53,966 nucleotides of DNA from an uncultured virus (IMG/VR IMGVR_UViG_3300042466_000764). Lineage: Duplodnaviria > Heunggongvirae > Uroviricota > Caudoviricetes. The notes under the pieces were generated by a model, which was not told the origin of the DNA, did no database searches, and saw only the letters and a program-made list of their open reading frames with translations. Both the position numbers and the translations under genes were made by a program. Shown here piece by piece: positions 1 to 53,966 of this stretch. The number at the start of each line of letters is the position of its first letter. Position 1 is the first letter of the stretch. The stretch lies in the IMG/VR virus record IMGVR_UViG_3300042466_000764. One strand, given 5' to 3'.

Positions 1-129
1 TCAGTAGAATCTGATACCGCTTTCCGAAAGTCTGGCGATCTCGGCGAGGTCGTACAGTTACAACCAGTAATGGTTGAGAAATCCCTATGGGGCGGACGTT
101 TCCTCAAAACAGCCGATCTATTCAGATAG
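1..129 (+). CDS. 3' end of upstream head gene (probable prohead protease/scaffold), partial
   Basis: Open frame from base 1 (SVESDTAFRKSGDLGEVVQ...SLWGGRFLKTADLFR*) ending TAG at 127-129, directly before the major capsid gene. Confidence 0.6.
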   Translation, partial: SVESDTAFRKSGDLGEVVQLQPVMVEKSLWGGRFLKTADLFR

Positions 130-153
130 AAAAATCACGTGGAGGTGAAATAT

Positions 154-1299
154 ATGTCGGAAGAAATAATTAAAAATCAGCCAGGAACATCAGGCGATCT
201 AGGTGGAACAGCACCTGGAACAGCCCAAGCACAAGGTGCATTCGCATCTGGTTCTGATGCTGGTGAAAACGTAGCAGGCAACTATGCAAACGGTGGTGTT
301 TTAGGTAACATCGCAGAAGCATCATTTGGCTCTACATCAGGAGTTAACGCAGTAAATCCTTCAGGTGATACTGGAAGCGGTATCTTACGCCCTGAACAAG
401 CACGTCGTTTTATAGACTATGTGTGGGACGCAACTGTATTGGCTAAAGATGGTCGCAGAGTGACCATGAAAGCAAACACAATGGAACTTGAAAAAGTTAA
501 CGTTGGAGAACGTGTAATCCGTGCAGCCTCACAAGGCTTAGGCGAATACACAAACGCTGGTGCAACATTCTCAAAAGTTGAATTAACTACAAAGAAAATT
601 CGCTTAGACTGGGAAGTATCATCAGAAGCACTTGAAGACAATATTGAAGGTGCAGCATTGGAAGATCATATCGTAAGATTGATGACCAACGCATTCGGTA
701 ATGATATCGAAGACCTTGCAATTAACGGAACAGGAACAGGTTCAAATGCTTTCACTAGCATCATGAACGGTTTCGTAAATCAAGTAACAGCGAACACTTC
801 AGCAGCACACGAGTCAGTAGCCAACGTAGTATCAAATGCTTGGACAACAAACACACTGCAAGATATAATTCTTGCAATGCCACGTAAGTACCGTGCACTT
901 AAGAATAATCTTAAGTTCTACGCAGGTACAGACGTTTTCCAAGGTATTGTTAAAAACAATGGTACTCTTGCCGATGCAATTGCCGAAGCCTTTGTAAATA
1001 AAGGTCCAGGTACAGAAGCAAATCGTCAAGCATACCTTGATGGTAACGCACAAACATTCGGAGGAGCACGTACAACACGTGTACTCGGAATTGATGTTCA
1101 AGAAGTTCCTTACTACCCTGCAGGATATGTCGATTTGACATTCCCTGCTAACCGTGTATGGGGTTTCCAACGCGACATCACAGTTAACCGCGAATACAGA
1201 CCAAAGAAAGATACTGTAGAATATACAGTTTTCGTTCGTTTCGGTATTCAATGGGAAGAACTAGATGCAGTCGCTTATGCGGATGCAGCAGGCGAATAG
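154..1299 (+). CDS. Major capsid protein (HK97 fold)
   Basis: About 381 aa; GILRPEQARRFID and VSSEALEDNIEG...FGNDIEDLAINGTG match HK97-type capsid motifs; strong SD GGAGGTG before ATG 154; followed by a terminator. Confidence 0.92.
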   Translation: MSEEIIKNQPGTSGDLGGTAPGTAQAQGAFASGSDAGENVAGNYANGGVLGNIAEASFGSTSGVNAVNPSGDTGSGILRPEQARRFIDYVWDATVLAKDGRRVTMKANTMELEKVNVGERVIRAASQGLGEYTNAGATFSKVELTTKKIRLDWEVSSEALEDNIEGAALEDHIVRLMTNAFGNDIEDLAINGTGTGSNAFTSIMNGFVNQVTANTSAAHESVANVVSNAWTTNTLQDIILAMPRKYRALKNNLKFYAGTDVFQGIVKNNGTLADAIAEAFVNKGPGTEANRQAYLDGNAQTFGGARTTRVLGIDVQEVPYYPAGYVDLTFPANRVWGFQRDITVNREYRPKKDTVEYTVFVRFGIQWEELDAVAYADAAGE

Positions 1300-1320
1300 C
1301 CTAATCTGTAATACAATTTT

Positions 1321-1352
1321 AAGGGGAGTAGGATTAATTTCTTACTCCCTTT
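1321..1352 (+). terminator. Rho-independent terminator after capsid gene
   Basis: Stem AAGGGGAGTAGG / CTTACTCCCTTT followed by T/A-rich sequence. Confidence 0.75.
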
Positions 1353-1366
1353 AATATTTAATTAAA

Positions 1367-1375
1367 TGATATAAT
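1367..1375 (+). promoter_or_regulatory. Extended -10 promoter element (TGATATAAT)
   Basis: TGnTATAAT immediately after the terminator and upstream of SD AAGGAGG and ATG 1393. Confidence 0.6.
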
Positions 1376-1392
1376 ACTACAAGGAGGAATAT

Positions 1393-1833
1393 ATGTCAGA
1401 ATTAGACAAAGATTTAAATCTACAAACACCAGAAACAGTTGAAGAAAATACTATTCAAGACGCAGTTGTTGAAGATATTGTAGAAGAAGTTATAGAAGAA
1501 ATCCAACCAGCATTGTTAGCCCCAGGCGAAGCATTAATTCCAGAAGATAAAAAACAAGCAGTTCAAGACCTTGTTGAAGGACTTGCTCCATTATCAACTG
1601 GTGCCATTGGTGTTGGAAAACAACCAAGAACTAAAAAAGAAAAACCTGCTGAACCTAAACAAGGTAAAGAAAAAGTTGCAATTAAGTCAACTAAGAACGT
1701 ATCCTGGATGGGTGTAGGCCAAGTAAAAGTTGGTATCAACTACGTATCCGCAGAGGAAGCAAAAGAATGGTCAACACGTAATCACATTACAGTTTTGAAA
1801 CCAGAAGACGTTGCAAGGGAATACGGCTTATAA
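1393..1833 (+). CDS. Hypothetical virion-module protein (acidic N-terminus)
   Basis: 146-aa ORF with SD AAGGAGG, located between capsid and head-tail genes. Confidence 0.7.
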   Translation: MSELDKDLNLQTPETVEENTIQDAVVEDIVEEVIEEIQPALLAPGEALIPEDKKQAVQDLVEGLAPLSTGAIGVGKQPRTKKEKPAEPKQGKEKVAIKSTKNVSWMGVGQVKVGINYVSAEEAKEWSTRNHITVLKPEDVAREYGL

Positions 1834-1836
1834 ACA

Positions 1837-2748
1837 ATGGAAGCATTAAGGGTTCCACCATACCCACTAACACTAAAGTTTGATGTCCCAACAAGTGGAG
1901 ATATCTACACTCTTAGATTACAGGATTTGGTGGAACACTTTGTTGAAGAATCAAATATAACTTCAGCAAACTTACAAATAACATATGTAATACCATTATC
2001 AAAAATAGAATTTGACAGAAAATATGAAGTTAAGATTTTAAATTCAGATGAAGAAATAGTGTTTGAAGATAATTTAGACATAGTAAGACCATATACTGAC
2101 CCTAATAAACTTGGAACTACCGCTTCAGAAATAACAGAAGCAAAATATAACGAACTTATTGCAAGATCAATTATTGACTCATTCGTTGTTGATGGTTTTT
2201 ATAATCAAAAAGTTATTGTTCAAACAGTTGGAGAAGGATTAGATTATATACCTTTGTGGGTAAATGCTTATAAGGTATTGAGAGTTTATGAAAACGATGT
2301 TTTAATTTTTGATGTTGATGAAGAAACAAACGATAGATATTTTAAATTATCATTAGATAACTCTGCTGTACAAGAATATATTCCCAATTCAACAGAATCA
2401 TTAAATAGATTAGAAAAAACGCTACCAAATCTTCCAGTATCATACGGTGATTTAGGGTATTATGGTTGGGATACTGTTACTTTTCCTACAGGATATGACT
2501 ATACATTAGTTCTAGATGCTGGATATAAAACAATTCCGTCAGATATTCAGGCAGCAACAGAAATGTTAGTTAATGATATTAAATGTGGAAGACTTGATCA
2601 ATATAAAAGATATGTTGAAGAATATCAAACAGATCAGTACAAAGTTAAATTTAATGCTAAAAAATTATTTAACGGTACAGGCAATATCATAGTTGATCAA
2701 ATACTATCAAAATATACTAAGAACATTACTAGACTAGGAATACTATGA
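1837..2748 (+). CDS. Head-to-tail adaptor/connector
   Basis: C-terminal GYKTIPSDIQAATEMLV and TGNIIVDQILSKY are typical of gp15/gp6-like adaptors; gene position. Confidence 0.7.
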   Translation: MEALRVPPYPLTLKFDVPTSGDIYTLRLQDLVEHFVEESNITSANLQITYVIPLSKIEFDRKYEVKILNSDEEIVFEDNLDIVRPYTDPNKLGTTASEITEAKYNELIARSIIDSFVVDGFYNQKVIVQTVGEGLDYIPLWVNAYKVLRVYENDVLIFDVDEETNDRYFKLSLDNSAVQEYIPNSTESLNRLEKTLPNLPVSYGDLGYYGWDTVTFPTGYDYTLVLDAGYKTIPSDIQAATEMLVNDIKCGRLDQYKRYVEEYQTDQYKVKFNAKKLFNGTGNIIVDQILSKYTKNITRLGIL

Positions 2749-3194
2749 CATGTTTAGACGACAACTTTTTATACCCTATGACAGCAGAAGTGTACTATTC
2801 ATCCGTTCAGCAAGGTCAGTACGGTAATATTAAAAAGCAATGGTCAAAGTTTAAAGATATAAAATGTTACTTTGCATCTGGTAACCTTAGAAATAAAGAA
2901 GAGCAACAAGTACAAAATGTAGCAATTTTGTTTGACAAAGTTTTGAGCGGTAGAGTTCCAACAGATATTAGATTTGATGATATGAATGGTGGAATTGCAT
3001 TAACTAATCTTCTTATAACAAACATATCAGATGGAGAAGGTAACCCTATATATGTTGAAACAGGTGGGGTTCGTGCTGGTAAATCAAGTATTTTTGAAGT
3101 TGCAACACTAAGCCCATACTCTGGTTTGTTTGGAAAAACAGAATATTATAAGATTGTAATTAAAAGGTCTGATAGTCAGGCGATAGATTTATGA
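2745..3194 (+). CDS. Head-to-tail stopper/closure protein
   Basis: 149 aa with beta-rich pattern (GQYGNIKKQW); follows the adaptor with an ATGA overlap. Confidence 0.55.
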   Translation: MTCLDDNFLYPMTAEVYYSSVQQGQYGNIKKQWSKFKDIKCYFASGNLRNKEEQQVQNVAILFDKVLSGRVPTDIRFDDMNGGIALTNLLITNISDGEGNPIYVETGGVRAGKSSIFEVATLSPYSGLFGKTEYYKIVIKRSDSQAIDL

Positions 3195-3859
3195 TAATAG
3201 TTGATAATAAACAATTTAAAAAAGAAATGAACAACATTGTAGATTACTCTATTGGATTTTTAGAAGGAATAAAAGGTGGAAAGACAGCGTTTCTTAATAA
3301 CCTTGGGCGTGAGACTATACAAACATTAAAAGAATTTGTTGATTTAAATGCAAGAATTGATCCAGCAATTCTGCAGCACGTATATGAATGGTATCAAGTT
3401 GGAAGTCCAAATGCAAGATTGTTTGATATTGAGTACACTGTAAGCAATCAAGGTTTGTCAATATACTCTACACTTAGCCAATCATCAAGAGTTAAAGATG
3501 GATCTACTACACCATTTTACGATAAAGCAAGAATTATGGAAAAAGGAATACCAGTAACTATAAGACCTAAAAAATCTAAGGTGTTAGTATTTGAAGAAAA
3601 TGGAGAAACAGTGTTTACTAAAAATCCAGTTACAGTTAACAACCCTGGCGGAGAAGATGCTCAAGGTGGATTTGAAGAAGTGCTAGACATATTTTTAAAT
3701 CAATATTTTAAACAATCATTTTTAAAGTCATCTGGTTTATCAGACTACATTAAAAATCCAAAAGTATTTAAAACTAATTTAAGAGCAGGTGCCAAGTATG
3801 GCAAAGGTTTTGGATATTCAACTGGATATAAATGGATTGCTAATGCGGTGATTGCATAA
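3191..3859 (+). CDS. Neck/tail-completion protein (putative)
   Basis: KARIMEKGIPVTIRPKKSKVLVF...VNNPG resembles neck proteins; position between stopper and tail terminator. Confidence 0.5.
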   Translation: MIIVDNKQFKKEMNNIVDYSIGFLEGIKGGKTAFLNNLGRETIQTLKEFVDLNARIDPAILQHVYEWYQVGSPNARLFDIEYTVSNQGLSIYSTLSQSSRVKDGSTTPFYDKARIMEKGIPVTIRPKKSKVLVFEENGETVFTKNPVTVNNPGGEDAQGGFEEVLDIFLNQYFKQSFLKSSGLSDYIKNPKVFKTNLRAGAKYGKGFGYSTGYKWIANAVIA

Positions 3860-4422
3860 TGGCTGCTACGATACATCATCCACCATCATTAATTAATGCT
3901 TATTTACAAAATAAAATTAGTGAGTTTTTTGGAACATCAGCGATTGATGGGTTAGATGAACAAGATACTTTCCTTATTCCATTTTTTCCAACTGCTCCAA
4001 CAGATATCAATGCTTTAACTGAATCTTTTCCACAATCACTTGGAACATTTGCAGTATATGACAGGATGTTTAGAATGAATAGAAAGACATTTCCACATAT
4101 ATATTGTGAACAAATAATGTATTATTTTTATAACTTTGGTGGAAATGCAATTGAAAGAACAATCATTCTAAGTCAAAAGATTCAAGATCTTTTAAATTCA
4201 TTAGACGAGTCTGCAGTTGATATAAATAAGTGGATAAGAGATAATCAAGATACGGTTATTCCTGGTCCAGAAATAGCACTTAAAGATATGTCACTTCCCC
4301 TATATTTTCACACCTTTAAAACCTACCAACTTCAAGAGACTAGAGACATCATAGACTTTGGAACAGCCAGAACCTATGCAGGAAACAAGATTATTTTAGA
4401 TTATGACTGGCATAAAGGCTAA
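3859..4422 (+). CDS. Tail terminator (putative)
   Basis: 187 aa directly upstream of the major tail protein; assigned by synteny. Confidence 0.5.
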   Translation: MAATIHHPPSLINAYLQNKISEFFGTSAIDGLDEQDTFLIPFFPTAPTDINALTESFPQSLGTFAVYDRMFRMNRKTFPHIYCEQIMYYFYNFGGNAIERTIILSQKIQDLLNSLDESAVDINKWIRDNQDTVIPGPEIALKDMSLPLYFHTFKTYQLQETRDIIDFGTARTYAGNKIILDYDWHKG

Positions 4423-4430
4423 CAAAATGG

Positions 4431-4439
4431 TGTTATACT
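4431..4439 (+). promoter_or_regulatory. Extended -10 element (TGTTATACT) for major tail gene
   Basis: TGnTAnnnT in the intergenic region; SD GAGGTG before ATG 4505. Confidence 0.5.
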
Positions 4440-4504
4440 TGACCTTGAGGAAACATCGCTTTACAACTAAATAAGAAAACCCTTTACAAGGAGAGGTGAA
4501 ATAA

Positions 4505-5155
4505 ATGGCATATTCTCGTGGACAATCCAACAACATTATCGTTGGTGCAGCCGCATTGTTTACATACAATGACGGTGCTTTAGCACAAACAATCGGTACT
4601 GCAGGTGGACCACTACCAGCATTTGAAGCAGCAACATCATACAAAGATACTTTGACTGATGACGTTGACTTCACAAACGTAGGTTATACCAGCAATGGTA
4701 TCGAACTTACATTCCAACCATCTTTCGGTGAAGTTCAAGTTGATCAAGTTCTTGACGTTGCTCGTCTTTTCAAAGACGGCATGCAAGTATCTTTAGCAAC
4801 ATCATTTGCAGAAGCAACACTAGAAAACCTTCTAGTGGCAGTAGCAGCAAACGCAAATGATTTAGATGAATTATCAACCGCAACAGGTATTGGTACAGGA
4901 AGCCAAAGTTTCGACATCAACTCAGGTGAATTAGGCGACGTTCCTCTAGAACGTGGTATAGTAGCCGTTGGTCCAGGAACTGGTGACCCATCAATCGATA
5001 AGGAACGTATCTATATCGGATACCGTGCTTTGTCAATCGAAAACGTAGTAGCATCAGCAAAACGTGATGCAGCATCTATGTTTGACGTAACTTTCCGTAT
5101 GTTACCGTTAGATGACGGTATGTATGGTAAGATTGTTGATCGTACAATTGCTTAG
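4505..5155 (+). CDS. Major tail tube protein
   Basis: NIIVGAA, VGYTSNGIELTFQP, VDQ and FAEATLENL motifs of siphovirus tail tube proteins; followed by a terminator and chaperone genes. Confidence 0.88.
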   Translation: MAYSRGQSNNIIVGAAALFTYNDGALAQTIGTAGGPLPAFEAATSYKDTLTDDVDFTNVGYTSNGIELTFQPSFGEVQVDQVLDVARLFKDGMQVSLATSFAEATLENLLVAVAANANDLDELSTATGIGTGSQSFDINSGELGDVPLERGIVAVGPGTGDPSIDKERIYIGYRALSIENVVASAKRDAASMFDVTFRMLPLDDGMYGKIVDRTIA

Positions 5156-5174
5156 TAAGTAATTTTACAAGATT

Positions 5175-5207
5175 AGCCCACCCATAAAACGGTGGGCTTT
5201 TCTATTT
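5175..5207 (+). terminator. Rho-independent terminator after major tail gene
   Basis: AGCCCACC-8 nt loop-GGTGGGCT followed by TTTCTATTT. Confidence 0.8.
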
Positions 5208-5215
5208 GGTATAAT
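5207..5215 (+). promoter_or_regulatory. Extended -10 (TGGTATAAT), leaderless promoter
   Basis: TATAAT ends 6 nt before ATG 5222; no SD. Confidence 0.65.
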
Positions 5216-5221
5216 GGTTTA

Positions 5222-5908
5222 ATGGCCACAAAAATTTATGAAGAGGGTATCGTTGAGTTAGTAGACGGCACAAAAATAACAGTAGGTCCAGCAAAAATAA
5301 AATATTTAAAAAAAATATTAGATCAGTTTTCGTTAATATCTAAAGTTGACGGCGAAGATGAAACTCTAGAAATAGTCTTAGAGTGTGTAAAAATATCAAT
5401 GCAGCAGTTCTATCCTCAGTTATCAAATAGCATAACAGACATTGAGGATAATTTTGACATTAAGCAACTTTATAAAGTTTTAGAATTTTCAGCGGGTATC
5501 AAACTAAATGAGGATAAAGAAGATAGTATAGAGCAACAAGCAAAGTCAGAAAATGACAAAGGGTCTAACTGGGACGACCTAGATCTTGCTAAACTAGAAT
5601 CTGAGGTTTTTTTAATAGGTGCTTGGAAGAATTATGAAGAGTTAGAAACATCAATATCTATGCCAGAGTTAATATCTGTGTTAGAAATGAAAAGAGAAAT
5701 AGATCGCAACGATAAAAAGTTTTCTGCAGCAATGCAAGGGGTAGATATAGATAAAGATAAAAATGATAATGCCTGGGAAGATATGAAAAAAAGAGTGTTA
5801 TATAAAGGAAAAGATGCAAATGATATAACAAACCTTCGTGGAGCAAGAGCACAGAAAGCAGGGTTTGGCATTGGAAATGGTTTGGGATATGAAGAGGTTG
5901 TTGGTTAA
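5222..5908 (+). CDS. Tail assembly chaperone, long (GT-like) form
   Basis: Located between tail tube and tape measure genes; N-terminal ~100 aa align by eye with ORF 5959-6279; C-terminal WKNYEELETSISMPEL domain resembles the post-frameshift T part; the ORF-track start at 5192 lies inside the terminator. Confidence 0.75.
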   Translation: MATKIYEEGIVELVDGTKITVGPAKIKYLKKILDQFSLISKVDGEDETLEIVLECVKISMQQFYPQLSNSITDIEDNFDIKQLYKVLEFSAGIKLNEDKEDSIEQQAKSENDKGSNWDDLDLAKLESEVFLIGAWKNYEELETSISMPELISVLEMKREIDRNDKKFSAAMQGVDIDKDKNDNAWEDMKKRVLYKGKDANDITNLRGARAQKAGFGIGNGLGYEEVVG

Positions 5909-5923
5909 AATATAGGTCCTCTG

Positions 5924-5932
5924 TGATATAAT
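5924..5932 (+). promoter_or_regulatory. Extended -10 (TGATATAAT) for short chaperone/tape measure
   Basis: Intergenic TGnTATAAT followed by palindrome TAAGGTTAACCTTA and SD AAGGAGG. Confidence 0.6.
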
Positions 5933-5958
5933 TAAGGTTAACCTTATAAGGAGGAAAA

Positions 5959-6279
5959 ATGGCAACTACTGTTAACGAAGAAAAAACAGTTACGCTTATT
6001 GATGGTACAAAAGTTAAAGTAAGACCACTGAAAATTTCTCTCCTACGTCCTTTCATGAAGAAATTTGAAGGTGTAGCAGCGGTCGCAGAAGATAACGAAA
6101 AATCAATGAACATATTAATGGAATGTATTCAGATTGCAATGCAACAATACAAGCCAGAAATTGCAGAAGACTTGGCAGCGTTAGAAGAAAATATGGATCT
6201 TCCAACGGTATATAAAATTATAGAAGAGGCATCTGGAGTTAAGTTAGCAGATGCAGCATTACTTAATAATTTACCATAA
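5959..6279 (+). CDS. Tail assembly chaperone, short (G-like) form
   Basis: 106 aa immediately before the tape measure gene; strong SD; paralog of the 5222 N-terminus. Confidence 0.78.
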   Translation: MATTVNEEKTVTLIDGTKVKVRPLKISLLRPFMKKFEGVAAVAEDNEKSMNILMECIQIAMQQYKPEIAEDLAALEENMDLPTVYKIIEEASGVKLADAALLNNLP

Positions 6280-6304
6280 AAACTAAATAAAGAGGTAATA
6301 ATGA

Positions 6305-9300
6305 ATGGCTGATATCGAATCCAATATAAAAATTGGTGTTGATGCTGATCAAGCGTTAAGGCAACTTAAACTTTTACAGCGTCAGTTATCAGCCTTTTAT
6401 TCTACAATGGCCAAATCTGGGGCCGCTGGTGCAGCGGTTTCTCAGAACATGGCTCAAAACTTAACTAATCAAATTAATGCAAGCGGCAAATTCTATGCCG
6501 AAATGAAAAAGATTAAAACAACAACAGATTCTTTTAATGAGGCTTTAGAAAAAAATAAATTTGGAATGAAGGAGTACTTCAGATACGCTGGTGCTTCTAC
6601 TAAAACTTTTGGTAAATTATTTAAAACAGAGTTTGACACTATCAATAAAGTTGCAAGAGAAAATGTAAAAACACTACAAACCCAATATATTAAAATGGGT
6701 AGAGATGCAAGTGGTGCTCTCAAGGCAATGTCTATTCGTCCATTAACTTTGGATATGAATGATTATGCAACTAAAACAGCAATGGCTGCTCAACGCCAAG
6801 CATTACTTAATCAATTATTAAGACAAGGATCTACAAATCTCTTAAACTTTGGTAAAAATACACAGTGGGCTGGTCGTCAACTTATGGTTGGTTTTACTGT
6901 ACCATTAATGTATTTTGGTTCCGTTGCAGCAAAAACATTTATGGAATTAGAAGAACAAGCAATTAGATTTAAACGTGTTTACGGTGACATGTTTACAAAT
7001 ACTAAAGAAACAACTGAAGCATTGCAAAATGTTAAAATGCTTGCAAATGAATTTACTAAGTATGGTGTAGCCGTAGCAGATACAATGAAAATGGCTGCCG
7101 ATGTGGCAGCAACAGGTAAAGTTGGAAATGATTTATTAGTTCAAGTTGCCCAAGCAAATAAACTTGCTGTACTTGGTGGCATTGATCAACAAAAATCTTT
7201 GGACACTTTAATTTCTTTAACTTCTACTTTTGGAATTACTGCAGAAAAGACTGCACAACAAATTGACTTTTTAAACGCAGTAGAAAACCAAACAATTCTA
7301 AGTATTGATGATTTAACAACAGCAATTCCTAAAGCAGCACCAGTAATTAAACAACTTGGTGGAGATGTTCAAGACTTAGCATTCTTTATGACTGCTATGC
7401 GTGAAGGTGGCATTCAGGCTGGAGAAGGTGCCAACGCATTAAAGTCTGGTCTTGCATCTATTATTAATCCAAGTAAAAGAGCATCAGAGTTTCTTGCTAG
7501 TTTTGGCATTAATATAAAAGGAATTGTAGATGCAAATCAAGGTGATGTTAAAAAACTTGTTATAGACGTAGCAAGTGCATTAGACAAACTAGATCCACTT
7601 AATCGTGCTAGAGCAATTGAACAACTATTTGGTAAGTTTCAGTTTTCACGTATATCTACGTTATTTCAAAACGTTATTAAAGAGGGCACTCAAGCACAAA
7701 CTGTTGCTGAGTTAACCACTGCTACCGTAGAAGAACTTGCCATATTGTCTGAACGAGAATTAAATAAAATTTCTGAATCACCAATGTATAAGTTTAAAAA
7801 ACAAGTTCAAGATCTTAAAACAGTAATAGCCCCAATAGGTGCAGAATTTTTAAAAGCACTAACACCAATTATTGAATTTTTTAATAAAATATTAAGACGT
7901 TTTGAAGATATGAGTGATGGCACAAAGAAGTTTGTTGTTTACTTAACCACAATTCTTGCTGGTATTGGCCCATTAGCCTTGATGTCTTTTGGTTTGTTGG
8001 CTAACGGTGTTGCAAACATTATCAAGTTGTTTGTTAGCATAAAGTCAGTATTTAACAGGGCTGGAAATTCTACTACATATTTAGGTGAGCAAACTAACTA
8101 TTTGACTCAAGCACAAATAAATGCTGCTGCAGTTGCATCATCATTAGATCAAGCACATATGACATTAACGCAAAGGTTTACTGCAGAAGCACAGGCAGTT
8201 AAGTTATTAAGAAATGCCTACATGGAAGCAAATGCTGCAAGCCTTAATTTTTCAATTGGCAAGGGTATTGCAAAAACTCCAGGAATGCCATTAGCAAACG
8301 GTATATTAAGTGTACCTGGACCAAAGGGTGCAGGAGATGTAGTACCAGCAATGCTTTCACCAGGAGAGGCTGTAATTCCAGCAAAGCAAAATAAAAAGTT
8401 TGGTGGATTAATTAGAGGAATTATTGCTGACAAAATACCTGGTTTTATAAAAGGATCAGCATCAATAAAAACAGTTAATTTTGGCGGTACTGACTATTCA
8501 AATATAGCAACTAATGCAAAAACAACAGAATCAAAATTATCTGAATATTTACATAGATATAGTACTGGTGCAAATGCAACTCAAGAAACAAATGTACAAT
8601 TAACAAAAATGTTAGAAACACTAAATCAAAGAGCATTAGCAGAAGGTAAAACTCAAATACTTAGTTTAAAACAAATTCAACAAGCACTTGCTGAATTTAA
8701 TTTAAGAGAAATAAATCCAAAGGGTACAGGCCGCCAGTCTGCTGGCAGTGTGTTTGCACATGGAAGTGCACCACGTAGAGCAACTCAAGAACAATTAAAT
8801 ATTATTAATCAAGAAGGACAGAGACTAATATCGCAAAATCCAGAATATCATGAAAAAACAAAATATAGTAAGGCGAATATGCTTGCTCAAGCAGAATCAG
8901 CAACTATGTATAATCGTTATGGCTTTAACACAGATCATTCTTATAACACAGGAAGTGGAGATACTAAACTATTTCAATCAGAATTTTTAGATCCAGCCAA
9001 ACAAACAAAAGTTATGAGTCCATTTTATGAAGAGTGGGCCGCACAACAGGGAAAAACTTTAAATGAAGTATTAAAAGATCCCAAATTATTTAAAAAAATG
9101 ACTCTTGATACAAGTTCTTTTGCAAAAGCAATTGGAGAAGAAATTGGAAAAATAGGAACTGAAACTTTCTCAGATGATCAATTTTATAAAGCAGTTGCAG
9201 ATGCAGAAGCAAAACATTTTGCTAAAGGATCAAGTGGAAAATTAAAAAGACCAAGAATGAAAAGAGTAGTTGATGCATTAAAAGAAGATTATTCAACATT

Positions 9301-12300
9301 GGGACTGATGGGTGGAGAAGCAAACAGGGCAACTGGTCAAAGAGTTGGAGTTGCACAAAGAGATCAAGAACTTAGACAACAACTTGGAATGCCTTTAAGT
9401 GGTAAACCATATAAAAGAGGCGGTCAGTATGCTTCTATTAGTCAAAAGGTAAGACAAAAAAGTATAGATTATGGATTTACTCAAATTGGAGACTCTTTTA
9501 GTGAAACACTAGATGCAAGGTCACCATCTAAAAAATTAAGAAAAATAGGAAAAGATGCTGGCACAGGACTTTTATTAGGAGTTAAAGAATCAGTCAAGGA
9601 TGCAAAAGGTGCTGGTCGTCAATTAGCCATGTCAGTTATTCAGGGGTCAATGCAAATTCCACAATCAAAACTTACAACAATGAATAGAGGAATTGTTGGC
9701 CCAACTTCACCATATAATCCTGGCGGTAATGACAATAATAAACCAACAACTAAGAATAGAGGAAGAGTTGGTGTTGGTGGATTAGCAATGGGTGCTAATG
9801 CATTGTTAATGGGTGGTTCTATGATGCCAGGCCAAGTTGGAGATATGTCACAAAAACTTATGATGCCAGTTATGGCTTTGTCTATGATTCTTCCACTACT
9901 ACAGAGTAAGTTTGGATTACTAACTGTTGGTATTGCGGCATTAACATATGCAATAGTTTCTACAAGAATGGCTTTTGATAAGGCACAAGACTCTGCAATG
10001 AAACTTGCTGAAAACTTAGGTAGTGGTGCTAAGGCAATGGAAGAGTTAGCAAAATTCTCAGGCAAAGTAAGTGCTACAGAAATTATGGATAAACGTCGTA
10101 AAAACTCTCTATCTCCATTTCAAGTTCAAACAGGTAAAACAACATTTGGACAAAGTTTTGTTGATTCAGATTTAGGAAAGCAAACAATATCTGCAGTTAC
10201 TGATTCTATGAAAGTTGGTGGAAGAGCGGGTGCTCAATCTCAATTATTAAGTCAGTTAACTACAGGTGTAGTAACAGGATCTTTGACTGCTGATCAAGCA
10301 AGAAGCATTGCTGCAAATATTGGAGAACAACTTGGTGATTATTCATTTGGAATTCAGGTAAATGCAAAAATGTTAGAACTGCTTGGACCTAACGGAGAAA
10401 ATCTTGAAAAAGATCCAATCGCTATTAGAGTTAAATTAATGCAAGACGCAAGACAAAAGGCTAACAGTGCAACTGGAATGATAGGCAATGCTGCAAGATA
10501 TACTGGAAAAGATACTGCTAAGTTTGGTGGTTTTGGATTAGGTGGACTTATTGGCGGTGGAGCATTGGCAGTTGGTGGAGGAATGGCTTCAGCAGTTGCT
10601 GGTGGTGCCGCAGCAGGAAGTTTTGTTCCAGGAATTGGAACCGCAATTGGTGCTGGTGCTGGTGCTTTAATTGGTGGAACACTTGCTTTGCGTGATAGAC
10701 AAAAAAGAATTGGTGCTGCTTCAGGTGGAGCGGTTGCAATGCAAAAGATGGCTCTTGAACAACAAACAGCAATGATGGATTCGTTAGAATTAGAATATGA
10801 AAAAAGAATTGATATTGCTAAAGCAGCAAACGATTTAGAAAAAGTAGCAAGGCTGACAGCAGAGCGTGAAGCAGGAAGAATTGCTCTATTAGAAGAAAAC
10901 AAAGGGTTATTAACTGATATTGGTGCATCTTATAGTGGTGCATCTTCGATGCTTGGCGGTAACGTACAAAAAGCAATGATGACTGGTGTGGACAAAGCAA
11001 TCACTAATCAATATAAAGATACTGCAATGGCAGACATAGTTCCATTAGCACAAACCGCTATAGGTGGTTCTGGAGCAACTAAAGAACAACAATATAAAAT
11101 TAAGATGGAAATGGCAAGTGGCAATATAGACCCTATGCAAATTGTTAGCATGTTTGAAATGTTTAAAGAAGATCAAGGATCAGTAGATGCCCTGTTAGAT
11201 ATTACGGCTAACTTTGGCGGTAAATTTGCAAACCAAGCAATATCAACAGTGTCAATGTTTACCAATAAAGATGGAAGTGTAAATAAAACTGCTCAAGCAA
11301 AATTTATTGCAGACATAAAAACAAAGACACCAAAAGAAGCAGAAAAAATGTTAACCTTCTTTGGAGACATTACAAAAACTGGAGAAGTCTTAGACGTTGG
11401 GGTTGCAGTAGAATATTTGCAAAAAAATCCAAATATTGCTAACAACCTTCAAGAAACAATAGCAAATATTAAAGCACAAAAAGGAAAGATAAGTTTAGAG
11501 GTAGCAGCAACAATCCTTGGTGCAAAAGAAATGGAAGCCTTGAGATCAGATCAAGAATATTTTAATAGTCTTCCAGCAGAACAACAAAAGGTTTATTTAC
11601 AAACACTCACAACTATGGCTGAAGTTACAGGAAATAACAGTAAAGAATTTTTGGCATGGCAAGCAGCAAACCCAGGACAAAGTCCAAATAAATACTTTAC
11701 TGGAGCCGCACAACAGTTAACCAAAGCAGAGGCCTTGGCAACACCAGCCACTGGCGAGGACGGTAGCGAGACAGGCACAGGACCAACTTCATCTCCACTA
11801 GATGAACTAGTAAAAAAGATTAGAGATACTAGAAAGGCTACTGAAGAACTAACCACTGGATGGGATTCTTCTGCTAGTGCATTAAAAAGAATGGCAAAAG
11901 AAGGTATTGAAGGATTTAAAGGTTTGTCACAAACCCTTAGAAGTCAAGGTGCTAATCAAAACACTATAGATTTTATTACTGCCCTATCTCCTGAAGACTA
12001 CAACAAATACAAGAGTCTATTTAAAGACATGAAAACTTTACAGTCTGCTATTAACTTTGCTGAACTTGGATCATATCAAGATAGTCAAGAAAAAATAATT
12101 GCAGATACAGATAATCAAACAATAGCATTTAATAAGTTAGTTGCTGCAGGTATGGATTCAGCAACTGCATACGAAGCAGTTCAAAACACTGGTTTTGCAG
12201 CAGCAGTTGCTACAGAAAAACTTGGCAAGAATATGAAAAAAATTGTTGACACCACAACAGCAGCCAATAGGAAAAAAATTGAAGGTTTCTTAAAAATGGG

Positions 12301-13696
12301 ACAATACTCACAAGCATTTGATCCTGGATATAATTTAGCACAAAGATATTTTGATGTTCAAGAAAAACTTATGAAGTTAAGAAGACAAGCAGAAATTGAT
12401 CAACAACAAGCAGTAATTGATACCGCTGATATTCAAATAAAGAGTGCACAAAATATTCAAGATGTAAATAATTATCAAATTTCTACATATGAAGATGGAC
12501 TAAAAACTATAGATGATCAGGCTAATGAAATAACTAAAAAATATGACAAACAGTTTGAATCACTTGATAAGATTTCTAAGATTAATGAAACAATTGCTAG
12601 ACAAGAAAAGGGTAGACTATCACTTGCCGAAGCATTGTCTCAAGGAGATATTTATGCAGCAGCAAGAGCGGCTCAAGAACTTCGTGCACAAAATGCAGCA
12701 GATGCAATTGCTCAACAAAGAACTGGAATGGAATCAGCAAGGGACGCACAGATAAGTGCCCTAACTGGTAATGGATTAACCAGAGACCAACTAGAAGAAA
12801 AAATAAAAGCATTAAAAGAACAAAATTATAGAATTGATCAAGACACTATTAAACCTTTACAAGAACAGTCAAGACTTGCACAAGTTAAATTAGATTTAAT
12901 AAATCAAGAGGTAGAAGCACAAGCAAAAAATCTAACTCTTGCTGGAATGACAAAGAAAGAATGGGAAACACAAGCAACAAAGATAGAAGCAGCACAAGTT
13001 GCAACAGAACTATATAACGGTGTTCTTCAGGGATCCTTAGATGCAATTAACAAAATGAATGCTGGATGGCAAGGCATTTTAGATAAACTTGGACAGTATG
13101 TTGGAACCAATTTACCATCACTACCAGATGGAACTACTACAACCACAACTACAACAGATTCAGGAACAAGTGAAAAACCACCAAAGGGTATAAAATCACC
13201 TGGAGTTGTATCAAAACCATCAACCCCATCAAGCGTAATTAATAAAAAATTTCCAACAGTTACTTCTGCAAACATCATGGGAAGTGGAAGTGGATTTGGT
13301 ATTGGAAGTTCATCTAGCAATAAAATTATGGGTGGAGGTAAAACTCTTGCACCCCAAACATGGCAACAAGCAGTTGCAAAAGCAGTTCCAAAGAAATGGA
13401 ATATGGGTGGAAGAGTACAAAGATTTGCTTCAGGGGGATTTGCAATTGGTACTGATACCGTGCCAGCAATGCTAACTCCTGGTGAATTTATTGTAAGTAA
13501 ATATGGTGTGGACAAATTCGGGGTAGATAACTTAAGAGCAATTAATAAAGGTGACAATCCTTCATCATCTTCAGTGTATAATTATAACTTGAGTGTTAAT
13601 GTTAAATCTGATGCAAACCCTAACGAGATTGCTAGAACGGTAATGATGCAGATTAAGCAAATAGATTCTCAAAGAATCAAGGGGAATAGAATATAA
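6305..13696 (+). CDS. Tape measure protein
   Basis: 2463 aa, Ala/Gln-rich helical; TP901-type core (AMREGGIQAGEGANALKSGL); hydrophobic/Gly-rich segments; two (G)D-x-VPAML(S/T)PGE motifs. Confidence 0.95.
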   Translation: MADIESNIKIGVDADQALRQLKLLQRQLSAFYSTMAKSGAAGAAVSQNMAQNLTNQINASGKFYAEMKKIKTTTDSFNEALEKNKFGMKEYFRYAGASTKTFGKLFKTEFDTINKVARENVKTLQTQYIKMGRDASGALKAMSIRPLTLDMNDYATKTAMAAQRQALLNQLLRQGSTNLLNFGKNTQWAGRQLMVGFTVPLMYFGSVAAKTFMELEEQAIRFKRVYGDMFTNTKETTEALQNVKMLANEFTKYGVAVADTMKMAADVAATGKVGNDLLVQVAQANKLAVLGGIDQQKSLDTLISLTSTFGITAEKTAQQIDFLNAVENQTILSIDDLTTAIPKAAPVIKQLGGDVQDLAFFMTAMREGGIQAGEGANALKSGLASIINPSKRASEFLASFGINIKGIVDANQGDVKKLVIDVASALDKLDPLNRARAIEQLFGKFQFSRISTLFQNVIKEGTQAQTVAELTTATVEELAILSERELNKISESPMYKFKKQVQDLKTVIAPIGAEFLKALTPIIEFFNKILRRFEDMSDGTKKFVVYLTTILAGIGPLALMSFGLLANGVANIIKLFVSIKSVFNRAGNSTTYLGEQTNYLTQAQINAAAVASSLDQAHMTLTQRFTAEAQAVKLLRNAYMEANAASLNFSIGKGIAKTPGMPLANGILSVPGPKGAGDVVPAMLSPGEAVIPAKQNKKFGGLIRGIIADKIPGFIKGSASIKTVNFGGTDYSNIATNAKTTESKLSEYLHRYSTGANATQETNVQLTKMLETLNQRALAEGKTQILSLKQIQQALAEFNLREINPKGTGRQSAGSVFAHGSAPRRATQEQLNIINQEGQRLISQNPEYHEKTKYSKANMLAQAESATMYNRYGFNTDHSYNTGSGDTKLFQSEFLDPAKQTKVMSPFYEEWAAQQGKTLNEVLKDPKLFKKMTLDTSSFAKAIGEEIGKIGTETFSDDQFYKAVADAEAKHFAKGSSGKLKRPRMKRVVDALKEDYSTLGLMGGEANRATGQRVGVAQRDQELRQQLGMPLSGKPYKRGGQYASISQKVRQKSIDYGFTQIGDSFSETLDARSPSKKLRKIGKDAGTGLLLGVKESVKDAKGAGRQLAMSVIQGSMQIPQSKLTTMNRGIVGPTSPYNPGGNDNNKPTTKNRGRVGVGGLAMGANALLMGGSMMPGQVGDMSQKLMMPVMALSMILPLLQSKFGLLTVGIAALTYAIVSTRMAFDKAQDSAMKLAENLGSGAKAMEELAKFSGKVSATEIMDKRRKNSLSPFQVQTGKTTFGQSFVDSDLGKQTISAVTDSMKVGGRAGAQSQLLSQLTTGVVTGSLTADQARSIAANIGEQLGDYSFGIQVNAKMLELLGPNGENLEKDPIAIRVKLMQDARQKANSATGMIGNAARYTGKDTAKFGGFGLGGLIGGGALAVGGGMASAVAGGAAAGSFVPGIGTAIGAGAGALIGGTLALRDRQKRIGAASGGAVAMQKMALEQQTAMMDSLELEYEKRIDIAKAANDLEKVARLTAEREAGRIALLEENKGLLTDIGASYSGASSMLGGNVQKAMMTGVDKAITNQYKDTAMADIVPLAQTAIGGSGATKEQQYKIKMEMASGNIDPMQIVSMFEMFKEDQGSVDALLDITANFGGKFANQAISTVSMFTNKDGSVNKTAQAKFIADIKTKTPKEAEKMLTFFGDITKTGEVLDVGVAVEYLQKNPNIANNLQETIANIKAQKGKISLEVAATILGAKEMEALRSDQEYFNSLPAEQQKVYLQTLTTMAEVTGNNSKEFLAWQAANPGQSPNKYFTGAAQQLTKAEALATPATGEDGSETGTGPTSSPLDELVKKIRDTRKATEELTTGWDSSASALKRMAKEGIEGFKGLSQTLRSQGANQNTIDFITALSPEDYNKYKSLFKDMKTLQSAINFAELGSYQDSQEKIIADTDNQTIAFNKLVAAGMDSATAYEAVQNTGFAAAVATEKLGKNMKKIVDTTTAANRKKIEGFLKMGQYSQAFDPGYNLAQRYFDVQEKLMKLRRQAEIDQQQAVIDTADIQIKSAQNIQDVNNYQISTYEDGLKTIDDQANEITKKYDKQFESLDKISKINETIARQEKGRLSLAEALSQGDIYAAARAAQELRAQNAADAIAQQRTGMESARDAQISALTGNGLTRDQLEEKIKALKEQNYRIDQDTIKPLQEQSRLAQVKLDLINQEVEAQAKNLTLAGMTKKEWETQATKIEAAQVATELYNGVLQGSLDAINKMNAGWQGILDKLGQYVGTNLPSLPDGTTTTTTTTDSGTSEKPPKGIKSPGVVSKPSTPSSVINKKFPTVTSANIMGSGSGFGIGSSSSNKIMGGGKTLAPQTWQQAVAKAVPKKWNMGGRVQRFASGGFAIGTDTVPAMLTPGEFIVSKYGVDKFGVDNLRAINKGDNPSSSSVYNYNLSVNVKSDANPNEIARTVMMQIKQIDSQRIKGNRI

Positions 13697-14337
13697 TGGC
13701 AACTTTAAATTACCTTGCTGGTAGAAAAAAATACAGTAGACCACAAGCACTGTTGTTTTCAAATAATCCTGGAACACTTGTCTCAGGCCCCAATGGTCCA
13801 ACCCACGTACCATCTGGATACGAAATCGGAACTGATCCAACACAGATTGGAAATTTGACGGATGGTATTTTCTTAATATTATCAGATCATAATCGCAGTG
13901 CTATAGATATTAAACATAACAGACTTGAACAAAGAGAAAGAACTATAAATGGAAAGATGAGATCATTTTTTATTGCAGATAAGAGTGTGTTTACTATAAG
14001 TTGGCAAAACCTGCCATCTAGATCTTTTGAAAATACTATAAATTTTGATACAACAACTGGAAAAGAAGAAAGTGAATTAAAAAGATACACAGTAGATGGT
14101 GGAGCAGGAGGAAATGAATTACTAAACTGGTACTTAGAAAGTCCTGGATCATTTTATTTATTTCTTGCTTATGATAAATATAATGCTTTTCAAGGACAAG
14201 ATAACGTAATGGGAAGGCTTAATGAATATCAAGAAGTTAAAGAAGTTTTTATAACTGATTTTTCATATAACGTAAACAAAAGAGGTTCTAATACACACGA
14301 CTTGTGGGACGTAACTATATCTTTGGAAGAAGTATAA
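13696..14337 (+). CDS. Distal tail (Dit-like) protein
   Basis: First gene after the tape measure; RERTINGKMRS...FTISWQNLP and C-terminal WDVTISLEEV are typical of Dit-like proteins. Confidence 0.65.
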   Translation: MATLNYLAGRKKYSRPQALLFSNNPGTLVSGPNGPTHVPSGYEIGTDPTQIGNLTDGIFLILSDHNRSAIDIKHNRLEQRERTINGKMRSFFIADKSVFTISWQNLPSRSFENTINFDTTTGKEESELKRYTVDGGAGGNELLNWYLESPGSFYLFLAYDKYNAFQGQDNVMGRLNEYQEVKEVFITDFSYNVNKRGSNTHDLWDVTISLEEV

Positions 14338-17300
14338 TGTTTGAAAATGACAACATTAGAGGAGTTTTTGAAGGATCTGAAAGTGTAAACATTAAAGGAT
14401 TAGTTTTAGCAGAATGGAATTTTAATAATGCAGAAAACTTATTTAAAATTGGAAACTACAGACATCGTCCATTAGAAAGTTCGTCTAAATATAAAAATAT
14501 TATTAATTTTTATGATCCCAATGATAGCGGCAATTTTTATACAGATGCAACTAATGCTGACATAGTAGTAGATGGTGGATACGACGATTCAGACGAACCG
14601 CAACTTTTTACATCTATTAAAGAAAAAGAAGGGCAGTTATTTTCTTTAGAGGATTGTTTTAATAAATTTAGACCAAGATCTGGAATAAATAAAATACAAT
14701 ACTTCAATAATAAATATTTTCATAATTCAAATTCTTATTTGGCCAATAGACCAAGATATTATATGTCAGATAAAAGAGATTATTTTAAATATTGGAGTTC
14801 TTATAGAACAGAAGACAACATTGAAAGAGGTATTGCTAAAAATATTTCAAACAATAAAAATTATATAGATGATGCATCGCCGTTTGTGGTGTATAAAGAT
14901 AGTATTCCAGTTAATAGAATTGTTATTAAGATGCAAACAAATATTGGAGAAATTGATTTAGGTCCATTTTCAACAGTGTCTGAAAGTATAAGTGATCCAT
15001 TTTATGGATACAGCAATCAGACAACTCCAAGTACTTGGAAGGTTCAGATACTTAATAATAATATTTGGACGGATATAATTAATTTTGATGAAACTTCTAC
15101 AAGATCAGATGGCAGTAATATTATTAAATCTGATGGGCACGTTGAATTAAAATACGGACTACTCACTCCATTAAAATATATTGATACCTTTTCTTTAATT
15201 GAAACTATTTCATCTACAGCACTGTTGCCAACAACATCTTCATATGGACATGCTTATTTAGTTAATAATAATAATCAACTTGGAACTCTTCATATTTATA
15301 ATGGATTTGACTATGACTTGTTTATTCCAGAATATGGGTGGGGCTTACTAGAAAAAGAAATAGATAAAACTTCCACGGTAACAGAACTAGTAAACGTAAT
15401 ATCCTATAACAATGCTAATACAAATAGCATATCTTATAAAGAATTTCAATATATAAATGGAATAAGAGTTGTAGTAAGCACAATGAATAAGTTTGACAGT
15501 GTCTTTGATTTAATTGAGTTGTCTCCTAGATTGTTGGTAGACATAACAGATAATGTCACTACCTATACAATAAATAAATCAATATCTGATTTAAGCACAA
15601 ACGGACTACCAGTAGGACAACTTTTGGCATCTACTGGCAACCTAGAATTAATTGATCCAGATATGTCTTTTAATAAAAACAATACAAATAGCATTGTTCA
15701 TAACTATTTAAATAATAATGTTAAATTTAGTTTTTATGAAAGTGTAGAGACTATTAATAATATTTATGAGCACATACCGTTAAAAAAACTATACTCAGAT
15801 TCCATACCGCAAACAGATGTAAAGAATGGTAAAACCTCTATAGAGTTAAGAGATTTATATTTTTATCTAGAGCAGATAAATGCTCCTAGTTTATTTTTAA
15901 CAAATGTGTCTTTAAGTTTTGTAGTTTCAACATTATTAGACTACGCTGGTTTCTCTAATTACATATTTAAAAAAATTGAAAATGAACAAGAACTTATTAT
16001 TCCTTTCTTTTTTTGTAATGAAGAAAAAAATATTGCACAGGTTTTAAATGATTTAGCAATATCTTCTCAATCTTCTATGTTTTTTAATGAAGAAAATGAT
16101 CTAGTTGTAATGAGCAAAAACTATACTGTACCAAAAATAACAGACAGGTTATCAGACATCACTCTTTATGGCTCTAAAAATAATCAAATAAATAATAAAG
16201 AAAATATATTAAATGCTTCAATAGTGGATACAAAGGTTTTGAATTCTGGTAAAATTAATTATACTACTAGATATATTCAAAAAACTTTAGGATCAATCAA
16301 GCAAGCAACGTTAATTGATAAAGAAAAAACTTGGATATACAAGCCAACATTGTTATGGGAAGTTTCTGGAAAGGGCAATACAAAAACTGTAAATGAGTCT
16401 GCCGCATCTATGTCGTCATATGTTTTAGCAGCAATACCGCTAGGATCATCTTTGTCAAGTGATGTTCCATCAATTAGTCACAATGTATTGTTAAATAATA
16501 CCATTGATCTTGGAGAAAACATATATTGGATCAGCAACTATAATGGATATTTTTATTCAAATGGTGAGGTTATTAGGTACGATGCAGTTGAATATAATGT
16601 TTCTGGAATAGGAAATATTTGGATAACTAATGTTGAAGATTATGAGAATTATTTTTCTCAGTTACCCTTTAACGGAAAAATGTATCCAACTGGATTAATT
16701 AGAATTTATACAGAATTGGATTATGTAGAAGTAAATGGTGTAAAAGTTTTAAAAGATGGTGATGTAATAAAGAATGGAAGAGGTCAATTTGGAACAGAGG
16801 TCACAAGTCATCATGCTGGATTAAACCCATATTGGACTAGTGGAGACAACGTAAAAAGTTGTAACATGTATTCTGAATATTTGTTTGCAAATAAAACATT
16901 AGACAAAACAGTTGTAGTTGGTGCTGCTGGTGTTAGCGATAGCATAGCAAAACAAACAACTAGAACTGGTATTATTAAAAACTTTTTATCAAGTTCTTAT
17001 ACTTCAGAGTATGATAATAAAAATTCAATTAATAAAAAATCTGGAAACATTCAATCATCTGCATTGGTTATGACTGGGCCATCGTTTAACTTTGAACAAA
17101 AACCAATTAATTATATTAACTATGTTTATAAACCACTAAGCAGCAAATTTAAACATTTTGGAACTAGATTAAGAATTATTGGTAAGGTTGAAAACAATGA
17201 GGTTAGAGGTCAAACACCAACTGGAAGCATGACATATTACGTTGTTCCTGGAACTGATCCATCTCAAAATATCAGTATAGGTGGTGGCTCTGGTGGCTTA

Positions 17301-18590
17301 GGAATTATGGTTAACCCTACAAACAATGTGGGATATTATTTTGAAATCGCAGCATTAACAGAAACAAACATAGATAAATATGCCAATGGTTCTACAATTG
17401 CTAACTTAATGTTTTACAAGATAGGAAAAGATAGTGCAACAGATATGGCTGTTCCTGTAAAGTTATGGTCTGGCTCAACTAACATATTAGTAGATGATGG
17501 TAACTTTACTGGACAATACAGGGTAACAGGAGAGTCTAATCCAACCGTATATGACATAGCAGTTGAATATTTAGATATTGGACAAACAAGAAAGTTTTAT
17601 TTATATATAAATAATAACATTGTTGCCATAGTTGATGACACAAGCCCACTTCCTATTTATAATAATATGTGTTTGTTTACCAGAGGAACATCTAAAATTA
17701 TGTTTGAAAACATATTTGCTTTAGGAAGCAACTATTCTAAAAATGTTTCAGAAAATATAGATATACCATTTAATAAAATATTTGATAATCAAGAACTCAC
17801 ATCTAGTGATGCATTTAGAAAGTACGCTTTAAGTTCTGTAATACAGTCAACATACCTTTCTGGCATAAGTCCCTCAGAGCCTCCATCTTACAATTTTTAT
17901 TTTGATGAGTTTGGTTCTATTATGAGAGAGTGTGCATATTTTAATATCAAGTTTGATAAAGCATATCCAGCACTATATTCTAAAATATCTCCAACTTTTA
18001 ATAAAATAAAGGGTTATACAGTTTCTGGATTTTTACCAGATGCTTACGGTGCAGAATTTTTAATTTTTAATGCAACTGATACTGTCTTAACGCTAGATGA
18101 AACATCTGGTAATTATTTAAGAATTCAAGGAGTTGCGTTTACTCAATCAACAAACCATACTTTAACAGTTGAAGATTATTATAAAGAAAACTCTAACTAT
18201 ATTAAAACACAATATTTAGATGATCAAGTTATAAAATCAAATACTGAATCTAAAGATAAATATAATAAGTTAAAAATAAGTAAATCTAAATATGGCACTA
18301 AAGAATTTACAATGGATACTCCATACATACAATCAAGAGATGATGCCGAAGCATTGCTTGGATGGATTGTTAATAAAACTATAGATCCTAAAAATGCAAT
18401 TGGATTAGAAATATTTGCTATGCCAACAATTCAACTTGGAGACATAGTTAACGTATATTATAAAAATGCCAATAATGAAGATATCATAGCATCAGAAAAT
18501 AAAAGATTTGTTGTTTATAATATTGAGTATGCAAGATCAGCACAGGGTCCAACAATGAAGTTATATTGTTATGAGGTAGCAGATGAGTGA
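14337..18590 (+). CDS. Large minor tail / baseplate hub protein
   Basis: About 1417 aa; VLNDLAISSQSSMFFNEENDLVV and C-terminal PTIQLGDIV hub-like motifs; ATG 14337 overlaps the upstream stop. Confidence 0.75.
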   Translation: MFENDNIRGVFEGSESVNIKGLVLAEWNFNNAENLFKIGNYRHRPLESSSKYKNIINFYDPNDSGNFYTDATNADIVVDGGYDDSDEPQLFTSIKEKEGQLFSLEDCFNKFRPRSGINKIQYFNNKYFHNSNSYLANRPRYYMSDKRDYFKYWSSYRTEDNIERGIAKNISNNKNYIDDASPFVVYKDSIPVNRIVIKMQTNIGEIDLGPFSTVSESISDPFYGYSNQTTPSTWKVQILNNNIWTDIINFDETSTRSDGSNIIKSDGHVELKYGLLTPLKYIDTFSLIETISSTALLPTTSSYGHAYLVNNNNQLGTLHIYNGFDYDLFIPEYGWGLLEKEIDKTSTVTELVNVISYNNANTNSISYKEFQYINGIRVVVSTMNKFDSVFDLIELSPRLLVDITDNVTTYTINKSISDLSTNGLPVGQLLASTGNLELIDPDMSFNKNNTNSIVHNYLNNNVKFSFYESVETINNIYEHIPLKKLYSDSIPQTDVKNGKTSIELRDLYFYLEQINAPSLFLTNVSLSFVVSTLLDYAGFSNYIFKKIENEQELIIPFFFCNEEKNIAQVLNDLAISSQSSMFFNEENDLVVMSKNYTVPKITDRLSDITLYGSKNNQINNKENILNASIVDTKVLNSGKINYTTRYIQKTLGSIKQATLIDKEKTWIYKPTLLWEVSGKGNTKTVNESAASMSSYVLAAIPLGSSLSSDVPSISHNVLLNNTIDLGENIYWISNYNGYFYSNGEVIRYDAVEYNVSGIGNIWITNVEDYENYFSQLPFNGKMYPTGLIRIYTELDYVEVNGVKVLKDGDVIKNGRGQFGTEVTSHHAGLNPYWTSGDNVKSCNMYSEYLFANKTLDKTVVVGAAGVSDSIAKQTTRTGIIKNFLSSSYTSEYDNKNSINKKSGNIQSSALVMTGPSFNFEQKPINYINYVYKPLSSKFKHFGTRLRIIGKVENNEVRGQTPTGSMTYYVVPGTDPSQNISIGGGSGGLGIMVNPTNNVGYYFEIAALTETNIDKYANGSTIANLMFYKIGKDSATDMAVPVKLWSGSTNILVDDGNFTGQYRVTGESNPTVYDIAVEYLDIGQTRKFYLYINNNIVAIVDDTSPLPIYNNMCLFTRGTSKIMFENIFALGSNYSKNVSENIDIPFNKIFDNQELTSSDAFRKYALSSVIQSTYLSGISPSEPPSYNFYFDEFGSIMRECAYFNIKFDKAYPALYSKISPTFNKIKGYTVSGFLPDAYGAEFLIFNATDTVLTLDETSGNYLRIQGVAFTQSTNHTLTVEDYYKENSNYIKTQYLDDQVIKSNTESKDKYNKLKISKSKYGTKEFTMDTPYIQSRDDAEALLGWIVNKTIDPKNAIGLEIFAMPTIQLGDIVNVYYKNANNEDIIASENKRFVVYNIEYARSAQGPTMKLYCYEVADE

Positions 18591-19065
18591 TTCAATTCCA
18601 AATACACCACAAATAATATACTCTAATTCATCAGATAGTTCTTTGGTTAAGGTTGCAGAGCCGCAATACATCATAGTGGGAGACGAAGAAGTATCTATAG
18701 AGACTATGTCTAATTTAATATTTGAAGATATTGGTGGACAAGAAATTATTAATATTGATAGAAATGATACGGTGTTTGGCTCTAAACTTGTTTATGACAA
18801 TATATACAATTCTAATAAAATATTACAAAGTTATAATTCTTACACCTTAGCCCCAGTTTTTCAAACATCTTATGAGTACTTTAAAAACTTTACAATTGTT
18901 CTTGATCAAAAGATACCAAATGTTGCAAATGGTAACAATGGTGTAAACGTTTATATAGAATCATCAACAGGAGATTTAGTTCTAGAACTAGTTAATATTG
19001 AAGATGATGAACAAATAGAGATAAATATACTAACTAGTGGAAGCGGCTATTATGATACAATATAA
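18583..19065 (+). CDS. Minor tail protein (putative)
   Basis: 160 aa within the tail module, overlapping the upstream gene. Confidence 0.55.
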   Translation: MSDSIPNTPQIIYSNSSDSSLVKVAEPQYIIVGDEEVSIETMSNLIFEDIGGQEIINIDRNDTVFGSKLVYDNIYNSNKILQSYNSYTLAPVFQTSYEYFKNFTIVLDQKIPNVANGNNGVNVYIESSTGDLVLELVNIEDDEQIEINILTSGSGYYDTI

Positions 19066-19079
19066 TATAGGAGATTTAA

Positions 19080-20243
19080 GTGATTACTAGTACTGGCAAA
19101 AATATAATATTGAAGTACCTACTTGGTCAAGTTCCCTCATATGCTTCATATATCGCTGTTGGTTGCGGTGCAAGGCCTTTAGAGCCATACGTTAGCGGTA
19201 CAAAGCCAGACTATTCAAATAAGACAGAACTAGATTTTGAAATGTTTAGAGTACCAGTTTCTTCAAGGGGTATAGTAAATGAAGACGGTATATCAAAGAT
19301 TGTGCTTACTGCAGAATTACCAACAGAAGAAAGATATGAAATAACTGAGGTTGGAATATACTCTGCAGGCTTTAATCGATTATTGAACTCTAGCGATAGC
19401 AAATCTTTGCTATCCTTTACTCAATCAGAAAACTGGACTATTAATGGATCTAATACTTTAAACATTGTTGCAGAACCATTAGATGATCCATTGATTCTAA
19501 ACGTTGTTAAAGATTACTTTACTGTTAACGGATCATCTTTAGAGTTAGATATTTTTCAAACTAATGCAGATAATACTATTTTCTTAAATACATCTAGGTA
19601 TGAAAAGAATGAAAGATCAAGATTTTTAAACAACATGGTTTTAATGAGAGGAGACTCTTCAACATTTTCTGGATCAACAGGAACACTAGTTGGTGCTGGT
19701 AACTTTATTCAGTTATCTGGAACATCCGCAAACCTTTCAAAATATTCTACCTCTGATGAACTCAGACTTGCTTTTAGTGTTTTAAATAAAGATGGTAGTG
19801 ATGCAGACATCAATACATCAAAAATTGCTGCTCGAATTTTAGTAGAGTTTTCTGCATCTAATACTCCTGGTGCGTATGCAAGAATGGAAGCAAGAGTTGA
19901 TCATGTTAACGATGACTCTGCTTATGATTTTGATGTAAACAGATATTTTGTTGTAAATAAAGAACTTAAAGATCTAAACACAACTCAGGGTTTTCCTTGG
20001 AAATCTGTTGATACAATTAAAGTTTATGCTCAAGTTCTTACTGGTGCATCAACTGCTAATACTGTAGATGATTCTTACTATGTAGCACTAGATGCCCTGA
20101 GAGTTGAAAGCAAAAACAATATAAATCCAGCATATGGTTTAACAGGTTATACAGTTGTAAGAAATATAGATTCATTACCAATTGTAAAAAGTCCTAATAC
20201 TAGCAACTACATAGAGTTTAGGTTTGCTATGGATGTTGAATAA
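19080..20243 (+). CDS. Minor tail protein (tail-collar/baseplate-like)
   Basis: MITSTGKNIILKYL...IAVGCG...LDFEMFRVPV...ITEVGIYS resembles tail-collar-type N-termini; GTG start after GGAG. Confidence 0.65.
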   Translation: MITSTGKNIILKYLLGQVPSYASYIAVGCGARPLEPYVSGTKPDYSNKTELDFEMFRVPVSSRGIVNEDGISKIVLTAELPTEERYEITEVGIYSAGFNRLLNSSDSKSLLSFTQSENWTINGSNTLNIVAEPLDDPLILNVVKDYFTVNGSSLELDIFQTNADNTIFLNTSRYEKNERSRFLNNMVLMRGDSSTFSGSTGTLVGAGNFIQLSGTSANLSKYSTSDELRLAFSVLNKDGSDADINTSKIAARILVEFSASNTPGAYARMEARVDHVNDDSAYDFDVNRYFVVNKELKDLNTTQGFPWKSVDTIKVYAQVLTGASTANTVDDSYYVALDALRVESKNNINPAYGLTGYTVVRNIDSLPIVKSPNTSNYIEFRFAMDVE

Positions 20244-20785
20244 TGGTAGATCAAAATATAAAAAAAGTTAGAATATTAAAAAAAGATTTACCTAATTATA
20301 TAGGAAATAATGATGAACTATTTTATCAAATGAGATATAGAATTGTTTCTGAAGATAAGAATAGGTCTTCACATTGGTCACCAATACATAAACTAGAATC
20401 AACAAGTACGTTTGATGAAGTTGGTTTTGATATTGAAGATATTGCAGGAACAAGTATTCCTCATAATGTTTATATAGATGATTCAAACCATACGGCTGCA
20501 ATTACTTGGACAATGCCATCATTATTAATTACAAACCCAACTGATGAACAAAAGTTAACACAAGTTTATGAAGGATCACTTAAGAGTTTTGATGTTTATG
20601 TTCAATGGAAAACAAGTGGAAGTTATGGTAGTTGGATCTGGGTTGGTATTTCTAATGGTAAGTACGATATGAAATATCCATCTACAGGACCAACGCACAT
20701 GAAGTTTAGAGTACAAAAAGTTACACAAATTAAACAAGCCTTTGATGCTGCCACATATCTAATTAGTACTGAGCAAGCCCTTTAG
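20243..20785 (+). CDS. Minor tail protein (putative, beta-sandwich)
   Basis: YRIVSEDKNRSSHWSP motif; position in tail module. Confidence 0.5.
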   Translation: MVDQNIKKVRILKKDLPNYIGNNDELFYQMRYRIVSEDKNRSSHWSPIHKLESTSTFDEVGFDIEDIAGTSIPHNVYIDDSNHTAAITWTMPSLLITNPTDEQKLTQVYEGSLKSFDVYVQWKTSGSYGSWIWVGISNGKYDMKYPSTGPTHMKFRVQKVTQIKQAFDAATYLISTEQAL

Positions 20786-20794
20786 TGGTATAAT
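20786..20794 (+). promoter_or_regulatory. Extended -10 (TGGTATAAT)
   Basis: Directly after the stop codon, 9 nt before ATG 20804. Confidence 0.5.
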
Positions 20795-20803
20795 AGAATA
20801 ACT

Positions 20804-21244
20804 ATGGCTAGAATACCTCTCCCAAATCGTGGTCAACCACTTGATGTTGCTTATATGTATCAAATAGCAGATACTTTAAATACATTATCTACCCAAGTTT
20901 CACCATCACTTAATAAATATATGACAATAGATACTATTTCTTCTGGAAAACAAGATGTGAAATCATCTGAAATGAGAATGGTTGGTGGATATGTAGAGGT
21001 TGCAAATAATAGTACAGTTAGTGCTGGAAACGAACTTCCATTTTCTTTAAGTTATTCTGGATTTAAGTATGCCCCAATTGTTACTGCTACCCCAATAAAT
21101 ATTGATGGTACTTCTGCTGGATCTGACATTTCTGTAGTGTTAAAAAATGTTACAGTGTCAAAAGTGGATGGAGTTGTAAAGTTTAAAACAAGTGGCAATG
21201 TTTCTATTGGTATCAATATAATTGCACTTGGAATTCCTAATTAA
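20804..21244 (+). CDS. Minor tail protein (C-terminal beta-prism/H-type lectin-like)
   Basis: FSLSYSGFKYAPIVTATP...INIIALG pattern seen in tail-tip C-terminal domains. Confidence 0.5.
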   Translation: MARIPLPNRGQPLDVAYMYQIADTLNTLSTQVSPSLNKYMTIDTISSGKQDVKSSEMRMVGGYVEVANNSTVSAGNELPFSLSYSGFKYAPIVTATPINIDGTSAGSDISVVLKNVTVSKVDGVVKFKTSGNVSIGINIIALGIPN

Positions 21245-21435
21245 TGTTAGAATGTAAAAAATGTAAAGGAAGAATGTTTCTTGATAGACTTTATAGTTCT
21301 CGTCTTCATCTAGAATTATATTGCATGTCTTGTGGGACAAGAGAGTTTATGAACCCACCACAGAGCGTCATAGGAGGATCATGGCTGTTAGAAAAGGAAA
21401 TCTTGAGAGCGAAGCATACAATCTCGCCCCTGTAA
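21244..21435 (+). CDS. Small zinc-ribbon protein
   Basis: CKKC...CMSC in 63 aa; translationally coupled to the upstream gene (TAATG). Confidence 0.6.
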   Translation: MLECKKCKGRMFLDRLYSSRLHLELYCMSCGTREFMNPPQSVIGGSWLLEKEILRAKHTISPL

Positions 21436-21926
21436 TACCTGGCAATAAAAAGGTTTGGTTCTTAAACGGTGAGTTAGTAAGGATTCACCATTTTAATAAA
21501 TCCAACGGAATCATGTCTGTATATAATATTAATAAAGATAGAATTGAAAGTTGTTTAATTTCTGATTTTAAAAATAAAAGAGAACGTGCATATACAGTTA
21601 GAGAAACGGCTGAATTAGTAAATAGACATAAAAAATATATGCCTTCTTTAATGAGACGAGGGATTATACCATTCCCTACTGGATCACAAAAAGGCGGGGC
21701 ACGAGGATGGCAAGTAAGATCATATTATTCAGAATCACAAGTAAAAGACATACGTGATATACTTGCTTCGTACCATATAGGTAGACCAAGGAAAGATAAT
21801 TTAATTACAAATGATATTACTCCTAGTACGCAAGAGTTGACTAGAAGAATGGGTGATGGTATACTTAAATATACGAAGACAGAAGACGGTAGATTTATTC
21901 CAATTTGGAACGAATCGATTAACTAG
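21381..21926 (+). CDS. MerR-like HTH DNA-binding protein
   Basis: AYTVRETAELVNRH...RGIIP...RSYYSESQV; SD GGAGG before ATG 21381. Confidence 0.65.
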   Translation: MAVRKGNLESEAYNLAPVIPGNKKVWFLNGELVRIHHFNKSNGIMSVYNINKDRIESCLISDFKNKRERAYTVRETAELVNRHKKYMPSLMRRGIIPFPTGSQKGGARGWQVRSYYSESQVKDIRDILASYHIGRPRKDNLITNDITPSTQELTRRMGDGILKYTKTEDGRFIPIWNESIN

Positions 21927-21941
21927 CAATAAGGAGTGGGT

Positions 21942-22151
21942 ATGCAAGAAAACGATAATACCAAGGTTTCTATTACTCTTGGTTATACATTAAATCTAGG
22001 TAATTTTCAATCACTAAGATTAGATCTTGGTGTGGTAGATTCTAAGAAAGACGGAGAAACTACTAGCGAAGCATTTGAAAGAGTTTATGGTTTTGTTGAA
22101 AGTAAACTTACTGAAAAAATTAACGAAGCAAAAGCAGAAATAATCGATTAG
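21942..22151 (+). CDS. Conserved phage hypothetical protein
   Basis: LGYTLNLGNFQSLRLDLG motif; SD AAGGAG. Confidence 0.6.
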   Translation: MQENDNTKVSITLGYTLNLGNFQSLRLDLGVVDSKKDGETTSEAFERVYGFVESKLTEKINEAKAEIID

Positions 22152-22459
22152 TGGCTGAACGCAAAGACCGAATGGCTTTGCTAGGAACATACGCTAAACA
22201 CCATAAGGTTAAGTATGGGCAACAGCCATCAATAAATAAATGGACAGAGCAGTGGTCTGCTGATGCCCTTATAGAATCATACGGATTAGGTACATGCTAT
22301 GATTTACTTGAATATTATTTTAAGGTAGCACAAAGTCCTAGTTGGAATTATTTTTCATACAATGCTGAAAAAATTTGGAATGCTAAAATAGATAAAGAAA
22401 AAGATAACTTTGAAAGATTAGAAAGACGAAAAAAAGCAAAGGAGTGGCTAAGTGAATAA
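22151..22459 (+). CDS. Hypothetical protein (possible helicase-associated factor)
   Basis: 102-aa ORF coupled to dnaB. Confidence 0.55.
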   Translation: MAERKDRMALLGTYAKHHKVKYGQQPSINKWTEQWSADALIESYGLGTCYDLLEYYFKVAQSPSWNYFSYNAEKIWNAKIDKEKDNFERLERRKKAKEWLSE

Positions 22460-23678
22460 TGTTGAAGCAAAGGTAATTTCTGCAGTACTACAAGACAAAC
22501 AATTACATGTTCTGCTTCAAAACAATGTTGACAATCTGTTAAAAACCCATAATGATATTTGGAACTTTATTAGAATATACTTTGAACAAAACTCTACAGT
22601 TCCACCAGTATCCCTTGTCGTAGAAAAATTTAGAGACTTTAAGCCAGTAGAAAATGTAGGATCAACAAAACATCATTTAGAAGAACTACAAGTTGAATAT
22701 TTAAATGATAGCCTTAAAGATATATTAAGATCTGCCGCATCTAATGTTTCAGAAAACAAAGGTACAGAAGCATTAAATAATCTTATTACAAAAACCTCAG
22801 AATTAAAAAAGAACACTTCCGCCATCCGTGATATTGATGTCACTGACCTACAGTCTGCTATTGCATATTTTGAAAATCTTAAAAAACAACAAGAACTTGG
22901 TTTGGTAGGAATTACCACTGGGCTTCCAGGGTTTGATAACTACTTACCGTCAGGAATCATGCCAGGGCAACTGGGAGTGTTTCTTGCATACCCAGGTATA
23001 GGTAAGTCTTGGTTAGCCCTTTATTTTGCCGTACAGGCCTGGAAACAAGGCAAATCTCCACTGATCATATCTTTAGAAATGGGTGAAGCAGAAGTCAGAA
23101 ATCGTGTCTACACGATCATGGGAGAAGGACTTTGGTCACACAGAAAATTAAGCAAGGGTGAAATTGAACTTGACATGTTTAATAAGTGGCATGCAAATAA
23201 AATTTCAGGGAAACCAGAATTTCATATTATCTCAAATGACAATGGTGGAGAGATTAATCCATCAGTACTTCGTGGAAAGATAGATCAGTATAAACCAGAC
23301 TTTGTTATTGTTGATTATTTACAACTTATGAGTCCAAACCAAAGGTCTGACAACGAAACGGTACGAATGAAAAACCTTTCAAGAGAACTTAAACTTATGG
23401 CTATTGGTGAAGAGATTCCTATTATTGCAATATCTTCTGCAACTCCAGACGATGTAAACGATTTGAGCAGTGTCCCAACATTGGGTCAAACTGCATGGTC
23501 TAGACAGATTGCATATGATGCTGATTGGGTAATGGCACTTGGTCGTGCATCCAATAGTGACATTATCGAATGTGCTTTCAGAAAGAACAGAAATGGATTT
23601 ATGGGTGAGTTCCTTGTTCAGGTAGACTTTGATAAAGGGTATTACAGATACAAAGATTATGAAGATAAGCAGTTATAA
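22452..23678 (+). CDS. dnaB: DnaB-like replicative helicase
   Basis: Walker A AYPGIGKS, ISLEM, VIVDYLQLM, SRELKLMA, IAYDADWV, KNRNG. Confidence 0.93.
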   Translation: MNNVEAKVISAVLQDKQLHVLLQNNVDNLLKTHNDIWNFIRIYFEQNSTVPPVSLVVEKFRDFKPVENVGSTKHHLEELQVEYLNDSLKDILRSAASNVSENKGTEALNNLITKTSELKKNTSAIRDIDVTDLQSAIAYFENLKKQQELGLVGITTGLPGFDNYLPSGIMPGQLGVFLAYPGIGKSWLALYFAVQAWKQGKSPLIISLEMGEAEVRNRVYTIMGEGLWSHRKLSKGEIELDMFNKWHANKISGKPEFHIISNDNGGEINPSVLRGKIDQYKPDFVIVDYLQLMSPNQRSDNETVRMKNLSRELKLMAIGEEIPIIAISSATPDDVNDLSSVPTLGQTAWSRQIAYDADWVMALGRASNSDIIECAFRKNRNGFMGEFLVQVDFDKGYYRYKDYEDKQL

Positions 23679-23679
23679 T
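23671..23679 (+). promoter_or_regulatory. -10 element (TATAAT) overlapping dnaB stop; probable leaderless promoter
   Basis: TATAAT at 23674-23679, 5 nt before GTG 23685; no SD. Confidence 0.45.
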
Positions 23680-23684
23680 AGTAT

Positions 23685-24011
23685 GTGGACAATTATCATC
23701 ATAAACCTATCAAGAACTTTAACCTCAGTGGAACCATACACGATGATTCAGCCATTGAAAGGCTTAAATCTGAATATGTAAAACTGCTAGTATCAGAGAT
23801 GAGGCTATCTGGTTATGTGCCAAAATTTGACATAGAACCTGACTTTACGATAGACTATAATCTAAAGACAAAAAGTTTTGAGTTTGAAATAACAATATAC
23901 GGAATATATGTAGGAAAGAGAAAGAGTGAATGGATAGACGGAATAAGTCAGGCAACACCAATATATACACGAAAGAACAAATTGAAAGAGTCATTGAAGG
24001 ATCAGGTTTAA
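23685..24011 (+). CDS. Conserved hypothetical protein
   Basis: 108-aa ORF between helicase and primase. Confidence 0.6.
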   Translation: MDNYHHKPIKNFNLSGTIHDDSAIERLKSEYVKLLVSEMRLSGYVPKFDIEPDFTIDYNLKTKSFEFEITIYGIYVGKRKSEWIDGISQATPIYTRKNKLKESLKDQV

Positions 24012-24874
24012 ACATTGAGTCACAAGTAGGCTCTGAATTTATTGTATTTTGTCCGTTTCATAATAATCATAGAACTCCAGCAGGCGAAGTTAACATGAAC
24101 ACTGGAATGTTTTTTTGTTTCTCTTGTAATAAAATAGCAGATTTAATTGAGTTTGTAATGCATATTACAGGTAGAACATATTTTGAATCCGTGAGATTTA
24201 TTAAAGACAAAGAACAGAATATGGATATTGAAAAACAGATTAATAAAAAGTTATCTGTTAAACCAGATTTTGTTCAGTTTGACGAGTTAATAATTAAAAG
24301 ATTAAATAATCAGGCTTTAGAGTCTTCAAGGGCAATAGAATATTATGCTAAAAGAAAAGTAACTCAAGAATCAATAGTTAAGTTTAATTTGGGTTATTCT
24401 GAAAAACAAGATATGGTAACAATACCAGTTCACTCACCAGACGGAATGATGATAGGTTTTGTTGGAAGATCTATTGATGGAAAAGAATTTAAAAATACTC
24501 CAGGTATGCCAAAATCTAAAACATTATTTAATCTTAATAGAGTTAAGGCTGCTAATAAAGTTTATGTGGTAGAATCTTCTTTTGATGTTATAAGATTAGA
24601 TCAAGTTGGATTTCCAGCAGTTGCAACACTTGGGGCAACAATATCTAGTCAACAGGTAGAGTTGCTTAAAAAATATTTTAATGATATTATTGTTATTGCA
24701 GACAATGATGAAGCAGGAAATAACATGAAAGACAGGCTTATGGAAAAACTTGGCTCTCGTGTTGGTGTAATAAAGTTAGAAAAGCAGTACAAAGATATTG
24801 GCGACATGGATGACGAATCTATAAAGAAACTTGAATTTAGATTTGACAACTCTATAATCGCTATGCTAAAATAG
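23930..24874 (+). CDS. dnaG: DNA primase (CHC2 zinc finger + Toprim)
   Basis: CPFH...CFSC zinc finger; VVESSFD and IADNDEAG Toprim motifs; KDIGD. Confidence 0.92.
   Translation: MDRRNKSGNTNIYTKEQIERVIEGSGLNIESQVGSEFIVFCPFHNNHRTPAGEVNMNTGMFFCFSCNKIADLIEFVMHITGRTYFESVRFIKDKEQNMDIEKQINKKLSVKPDFVQFDELIIKRLNNQALESSRAIEYYAKRKVTQESIVKFNLGYSEKQDMVTIPVHSPDGMMIGFVGRSIDGKEFKNTPGMPKSKTLFNLNRVKAANKVYVVESSFDVIRLDQVGFPAVATLGATISSQQVELLKKYFNDIIVIADNDEAGNNMKDRLMEKLGSRVGVIKLEKQYKDIGDMDDESIKKLEFRFDNSIIAMLK
24843..24872 (+). promoter_or_regulatory. Sigma70/HrdB-type promoter (TTGACA-18-TAAAAT with TG extension)
   Basis: TTGACA 24843-24848 and TGCTAAAAT 24864-24872 upstream of the SSB gene. Confidence 0.6.
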
Positions 24875-24898
24875 AATAGAACAAACAAAGGAGAACGA

Positions 24899-25555
24899 AT
24901 GAGCGTAGTAAAGGGATTAAAAAATATCAACGCCCTGCTCGACAAACCAAAATATGAAGGTACAGGATCAAAAGTAAAGTGGTTAAAACTTGCAGATGGT
25001 CAATCAGCAAAAATCAGATTCATTGAAGAACTTGATGAAGATTCTGCTAACTATAATGAAAAACGTGGACTAGCACTAGTTGTTAGGGAACACGTAAATC
25101 CAAAAGACTACAAGCGTCGTGCTGTAGATACAATGGAAACAGAAGGCCGCGATTGGGCTGAAGAAATGCATCGTAAAGATCCAAAGGCTGGCTGGAGAGG
25201 CCGTCTTCGTTTCTACTGCAACGTTCTTGTAGACGATGGCATTGAAGCACCATATGTTGCAATTTGGTCTATGGGGCTAAGCAAGCAATCATCCTTTAAT
25301 ACAATTCGTGAATATGCTTTAGAAACAGGAAGCATTTCAAATATTACATGGAAGTTAAAGCGTAACGGTCAGGGAACTGAAACTAGTTACACTCTTATTC
25401 CATCTGCTCCAGATACAGAACCGTTTAATTGGGAAGGTATTGAACCTCATCCATTAGAATTGGCTCTTAAGAAAGTTCCTTATGCAGAACAAGAGGCTTT
25501 CTACTTGGGGTTTGATTCTCCATCTACTACTTCGTCAACAAACACTGACTGGTAA
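24899..25555 (+). CDS. Single-stranded DNA-binding protein (gp32-like)
   Basis: WLKLADGQSAKIRF and KRNGQGTETSYTL motifs; polar tail ending in W; located between primase and polymerase. Confidence 0.72.
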   Translation: MSVVKGLKNINALLDKPKYEGTGSKVKWLKLADGQSAKIRFIEELDEDSANYNEKRGLALVVREHVNPKDYKRRAVDTMETEGRDWAEEMHRKDPKAGWRGRLRFYCNVLVDDGIEAPYVAIWSMGLSKQSSFNTIREYALETGSISNITWKLKRNGQGTETSYTLIPSAPDTEPFNWEGIEPHPLELALKKVPYAEQEAFYLGFDSPSTTSSTNTDW

Positions 25556-25558
25556 TAG

Positions 25559-28500
25559 ATGAGTTATGTAGGCTTACACGTTCACACACACTATTCATTA
25601 TTTGATGGTGTTGCTACTCCAGAAGAATATATAGACCGTGCAGTTGATTTGGGTATGCAAGCAATTGCAATCACAGATCACGGAACCTTATCTGGGCATA
25701 GAGAACTGTATCGAGGTGCAAAAGCAAAGAACGTTAAGCCTATTCTTGGCGTAGAGGGCTATATGTGTCAAGATAGATTTGATACAAGAGACAAGTCTGA
25801 GAGAGACGGTCAACTTGATTTAGTCTATAACCATATAGTCCTTCTCGCTAAAAATAAGATTGGTTTAGAAAACTTAAATAAAATAAATGAAATTGCTTGG
25901 ACTGAAGGATATTTTAAAAAACCAAGATTTGATTTTGAAATATTAAAACAATATTCAGAAGGTATTATAGTTACATCTGCTTGTCCAAGTAGTGTGCTTG
26001 TTAAAGCCTTGGAAGAAAATGCATTTGCAGTAGCAAAAAAATACATTGAATGGTTTAAAGATACTTTTAAAGATGATTATTATATTGAAGTAATGCCACA
26101 TAATCCTGCTGAGATAAACAAACAACTTATTGCTCTTGCTGACGAATTTGGTGTAAAAGTAGTTGTTACCCCAGACTGTCACCATAGTTGCAAAGAACAA
26201 AGAGAAGTGCAAGAATTTAAACTGCTGTTAAACACACATGCTAAAGTAGAAAAAGATCATACATACGATAAGTCTAAAAAGCATAAAGATATGATGGAGC
26301 GTTTAGATTATCTGTACGGCAAGGATAGACAGATAACATTTAATAAATTTGACATACATTTGTTAAGTTACGAAGAAATTAAATCTGCCATGGAAAAGCA
26401 GGGTATATTCAGAGAAGACATATACTCTAATACTATAGAGATTGCCAATAAGGTAGAAGACTATGACTTACAAGAAGGCTTGGACTTATTACCAGTTCAA
26501 TATAGAAACCCAGATAAAGAATTAAAAGACATTGCAATGCAGGGTTTAAAAGATAAAGGTTTGTTAGAAGATCCTGTATATGTAGAAAGACTTAATGATG
26601 AGTTAAAGGTAATTAAAGATAAAAAGTTTGGTCCATATTTTCTAGTTGTGCAAAGCATGATTAACTGGGCTAAAAAAGAAGGAATCATGGTTGGTCCTGG
26701 TCGAGGATCTTCTGCTGGATCACTTTTATGCTATGCTTTAAATATTACAGATATTGATCCAATTAAACATGGTTTACTTTTCTTTAGATTTATTAATCCA
26801 GAACGTAATGATTTTCCAGATATTGATACAGATATTCAAGACTCACGTCGTGATGAGGTAAAAGATTATCTAGTTAGACAGTATAGACACGTTGCATCTA
26901 TTGCTACATTTTTACAATTTAAAGATAAAGGTGTTGTTAGAGACGTATCAAGAGTTTTAAATATTCCTTTGTCAGATGTTAACAAAGTTTTAAAGTTAGT
27001 GGACACATGGGAAGAATACTGTAGTTCAAGATCAACAGATTGGTTTAGAGAAAAATATCCAGAAGTACAAGTTTATGGAGAACAACTACGTGGAAGAATT
27101 CGTGGAACTGGTATTCATGCCGCAGGTGTTGTAACAAGTAAGAATCCTATTTTTAGATATGCACCACTAGAAACAAGGTCATCACCTGGAAGCGATGAAA
27201 GAATTCCAGTAGTTGGTATTGATATGGAAGAAGCCGAAAGAATTGGTTTAATTAAAATAGATGCACTTGGTTTGAAAACTTTAAGTGTTATTAAAGATGC
27301 TATAAGTATGATTAAAGAAAATCACTATGTAGATATAGATCCATTAAAAATTAATATGGAAGATCCTAAAGTTTATGAAATGCTTTCTGATGGATATACA
27401 AAAGGTGTGTTTCAATGTGAAGCAACACCATACACAAACTTATTGGTTAAGATGGGTGTTAAAAATCTAAATGAACTTGCTGCATCTAACGCACTAGTTA
27501 GACCAGGTGCAATGAATACTATTGGTAAAGATTATTTGGCTCGTAAGCATGGTAAACAAAATGTATCTTATGTGCATCAAGTAATGAAAGAATTTACATC
27601 TGATACTTATGGATGTGTTTTGTATCAGGAACAAGTTATGCAGGCTTGCGTGCACCTTGGTGGCATGACAATGGCCGATGCAGATAAGGTTAGAAAGATT
27701 ATTGGTAAAAAGAAAGATGCGAGGGAGTTTGATGTTTTTAAAGAAAAGTTTGTTGAGGGTGCTTCTAAGTATGTTGCTCCCAACGTTGCTCGTGATCTTT
27801 GGCATGACTTTGAGGCACATGCGGGATATTCGTTCAACAAGTCTCATGCAGTTGCTTACTCTACGCTCTCGTATTGGACAGCGTGGTTAAAGTATTATTA
27901 TCCACTTGAGTTTATGTTTGCTTTGCTTAAAAATGAAAGCAATAAGGATACTCGTACTGAATATTTAATTGAAGCAAAAAGAATGGGTATTCCAGTTAAG
28001 TTACCACATATTAATGACTCTGATATAGATTTTAAAATTGAAGGTAAAGGAATTAGGTTTGGTCTTTCTGCTATTAAGTATATATCTGACAATATTGCTA
28101 AAAAGTATATTGATGCCAGACCATTTAATTCATATAAAGAGTTAGAAGAGTTTACTTTTACTAAAGGTAATGGTGTAAACAGTAGAGCACTTAATGCACT
28201 GAAACTTATTGGTGCTGCTACATTTTCTGATAACCCTAGAAACGATGAAGACATTCGTCAAAACTTATATGAAGTTTTAAACTTACCAGAATTTAATGTT
28301 AGTCTTCCCGCACATTATCATGCCTTTATAAAAGAAATAGAAGATTATGATGAAAAGGGTTCATTTGTTATTATGGGCATGGTAAAAAGTATTAAAAGAA
28401 GTAAGGGTTGGTCTAGAGTTGAAGTGTTAGATAAAACTGGTAGTGTTGGAATATTTGATGAAGAACAAACAACTATTGAAACTGGACAAACATATTTGAT

Positions 28501-28831
28501 TCTTGTTAATGATAATAGAATTCTTTCTGCAATACCAGTTGATCAAATTAAAGGATCATCAAGTGCCTTGGTTAAGTTTTTAAACTATAAGCAATTACCG
28601 TTTACAAATGAAGAGATGTATGTGGTATCATTTAAACCTAGAATAACAAAAGCAGGCAAAAAAATGGCATCACTAACTTTGGCAGATACATCAAGAGACC
28701 TACATTCAGTTATGGTATTTCCAACATCATTTGCACAGGCTTATATGAAATTAGAAGAGGGACATGCTTATAAATTTACTTTGGGCAAAACAAAAGACGG
28801 AACCGTAATCTTGGAGGATATCAATGGTTAG
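25559..28831 (+). CDS. dnaE: DNA polymerase III alpha subunit (family C)
   Basis: PHP domain LHVHTHYSLFDG, AITDHG; GPGRGSSAGS; FPDIDTD; GIHAAG; KIDALGL; YSFNKSHAVAY. Confidence 0.97.
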   Translation: MSYVGLHVHTHYSLFDGVATPEEYIDRAVDLGMQAIAITDHGTLSGHRELYRGAKAKNVKPILGVEGYMCQDRFDTRDKSERDGQLDLVYNHIVLLAKNKIGLENLNKINEIAWTEGYFKKPRFDFEILKQYSEGIIVTSACPSSVLVKALEENAFAVAKKYIEWFKDTFKDDYYIEVMPHNPAEINKQLIALADEFGVKVVVTPDCHHSCKEQREVQEFKLLLNTHAKVEKDHTYDKSKKHKDMMERLDYLYGKDRQITFNKFDIHLLSYEEIKSAMEKQGIFREDIYSNTIEIANKVEDYDLQEGLDLLPVQYRNPDKELKDIAMQGLKDKGLLEDPVYVERLNDELKVIKDKKFGPYFLVVQSMINWAKKEGIMVGPGRGSSAGSLLCYALNITDIDPIKHGLLFFRFINPERNDFPDIDTDIQDSRRDEVKDYLVRQYRHVASIATFLQFKDKGVVRDVSRVLNIPLSDVNKVLKLVDTWEEYCSSRSTDWFREKYPEVQVYGEQLRGRIRGTGIHAAGVVTSKNPIFRYAPLETRSSPGSDERIPVVGIDMEEAERIGLIKIDALGLKTLSVIKDAISMIKENHYVDIDPLKINMEDPKVYEMLSDGYTKGVFQCEATPYTNLLVKMGVKNLNELAASNALVRPGAMNTIGKDYLARKHGKQNVSYVHQVMKEFTSDTYGCVLYQEQVMQACVHLGGMTMADADKVRKIIGKKKDAREFDVFKEKFVEGASKYVAPNVARDLWHDFEAHAGYSFNKSHAVAYSTLSYWTAWLKYYYPLEFMFALLKNESNKDTRTEYLIEAKRMGIPVKLPHINDSDIDFKIEGKGIRFGLSAIKYISDNIAKKYIDARPFNSYKELEEFTFTKGNGVNSRALNALKLIGAATFSDNPRNDEDIRQNLYEVLNLPEFNVSLPAHYHAFIKEIEDYDEKGSFVIMGMVKSIKRSKGWSRVEVLDKTGSVGIFDEEQTTIETGQTYLILVNDNRILSAIPVDQIKGSSSALVKFLNYKQLPFTNEEMYVVSFKPRITKAGKKMASLTLADTSRDLHSVMVFPTSFAQAYMKLEEGHAYKFTLGKTKDGTVILEDING

Positions 28832-29831
28832 CGTAGAAGAAGTATTATCACAGTTAGATCCTAAGTTACGTAAAAGACTTGGTAATGGAGTGGGGATAAA
28901 TTTTGAATATCAACCTACACCTAGTTTTGGATTAAATCGTGCACTTGGTGGAGGACTTCCATATGGTAGGCAGGTTTTAATTTGGGGAAGTAAGTCTTCT
29001 GCAAAATCTTCAATGTGTTTACAGATGATTGCTCTTGCACAAAAAGAAGGAAAGGTTTGTGCTTGGATTGATTCTGAAATGTCATACTCTGAGGATTGGG
29101 CTAAATCACTTGGTGTTGATCCAGAAAAACTTATTTATTCACAGGCAAGAACCATCAGCGACATGGTTGATGTAGGTGTTGGATTAATGAATGCTGGAGT
29201 TGATTTGATTGTTGTTGATTCAATAACATCAATGCTTCCTGCAATCTATTTTGAAAAAGATACTGATGAAATGAAAGCATTAGAAAATACAAAACAAATT
29301 GGTGCCGAATCTCGTGACTTTAGTAATGCTTGGAAAATGTTAAATTACGCAAACAATAAAGTAAAGCCAACATTGTTAGTACTTATTTCTCAATCAAGAA
29401 ATAATATTAATGCAATGTACACCAGTCAACAACCATCAGGTGGTCAGGCTACAAAGTTTTATTCTTCTTGCATTGTTAAACTTTTTTCTTCAGAGTCAGA
29501 CAATCAAGCACTCAAAGGAAAGATTCAAATTGGGGATAAGTTAATAGAAGAAAAAATTGGAAGAAAGATAAAGTGGGAACTACAATTTTCAAAAACATCT
29601 CCAGGTTTTCAATCTGGTGAATATGATTTTTACTTTAGAGGAGACAGCCTTGGCATAGACGCCATAGGTGACCTTGTAGATACAGCAGAGTCTGTAGGTA
29701 TAATTAACAGAACTGGTGCGTGGTATCAACTTGAAGACGGTACAAAAGTTCAAGGTAGAGAAGGATTCATTGATAGAGTAAGAGAGGACCTTGATCTTCA
29801 AGATATGATTAAGAAAAAACTTAGTGTCTAA
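28824..29831 (+). CDS. recA: RecA-like recombinase
   Basis: LNRALGGGLPYGR, CAWIDSE, LIVVDSI, SGGQATKFYSS, GAWY; variant Walker A GSKSSAKS. Confidence 0.92.
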   Translation: MVSVEEVLSQLDPKLRKRLGNGVGINFEYQPTPSFGLNRALGGGLPYGRQVLIWGSKSSAKSSMCLQMIALAQKEGKVCAWIDSEMSYSEDWAKSLGVDPEKLIYSQARTISDMVDVGVGLMNAGVDLIVVDSITSMLPAIYFEKDTDEMKALENTKQIGAESRDFSNAWKMLNYANNKVKPTLLVLISQSRNNINAMYTSQQPSGGQATKFYSSCIVKLFSSESDNQALKGKIQIGDKLIEEKIGRKIKWELQFSKTSPGFQSGEYDFYFRGDSLGIDAIGDLVDTAESVGIINRTGAWYQLEDGTKVQGREGFIDRVREDLDLQDMIKKKLSV

Positions 29832-30006
29832 CTATACTCTTTATAATGGCAAGTTTGTTTGTCATACCTGCAAGGCTATAGTAGCAACCTTAAGATCTTA
29901 CACAGAGACTAAAGAGTTAACGTGGATGTGCAAAGAAAAGCATTTAAGTAAAGTAACGCTGGTACATAAACGAAAGAAGGATTATGAGCGAGAAGAGCGA
30001 AAGTAA
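29824..30006 (+). CDS. Small zinc-binding protein
   Basis: CHTC...CKEKH in 60 aa; overlaps both neighbours. Confidence 0.6.
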   Translation: MSNYTLYNGKFVCHTCKAIVATLRSYTETKELTWMCKEKHLSKVTLVHKRKKDYEREERK

Positions 30007-30268
30007 AAGAATAGGTGCTACGCAGCACAAGAACTCAGGAAGAAACACCGTAAAGGGTGATGCTTCTTGGAATAACTTTGTAATTGATTTTAAGGAAGTG
30101 TCTAAGTCTTTTACTTTAAACAAAGAGGTTTGGGCTAAGGCTGTAACAGATGCTCTTAAGAAAAACATGGATCCAGCAATAGTTGTGGTTTTAGGACAGG
30201 GTAATAACAAGACAAGACTAGCCATTATTGAAATGGATATACTAGAACAATTAACAGATAGGGTATAA
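29984..30268 (+). CDS. Hjc-like Holliday junction resolvase / PD-(D/E)xK nuclease
   Basis: NSGR...KGDA...IDFKE...SFTL pattern in 94 aa. Confidence 0.65.
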   Translation: MSEKSESKRIGATQHKNSGRNTVKGDASWNNFVIDFKEVSKSFTLNKEVWAKAVTDALKKNMDPAIVVVLGQGNNKTRLAIIEMDILEQLTDRV

Positions 30269-30269
30269 T
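30261..30269 (+). promoter_or_regulatory. -10 element (TATAAT) overlapping stop; leaderless promoter of oxygenase array
   Basis: TATAAT at 30264-30269, 6 nt before ATG 30276; no SD. Confidence 0.55.
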
Positions 30270-30275
30270 AGTAAT

Positions 30276-30815
30276 ATGGAAAATATAGTATTGAATGATT
30301 TGTTTACTAAAGAAGAGTGCATTGAGTTGCACCTTATGGTTCAATCTGAAATGACAAACAGGCCACACGTTGATATTGTACATGACGAAAATGGATCACT
30401 TATTAATCAAGATGATGTTGTAATGATAGATAGAGAAAACGGAAGATTGATGGCAGAAATACTTCCAACTCCAGAACATATTATTGAAAAGTTAAAAAAG
30501 GTTATGAAAGATAACTATGGATCATGTGAGTACATTAGCACAGTGTATGCAGAATATTCCTCTAACACTGGAAGCCCAAAATTAAATGGTCACTTTGATC
30601 AAAAAAATGACACGACTTTATTAGACTATCAGTTACATTCAAACACAGTTTGGCCAATCACAATTGATAACATAAACTATGAACTAGCCGATAACCAAGG
30701 AGTAATCCTTAGACCACTAAAACAATTTCATGGTAGACCACAAAAGAATTTTAAAAAAGATGAGTTTGTAAATATGCTATTCTTTTTCTTTCAAAAACCA
30801 ACAGATAGGGATTAA
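30276..30815 (+). CDS. 2OG-Fe(II) oxygenase-like protein 1
   Basis: PKLNGHFD (HxD) ... WPI ... QFHGR (distal His); paralog of the next four ORFs. Confidence 0.72.
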   Translation: MENIVLNDLFTKEECIELHLMVQSEMTNRPHVDIVHDENGSLINQDDVVMIDRENGRLMAEILPTPEHIIEKLKKVMKDNYGSCEYISTVYAEYSSNTGSPKLNGHFDQKNDTTLLDYQLHSNTVWPITIDNINYELADNQGVILRPLKQFHGRPQKNFKKDEFVNMLFFFFQKPTDRD

Positions 30816-31523
30816 GTGAATACTTTATCAAAAGAAGAGTTAGAAAAAGGTTTTGTAGACAATAAAGATTTTGAGGCATTAGAAATAGAAGATGTTTTTG
30901 ATGAACATCACTTGTTTACAATCAAGCATCATTATAAAAGATTTCAACACTATTACACTACAACTGGTTATGCTGGTCAAAGAAAATGGGGCATGGGATA
31001 TCCAGAAATTTCTAAAAGACTAGAAGAACTAGTTAGTAAAAAACTTGGAGACGAAGTTGTTTTAACAGAATTAGAATTATGCATTTATACACCAGACTTT
31101 GGCTATGAACCAAAACTATATCCTCATTATGATAATCATTCAACAGAAGGACAAAGGTTAACTGTTTCTGTACAGATTGATTCAAATGTTGATTGGGATT
31201 TATTTGTTGAAAATAAAAGATACAAGACCAGCAACAACAAGGGTTTAGTCTTTTCTGGTACTCAACAAATACATTGGAGAGATAACTTAAAGTTTAAAAA
31301 AGGTGATTTTGTGGCAGCAGTATTTGGTCACTTTAAATATAAAAACAATAAACCTCAAAGTCCAAACCAAAAAGCAATAATGGACTATTGGGAAACAAAA
31401 TATCAAGAAGAAACTGGTATTCATCTTGATCCATTACCTATCGATCCAACAGCAGGAAACTGGGCACGTAAGGACGAATGGATTCAAACTGCTAGTGATA
31501 ATTTTTTTCAGGGAGAACAATAA
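30816..31523 (+). CDS. 2OG-Fe(II) oxygenase-like protein 2
   Basis: PKLYPHYD ... FSGTQQIHWR. Confidence 0.78.
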   Translation: MNTLSKEELEKGFVDNKDFEALEIEDVFDEHHLFTIKHHYKRFQHYYTTTGYAGQRKWGMGYPEISKRLEELVSKKLGDEVVLTELELCIYTPDFGYEPKLYPHYDNHSTEGQRLTVSVQIDSNVDWDLFVENKRYKTSNNKGLVFSGTQQIHWRDNLKFKKGDFVAAVFGHFKYKNNKPQSPNQKAIMDYWETKYQEETGIHLDPLPIDPTAGNWARKDEWIQTASDNFFQGEQ

Positions 31524-32170
31524 TGTCATTTGATCCAGCAATATATAATGAAGAGTTAGAAAAAGGAATTGTACCAAATAGAGATTTTGAAGTATTTGTT
31601 TACAAAAATATGATTACTGAAGAACATAATAAAATTATCTATCAGGAAGTTGAAAGAGTAAAGAATAACTTTATTACTCAAGATTTTGTTGGACACAGGG
31701 CTTGGAATTTTTATAATGAAGAGTTACAAAAATATTTAACTACCTGGATAAGCAATCTTTTGGGTGAACAAATGATTTTAAGTGAATTATCTTTTGCAAG
31801 ATATTCTCGCGAGTATGGTTATGAACCAAAACTATTTCCACATTTTGATACTCATGAAAAAGATGGACAAAGAATAACCCTTGACATACAATTAAATGCT
31901 ACTACACCTTGGGCAGTTGTAGTAGAAGGTGAGTCTTTTAATTTAGAAAATAACGATGGTTTAGTTTTTGCTGGAACTCAGCAAGTACATTGGAGAGAAA
32001 ATAAAACATTGTCAGATACAGATAAAGTAGATATGTTATTTGTTCATTTTAAATATGCTGATCATAGACCTTGGAGCAAAGATCAAAAGTTAATTTTAGA
32101 ATATTGGTCTCACAGGTTTAGAGAAAAAACTGGCATAGAAAGACAACCAGTACCAGTAGAAGCAAAGTAA
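31523..32170 (+). CDS. 2OG-Fe(II) oxygenase-like protein 3
   Basis: PKLFPHFD ... FAGTQQVHWR. Confidence 0.78.
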   Translation: MSFDPAIYNEELEKGIVPNRDFEVFVYKNMITEEHNKIIYQEVERVKNNFITQDFVGHRAWNFYNEELQKYLTTWISNLLGEQMILSELSFARYSREYGYEPKLFPHFDTHEKDGQRITLDIQLNATTPWAVVVEGESFNLENNDGLVFAGTQQVHWRENKTLSDTDKVDMLFVHFKYADHRPWSKDQKLILEYWSHRFREKTGIERQPVPVEAK

Positions 32171-32174
32171 ACAA

Positions 32175-32810
32175 ATGAATTATAAGGATGCTCCAAATAA
32201 AGTTGTAGATAACTTTTTTACAGAAGGTGAAATAAAAAGAATATACGATATAGTGCAAAACACTGATCGTACAGACTTTCAACAATACCTAAGTTATGTA
32301 AGTTGGCACATTGAGTTGCCACAAGACATTGTAGACAAAGTTACTAAAATTGCTGAAGATATTGTTGGCGAAGGGTTAGTTCTTGCAGAATATAATTTTT
32401 CTAGATATCAAAAAACAATATCTGACTGTAAAAAGTTATGGTTTAATCCATTACTATTTCCACACATAGATGATGCTTTTGATGGCAGAAGATTTACAGT
32501 TGATGTGCAATTAAAATCTAATGTTGATTGGGACATAGTTGTTGATAATTGGAAGTCTGAACAAACATTTAAACTTAATGACAACCAAGCACTAACATTT
32601 TCTGGAACACATCAAGTTCACTGGAGACCTAAAAAAGAATTTAAAGATGAAGAATTTTTAGAGGCCTTATTTTTACATTTTGTTCCTAAATTTAATAATT
32701 TTAAATCCACAGAAGAAAAAGAAGAGATTATTGGTAAAAGAGATTACCAATATAATGTGTGGGAGCAAACACCAGGTATCAGTTCAAACCCAACAGAGGG
32801 ATCATACTAA
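32175..32810 (+). CDS. 2OG-Fe(II) oxygenase-like protein 4
   Basis: VVDNFFT, PLLFPHID ... FSGTHQVHWR. Confidence 0.78.
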   Translation: MNYKDAPNKVVDNFFTEGEIKRIYDIVQNTDRTDFQQYLSYVSWHIELPQDIVDKVTKIAEDIVGEGLVLAEYNFSRYQKTISDCKKLWFNPLLFPHIDDAFDGRRFTVDVQLKSNVDWDIVVDNWKSEQTFKLNDNQALTFSGTHQVHWRPKKEFKDEEFLEALFLHFVPKFNNFKSTEEKEEIIGKRDYQYNVWEQTPGISSNPTEGSY

Positions 32811-33586
32811 TGACAGAGATGCACAAGTTTTTAACTGATTTTAATAAATATAATAAAAAACTTCCATTTTATATTGAAAAACCTTTTACACAACAACAAG
32901 CAGATTTGTTAAGAAGCACTATTGAAGAAAATAGAAACATTGTAGTAGATGATTTAATTAAATCAGATGATGCAACTATATCAGCCATGAATAGGTTTTA
33001 TCCTAAAAAAATTACAATCATGTCTAGAGAGTTAATCGAATTTGAATGTCCAAAAGAAATAGAAGATATTATGGACTCGTATGCAAAACCAGTATATAAA
33101 GAAGAAATAAAACTATGTCACTACAATTATATTAAATATGATATGCAGTATGGAGACGGAAAGTATGCACCATCGCTTCCGCCACATATTGATGCTGATG
33201 AGAACCTAGTTACTTTTAATTATCAAATTGGTGGCAACGTTGATGACTGGCAACTAGTTATTGATGGTGAACATTATGATCTTAAAAACGGTGACGCTAT
33301 GGTGTTTAGTGCAGTTAATCAAGTTCATTGGAGACCTAAGAGACACTGGAAGCCTGGAGAATATGTTGAGATAGTTAGTTTTGATTATTGTCCTCCAGAT
33401 AATTATAGATTTTTAGGAGATGAAAACCCAATAGATAATCAACACCACCCTGAATTAAGACAAAAATATATTGATGAGTTAAATCAACATCCAAGATTTC
33501 AACAAAGTTGGACACAGTATCACGAAGAAGGAAACAAACTAGGAATAGCAGATAATGACAACGGAGGATTTGGTCTTGGAAACTGA
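32810..33586 (+). CDS. 2OG-Fe(II) oxygenase-like protein 5
   Basis: PSLPPHID ... FSAVNQVHWR; ATG 32810 overlaps the upstream stop (TAATG). Confidence 0.78.
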   Translation: MTEMHKFLTDFNKYNKKLPFYIEKPFTQQQADLLRSTIEENRNIVVDDLIKSDDATISAMNRFYPKKITIMSRELIEFECPKEIEDIMDSYAKPVYKEEIKLCHYNYIKYDMQYGDGKYAPSLPPHIDADENLVTFNYQIGGNVDDWQLVIDGEHYDLKNGDAMVFSAVNQVHWRPKRHWKPGEYVEIVSFDYCPPDNYRFLGDENPIDNQHHPELRQKYIDELNQHPRFQQSWTQYHEEGNKLGIADNDNGGFGLGN

Positions 33587-33887
33587 AAACAGTAAAACAA
33601 CATTAGAGATGGTTAACGGTCTTGCTGAAATAGCAGAGTATATGCAAGATGAAGAATTAACTACAGCATTAACATTTATTGCAAAGGTTATTATTAAGCC
33701 AGATATACCAATGAATGTTGCAACTATAGAAATTGTTAGACTGCAAGCAATTGCAGCAAAGATGTCCTTTAAAGCAACTTGGATGACCAATGTTGATAAA
33801 AACGATAGAGCAAAAAAGAATATATATTATACTGCTGCAGAGTCAATTAATGATTTAGTTTCTGCTCTTAAGTACATTACGCGATAG
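33555..33887 (+). CDS. Conserved phage hypothetical protein (helical)
   Basis: KKNIYYTAAESINDLVSALKY C-terminus; the start may instead be TTG 33576 after SD GGAGG. Confidence 0.65.
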   Translation: MTTEDLVLETENSKTTLEMVNGLAEIAEYMQDEELTTALTFIAKVIIKPDIPMNVATIEIVRLQAIAAKMSFKATWMTNVDKNDRAKKNIYYTAAESINDLVSALKYITR

Positions 33888-33889
33888 TC

Positions 33890-33898
33890 TGCTATACT
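33890..33898 (+). promoter_or_regulatory. Extended -10 (TGCTATACT)
   Basis: Intergenic, upstream of SD AAGGA and ATG 33916. Confidence 0.5.
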
Positions 33899-33915
33899 AT
33901 ATTAAAAGGACAAAC

Positions 33916-34755
33916 ATGAAAAATTTATTACAGCAAGTTATGATTAAAAAAGAAATACATAATGGCGATGTAGACTTTACTAAAGGTCTAATTGAATCAA
34001 TTGAAAAAGGATATACTGCAAACTTAAAACCTAAGTATGCAAAAAAATATAGTTTTTCTCCATCAACATTAGTATGGAACCATGGTGAGTGTGCAAGATT
34101 TTGGTATTTAGCCTTTGAAGGAACTGTGTGGGAAGATAACGCAGATGCTTACGGTGTTGCTAACAGAACAGGTGGTAATCTAAGTCACGGTAGAATTCAA
34201 GATGCTTTATTAAAATCTGGTGTTCTTGCTGAAGATTTAGAAATGGATCCAGAGCCAAGAAAGTATAATAAACAAATACATCCAGCAATGGAGTTGGCTG
34301 TAAGATCTGAAGATCCTCCTATCAATGGATTTGCAGACGCTATGTTGCATTACAACGGAACTGACATTGTTGGCGAAATTAAAACTGTGCCAAATGAAGG
34401 TTTTGAATATAGAAAAATGCATAGAAAACCAAAGATGGATCATTTAAAACAAGTTCTTATTTATATGAAAGTATTTAAAAAAGATAAGGGTGTATTGATT
34501 TATGAAAATAAAAATAATCATGAATTGCTTACACTTCCTATTGAACTAAACGATCATTACCGCAGGTGGGTTAACCAGGCATTTGATTGGATGAGAACAG
34601 TTCGCAAAGCATGGGTTGATCAAACTATTCCTAAAAGGAATTATAGATCTAACTCAAAAATTTGTGCAAGATGTCCAATTCAAAAAGCATGTTCTGAAGC
34701 AGAGGCGGGAACTATTAAAATAGATTCCTTGGAGAACCTTGGTGAAGAACTGTAA
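33916..34755 (+). CDS. Cas4-like PD-(D/E)xK exonuclease
   Basis: FSPS...CARFWY, GFAD...GEIKT, QVLIY and C-terminal CARCPIQKAC (Fe-S ligands). Confidence 0.85.
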   Translation: MKNLLQQVMIKKEIHNGDVDFTKGLIESIEKGYTANLKPKYAKKYSFSPSTLVWNHGECARFWYLAFEGTVWEDNADAYGVANRTGGNLSHGRIQDALLKSGVLAEDLEMDPEPRKYNKQIHPAMELAVRSEDPPINGFADAMLHYNGTDIVGEIKTVPNEGFEYRKMHRKPKMDHLKQVLIYMKVFKKDKGVLIYENKNNHELLTLPIELNDHYRRWVNQAFDWMRTVRKAWVDQTIPKRNYRSNSKICARCPIQKACSEAEAGTIKIDSLENLGEEL

Positions 34756-35026
34756 ATGGTGTGAAAATAAATTTAAAGCAAAAGTAACATATCAGATATA
34801 TTGTTCTGAGGAATGCAGAGAGGCTGCAACTAAAGAAAAAATTGCTGAAAGATATGTTATTTCACGTAGACAAAAAAGAATTGGTAAGGCTAGAAAGTGC
34901 AAAAACTGTGGCAATGATTTGTCAATATATAATGATGAACCAATATGTACTTTTTGTTTAATTAATCCAGTAGAAGTTGTTAAGGCTTTAAAGAAAATGA
35001 GGATTATTATTAATGACAAAGAATAA
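34739..35026 (+). CDS. Cys-rich zinc-finger protein
   Basis: CKWC, YCSEEC, CKNC, CTFC; likely start GTG 34742. Confidence 0.65.
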   Translation: MVKNCKWCENKFKAKVTYQIYCSEECREAATKEKIAERYVISRRQKRIGKARKCKNCGNDLSIYNDEPICTFCLINPVEVVKALKKMRIIINDKE

Positions 35027-35600
35027 GTGGGGCCTAGAGATTATGCCTAATAATATTTGTGCAATGGATGCAAGCACAAATAGTTTGGCTTTTTCTGTTT
35101 ATAATAACAAACAACTTGGTTTTTTTGGAAAGATTAATTTTACTGGTAATACAACATATGAAAAGGTTGGGGATGCTTGCATAAAGACTCAGGCATTATT
35201 TGATCTTTATGATATAGATGCTGTGGTTATAGAGCATACAGTATTTATGAATAGTCCAAAAACTGCTGCAGATCTAGCCCTTGTACAGGGTGCCATTATA
35301 GGTGCTTTAAAAGTTTGCGGGGTATCAACAATAGGATCAGTATCACCAATCACATGGCAAAACTTTATAGGTAATAAGAAGATATCAAAAGAAGAAAGAA
35401 TATTAATTGCAAGTCAAAACCCTGGCAAGTCAGAGTCTTGGTACAAAACATATGAAAGAAATTTAAGGAAAGAAAGAACTATAAGGTTTGTCAATACTAT
35501 ATATGATAAAAATATAAGTGATAATGATGTTGCTGATGCCTGTGCTATAGGTCATTGGGCTATTAACAATTGGAACAAGGCCATGAGGATTGAGGAATAA
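35013..35600 (+). CDS. ruvC: RuvC-like Holliday junction resolvase
   Basis: AMDAS, VVIE, LALVQGAI, PITWQ, NDVADACAIG. Confidence 0.8.
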   Translation: MTKNKWGLEIMPNNICAMDASTNSLAFSVYNNKQLGFFGKINFTGNTTYEKVGDACIKTQALFDLYDIDAVVIEHTVFMNSPKTAADLALVQGAIIGALKVCGVSTIGSVSPITWQNFIGNKKISKEERILIASQNPGKSESWYKTYERNLRKERTIRFVNTIYDKNISDNDVADACAIGHWAINNWNKAMRIEE

Positions 35601-36244
35601 TGCCAGAGTTAAATGCAAACATTCCACCAATAGAATGTTATGTTAGAGGTAATTTTTTAAGAGATCAACAAGACTCTCATGATCAATATTTTCCTGTGGT
35701 AATTTTTGGTGTGTCAAGTGTAAAATCAAGAAGTCCGTTGTTTCATTTCTTGATGGAGGATGGTGGCCTTTGGTGGAGAATGCCAATTAATGCTTTTTGT
35801 ACTAAGCCAGATACCCCAGAACAACCATTGTATAATTTAGTTCTTTGGAATTCTTTTAGTTCACATATATCAGTAACTAAGTTTGAAAATTTAAGTAATA
35901 TGAAGATGTCATATTTAGACAGAACTAAACAAAATATATTTGGAAAGTACTTGTTTACTTTAGACTGGCACAGTCCAGATAGCAATATACTAGATGATGG
36001 ATACTCCGAAAACCCAGGGCAGCATAAGTGTGGGCATGTTATTCAACGCGATGATGGTAATTTTGCTATACAGCCAAATAATAGGGTTCGTTTATACGAG
36101 CCATCATTTGTTACTAAAAAATCATTAGTAATTGATAGATTGATCAATACAAATGCTTGGGATGTCGAAGGGTACAGCAAATGGACTACAGAAGACTCTA
36201 ACTCCTATAACTATGATATTATTGATACAGAGGATGATGAATAG
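35600..36244 (+). CDS. Conserved phage hypothetical protein
   Basis: LNANIPPIECYVRG...YLFTLDW...HKCGH...GNFAIQPNNR, a family I recall from aquatic phages; function unknown. Confidence 0.7.
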   Translation: MPELNANIPPIECYVRGNFLRDQQDSHDQYFPVVIFGVSSVKSRSPLFHFLMEDGGLWWRMPINAFCTKPDTPEQPLYNLVLWNSFSSHISVTKFENLSNMKMSYLDRTKQNIFGKYLFTLDWHSPDSNILDDGYSENPGQHKCGHVIQRDDGNFAIQPNNRVRLYEPSFVTKKSLVIDRLINTNAWDVEGYSKWTTEDSNSYNYDIIDTEDDE

Positions 36245-36245
36245 T

Positions 36246-36404
36246 ATGGCTTCTGGTAAAATGTATAGTAGCGAAGTTTTTATGCGTAAGAGATATCTTA
36301 TGGATAGAAAATCACCAGAAGAAATTGCCAAGGAGTGTGGATGTAGTGTTGAAACAGTATACGTTTATTTGGCTAAGTTTAGATTAAGGAAATCAAAAAG
36401 GTGA
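36246..36404 (+). CDS. Small HTH DNA-binding protein
   Basis: KSPEEIAKECGCSVETVYVYL; ATG 36246 directly after the upstream stop. Confidence 0.7.
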   Translation: MASGKMYSSEVFMRKRYLMDRKSPEEIAKECGCSVETVYVYLAKFRLRKSKR

Positions 36405-36676
36405 ACAACTTAACTCAAGATACAATTGCTAATATTTGCGATAATATAAAGAGCATGCTTATTGAAAAAAACAAATCATATGGTGATTCTGCACTTGATC
36501 CAATTAGAGTATTTTCTAAAGCAAGTTCAGATGAGCAGATAAAAATAAGAATTGATGACAAGTTGTCTAGGATATCAAGAGGTTCTGAGTTTTATGGGGA
36601 CAATGATTTAGATGATTTAATTGGATATTTAATTTTACTTAAGGTTTCAAAAGTTTATAAAAAGGGAGATGTGTAA
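36401..36676 (+). CDS. DUF1599 / nucleotide-modification-associated domain 1 protein
   Basis: EKNKSYGDS...IRIDDKLSRI...DDLIGYLIL signature. Confidence 0.75.
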   Translation: MNNLTQDTIANICDNIKSMLIEKNKSYGDSALDPIRVFSKASSDEQIKIRIDDKLSRISRGSEFYGDNDLDDLIGYLILLKVSKVYKKGDV

Positions 36677-36677
36677 A

Positions 36678-37730
36678 ATGGAAGGTCACGACATAGATAA
36701 AACAAGAACAGATGAGGACATGAAAGAAATTGCTTTTAGTACACCAGCAGCAGCCGAATACCATCCTTTAGATAGACAAGATGGAATAAATATGTATGAA
36801 ACTTTGAACAAACAGTTTTCAAAAGTTTCTAAACAAAGTTATAAGGCTTTATTACAAAATGAAAAAGTAGAACTACCATTTGCAAGACAGTTAACTGGGT
36901 GGAATAATTTAATAGAAGGACTATATAAAGATTCTAAAAAATTAGATACAACTCAGTTGTGGGTTGATTTTCCAGAAGATGAGTTTGTTCCAAACAAGCA
37001 GGGCTTTAGATCAGATGAATTTACAAAAGAACATAAGGGCAAGCACATATTTTTTAATGGTTGTTCAGTAACCTACGGACAAGGATTGTATACAAAAGAA
37101 ACTTGGTCATACTTATTGCACAAATTAATTGGAAAAGACGAAGAGGTTTCTGGATACTACAACATAGGTACTCCTGGAAAAGGTGTTTTTGACATTGTTG
37201 CAAGCACTTTTAAATACATAGATAAGTATGGTAATCCAGATGTAATATTTTTAGACTTGCCAGATTTAAACAGATTCTACGCTTTAAATTCAGATAATGC
37301 TGATGAACTAGATAGACCAATGGATCCAATAGATTTGTTTTATTCTTTGAACGAAAACTATAGACATTCTTTAGTAAAACAAAATTCAACCTTAGCAATG
37401 TTTACTTCAACTCTATCAATATATTTATATCAATATTTAATGTTTTTAGAAATATATTGTAAGTCTCACAACATACAGTTATTTATATTTTCTTATGTTA
37501 GAGGAACAGATGCATTTTTAAGTTTATGTAATTTAGACAACTACTATATTACTACTGATCCAAATACGATGAACAAAATAGAACAAGAGGTGTTCGAATA
37601 TAGCAATAACCATAAGGATGATACATTTACAATGGTTGCAAGAGATGGCAGACATTACGGCACAGCATTTCATCACGTATGGGCAAATATGTTATATAAG
37701 ATGTATAAGGAAAAAAATAGTGTCAACTGA
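36678..37730 (+). CDS. SGNH/GDSL hydrolase-like protein
   Basis: NKQGFRSDEF; block I FNGCSVTYGQG; YNIGTPGKG; block V DGRHYG; start could be 36669 or 36678. Confidence 0.75.
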   Translation: MEGHDIDKTRTDEDMKEIAFSTPAAAEYHPLDRQDGINMYETLNKQFSKVSKQSYKALLQNEKVELPFARQLTGWNNLIEGLYKDSKKLDTTQLWVDFPEDEFVPNKQGFRSDEFTKEHKGKHIFFNGCSVTYGQGLYTKETWSYLLHKLIGKDEEVSGYYNIGTPGKGVFDIVASTFKYIDKYGNPDVIFLDLPDLNRFYALNSDNADELDRPMDPIDLFYSLNENYRHSLVKQNSTLAMFTSTLSIYLYQYLMFLEIYCKSHNIQLFIFSYVRGTDAFLSLCNLDNYYITTDPNTMNKIEQEVFEYSNNHKDDTFTMVARDGRHYGTAFHHVWANMLYKMYKEKNSVN

Positions 37731-38253
37731 ACAAGATTTAGTACAACACTTAGATCAAGTAAATAAAGTTGTTGAAGAATATCTTAAAGGAAATGATCCT
37801 ACAAGAATATCTAAACAACTTGCAATACCAAGACAACAGGTAGTTAGTTTAATTAATGAGTGGAAGGTTATGGCTTCCGCTAATGATGCAATTCGTGCTA
37901 GAGCAAAAGAAGCACTGGTTGCTGCAGATACTCACTATAGCAAATTAATTACAAAGGCTTATGAGGTTATTGAGGATGCAACAACAAGTGCTAACCTAAA
38001 TGCCAAAAGTCAGGGAATTAAGTTGGTATTGGATATTGAATCTAGAAGAATTGATATGTTGCAAAAAGCAGGGCTTTTAGAAAATAAAGAACTAGCAGAA
38101 GAAATGGTACAAATAGAAAGAAAGCAAGAAGTACTTATGAACATATTAAAAGATGTTGCTTCTGAGTATCCACAAGTTCGTGATGAAATCATGAGACGAC
38201 TTTCAAGCATTGCCAGGGAAAGCGAAGTGGTTACAGTTGTCCATGATGTTTGA
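37720..38253 (+). CDS. Terminase small subunit (putative, N-terminal HTH)
   Basis: HTH (PTRISKQLAIPRQQV) plus helical body directly upstream of terL; GTG start 37720. Confidence 0.6.
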   Translation: MSTEQDLVQHLDQVNKVVEEYLKGNDPTRISKQLAIPRQQVVSLINEWKVMASANDAIRARAKEALVAADTHYSKLITKAYEVIEDATTSANLNAKSQGIKLVLDIESRRIDMLQKAGLLENKELAEEMVQIERKQEVLMNILKDVASEYPQVRDEIMRRLSSIARESEVVTVVHDV

Positions 38254-40027
38254 TGATTTTTTAGAAGTATTAAAAGATAATCCATTTGAAGAAATTCCAG
38301 TAGACGCTAAAACATTTATTGAGCACGAAGACTATTTGGGACAACCTGCACTATCTAAAATTCAGTATGACATAGTTGAGGCTATGAGTCAAATTTATAG
38401 AAAAGAAGATTTGATAGATTTGTTGGGTGAAAAAGAAGGTACAGAATATTATAATAAGTATACTAAAAATGAAATCATTCTTCAGTTAGGTAAGGGTAGT
38501 GGTAAGGATTTTACTTCTACAGTTGCTTGTTCTTATATTGTTTATAAGTTACTTTGTTTAAAAGATCCCGCTAAATATTTTGGTAAACCATCAGGAGATG
38601 CTATTGATTTAATTAACGTTGCTATTAACGCACAACAGGCTAAGAACGTTTTCTTTAAAGGTTTTAAAACTAAGATTGAAAAGTCTCCATGGTTTATAGG
38701 AAAGTTTTATGCAAAGGCAGATAGCGTAGAGTTTAATAAATCTATTACAGTTTATTCTGGACATTCAGAAAGAGAATCACATGAGGGTTTAAACCTTTTG
38801 CTTGCAGTGCTTGATGAGATTTCTGGTTTTGTTTCTGAAGTTGGCACAGGAAATGAACAAGGTAAGACTGCAGAAAATATTTATAAAGCATTTCGCGGCT
38901 CAGTAGATTCTCGTTTTCCAGATTTAGGGAAAGTTGTATTGTTATCTTTTCCAAGGTATGTAGGAGATTTTATATCTCAAAGATATGATGATGTTGTTTT
39001 AGAAAAAGATGTTATTGAAAAAAATCATAAGTTTATTTTAAATCCAGCATTACCAGAAGATGAAGTAGGAAACACATTTGAGATTTCGTGGGAAGAAGAT
39101 GAAATTGTTTCATATAAGTATCCTGGAGTATTTGCATTAAAAAGACCAACATGGGAAGTTAACCCAACTAGAAAGATTGATGACTTTAAGTTAGCCTTCT
39201 ATACAGATCTTGGGGATGCAATGATGCGTTTTGCATGCGTTCCAACCTATTCATCAGATGCGTTTTTCAAGCAGGCAGAAAAAGTTAGAGCCTGTATGAC
39301 TGGTAGAAACCCTATAGATAATTTTAAAAGATTTGATGAAGCCTTTAAACCTGATCCAGATAAGACCTATTATGTTCACGCTGACTTGGCACAAAAGCAT
39401 GACAAGTGTGCTGTAGCCATTGCTCACGTAGAAAAGTGGGTTAACGTTCAAGTAATCAAAGATTACGAACAGGTTGCTCCTATTGTTGTTGTGGATGCAG
39501 TGGTTTGGTGGGAACCTAAAGTAGAAGGTCCAGTAAACCTATCAGAAGTAAAGCAATGGATTCAAAACTTAAGAAGAACTGGTTTTAATATAGGTTTGGT
39601 AACATTTGATCGTTGGCAATCATTTGATATTCAAAATGAACTAAAGGCAGTTGGAATGAGAACGGATACTGTTTCAGTTGCTAAAAAGCATTATGAAGAT
39701 ATGGCAATGCTTATTTATGAAGAAAGATTAGTAATGCCTTCAATTGAATTATTGTTTGAAGAGTTAACTGAGTTAAAAATTATGAAGAATGATAGAGTTG
39801 ATCATCCTCGTAAAAAGTCTAAAGACTTAGCGGACGCAGTTTGTGGTGCTGTATTTGGTTCAATTGCTAACACTCCAAAAGATATTGATTTAGAAGTTGA
39901 AGTTCATACTTTTGCAGATAGACCTAAATCAGATAGATCAAAAGAACTGTTTGTTAACAACAATGTGATTAGACCAGAACCACCAAAAGAAGCACTTGAA
40001 TACCTAGATCAGTTTAAACTAATCTAA
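38243..40027 (+). CDS. terL: Terminase large subunit
   Basis: Walker A GKGSGKD, Walker B AVLDE, LLSFP; nuclease motifs HADLA, TFDRWQS, DHP...KDLADA. Confidence 0.92.
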   Translation: MMFDDFLEVLKDNPFEEIPVDAKTFIEHEDYLGQPALSKIQYDIVEAMSQIYRKEDLIDLLGEKEGTEYYNKYTKNEIILQLGKGSGKDFTSTVACSYIVYKLLCLKDPAKYFGKPSGDAIDLINVAINAQQAKNVFFKGFKTKIEKSPWFIGKFYAKADSVEFNKSITVYSGHSERESHEGLNLLLAVLDEISGFVSEVGTGNEQGKTAENIYKAFRGSVDSRFPDLGKVVLLSFPRYVGDFISQRYDDVVLEKDVIEKNHKFILNPALPEDEVGNTFEISWEEDEIVSYKYPGVFALKRPTWEVNPTRKIDDFKLAFYTDLGDAMMRFACVPTYSSDAFFKQAEKVRACMTGRNPIDNFKRFDEAFKPDPDKTYYVHADLAQKHDKCAVAIAHVEKWVNVQVIKDYEQVAPIVVVDAVVWWEPKVEGPVNLSEVKQWIQNLRRTGFNIGLVTFDRWQSFDIQNELKAVGMRTDTVSVAKKHYEDMAMLIYEERLVMPSIELLFEELTELKIMKNDRVDHPRKKSKDLADAVCGAVFGSIANTPKDIDLEVEVHTFADRPKSDRSKELFVNNNVIRPEPPKEALEYLDQFKLI

Positions 40028-40032
40028 TAAAA

Positions 40033-40041
40033 TGTTATAAT
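40033..40041 (+). promoter_or_regulatory. Extended -10 (TGTTATAAT)
   Basis: After the terL stop and upstream of SD GGAGGT (40058-40063). Confidence 0.6.
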
Positions 40042-40072
40042 AGTACTATCTCACATTGGAGGTAGTTATTAA

Positions 40073-41596
40073 ATTAATAACTTTAGGACTCTTCGCAGAG
40101 CATTCTTTGTCTTTATAGTATCCTGCATACTATTACTTTCTTGTATTCCATTAGTTAAATCAATTGCTAATCCTCCAACCTATTACCCATCTGGACCACA
40201 ACAAAATGTTGATAAATCTGTAGTTGAATCTGGTGGATGGGCTCTGTGTTGGTCTGGAACTTATGGAGGTACTGATTTATTATCAAATATAACCACTGCT
40301 TGTGATCAAGACTATATTCTATATGCTGGTGGATTAACCAATAACTCAAACTTAATGCTTCTTGCTGCTGGTAAAAGAGAAATGGTATTTACCATTCAAC
40401 CAAACATGTCTAATCAAACTCTATTAGAAAACGGTTCCTATTGGTATTTTAATACAGGCTATGGCTCTATGGGGTTTGCTCCAAATAGTACTATCCAACA
40501 AACTTCTGCAGATACTTATGCTGCATGGGGTGGAAATTTAGATGATGGCTCACTTCGTTTATCTTGGCATACTGGTCATTGTGGAGATGGACAGATTTGT
40601 GGTGGATGGAGAGTAGGAACTGTAGTTGGATTAAATAGTTCAAATGAATATACAAGATATATCTATGAGTCAACTGGTGGTGCTACACCAAGCCCTACCC
40701 CAACACCTACCGAAACACCTACAGAAACTCCAAGTCCTACACCAACACCTACAGAAACACCTACAGAAAGCCCTAGCCCTACTCCTACGCCTACAGAAAC
40801 ACCTAGTCCTGATCCAACTCCAAGTCCAACTCCTGATCCAGTTCAACCAGACCCAAACCCTCAGCCAACATTCGAACCAGAGCCAGTAGTGATAGAGGAA
40901 CCAGAACCAATAGTGATAGAAGAGTTACAACCAGAACCTGTAATCGAACCTTCACTTGAACCAACTCCTATAGAAGAAATTATACCAGTAGAAGAAGAAA
41001 TTAACAATGCTATTGATGAACTAATAGTTAATGAAGAAGAAATTTCAGATGAACAATTGCAAGACATTACAGACTTATTGTTGGATAACTATGAAGTTGA
41101 TGAAGCAATGCCTATTACTGAATTATTAGAAGAGTTAAACGATGAGCAGGTGTTAGAACTTTTAGAACAGTTAGATGAGAATCAAATAATTGAATACCGT
41201 GAAGGTGTTGAGATAGAGGCAGGTGTTGCAGTTATTTTTGAACAACTGTCTGACCCTACAGCCTTAATAGGAGAGTTATTTTCAGACCCAAGTCAAACAT
41301 TTGAAGCACTTGGACAATTGGGTGCTGATATGACAGAAGAAGAAAGAGAAGACTCAGAAGATGTAGTTATTGCATCAGTTATTGCTGTTCAAGCAGTAGG
41401 TGCAGCAATGGCAGCAATACCACCAACCTCAAGTGCACCAACTGGTAGTACATCTGGTCCATCAGGATCTGGTGGAAGTAGTGGTGGGGGAGACGCTGGC
41501 GGCGGTGGCGAAGGCAGCGACAGCAAAAAGAAAAAACTTAAGGTAAAGCGTAAGCCTAAACTTAAGAATCGTAGAAATACAAGGAGGATAAAATGA
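40073..41596 (+). CDS. Secreted, membrane-anchored protein with Pro/Thr stalk (probable ATT start)
   Basis: Frame open from 40073 (preceded by TAA) encoding signal peptide-like NNFRTLRRAFFVFIVSCILLLSCIPLVKSIA, a Trp/Cys globular domain, PT repeats, an acidic region, a hydrophobic segment and a basic tail; the ORF track starts it at ATG 40355. Confidence 0.72.
   Translation: MNNFRTLRRAFFVFIVSCILLLSCIPLVKSIANPPTYYPSGPQQNVDKSVVESGGWALCWSGTYGGTDLLSNITTACDQDYILYAGGLTNNSNLMLLAAGKREMVFTIQPNMSNQTLLENGSYWYFNTGYGSMGFAPNSTIQQTSADTYAAWGGNLDDGSLRLSWHTGHCGDGQICGGWRVGTVVGLNSSNEYTRYIYESTGGATPSPTPTPTETPTETPSPTPTPTETPTESPSPTPTPTETPSPDPTPSPTPDPVQPDPNPQPTFEPEPVVIEEPEPIVIEELQPEPVIEPSLEPTPIEEIIPVEEEINNAIDELIVNEEEISDEQLQDITDLLLDNYEVDEAMPITELLEELNDEQVLELLEQLDENQIIEYREGVEIEAGVAVIFEQLSDPTALIGELFSDPSQTFEALGQLGADMTEEEREDSEDVVIASVIAVQAVGAAMAAIPPTSSAPTGSTSGPSGSGGSSGGGDAGGGGEGSDSKKKKLKVKRKPKLKNRRNTRRIK
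40684..40860 (+). repeat. Pro/Thr-rich tandem coding repeat (TPSPTPTPTETPTE x3)
   Basis: Degenerate 14-aa units visible in both DNA and protein. Confidence 0.8.
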
Positions 41597-42075
41597 TAAA
41601 AGCAATATTAAAACCTTTTAAATTTATCTTCAAAGCAGTTAAGTTCGTAGTTATGTTACCTATAAACCTAGTTAAGTTTATTCTGATCAAGGTTTGGGCG
41701 GTAGTTAATTATGTTCTTAATCTTGTTTGGAAGATCATAAAAGGTATATATAAAGCAGTAGTAGCGGTAGTCAAAGAAGGTATTGAATTTGTTACCTGGA
41801 TTATCACAAGTATATACAATGCAATTAAATGGGTATTTGTTAGTACCTGGAAATTAATTGTATGGATGTTTCAAAAAGTATGGAAAGCAGTTAAGTTTGT
41901 ATGGGCATGGCTAGTAGAAGCATTTGTAGAAACATTAAATCAATTGTGGACATTACTAGGTATGTTCGCAGCATGGCTAGTGCTTGAAGGATCTGCAAAG
42001 ATCACTGTTGGTTATGCAATCATCATAGTTCTTGTTGTCTGGTTAGTGACAATAAGAGTTAGAGGGGAGGAATAA
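41593..42075 (+). CDS. Membrane protein with ~11-residue amphipathic repeats
   Basis: Periodic aromatic/Lys helix (W..V..V...VWK) and two C-terminal TM segments. Confidence 0.7.
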   Translation: MIKAILKPFKFIFKAVKFVVMLPINLVKFILIKVWAVVNYVLNLVWKIIKGIYKAVVAVVKEGIEFVTWIITSIYNAIKWVFVSTWKLIVWMFQKVWKAVKFVWAWLVEAFVETLNQLWTLLGMFAAWLVLEGSAKITVGYAIIIVLVVWLVTIRVRGEE

Positions 42076-42076
42076 C

Positions 42077-42361
42077 ATGGCAAAAGAAACAAAATTAGAT
42101 GACGAAAAGGCAATGGGAGCAATAAGCGGTATTAAAAATATTCTACTTAGAATAATCGCTGTATTTGCAGCCAATGGACTTGGGGTTATTGGTGCTGGTG
42201 CAATTATCGGTATCGATACTGTGAGTGCAATAATTCTTGCAGGAACTCTAGGAGTTGCCACAGTAGTTGAAAAACTAGCACGAGGATTTATCGATGATGG
42301 AAGACTAAGCATCGAAGAAATCAATAGTGCATTTAACTCAGTAGACAAGAAATCTAAGTAG
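42077..42361 (+). CDS. Small membrane protein (holin-like)
   Basis: 94 aa with two hydrophobic helices and a charged C-terminus (DDGRLSIEEINSAF). Confidence 0.55.
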   Translation: MAKETKLDDEKAMGAISGIKNILLRIIAVFAANGLGVIGAGAIIGIDTVSAIILAGTLGVATVVEKLARGFIDDGRLSIEEINSAFNSVDKKSK

Positions 42362-42365
42362 GTAT

Positions 42366-42394
42366 TTGACACCCTCCCTGGGTAATGGTATACT
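42366..42394 (+). promoter_or_regulatory. Consensus sigma70/HrdB promoter TTGACA-17-TATACT
   Basis: TTGACA 42366-42371, TGG then TATACT 42389-42394. Confidence 0.8.
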
Positions 42395-42424
42395 TGAAAT
42401 AACCATATCTAGAGAGGGTTTCAT

Positions 42425-42946
42425 TTGACCTGCATTGCAGTAGTTAGACAAGAAAATAAGATTTATATGGCTGGTGACAGAGGTGCATCAGATGAAAACA
42501 GCATGCTTACTTTAAAAGCACCTAAAGTTTGGAAGACTGGTCAATATCTAATAGGATATGCTGGCACCATGGATGGTGAAAGAATAAGGTTAAACTTTAA
42601 ACCACCTGTACCAGAAGGTAACATAGATAAGTTTATGTATACAAAATTTTTAATATCACTAAGAGATTTCTATGACAAATGGTGGGTTGACGTTTCTAAA
42701 GACTCAGACTTTGGAATGATAATTTGTGTTAAAGGTAGAATGTTTGAACACAGTGCTTTAGATATGTCACTAACAGAATATGATTTAGATTATTTAGCAA
42801 TGGGCTCAGCATCAGAGTTTGCATTAGGATCACTTTACTCTACTCAAAAACAAAAGAATGGAAGAAACAGAGTTATTCAAGCAGTAGGTGCTGCTATTAA
42901 TTTTTCAACATCTTGCACTGGTCCTATTGACACGGTAAGCATCTAG
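42425..42946 (+). CDS. Ntn-hydrolase (HslV/proteasome beta-like) peptidase
   Basis: N-terminal (M)TCIA...MAGD, PKV, IGYAG, AMGSASEFALGSL; Thr nucleophile at position 2; TTG start. Confidence 0.75.
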   Translation: MTCIAVVRQENKIYMAGDRGASDENSMLTLKAPKVWKTGQYLIGYAGTMDGERIRLNFKPPVPEGNIDKFMYTKFLISLRDFYDKWWVDVSKDSDFGMIICVKGRMFEHSALDMSLTEYDLDYLAMGSASEFALGSLYSTQKQKNGRNRVIQAVGAAINFSTSCTGPIDTVSI

Positions 42947-42955
42947 GTCTATACT
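42927..42955 (+). promoter_or_regulatory. Consensus promoter TTGACA-17-TATACT, leaderless
   Basis: TTGACA 42927-42932, TATACT 42950-42955, ATG 6 nt later. Confidence 0.8.
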
Positions 42956-42961
42956 AGATAT

Positions 42962-43138
42962 ATGAATACAGAATTTGAGATTTGGCTGTTACAAGGCATT
43001 GACAAAGGCTGGATAACTGAGCCATTTTGTAGTACTCATGATGGTGGTTTTCAATACATGAGCGAAGAAGAGCAAGAAGAGTGGGACCAAGGCGGCGACC
43101 CATGTTGTTATGTAATTAGATTAATGGAGTTATCTTAA
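42962..43138 (+). CDS. Small acidic Cys/His protein, 58 aa (absent from ORF track)
   Basis: MNTEFEIWLLQGIDKGWITEPFCSTHDGG...GGDPCCYVIRLMELS*; fills the gap exactly, follows the promoter, and its stop overlaps the next ATG. Confidence 0.8.
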   Translation: MNTEFEIWLLQGIDKGWITEPFCSTHDGGFQYMSEEEQEEWDQGGDPCCYVIRLMELS

Positions 43139-44058
43139 TGAAAAAAATGTTTATTGTTTTATCTGTTTTATTTTCAGTACTAGCAGTTCCAGCAAATGCA
43201 GTTGAGAGTCCAACACCAGTTGTTGTTCCAACACCAGTTGTTACACCAACTCCAACACCTATAGTTGAGAGTCCAACACCAGTTGTTGTTCCAACACCAG
43301 TTGTTACACCAACACCAGTTGTTACACCAACTCCAACACCAGCAGTTAATACTAAACCAATTATAATTATTGATAGTTACTTTGATACAAGAGTTGCTAA
43401 CACAACTATTGTTTGTATTGCAACAGATAAGTGTGTAAATACACCAAAACCTTCAAAAAGAGTTTCTGATCCAGTAAATCATGGTATGGCTATGGTTGAA
43501 GTTGCTCGTAGAAATAATCCAGATGTTCCACTTATATTAGTTAGATCTGCAACAGTATCAAACAAAGGTGCAGTTGGAATATTAAATGGTAATGATTTTC
43601 TTGCAGCATTAAAATGGGTAGATGCTAATTCATCAAATGTATCTGCTGTGTCATTTTCTTACGGATTAAGTGGAAATATGAAAAAGCCAGGCGATTGTAA
43701 ACTTTCTCCAACTGGATTAGTTAATGTTAAAATTGTTGATCCAGCAATTAGAGCAACAGTTGCCAGTTTAAAAAATAAAGGTATTCCAGTATTTGTTTCT
43801 ACAGGTAATGATTCAAACAGAAAACCAGTAGCATATCCAGCATGTATCACTGATACAGTTTCTGTTTCTACATTTCCAGTAGGAAATCATGATCAAAATA
43901 CAGATTATTTTGGAGTATTACCAACAGGTAAGTTTAATTATGGCTCAGTGCTGTTTGGTTTAATTCCTCAAACAACATCTTCTGCAAATGTTGCTGTTGC
44001 AACACAATGGCAAAAAGGTCTGATCGTTACTGATAAAATAGTAAAAGTTACAGAATAA
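43138..44058 (+). CDS. Secreted subtilisin-like (S8) peptidase with Pro/Thr/Val linker
   Basis: Signal peptide; IIIDS (Asp), NHGMAM (His), STGND (oxyanion Asn), YPAC, QTTSSA (Ser region). Confidence 0.75.
   Translation: MKKMFIVLSVLFSVLAVPANAVESPTPVVVPTPVVTPTPTPIVESPTPVVVPTPVVTPTPVVTPTPTPAVNTKPIIIIDSYFDTRVANTTIVCIATDKCVNTPKPSKRVSDPVNHGMAMVEVARRNNPDVPLILVRSATVSNKGAVGILNGNDFLAALKWVDANSSNVSAVSFSYGLSGNMKKPGDCKLSPTGLVNVKIVDPAIRATVASLKNKGIPVFVSTGNDSNRKPVAYPACITDTVSVSTFPVGNHDQNTDYFGVLPTGKFNYGSVLFGLIPQTTSSANVAVATQWQKGLIVTDKIVKVTE
43201..43341 (+). repeat. Near-perfect ~60-bp direct repeat with nested 18-bp duplication
   Basis: GTTGAGAGTCCAACACCAGTTGTTGTTCCAACACCAGTTGTTACACCAAC occurs at 43201 and 43264. 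Confidence 0.9.
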
Positions 44059-44078
44059 GTAGATGGAGTTATAATAAA

Positions 44079-45503
44079 ATGAAAAAAATAATTATTGCTT
44101 TGTCTTTAGTGTTATCTAGCATTTCAGTTCCAACTTCTGCCTTAACTCAAATTCCAACTGATGCTCGTGTGGGCGATAGATGTGAAAAAGATCCAAAGGT
44201 TCCTGCTGCTTGGAAGAAATATCAAGACTTCACCTGGAACTATCCAGCCTGTCCAATTCCTTATAGATATGTCAGTGGGAAATTAACTTCTAAAACTCCT
44301 AAAACTGCTCAAAGTGATAGAGCAGAATTACTTGGTGCTGATCAATGCATGATCGCTAATTATTGGGGTTCGCAAAGAGGAAAACAGGCACGAGGTGAAA
44401 TTTTAGGTCCTAATTACACTTTGCAATTTGTTCCATTCCAAACACCTGACTACAAAGTTAAATCCAATCCTCAAAAAGACTACAAAGACTGGATTAAAGC
44501 AATGGAAGATGTGATGAATAAGCAAAGTGATCTTCCATTTAATTTCAAGATTATTGTGCCAGATAAATATTTCATGATTCCAAATACTTTAAAATCATAT
44601 GATGTTGGAGATCATTGGCTCTCAACTGGATCTACTTCTGGCCAGAATACGCACCCTGATGAAGCAATTCCAAATTACTTGAGATTGGTTCAAGATGTTG
44701 TTGCGGTTGCAGATCCTGCTATCGATTTTTCTAAGTCAAACCATATGTGGGTTGTAGGGCCTCCTAACACCAAAAGAAAAGACTTAATGAATTTTAATCT
44801 TTTTGATTCCACTATCCAGACACAAGAAAAACTTGTGAGACGACTTTATGTAACAGATCATCCATACAATTTTGATGTTGGAAGTCGTGAACAAAATAAA
44901 AAGAAATATGGAAACTGGGTAGCAAATTACAAATTTAATGGCTCAGGGGCATTAGGTCAAATGCACGAATGGGGACATTCTTCTGGCACGTTTACTACTT
45001 TCAATCAGGTATTTGGCCAACCAAATGAATCAATGAAGTGGTCAATCATGTTTGAGAAAGATAGCGACTGGTTGGCATTACACAAATGGATTCTACAAAT
45101 GATTAGTGAAGATCAAGTTAGATGTGCCCCGAAAGACAAAGTGACTACTCATTGGCTAAAACCATCAACTATTAAAGGTGGTTATGAGAAATTACTGATG
45201 GTGCCACTTTCAGGTTCAGATTATATAGCCGTTGAATCAGTAAGGCCCTACGGTTACAGTTACAAGATTCCAAAGTGTCAACAAGGAGCACTTGTTTACG
45301 TTGCTTCAAGATATGGTCAAGGCTGGAATGAAAAAACTATTCACGTTCCTTCCACTACGCCAAAGAAGAAATGTCCTGGACAAAGTATTTCTGAAAAGGG
45401 AGCACTTATAAAAGGCGACAGCGTTAGTTATGGTGGTGTCAAGATAACTGTTGTTGAAGCAGGAGACTTTGGAGATGTAATAAAAATAGAACCAGGTAAT
45501 TAA
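44079..45503 (+). CDS. Secreted zincin metalloprotease (M6-like)
   Basis: Signal peptide; ADPAIDFS; HEWGH (HExxH); WSIM (Met-turn-like); LHKWIL; AVESVR; GALVY. Confidence 0.72.
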   Translation: MKKIIIALSLVLSSISVPTSALTQIPTDARVGDRCEKDPKVPAAWKKYQDFTWNYPACPIPYRYVSGKLTSKTPKTAQSDRAELLGADQCMIANYWGSQRGKQARGEILGPNYTLQFVPFQTPDYKVKSNPQKDYKDWIKAMEDVMNKQSDLPFNFKIIVPDKYFMIPNTLKSYDVGDHWLSTGSTSGQNTHPDEAIPNYLRLVQDVVAVADPAIDFSKSNHMWVVGPPNTKRKDLMNFNLFDSTIQTQEKLVRRLYVTDHPYNFDVGSREQNKKKYGNWVANYKFNGSGALGQMHEWGHSSGTFTTFNQVFGQPNESMKWSIMFEKDSDWLALHKWILQMISEDQVRCAPKDKVTTHWLKPSTIKGGYEKLLMVPLSGSDYIAVESVRPYGYSYKIPKCQQGALVYVASRYGQGWNEKTIHVPSTTPKKKCPGQSISEKGALIKGDSVSYGGVKITVVEAGDFGDVIKIEPGN

Positions 45504-45509
45504 AAACAA

Positions 45510-45585
45510 TGGCGTGTAACTCAGTTGGCAGAGTGCGAAACTGTTAATTTCGAAGTCGTAGGATCGAGACCTACCACGCCAGCCA
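45510..45585 (+). tRNA. tRNA-Asn(GTT)
   Basis: Acceptor stem TGGCGTG/CACGCCA; anticodon arm CGAAA-CTGTTAA-TTTCG; encoded CCA; T-loop ATCGAGA. Confidence 0.88.
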
Positions 45586-45587
45586 AA

Positions 45588-45661
45588 GGGAGTATAGCCA
45601 AGTAGGTTAAGGCACCGAACTCATAATTCGGCTATCACAGGTTCAAGTCCTGTTACTCCCA
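45588..45661 (+). tRNA. tRNA with CAT anticodon (Ile2/lysidine or elongator Met)
   Basis: Acceptor stem GGGAGTA/TACTCCC; anticodon arm CCGAA-CTCATAA-TTCGG; T-arm ACAGG-TTCAAGT-CCTGT; G1-C72 paired, so not an initiator. Confidence 0.88.
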
Positions 45662-45662
45662 C

Positions 45663-45734
45663 GCCTCGATAGCACAGTGGCAGTGCGTCCGCCTTGTAAG
45701 CGGAAGGTCCTCAGTTCAATCCTGAGTCGAGGCT
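45663..45734 (+). tRNA. tRNA-Thr(TGT)
   Basis: Acceptor stem GCCTCGA/TCGAGGC; anticodon arm TCCGC-CTTGTAA-GCGGA; T-arm CTCAG-TTCAATC-CTGAG. Confidence 0.9.
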
Positions 45735-45761
45735 CGCAACACTAACAGAATAGGAAAGCAA

Positions 45762-46244
45762 TTGATAATTGAATTAGAACCATGGGAATATGAACACGCC
45801 TATATGGTAGGTATGCGAAGATATACAGAAAATTGGAATAAGGTAGATGCTTCATACTACAATAGATCTAGTATGGAAGAAGATAGAAACGCTCAACCAG
45901 CATCAGCAATTTGTGAACTAGCAGTTGCTAAATATACAAACCAGTATTGGCATGCCTCAGTTTGGGACGGTAGAAAGCATAAGAAGTATAAAGATATGCC
46001 AGACGTAGGAACAAACATAGAAGTAAGAAGAGTAAGAACACAGTCTGGTCCAGCAGTGCGTGAAAAAGATCTTAATCGTGGTTTAATTATTTGGGGTGCA
46101 GAACTATCAGACTCAGAATATAGAACAGTTAATTTGTTGGGTTGGATAGAGGCTGAAAAAGGATATGAAATTGGTATTGATAGAAGTGGGTACAAGGTTA
46201 TACCAAAAGAATTATTAAATAAAGATTGGTCAGAAGAAGAGTGA
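45762..46244 (+). CDS. Hypothetical protein (possible PD-(D/E)xK-like fold)
   Basis: CELAVAKY...PDVGTNIEVR pattern; TTG start. Confidence 0.6.
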   Translation: MIIELEPWEYEHAYMVGMRRYTENWNKVDASYYNRSSMEEDRNAQPASAICELAVAKYTNQYWHASVWDGRKHKKYKDMPDVGTNIEVRRVRTQSGPAVREKDLNRGLIIWGAELSDSEYRTVNLLGWIEAEKGYEIGIDRSGYKVIPKELLNKDWSEEE

Positions 46245-46900
46245 GTAAAGAAATACTTGATCCACTAAGTTTAGATTTTAACATCTGGTATAAATCTAAA
46301 TCTGAATCTTTCTTGTATATAAATGAAAGATCTAGGGTTACTTCAAGATGGCTTTCTTATCAAGAAGGAATTAAAGATCAGTATACTGACAGTATTATAA
46401 AACCAATAAATTTATATGCTAGTAAACTATATCCAAAACCTAAACTATTAAGTATTAAAGGTAGTGAAGTAACGCTGCAACAAACAAATCATGCTGAAAT
46501 ATTTTTACTTCAAAAGGAAGATGGTTTGTATAGTTTAGATAGACCATGGATTAGACAGTACTACTTATCAGATCAAGAGCCTCCTGAGTTGCCCAAAGAT
46601 TGTTTTACTGATGTTTTTAGATTTTATATGCCATGGCTTATTGATGAAGAAATTAAGGCTTTTATAGAGCAGCCAGAGGATTCTCCTTTTGTTATATATC
46701 CAAAAGTTATGAATTTTAAAAAAATACCTAAAGGTACAACAATGATTGAGACTGACTTTGTATACTTTCATTTTAAAGATAAAGGCAACCATATGGTTGA
46801 CAATGAATTTGGTAAAATACCAAGGTATGCCCCAATGTATAACCTTAGATTTCAAGCAAGTGATATAATGATAGAGAGAGTAAGGAAGATGTATGAATAA
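46241..46900 (+). CDS. Hypothetical protein (possibly divergent DUF6065-like)
   Basis: FRFYMPWLID...PEDSPF...GKIPRYAPMY loosely parallels the two downstream genes; GTG 46241. Confidence 0.55.
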   Translation: MSKEILDPLSLDFNIWYKSKSESFLYINERSRVTSRWLSYQEGIKDQYTDSIIKPINLYASKLYPKPKLLSIKGSEVTLQQTNHAEIFLLQKEDGLYSLDRPWIRQYYLSDQEPPELPKDCFTDVFRFYMPWLIDEEIKAFIEQPEDSPFVIYPKVMNFKKIPKGTTMIETDFVYFHFKDKGNHMVDNEFGKIPRYAPMYNLRFQASDIMIERVRKMYE

Positions 46901-47621
46901 AGTTCAGTTTTATCCTTTTAACGATAAGACAGCAATGTTTGCACCACAACCAGAACCAGCATCAAAATTTATTCCAGAGTGGTATAGACAACAACCAGGT
47001 TTTATAGGTGATGAATATAAAGATTTTATTTCTAAAGGTGGTAGTAGCGGAACCATAAAAAGATGTATGCCAATTTTTGATTTAATGACTGCTGGATACA
47101 TTATTAAGTTTCCTATGGACGTGTACGTAGATGCTACCAACCCAGAAAAAATAACATGGAGTGTTCCTAATGAACTTAAATTTGTTGGTAATGACATGGT
47201 TGCAACACACACAGCAGAACAAATATCTAATTATCCTGTTGACGATAACGTGTATCATAAACAAATTTTTAGAATTTTACCATTTTGGTCTATCATGACA
47301 CCAAAAGGATATAGTACTATATTTACTCATCCATTTCATCAAGATGCAGTTCCATTTAAAGCGTTTGAAGCATTTGTTGATACAGATAGGTTTGCATCAG
47401 ATGGACACTTTTCTATGTATATTAAAAAAGATTTTAAGGGTATTATAAAGCAGGGTACGCCATTGATCCAGGCCATACCAGTCAAAAGAGAATCATGGGA
47501 ATCAGAGTGTGTGGCATACTCAATCGGTAAAGATGAGATAGAAAAACAAAGACTAATGGTTAGAAGTAGTTTTAGAAATTCTTATAAAGAAAAGTTTAGA
47601 CAAAAAAAAGAATATAAGTAA
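46893..47621 (+). CDS. DUF6065-like protein A
   Basis: P.PA...PEWY, TIKRCMP.FD..TAGY, TPKGYS...HP, VDTD, IIKQGTPL.Q.IP.KRE.W. Confidence 0.65.
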   Translation: MNKVQFYPFNDKTAMFAPQPEPASKFIPEWYRQQPGFIGDEYKDFISKGGSSGTIKRCMPIFDLMTAGYIIKFPMDVYVDATNPEKITWSVPNELKFVGNDMVATHTAEQISNYPVDDNVYHKQIFRILPFWSIMTPKGYSTIFTHPFHQDAVPFKAFEAFVDTDRFASDGHFSMYIKKDFKGIIKQGTPLIQAIPVKRESWESECVAYSIGKDEIEKQRLMVRSSFRNSYKEKFRQKKEYK

Positions 47622-48385
47622 TGAACGAACCGCTAAAAATATCTTTTACACCAGGTGGTGGAACTAACTATGAAGGTTTGTACACACCTCCAGAGCCTGC
47701 AATTAAACATGTTCCAGAGTGGTACAAAAGTTTAGCCAGACATGAAGTGTGGAATGATGACAAGTTTTTAAATCCAGTTAATAACATTGGTGGAGATGGT
47801 GCTAGAGTTGCAACAAAAATGTGTATGCCTTTTCTTGATTCTTTAACTGCTGGATATTTTTATTTATTAGAACATGATCTATTGGTAGAGTTAGACAAAA
47901 ATGGAAAACCAAAATTATCTTGGGATAGTGAAGTTATGATTGTTGACAAAAGACCAACAATTGATTTGCCAGTACCAGATAACTGTCATCCAATACATTA
48001 TGGATGGAGAATGAACTGGTATTACGAAACACCTCCAGGCTATTCTGTTTTAATTACTCATCCTATGAATAGACATGATTTACCATTTTATACTATGTCT
48101 GGTATTGTTGAATCTGATATTTGGGGCTTACCAGTATTTACGGCTTTCTTTTTAAAGAAAGGTTTTCAAGGAATAATAAAAAAGGGAACTCCAATATTTC
48201 AAATCTTGCCATTTAAAAGAGATAACTGGGAATTAGAGGTAGATGCAAGTATAAAAAAAATAGATGATCATGAGTTTAAGGCAGAGAATAGAAGGTCAAT
48301 GTTGTATGGGTATTATAAAAAAACAGCATGGCGTAAAAAAATATTTGGCATTAAGGGAAAAGAAAATCAAGATGAGCAAGACTGA
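47621..48385 (+). CDS. DUF6065-like protein B
   Basis: PEPA...PEWY, TKMCMPFLDSLTAGY, TPPGYS...HPMNRHDLPF, IIKKGTPIFQILPFKRDNW; paralog of A. Confidence 0.65.
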   Translation: MNEPLKISFTPGGGTNYEGLYTPPEPAIKHVPEWYKSLARHEVWNDDKFLNPVNNIGGDGARVATKMCMPFLDSLTAGYFYLLEHDLLVELDKNGKPKLSWDSEVMIVDKRPTIDLPVPDNCHPIHYGWRMNWYYETPPGYSVLITHPMNRHDLPFYTMSGIVESDIWGLPVFTAFFLKKGFQGIIKKGTPIFQILPFKRDNWELEVDASIKKIDDHEFKAENRRSMLYGYYKKTAWRKKIFGIKGKENQDEQD

Positions 48386-49256
48386 TCTTCCAAATCCAAT
48401 TGATGTAGTAATATATTCATATAAAAATAAAATGTTAAAGGAAGTTGTAGAAAATTTATTAGAAAAGTCATCTAAAAAAAATGCAATATATTTACATATC
48501 TTTGATCAACATACCCTTACAAGGCAAGATTATTTTGATAAGATAGAGAATTGTGGTTATCAGCATATACTTTGGGATAGTATTCTTGGCCCATGTTTTT
48601 ACAAAAATCAATTATTAGAACAGTCTAAGTTTACATATACTATGTTTATGTCTGATAATATATTTTTAAAAGATAATTGGGATGAAGAACTTATTAATGC
48701 TTTGCCAAACTCTGGGTCGATAATATCTATTAAAAATAAAAATAAATTAAAACAAGATGGAATATTTTATTTTAAAAAAGAAGAAGAGGTAGTGGATAAG
48801 TTTACTAGTAGTAAGTTTGTTGGCAGAGATCTTATATTTGGACATACCGAAACGTTACGCAACATTGGATACCCCTCATATTTAAAATACTATGGAGAGG
48901 AAGAAGTCCTGTCTTTAATGTATCACGCTAATAATATAAAAGTATTCTGTTGTCCAGATAATTTTTATAAAAAGGAAGGGCTGAATAACCTTGAAACGCT
49001 TTATACAGTTTTTTCTAAATATCACAATTACAATCAAATGATTAAGTTAATTAAAAATGAAAAAAATGATTATATAGATATAGGTCTTCCCCTCATGTCT
49101 CCTATTTCAGATTTTTATAACATCAATGGCTTGGATATAGAAAAAACACACCCCCTGCCCTTTGAAATTAACGATGTTTTTTATAACCCAACAGATTCAG
49201 AGTTTGACGGTATAGACTCTAAAAGATTTATGACCAAAATAAATTATATTGATTAA
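48372..49256 (+). CDS. Glycosyltransferase, GT-A fold (divergent GT60-like)
   Basis: IDVVIYSYK, GPCFYK, FLKDNWDEELI, YYGEEEVLSL. Confidence 0.6.
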   Translation: MSKTDLPNPIDVVIYSYKNKMLKEVVENLLEKSSKKNAIYLHIFDQHTLTRQDYFDKIENCGYQHILWDSILGPCFYKNQLLEQSKFTYTMFMSDNIFLKDNWDEELINALPNSGSIISIKNKNKLKQDGIFYFKKEEEVVDKFTSSKFVGRDLIFGHTETLRNIGYPSYLKYYGEEEVLSLMYHANNIKVFCCPDNFYKKEGLNNLETLYTVFSKYHNYNQMIKLIKNEKNDYIDIGLPLMSPISDFYNINGLDIEKTHPLPFEINDVFYNPTDSEFDGIDSKRFMTKINYID

Positions 49257-49265
49257 TGATATAAT
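49257..49265 (+). promoter_or_regulatory. Extended -10 (TGATATAAT)
   Basis: Immediately after the stop codon, upstream of ATG 49286. Confidence 0.55.
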
Positions 49266-49285
49266 AGAGAAAAGACAGGAACAGT

Positions 49286-49912
49286 ATGCATAGAATCGCG
49301 GTAGTGGATAATTTCATAACCAAGGAAGACGCAGATACCCTAATAAGGGAACAACACAACCCATCAGAAGTTAATCCGTATCCAGAATACTATAGTAAAA
49401 GATATGGTGGCACATCATTACCATACAATAAAACGGTCATGGATATTATGATTAAGTATGGCAATAAGTCTAACGAAATACACAGATCCTATAATGGGTT
49501 CCTTAATCCAATATATGTGTTTAAAGGTTTTGGATCACATTGGACAAAAGGTACAAGAGGTGGACTACACTTAGATGCACAAGGACCAGAACCATTTATA
49601 GAATTTAGTACAATAATTTATTTAAATGAAACTCCAGAATACCAGGGTGGTAAAATATTTTTTCCTAATCAAGATTTTGTATACCAGCCTAAAAAATATT
49701 CTGCAGTATTCTTTCCAAGTTCTGGTACAGAATATATTCACGGTATTACTGAAGTAACTGAAGGTCATAGATACACTGCACTATATATGCACACATCACT
49801 TCCAGAACATGCAGATCCAGATTTCTTGGGGGAAGATAAGAATCCAACTTGGCAAGCCGTACAGTATCCATTAGAAAGAGAGGCTGCAGAGCGTGACTTC
49901 AATAGATCATGA
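49286..49912 (+). CDS. Prolyl 4-hydroxylase-like 2OG-Fe(II) oxygenase
   Basis: VVDNFIT, LHLD, IIYLN...GGKIFF, IHGITEV..G.RY (HxD...H...R). Confidence 0.85.
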   Translation: MHRIAVVDNFITKEDADTLIREQHNPSEVNPYPEYYSKRYGGTSLPYNKTVMDIMIKYGNKSNEIHRSYNGFLNPIYVFKGFGSHWTKGTRGGLHLDAQGPEPFIEFSTIIYLNETPEYQGGKIFFPNQDFVYQPKKYSAVFFPSSGTEYIHGITEVTEGHRYTALYMHTSLPEHADPDFLGEDKNPTWQAVQYPLEREAAERDFNRS

Positions 49913-50567
49913 AGTATTAGATTTAGGTTTGGTATATTATAAAAATATTGTAAAAAATACTGATCAGATTATAAGAAACATAGAAGACTTAGAAGAAAGG
50001 TTTTTAAATAGTTCCCCAGATATTAAACAAAGAACAGTTGTTCAACCGTGGTCTCCTTGGATTAATGATAGTGCTGGAACAAACGAAATATTTTGTTGGC
50101 AAAAATTTATTCCAACTATGGAACAGATATCAGAAGATGATGCTTTTAAAGATGAACAAAGAAACATATCTTCTAGAATACATGGATCAATTGATGAAGC
50201 ACTATTGCACTATTCAACAAAGTTATATCCATTTGCACAAAAAAATGTTAAAGCAAAAGAACACGCAACTAGTTTATTAAGATATGATAAGTCTGGATAT
50301 CTACCACCACATCAAGACCAGGGGGTGAGTACCAGAGTTTTATCTGTATTGTTATACCTTAATGATGATTACGTTGGCGGAGAGATAACCTTTAAACAAT
50401 CAAATGTAACCATTAAGCCATCAGCAGGTAGCATTGTGTTTTTTCCATCCAACTTTTTATATGTTCACGAAGTTGATTCTGTTTTAAAAGGACCAAGATA
50501 TGCATTACCAACTTGGTTTCATAATGTGCCATCTCACATGATTAGAAACTCTACTGGTCAAGAATGA
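49893..50567 (+). CDS. Prolyl 4-hydroxylase-like 2OG-Fe(II) oxygenase
   Basis: LLRY, PHQD, RVLSVLLYLNDDYVGGEITF, VHEV..V..G.RY...W. Confidence 0.88.
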   Translation: MTSIDHEVLDLGLVYYKNIVKNTDQIIRNIEDLEERFLNSSPDIKQRTVVQPWSPWINDSAGTNEIFCWQKFIPTMEQISEDDAFKDEQRNISSRIHGSIDEALLHYSTKLYPFAQKNVKAKEHATSLLRYDKSGYLPPHQDQGVSTRVLSVLLYLNDDYVGGEITFKQSNVTIKPSAGSIVFFPSNFLYVHEVDSVLKGPRYALPTWFHNVPSHMIRNSTGQE

Positions 50568-50650
50568 AACAAATAATATATAAAATTAAGTTTTATTTTT
50601 GGTTAAGAAAAAATAAAAAACATTTTAAAAAAAGAGATTTTATATATTAA
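50564..50650 (+). CDS. 28-aa basic peptide ending RDFIY (SxtK/DUF5989-like; absent from ORF track)
   Basis: MKQIIYKIKFYFWLRKNKKHFKKRDFIY*; ATGA overlap with the upstream stop; ends 1 nt before the next ATG. Confidence 0.65.
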   Translation: MKQIIYKIKFYFWLRKNKKHFKKRDFIY

Positions 50651-50651
50651 T

Positions 50652-51482
50652 ATGAATTATAAAGATATCATGGATAATGATAAAACAACAAGACCTCAAC
50701 ATTTTAAATACTTGTTACACAAGAATAAAGATATAATTGGACCATTTCTTGATTCGAATTTAAATAAAAAAGATCATAATAATTATATTTCAGACAAACT
50801 AAAAACAGTAGATCCTAGAAAAACAAACATACTGTTTGCTGGATGCTCAATTACTGTTGGGTGTGGTGTAAATGATATTAAAAAAAGTTGGTCATACAAA
50901 CTTTATAATAAAATGAACAAGGATAATGAATGTTCTGGTTATTTTAATATTGGCTGTTCTGGATTCTCTTCAATAGAAATAATGATAAACGTGTTAAAGT
51001 ATATTGCTAAATATGGTTGTCCAGATTTTATTTTTATTCTTTTTCCAAATTGGGGAAGGGATTGGCATAAGTTCAATACTAGTCACAAATCAATGGACGA
51101 TATTAAAAATGGAGAAATATTAGATATTTTTGTTTTTAATCTGTATAGTATTTTGGAAGATATCTGTAAAACTAATAATGCTAAAATTTTTTCTACTAGT
51201 TGGTCTGATCCAATTCCTGGAATAACTGATTTTATAAATGTTGATCTACAAAAGTTTGAAACATATATGAATAAAACAATGAAAGAATCATTTGATAGTT
51301 ATTATGATGTAGATAAAGAACGATTTTCAAAAAATGTATTTTGGTTTATACAAAATAAAGAAAAAAACATGACAATCATAGGAAATGACGGTACCCATCC
51401 AAGCGAAGCAGTTCATTATGCTTGGTTTAAAGAGGCTGAGTTTCAGTTACAGGAGGCTATAAATGTTGATAATGGGAATTAA
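50652..51482 (+). CDS. SGNH/GDSL hydrolase-like protein
   Basis: FAGCSITVGCG, FNIGCSGFS, DGTHPSEAVH; paralog of 36678-37730. Confidence 0.78.
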   Translation: MNYKDIMDNDKTTRPQHFKYLLHKNKDIIGPFLDSNLNKKDHNNYISDKLKTVDPRKTNILFAGCSITVGCGVNDIKKSWSYKLYNKMNKDNECSGYFNIGCSGFSSIEIMINVLKYIAKYGCPDFIFILFPNWGRDWHKFNTSHKSMDDIKNGEILDIFVFNLYSILEDICKTNNAKIFSTSWSDPIPGITDFINVDLQKFETYMNKTMKESFDSYYDVDKERFSKNVFWFIQNKEKNMTIIGNDGTHPSEAVHYAWFKEAEFQLQEAINVDNGN

Positions 51483-52896
51483 TGAAACAACACATGATGC
51501 TTCTATATCTTTAATTAAAGATGATAAGGTGTTATTTTCTGGACACGCAGAAAGATATAGCAAAGTTAAAAATGATTGGTTTACCAACAAGGGTTTAATA
51601 GATAATGCATTGGAGTATGGGATTCCAGATCAAATAGCCTACTATGAAAATCCATTTTTAAAAAAACTAAGAGTTAAAACTTGTGGTGGTTTTGGTGGCG
51701 GTAAGCCTTGGTTTGAACATACTTATCTTAATGCAATACCAAGAACTAATTTTAAACATCACTACTCGCATGCAGCAGCAGGGTACTATACTAGCAAGTT
51801 TGACGATGCAGTGATAGTAGTACTTGATTCAATTGGAGAATTTAATACCTCTACCATTTGGGCTGGAGAAGGAAATGATATTAAGTTAATGTACAAAGAT
51901 AATTATCCCTTTAGTTTTGGTTTATTTTATTCTGCGTTTACTCAACTTATTGGTCTGATACCAAACCAAGAAGAGTACATAATGATGGGCATGGCTGCCT
52001 ATGGAGATAAACAAAAATATCTTAAAAAGGTTTTAGAATACTTTCCATCAATTGGATATCAAAAATATAATTTTCATAAAGGAATTTTTGATTGGGGATC
52101 AGAAATAACTGAGCAAGATAGGTTTGATATTGCCGCAGCAGTACAAGAAGTTTATCAAATAAAGTTAATAGATTTTATGTATATGGCAAAAAGATTAACT
52201 AAGAAAAATAAATTAGTTTTTATGGGTGGGTGTGCTCTTAATTGTTCTGCTAATACATTGTTGTGGAATATATTTGATGATATATGGATTATGCCAAACC
52301 CTGGAGATGCTGGAAGTTCTTTGGGTGCTGCGGCAGCCTTGTATGGAAAGCATGTTGACTTTAAGACACCGTTTCTTGGTTATGATTTAGGAGATAAATA
52401 TCCAGTAGATTCAGCATTAAATGAAATAGTGAATGGTGGAATTGCGGCGATAGCAAGTGGAAGAGCAGAATATGGACCAAGAGCATTAGGTAATAGAAGT
52501 ATATTGGCAGACCCTAGAGATCCAAACATTAAAGATAAGGTTAATAATATTAAAAAGCGTGAACTCTTTAGACCCTTTGCACCAGTTGTGATGGAAGAGC
52601 ATGCAAGTAAATGGTTTGATATGAATTTTACAAGTCCTTATATGCAGTATGCAGTTAAGTGTTTAAAGCCAGATTTGATACCGTCCGTTGTTCATAAAGA
52701 TGGTACCTCTAGGGTTCAGACTGTAAATAAAGATCAGCATCCTGGACTATACGACCTGTTATCCAGATGGTACAAAATATCAAAGGTACCAGTTTTGCTT
52801 AATACCAGTTTAAATATTAAGGGTCAACCATTGCTTAATGACGAGAGTGATATAATTAATTGGGAACAAACATACGGAGCAAGGATAATAAGATGA
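51463..52896 (+). CDS. O-carbamoyltransferase (NodU/CmcH/TobZ family)
   Basis: THDAS, ERYSKVKND, HHYSHAA, LDSIGE, EYIMMGMAAYG, GGCALN, PGDAGSSLGA, EYGPRALGNRS, RELFRPFAP, HKDGTSRVQTV, LNTSLN. Confidence 0.95.
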   Translation: MLIMGINETTHDASISLIKDDKVLFSGHAERYSKVKNDWFTNKGLIDNALEYGIPDQIAYYENPFLKKLRVKTCGGFGGGKPWFEHTYLNAIPRTNFKHHYSHAAAGYYTSKFDDAVIVVLDSIGEFNTSTIWAGEGNDIKLMYKDNYPFSFGLFYSAFTQLIGLIPNQEEYIMMGMAAYGDKQKYLKKVLEYFPSIGYQKYNFHKGIFDWGSEITEQDRFDIAAAVQEVYQIKLIDFMYMAKRLTKKNKLVFMGGCALNCSANTLLWNIFDDIWIMPNPGDAGSSLGAAAALYGKHVDFKTPFLGYDLGDKYPVDSALNEIVNGGIAAIASGRAEYGPRALGNRSILADPRDPNIKDKVNNIKKRELFRPFAPVVMEEHASKWFDMNFTSPYMQYAVKCLKPDLIPSVVHKDGTSRVQTVNKDQHPGLYDLLSRWYKISKVPVLLNTSLNIKGQPLLNDESDIINWEQTYGARIIR

Positions 52897-53837
52897 ATAA
52901 AAAAATATTTGTATCTATACCAGCATGGGAAGATGTGCATTTGGTAGATACTATGAATCATATTTTAGACACTGCATACTACCCTGAAAATATTGTATTT
53001 GGACTTGGTTTAAACTATAAAGAAGAGCCAGATCTATCAATGTTTAACAATGTAAGGATAGTTAGAGATCAAGACATAGCAGATGGAAAGCCAGGCATAG
53101 TAGGCATTAGAGAGGCTATAAGGGGTCTAATAGAGGATGAGCAGTACTTTTTAGGTATAGATGCCCACGCAGATTTTGAACTTAACTGGGATACTACTCT
53201 AATGGATGACATAGAAGAGTTAACAAAAAATAATGAAAAAAGAATTATATCTAGACAGGCTACAGCCAAAGTTCAAGGTAAACGTAATTGGAAAACAAGG
53301 TGGGTTGTAGATGGAACTTTTAATGAATTAGATTTACATGGAGAGGTAGTTGAGTTTGACGTAGCACTAGATAAAGATAAGGTTAATGATAAATATTTTA
53401 AAAATTATTATATTTCTTGTAATTTTATTTTTGCAAAATGTTCTGACATTAAAGCAATAGAATTTCCTTCATATCACAGATTTCCTTTTGAAGAACCAGA
53501 GCAATCTATAGCAGTATATTGTCAAGACTATGATGTGGTTGCACCATATGCTGATGCTATCGTTCATTATGCTGGTAACGATATTAAGTATTCATTTCCA
53601 TATGATGAAAGATGGTGGAAGTTTGTTGGTACTGATCGCAACAATCCAAACCATTGGACTAGGATATGGGTTCTTGATGATGACGATATGACAAAAGAAG
53701 TTAAAAAAATAATGATACTTGGTAGAAACAAATATTTTACCTTTTTGGAATATACAAGAAGCATTATAGATTTTTATGAAGAGATAGATATGATAGAAAG
53801 TTATTGGGAAATAAGAAAAAGTATAATAGGTAATTAG
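52893..53837 (+). CDS. GT60-family (Skp1-type hydroxyproline GlcNAc-transferase-like) glycosyltransferase
   Basis: IFVSIPAWED...A.YPENIVFGL, EQYFLGIDAH..F..NWD..L, SCNFIF, FEE...YDVVAP resemble the GT60 (Pfam GlcNAc) family. Confidence 0.75.
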   Translation: MNKKIFVSIPAWEDVHLVDTMNHILDTAYYPENIVFGLGLNYKEEPDLSMFNNVRIVRDQDIADGKPGIVGIREAIRGLIEDEQYFLGIDAHADFELNWDTTLMDDIEELTKNNEKRIISRQATAKVQGKRNWKTRWVVDGTFNELDLHGEVVEFDVALDKDKVNDKYFKNYYISCNFIFAKCSDIKAIEFPSYHRFPFEEPEQSIAVYCQDYDVVAPYADAIVHYAGNDIKYSFPYDERWWKFVGTDRNNPNHWTRIWVLDDDDMTKEVKKIMILGRNKYFTFLEYTRSIIDFYEEIDMIESYWEIRKSIIGN

Positions 53838-53847
53838 CATTTTTTTG

Positions 53848-53856
53848 TGATATAAT
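53848..53856 (+). promoter_or_regulatory. Extended -10 (TGATATAAT)
   Basis: Upstream of SD AAGGAG and ATG 53872. Confidence 0.6.
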
Positions 53857-53871
53857 ATATTAAGGAGATAT

Positions 53872-53966
53872 ATGACACAAGATTCAAAGAAAAAAAGTTT
53901 ATATAAGACAGTTAGTTGGCCTATTGTTCACATAGGTTTTGTTGGTACGTTAGTATATTTTTTTGA
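53872..53966 (+). CDS. Small membrane protein, DUF2061-like (partial, runs off window)
   Basis: MTQDSKKKSLYKTVSWPIVHIGFVGTLVYFF...; the S..K.VSW motif followed by a hydrophobic helix. Confidence 0.55.
   Translation, partial: MTQDSKKKSLYKTVSWPIVHIGFVGTLVYFF

Follow-up and report, generated by a model that had tools for sequence, protein, structure and literature searches.

Separable tailoring modules in an uncultured tailed phage and a candidate repeat substrate in its fibre region

Why would a tailed phage carry hydroxylase-like, glycosyltransferase-like and carbamoyltransferase genes in a single run, and on what would their products act? In this study, we analysed a window of 53,966 nucleotides from an uncultured member of the Caudoviricetes, whose host is probably a lake actinobacterium. 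A sequence-only reading had proposed that positions 48372-53837 encode one complete assembly line that creates a hydroxyl, adds a sugar and then carbamoylates or acylates it. All genes of this run are real and intact, share one orientation and are adjacent and translationally coupled in this phage, with intergenic distances of -20 to +29 bases, which bears out the tight co-oriented run and the small peptide within it (Table 1). The window is contiguous: L018 and L001 show 100% identity over the site where the host bin breaks it into two contigs. The most conserved block, however, begins 2 kb upstream of the run and takes in three further genes (46226-48385) that the earlier reading had missed. 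Promoter and terminator scans were at chance level (40 vs 47.6 and 2 vs 3.1), and three RNA-library assemblies contained 13 short pieces only, giving no evidence for expression or operon structure.

Table 1. Genes of the conserved core, the carbamoyl module and the accessory transferase.
Feature	Position	Strand	Basis
Gene b: conserved unknown protein, first core gene, possibly a divergent third dUTPase-fold paralogue	46226-46900	+	in 30/30 GT1 clusters
Gene c: dUTPase-fold protein, phrog_7084	46893-47621	+	phrog_7084 E 6e-47; paralogue of d
Gene d: DUF6065-related, trimeric dUTPase/dCTP-deaminase fold	47621-48385	+	PF19541 below cut-off; structure model
GT1: GT60/GT27-like GT-A protein without DxH	48372-49256	+	hhalign, fold match, motif count
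P4H1: prolyl-hydroxylase-type 2OG-Fe(II) oxygenase	49286-49912	+	PF13640; motif
P4H2: second prolyl-hydroxylase-type 2OG-Fe(II) oxygenase	49893-50567	+	PF13640; motif
28-aa Lys-rich micro-protein, C-terminus aromatic-Ile-Tyr; candidate carbamoyl shuttle	50564-50650	+	
SGNH-fold protein, Ser/Asp/His motifs; candidate carbamoyl transferase or esterase	50652-51482	+	
O-carbamoyltransferase, NodU/CmcH/TobZ family, both domains	51463-52896	+	two Pfam domains
GT2: GT60-family glycosyltransferase, DxH intact; accessory	52893-53837	+	PF11397

A conserved core and its proteins

The order b-c-d-GT1-P4H, with one or two P4H-type oxygenases, was kept in 30 of 30 flanked GT1 clusters, P4H1 lying directly downstream of GT1 in every one, and this five-gene order is fixed although GT1 identity is 26-38%. 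Both glycosyltransferases had been read as GT60-like. That holds for GT2, which scores 49.7 bits against PF11397 (cut-off 21) and has the DxH motif as D90-A-H92 and the downstream EE as E200-E201; D-[ASC]-H is present in 73 of 73 rows of its family, and the GT2 alignment brought up nothing relevant when searched against PDB sequences. For GT1 it holds by homology and fold but not by profile threshold or motif. GT1 reaches 16.3 bits, yet it is a full-length paralogue of the GT2 family (hhalign probability 98.4, E 5.9e-15), and the best fold matches of its model are polypeptide GalNAc-transferases (Z 19.6 and 18.6; rmsd 3.4 with 248 aligned for the top one), which places it in the GT60/GT27 group. 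S-D-N stands at the GT60 D-x-H position, and DxH occurs in 0 of 60 distinct GT1 sequences (SDN 26, TPG 11, SDD 8, GDS 7, other 8). GT1 is probably a peptide-binding pseudo-enzyme or a metal-independent transferase.

P4H1 and P4H2 exceed the PF13640 cut-off, and their motifs are invariant (H95-x-D97..H152..R162 in 56 of 56 orthologues and H140-x-D142..H192..R202 in 36 of 36), confirming two P4H-type oxygenases with an intact HxD...H...R. Matches to P3H1, Bacillus P4H and PKHD/PiuC are all about E 1e-4 or weaker, for prolyl-hydroxylase and PKHD types alike, and therefore do not establish proline as the target residue. Many further oxygenases and glycosyltransferases lie elsewhere in this phage. 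Among the auxiliary genes that aquatic viruses carry, prolyl-hydroxylase-like ones are abundant, and PMC9301287 calls their use cryptic.

Of the upstream genes, d matches PF19541 below the cut-off (E 7e-5), and its model (pLDDT 76.8) matches dUTPases (Foldseek E 2e-4; VIA Z 9.1, rmsd 3.6, 120 residues), which places it in the dUTPase/dCTP deaminase group by fold. Gene c, for which we infer a dUTPase fold from the model of its paralogue d, has a K-x-C-x-P-x-x-D motif, and its canonical dUTPase motifs appear altered. Inspecting the alignment by eye for the five dUTPase catalytic motifs revealed no more than traces of I, III and IV, and no Pfam dUTPase match was found for c or d. The ESM Atlas returned only DUF6065 or unnamed clusters for d, and homologues of c and d were all unnamed or hypothetical among the matches listed (120 of 1467). 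Gene b shows weak likeness to c and d (hhalign E 0.011, probability 3.9), no Pfam or PHROG match and no usable ESM Atlas match (all below 0.8). The core has two dUTPase-fold proteins and probably a third. A literature search that drew largely on non-subscription main texts found no paper on DUF6065.

Fibre-region repeat tails as candidate substrate

All enzymes of the region are predicted to be soluble and would therefore act in the cytoplasm of the infected cell. The PT-repeat substrate suggested earlier did not hold up well, its protein having a hydrophobic, signal-like N-terminus; a Phe/Pro repeat that co-varies with the cassette is the better candidate. At 11 and 19 kb upstream of the window, this phage encodes two proteins with such repeats, one with Fn3 and one with PASTA, in which an (FGFSPFxV)n tail is followed by a Hint-like domain (E 6e-9 to 2lwy). 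Core-bearing records with a readable repeat had the F[S/T]PF type in 17 of 20 cases, other types in three and polyproline in none, most of these records having been chosen for GT1 and their relatedness making the counts non-independent. The nine core-less records at least 80% complete had polyproline (eight) or Gly-Ala-Phe (one). Among records at least 90% complete and not picked for GT1 or carbamoyltransferase, GT1 was present in 2 of 2 with F[S/T]PF and 0 of 3 with polyproline. An array of DUF6065 and at least three oxygenases stands behind polyproline-repeat genes in 46 of 46 cases and behind F[S/T]PF genes in 0 of 15. In a capsid tree, the swap of cassette and repeat is found in both branches that the deepest, fully supported split separates; Fisher p-values for cassette against repeat type take no account of relatedness, and we place no weight on them.

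In four records (G009, L354, L419 and L446), the core immediately follows the repeat gene, whereas in this phage and most relatives the two are far apart, and in core-bearing G007, G174 and G175 the repeats have few or no Ser/Thr-Pro. Beside the repeat gene lies the OX40 family, which gave no meaningful Pfam match (0 for its first member) and which is labelled oxygenase-like from visually identified His motifs. Collagen-like genes were also considered as substrate; core-bearing and core-less records alike have them (12 of 20 records), and so they single out no substrate.

These observations bear on a different and unlikely explanation, that the locus is a loose accessory island of unrelated enzymes gathered at a recombination hot spot, with various host or phage targets in metabolism or at the cell surface. 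The wealth of related enzymes elsewhere in this phage, cyanophages with scattered 2OG oxygenases and carbamoyltransferases (PMC3037559) and SGNH copy numbers from 0 to 4 would fit such an island, but the fixed order at low GT1 identity and a cassette that matches the repeat type argue against it.

Separable modules

The carbamoyltransferase has both domains of its family, Kae1-like (PF02543, E 4e-33) and YrdC-like (PF16861, E 6e-52), with TobZ, NovN and GdmN as PDB relatives (E 1e-37 to 1e-50), and was rightly described as full-length. Enzymes of the NodU/CmcH/TobZ family form carbamoyl-AMP from carbamoyl phosphate and ATP. The SGNH assignment likewise stands despite a weak Pfam match (E 0.02), with Ser66 of block I and Asp246/His249 of block V present; the profile and structure check that had been proposed supported the family calls, including PF13640, both carbamoyltransferase domains and PF11397 for GT2. 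The carbamoyltransferase accompanies SGNH proteins, often together with a 28-aa Lys-rich peptide that ends in Tyr, and the order SGNH-peptide-SGNH-carbamoyltransferase recurs in Ralstonia phage RsoM2USA. The terminal Tyr is invariant in 24 of 24 aligned members, which were chosen by that ending, and 107 of 113 copies were found within 3.5 kb of a carbamoyltransferase. No micro-protein lies within 3.5 kb in 20 of 36 flanked carbamoyltransferase clusters, and 11 of 36 have no SGNH protein. An SGNH protein with a fused Tyr tail was not seen among 108 distinct sequences. Prediction of a complex between the carbamoyltransferase of a relative and the accompanying 30-aa peptide scored 0.00, which speaks neither for nor against it. 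Since the module is found with either repeat type, its acceptor may differ from that of the core.

The genes first noted are three separable modules, not a single assembly line. Near-complete genomes G174 and G194 have the core and no detectable carbamoyltransferase; near-complete G003, G004, G010 and G196 have a carbamoyltransferase without the core. Intact GT60 of the GT2 type is accessory: only 6 of the 30 clusters have it close to the core, and it was not detected in near-complete core-bearing G011, G014, G015, G017, G019, G194 and G198. The co-occurrence expected across relatives was thus found for GT1 with an oxygenase (30/30) and with a carbamoyltransferase (28/30, within 6 kb on either side) but not for an intact GT60.

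The same separations tell against a Skp1-like ordered line on one substrate, in which hydroxyproline would receive GlcNAc from a GT60 enzyme and then be carbamoylated. The adjacency and coupling of all activities in this phage, the closeness of the carbamoyltransferase to GT1, a P4H-like gene within 6 kb of GT60-like genes in 24 of 38 clusters and the precedent of PhyA followed by Gnt1 (PMC6939170) speak for it; with DxH missing from every GT1 sequence as well, we hold it to be improbable. Least probable is DNA or nucleotide modification, in which a hydroxylated base is glycosylated or carbamoylated and the dUTPase-fold proteins handle modified nucleotides: c and d do have a nucleotide-handling fold, a phage carbamoyltransferase acts on 5hmC, and P4H2 has a faint Tet_JBP match (E 0.014; 15.1 bits, with a cut-off of 34.9), but the glycosyltransferases are polypeptide-type, which favours the protein target that had been preferred from the start, and none of 20 related records, including the 11 that are at least 90% complete, had a thymidylate-synthase/dCMP-hydroxymethylase-like gene or C5 methylase (this phage's own genome covered in part), whereas PMC8670742 ties DNA-modifying carbamoyltransferases to thymidylate synthase and places those of unmodified contigs beside glycosyltransferases.

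To return to the repeat tails, we see about an even chance that the region joins two modules for tailoring to an accessory transferase, with a core that modifies the Phe/Gly/Pro repeats of proteins from the phage's own fibre region, a judgement made from sequence. The core genes (b, c, d, GT1, P4H1 and P4H2) would be part of a cassette modifying the (FGFSPFxV)n tail of the Fn3 and PASTA proteins. P4H1 and P4H2 would act on the repeat as hydroxylases, with proline the likeliest residue, and GT1 and the dUTPase-fold proteins would most likely recognise or hold it rather than carry out the usual metal-dependent sugar transfer. The carbamoyltransferase would make carbamoyl-AMP, as its family does, and by analogy may load the terminal Tyr of the micro-protein, from which the SGNH serine may hand the carbamoyl group on to an acceptor hydroxyl, probably that of a sugar. 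Where present, as it is here, GT2 may attach a HexNAc to these proteins, at Ser/Thr or at hydroxyproline. A fuller version, possible but distinctly tentative, is RiPP-like tailoring of the phages' own fibre proteins, in which a Hint domain releases or caps a multi-copy Phe/Pro core peptide, with a sequence-matched exchangeable cassette, a dUTPase-fold heterotrimer and a metal-free GT60-like protein as substrate readers for the oxygenases, and a separate soluble Tyr shuttle relaying carbamoyl from carbamoyltransferase to SGNH transferase.

Significance and known systems

Phage proline-hydroxylase-like enzymes, long unexplained, gain a testable and synthesisable candidate substrate, and with that substrate named and the pairing of enzyme set and repeat predicted, the question reduces to a simple mass-spectrometry assay. 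If the reading is true, phages use cassettes matched to sequence to complete the chemistry of their own appendages, tyrosine shuttles serve carbamoylation as well as acylation, and dUTPase-fold proteins of the DUF6065 type acquire a role. No paper on a phage combination of carbamoyltransferase, glycosyltransferase and 2OG-Fe enzyme was found in a search of mostly non-subscription main texts.

Mycobacteriophage virion glycosylation (Freeman 2023, as cited in PMC11256854) and the chlorovirus prolyl 4-hydroxylase (Eriksson 1999, as cited in PMC9301287) likewise involve enzymes encoded by a virus whose own proteins are, or are believed to be, the targets; their enzyme sets differ, and the accessible parts of these sources do not mention a repeat-matched cassette, carbamoylation or dUTPase-fold partners. 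The 5hmC carbamoyltransferase belongs to the same enzyme family and is also from a phage (PMC8670742).

The carbamoyl module resembles, by analogy, the tyrosine acyl shuttle of DltB/DltX/DltD and PatA/PatB, which likewise has a donor-loading enzyme, a micro-protein with a terminal aromatic-x-Tyr and an SGNH protein (PMC12148441). In the phage, by contrast, a soluble carbamoyltransferase takes the place of the MBOAT protein as candidate loader, and the peptide has no membrane helix and stops at the Tyr of the FXYXXF hexapeptide, without its last three residues. In 11 of 12 bacterial loci, a carbamoyltransferase is followed by a DUF5989 micro-protein whose C-terminal motif contains FIY, a pairing like that of the phage module, but these micro-proteins have a hydrophobic segment and three more residues; the phage peptide shows no profile similarity to DUF5989 (E 0.13). 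Loci with a carbamoyltransferase and DUF5989 include sxtI/sxtK of the saxitoxin cluster.

The Skp1 pathway of Dictyostelium and Toxoplasma (PhyA and Gnt1 of CAZy GT60; PMC6939170) shares with the phage a soluble P4H-type oxygenase and a GT60-family transferase. The phage differs in having no Skp1 target and a conserved glycosyltransferase without DxH, and it adds dUTPase-fold partners, a carbamoyl module and a multi-copy repeat as candidate substrate.

Enzymes and the conserved core

A sequence-only reading had taken the gene run at 48372..53837 for a hydroxylate-glycosylate-carbamoylate line. Every gene it listed was found and is intact; the carbamoyltransferase is full length, as claimed, and the two P4H-type oxygenases carry the HxD..H..R motif in 56/56 and 36/36 orthologues examined. 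Of the two glycosyltransferases called GT60-like, the last (GT2) genuinely belongs to PF11397 and has DxH, whereas the first (GT1) is a full-length GT2 paralogue without it: DxH occurs in 0/60 distinct GT1-family sequences versus 73/73 in the intact GT family. The GT1 model has a polypeptide GalNAc-transferase-like fold. No strongly hydrophobic 19-residue window was found in any of the ten proteins encoded between 46226 and 53837 (maximum 1.19). In one complete genome the GT1 match (G198:C1:6286-7143) is interrupted by one internal TGA stop.

The best 80 of 568 carbamoyltransferase, 79 of 102 GT2 and 80 of 139 GT1 loci were fetched and grouped into 90%-identity clusters; flanks of 3 kb on either side were available for 30/34 GT1, 15/17 carbamoyltransferase and 38/56 GT2-like clusters. 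Around GT1, gene b, c/d-family genes and P4H each occur in all 30 flanked clusters, SGNH in 17, GT2 in 6 and carbamoyltransferase in 28, a count that may be inflated, as carbamoyltransferase loci supplied the seed of the GT1 profile. The co-occurrence proposed as a check across relatives holds for GT1 with P4H and usually with carbamoyltransferase; GT2 is an infrequent neighbour. Carbamoyltransferase (15 flanked clusters) is accompanied by SGNH in 13, GT1 in 6 and GT2 in 2, and GT2-like genes (38) by P4H in 24, carbamoyltransferase in 14, c/d in 9 and GT1 in 8. Since the conserved neighbours of GT1 include b and c/d, the conserved core starts at 46226, outside the run first described. Whole-record searches show that core and carbamoyltransferase are separable: GT1 is absent from four complete carbamoyltransferase-bearing records (G003, G004, G010, G196), and carbamoyltransferase was undetected in GT1-bearing G174 and G194.

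Gene d is modelled with a trimeric dUTPase/dCTP-deaminase fold, c is its paralogue and b is faintly like both; a c/d-family gene is present in 20/20 related records. More distant phages (L110, L112-L116, L118, L122, L148) carry one or two c/d-family genes immediately behind an intact GT60-like gene.

The phage and its repeat-tailed proteins

The window carries tailed-phage genes (capsid, tape measure, DnaB, primase, DnaE, RecA) and three tRNAs. Two of its proteins (43138-44058 and 40355-41596) have Pro/Thr-rich linkers; in the former the N-terminus is hydrophobic, and inspection by eye suggests subtilase-like motifs. The phage also lies within a cellular bin, G000, as contigs C276 and C248, which overlap by 127 bases and whose joint is spanned by records L018 and L001. 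Downstream of the window are an AdoMet decarboxylase (L018 14040-14420) and a second sugar-related cluster of a GT61 glycosyltransferase, a nucleotidyltransferase and two small enzymes (L018:14918-17393). A downstream WhiB gene, in a record 100% identical across the tested overlap, points to an actinobacterial host (PMC10202952).

Both candidate substrates sit among fibre-type genes on C276, and the domain after their repeat has a family profile that matches inteins. A Pfam search with the OX40 paralogues gave no meaningful match.

Candidate substrates, their fibre-region neighbours and a small ORF of a cultured phage
Feature	Coordinates	Strand
Fn3 protein with (FGFSPFxV)n tail and Hint-like domain, candidate substrate	C276 56652-57899 = L081:11253-12500	(-) in L081
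PASTA protein with (FGFSPFxV)n tail and Hint-like domain, candidate substrate	C276 64979-65875 = L082:5480-6376	(-) in L082
Collagen-like protein among fibre-type genes	L082:8563-9291	(-)
Anp1-like glycosyltransferase among fibre-type genes	L082:2839-3570	(-)
Two OX40 paralogues with a conserved H-x-H followed by another His, immediately behind Fn3-repeat gene	L081:9919-11210	(-)
Unannotated 36-aa ORF between two DUF6071 SGNH genes, Ralstonia phage RsoM2USA	L263:6038-6148	

Repeat type and the interpretation of the cassette

The repeat tail is of distinct types in relatives and, in genomic counts without phylogenetic correction, co-varies with the cassette. A repeat could be read in 20 records that bear GT1: it is F[S/T]PF in 17, of other types in three (G007, G174, G175) and polyproline in none; G201, with GT1 and an unread repeat, is outside this count. 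The nine GT1-less records at least 80% complete have polyproline-type (8) or Gly-Ala-Phe repeats (1). Two Fn3-part scans yielded 130 loci, of which 55 (duplicate or unrecognised) and 9 (short flanks) were dropped; five of the 66 kept lack a repeat class. Within 6 kb behind polyproline genes, 46/46 loci have DUF6065 with at least three P4H-like genes and 0/46 have GT1; behind F[S/T]PF genes lie OX40 in 14/15, the b/c/d/GT1 core in 3/15 and DUF6065 in 0/15. In G009, of a distant capsid clade, the core lies directly behind the repeat gene, a place held in its capsid relatives G171 and G003 by a polyproline gene and oxygenase array. On a 22-row capsid tree, which omits records without a full capsid match, the GT1 label needs five changes, at least two forced by well-supported branches.

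The most likely reading, though only an even call, is a protein-tailoring cassette matched to the repeat, a carbamoyl relay independent of it and a GT60 in an accessory role. The original interpretation is partly supported: the families and the pairing of GT1 with P4H survive; a single fixed line is not supported, as the modules occur apart. That the genes form a loose island is unlikely. A full ordered line of hydroxylation, glycosylation and carbamoylation is more doubtful still, given a GT1 without DxH and its separability from carbamoyltransferase. DNA modification is the least probable reading: neither the thymidylate-synthase-like nor the C5 methylase profile (PF00303, PF00145) matched any of 20 related records, of which 11 are near-complete, and the controls were positive; DNA-modifying carbamoyltransferases co-occur with thymidylate synthase, according to PMC8670742. 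A route through the dUTPase-fold proteins may exist. No published description of a protein-tailoring cassette of this kind was found in the literature searched, whose scope excluded the repeat proteins themselves.

The carbamoyl module and its small peptide

The ORF at 50564-50650 belongs to a Lys-rich peptide family ending in [FY][IVL]Y. An aromatic-x-Tyr tail, by a loose filter, occurs in 126/871 small ORFs near carbamoyltransferase versus 31/1360 far away, and by a strict filter 107/113 peptide copies, from redundant loci, lie within 3.5 kb of it; the peptide is nearby in only 16/36 flanked carbamoyltransferase clusters. In cultured Ralstonia phage RsoM2USA the order is SGNH (DUF6071), 36-aa ORF, SGNH, carbamoyltransferase, and the ORF ends in FIY plus one residue. 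DUF5989 is present in 56/151 bacterial genomes of one phylum, is adjoined by carbamoyltransferase in 11/12 fetched bacterial loci and, in six aligned copies, has an invariant terminal motif containing FIY; profile comparison did not show homology between it and the phage peptide. By gene context, this candidate carbamoyl relay resembles the FXYXXF tyrosine shuttle, which links MBOAT and SGNH proteins (PMC12148441), although the phage peptide motif is shorter.
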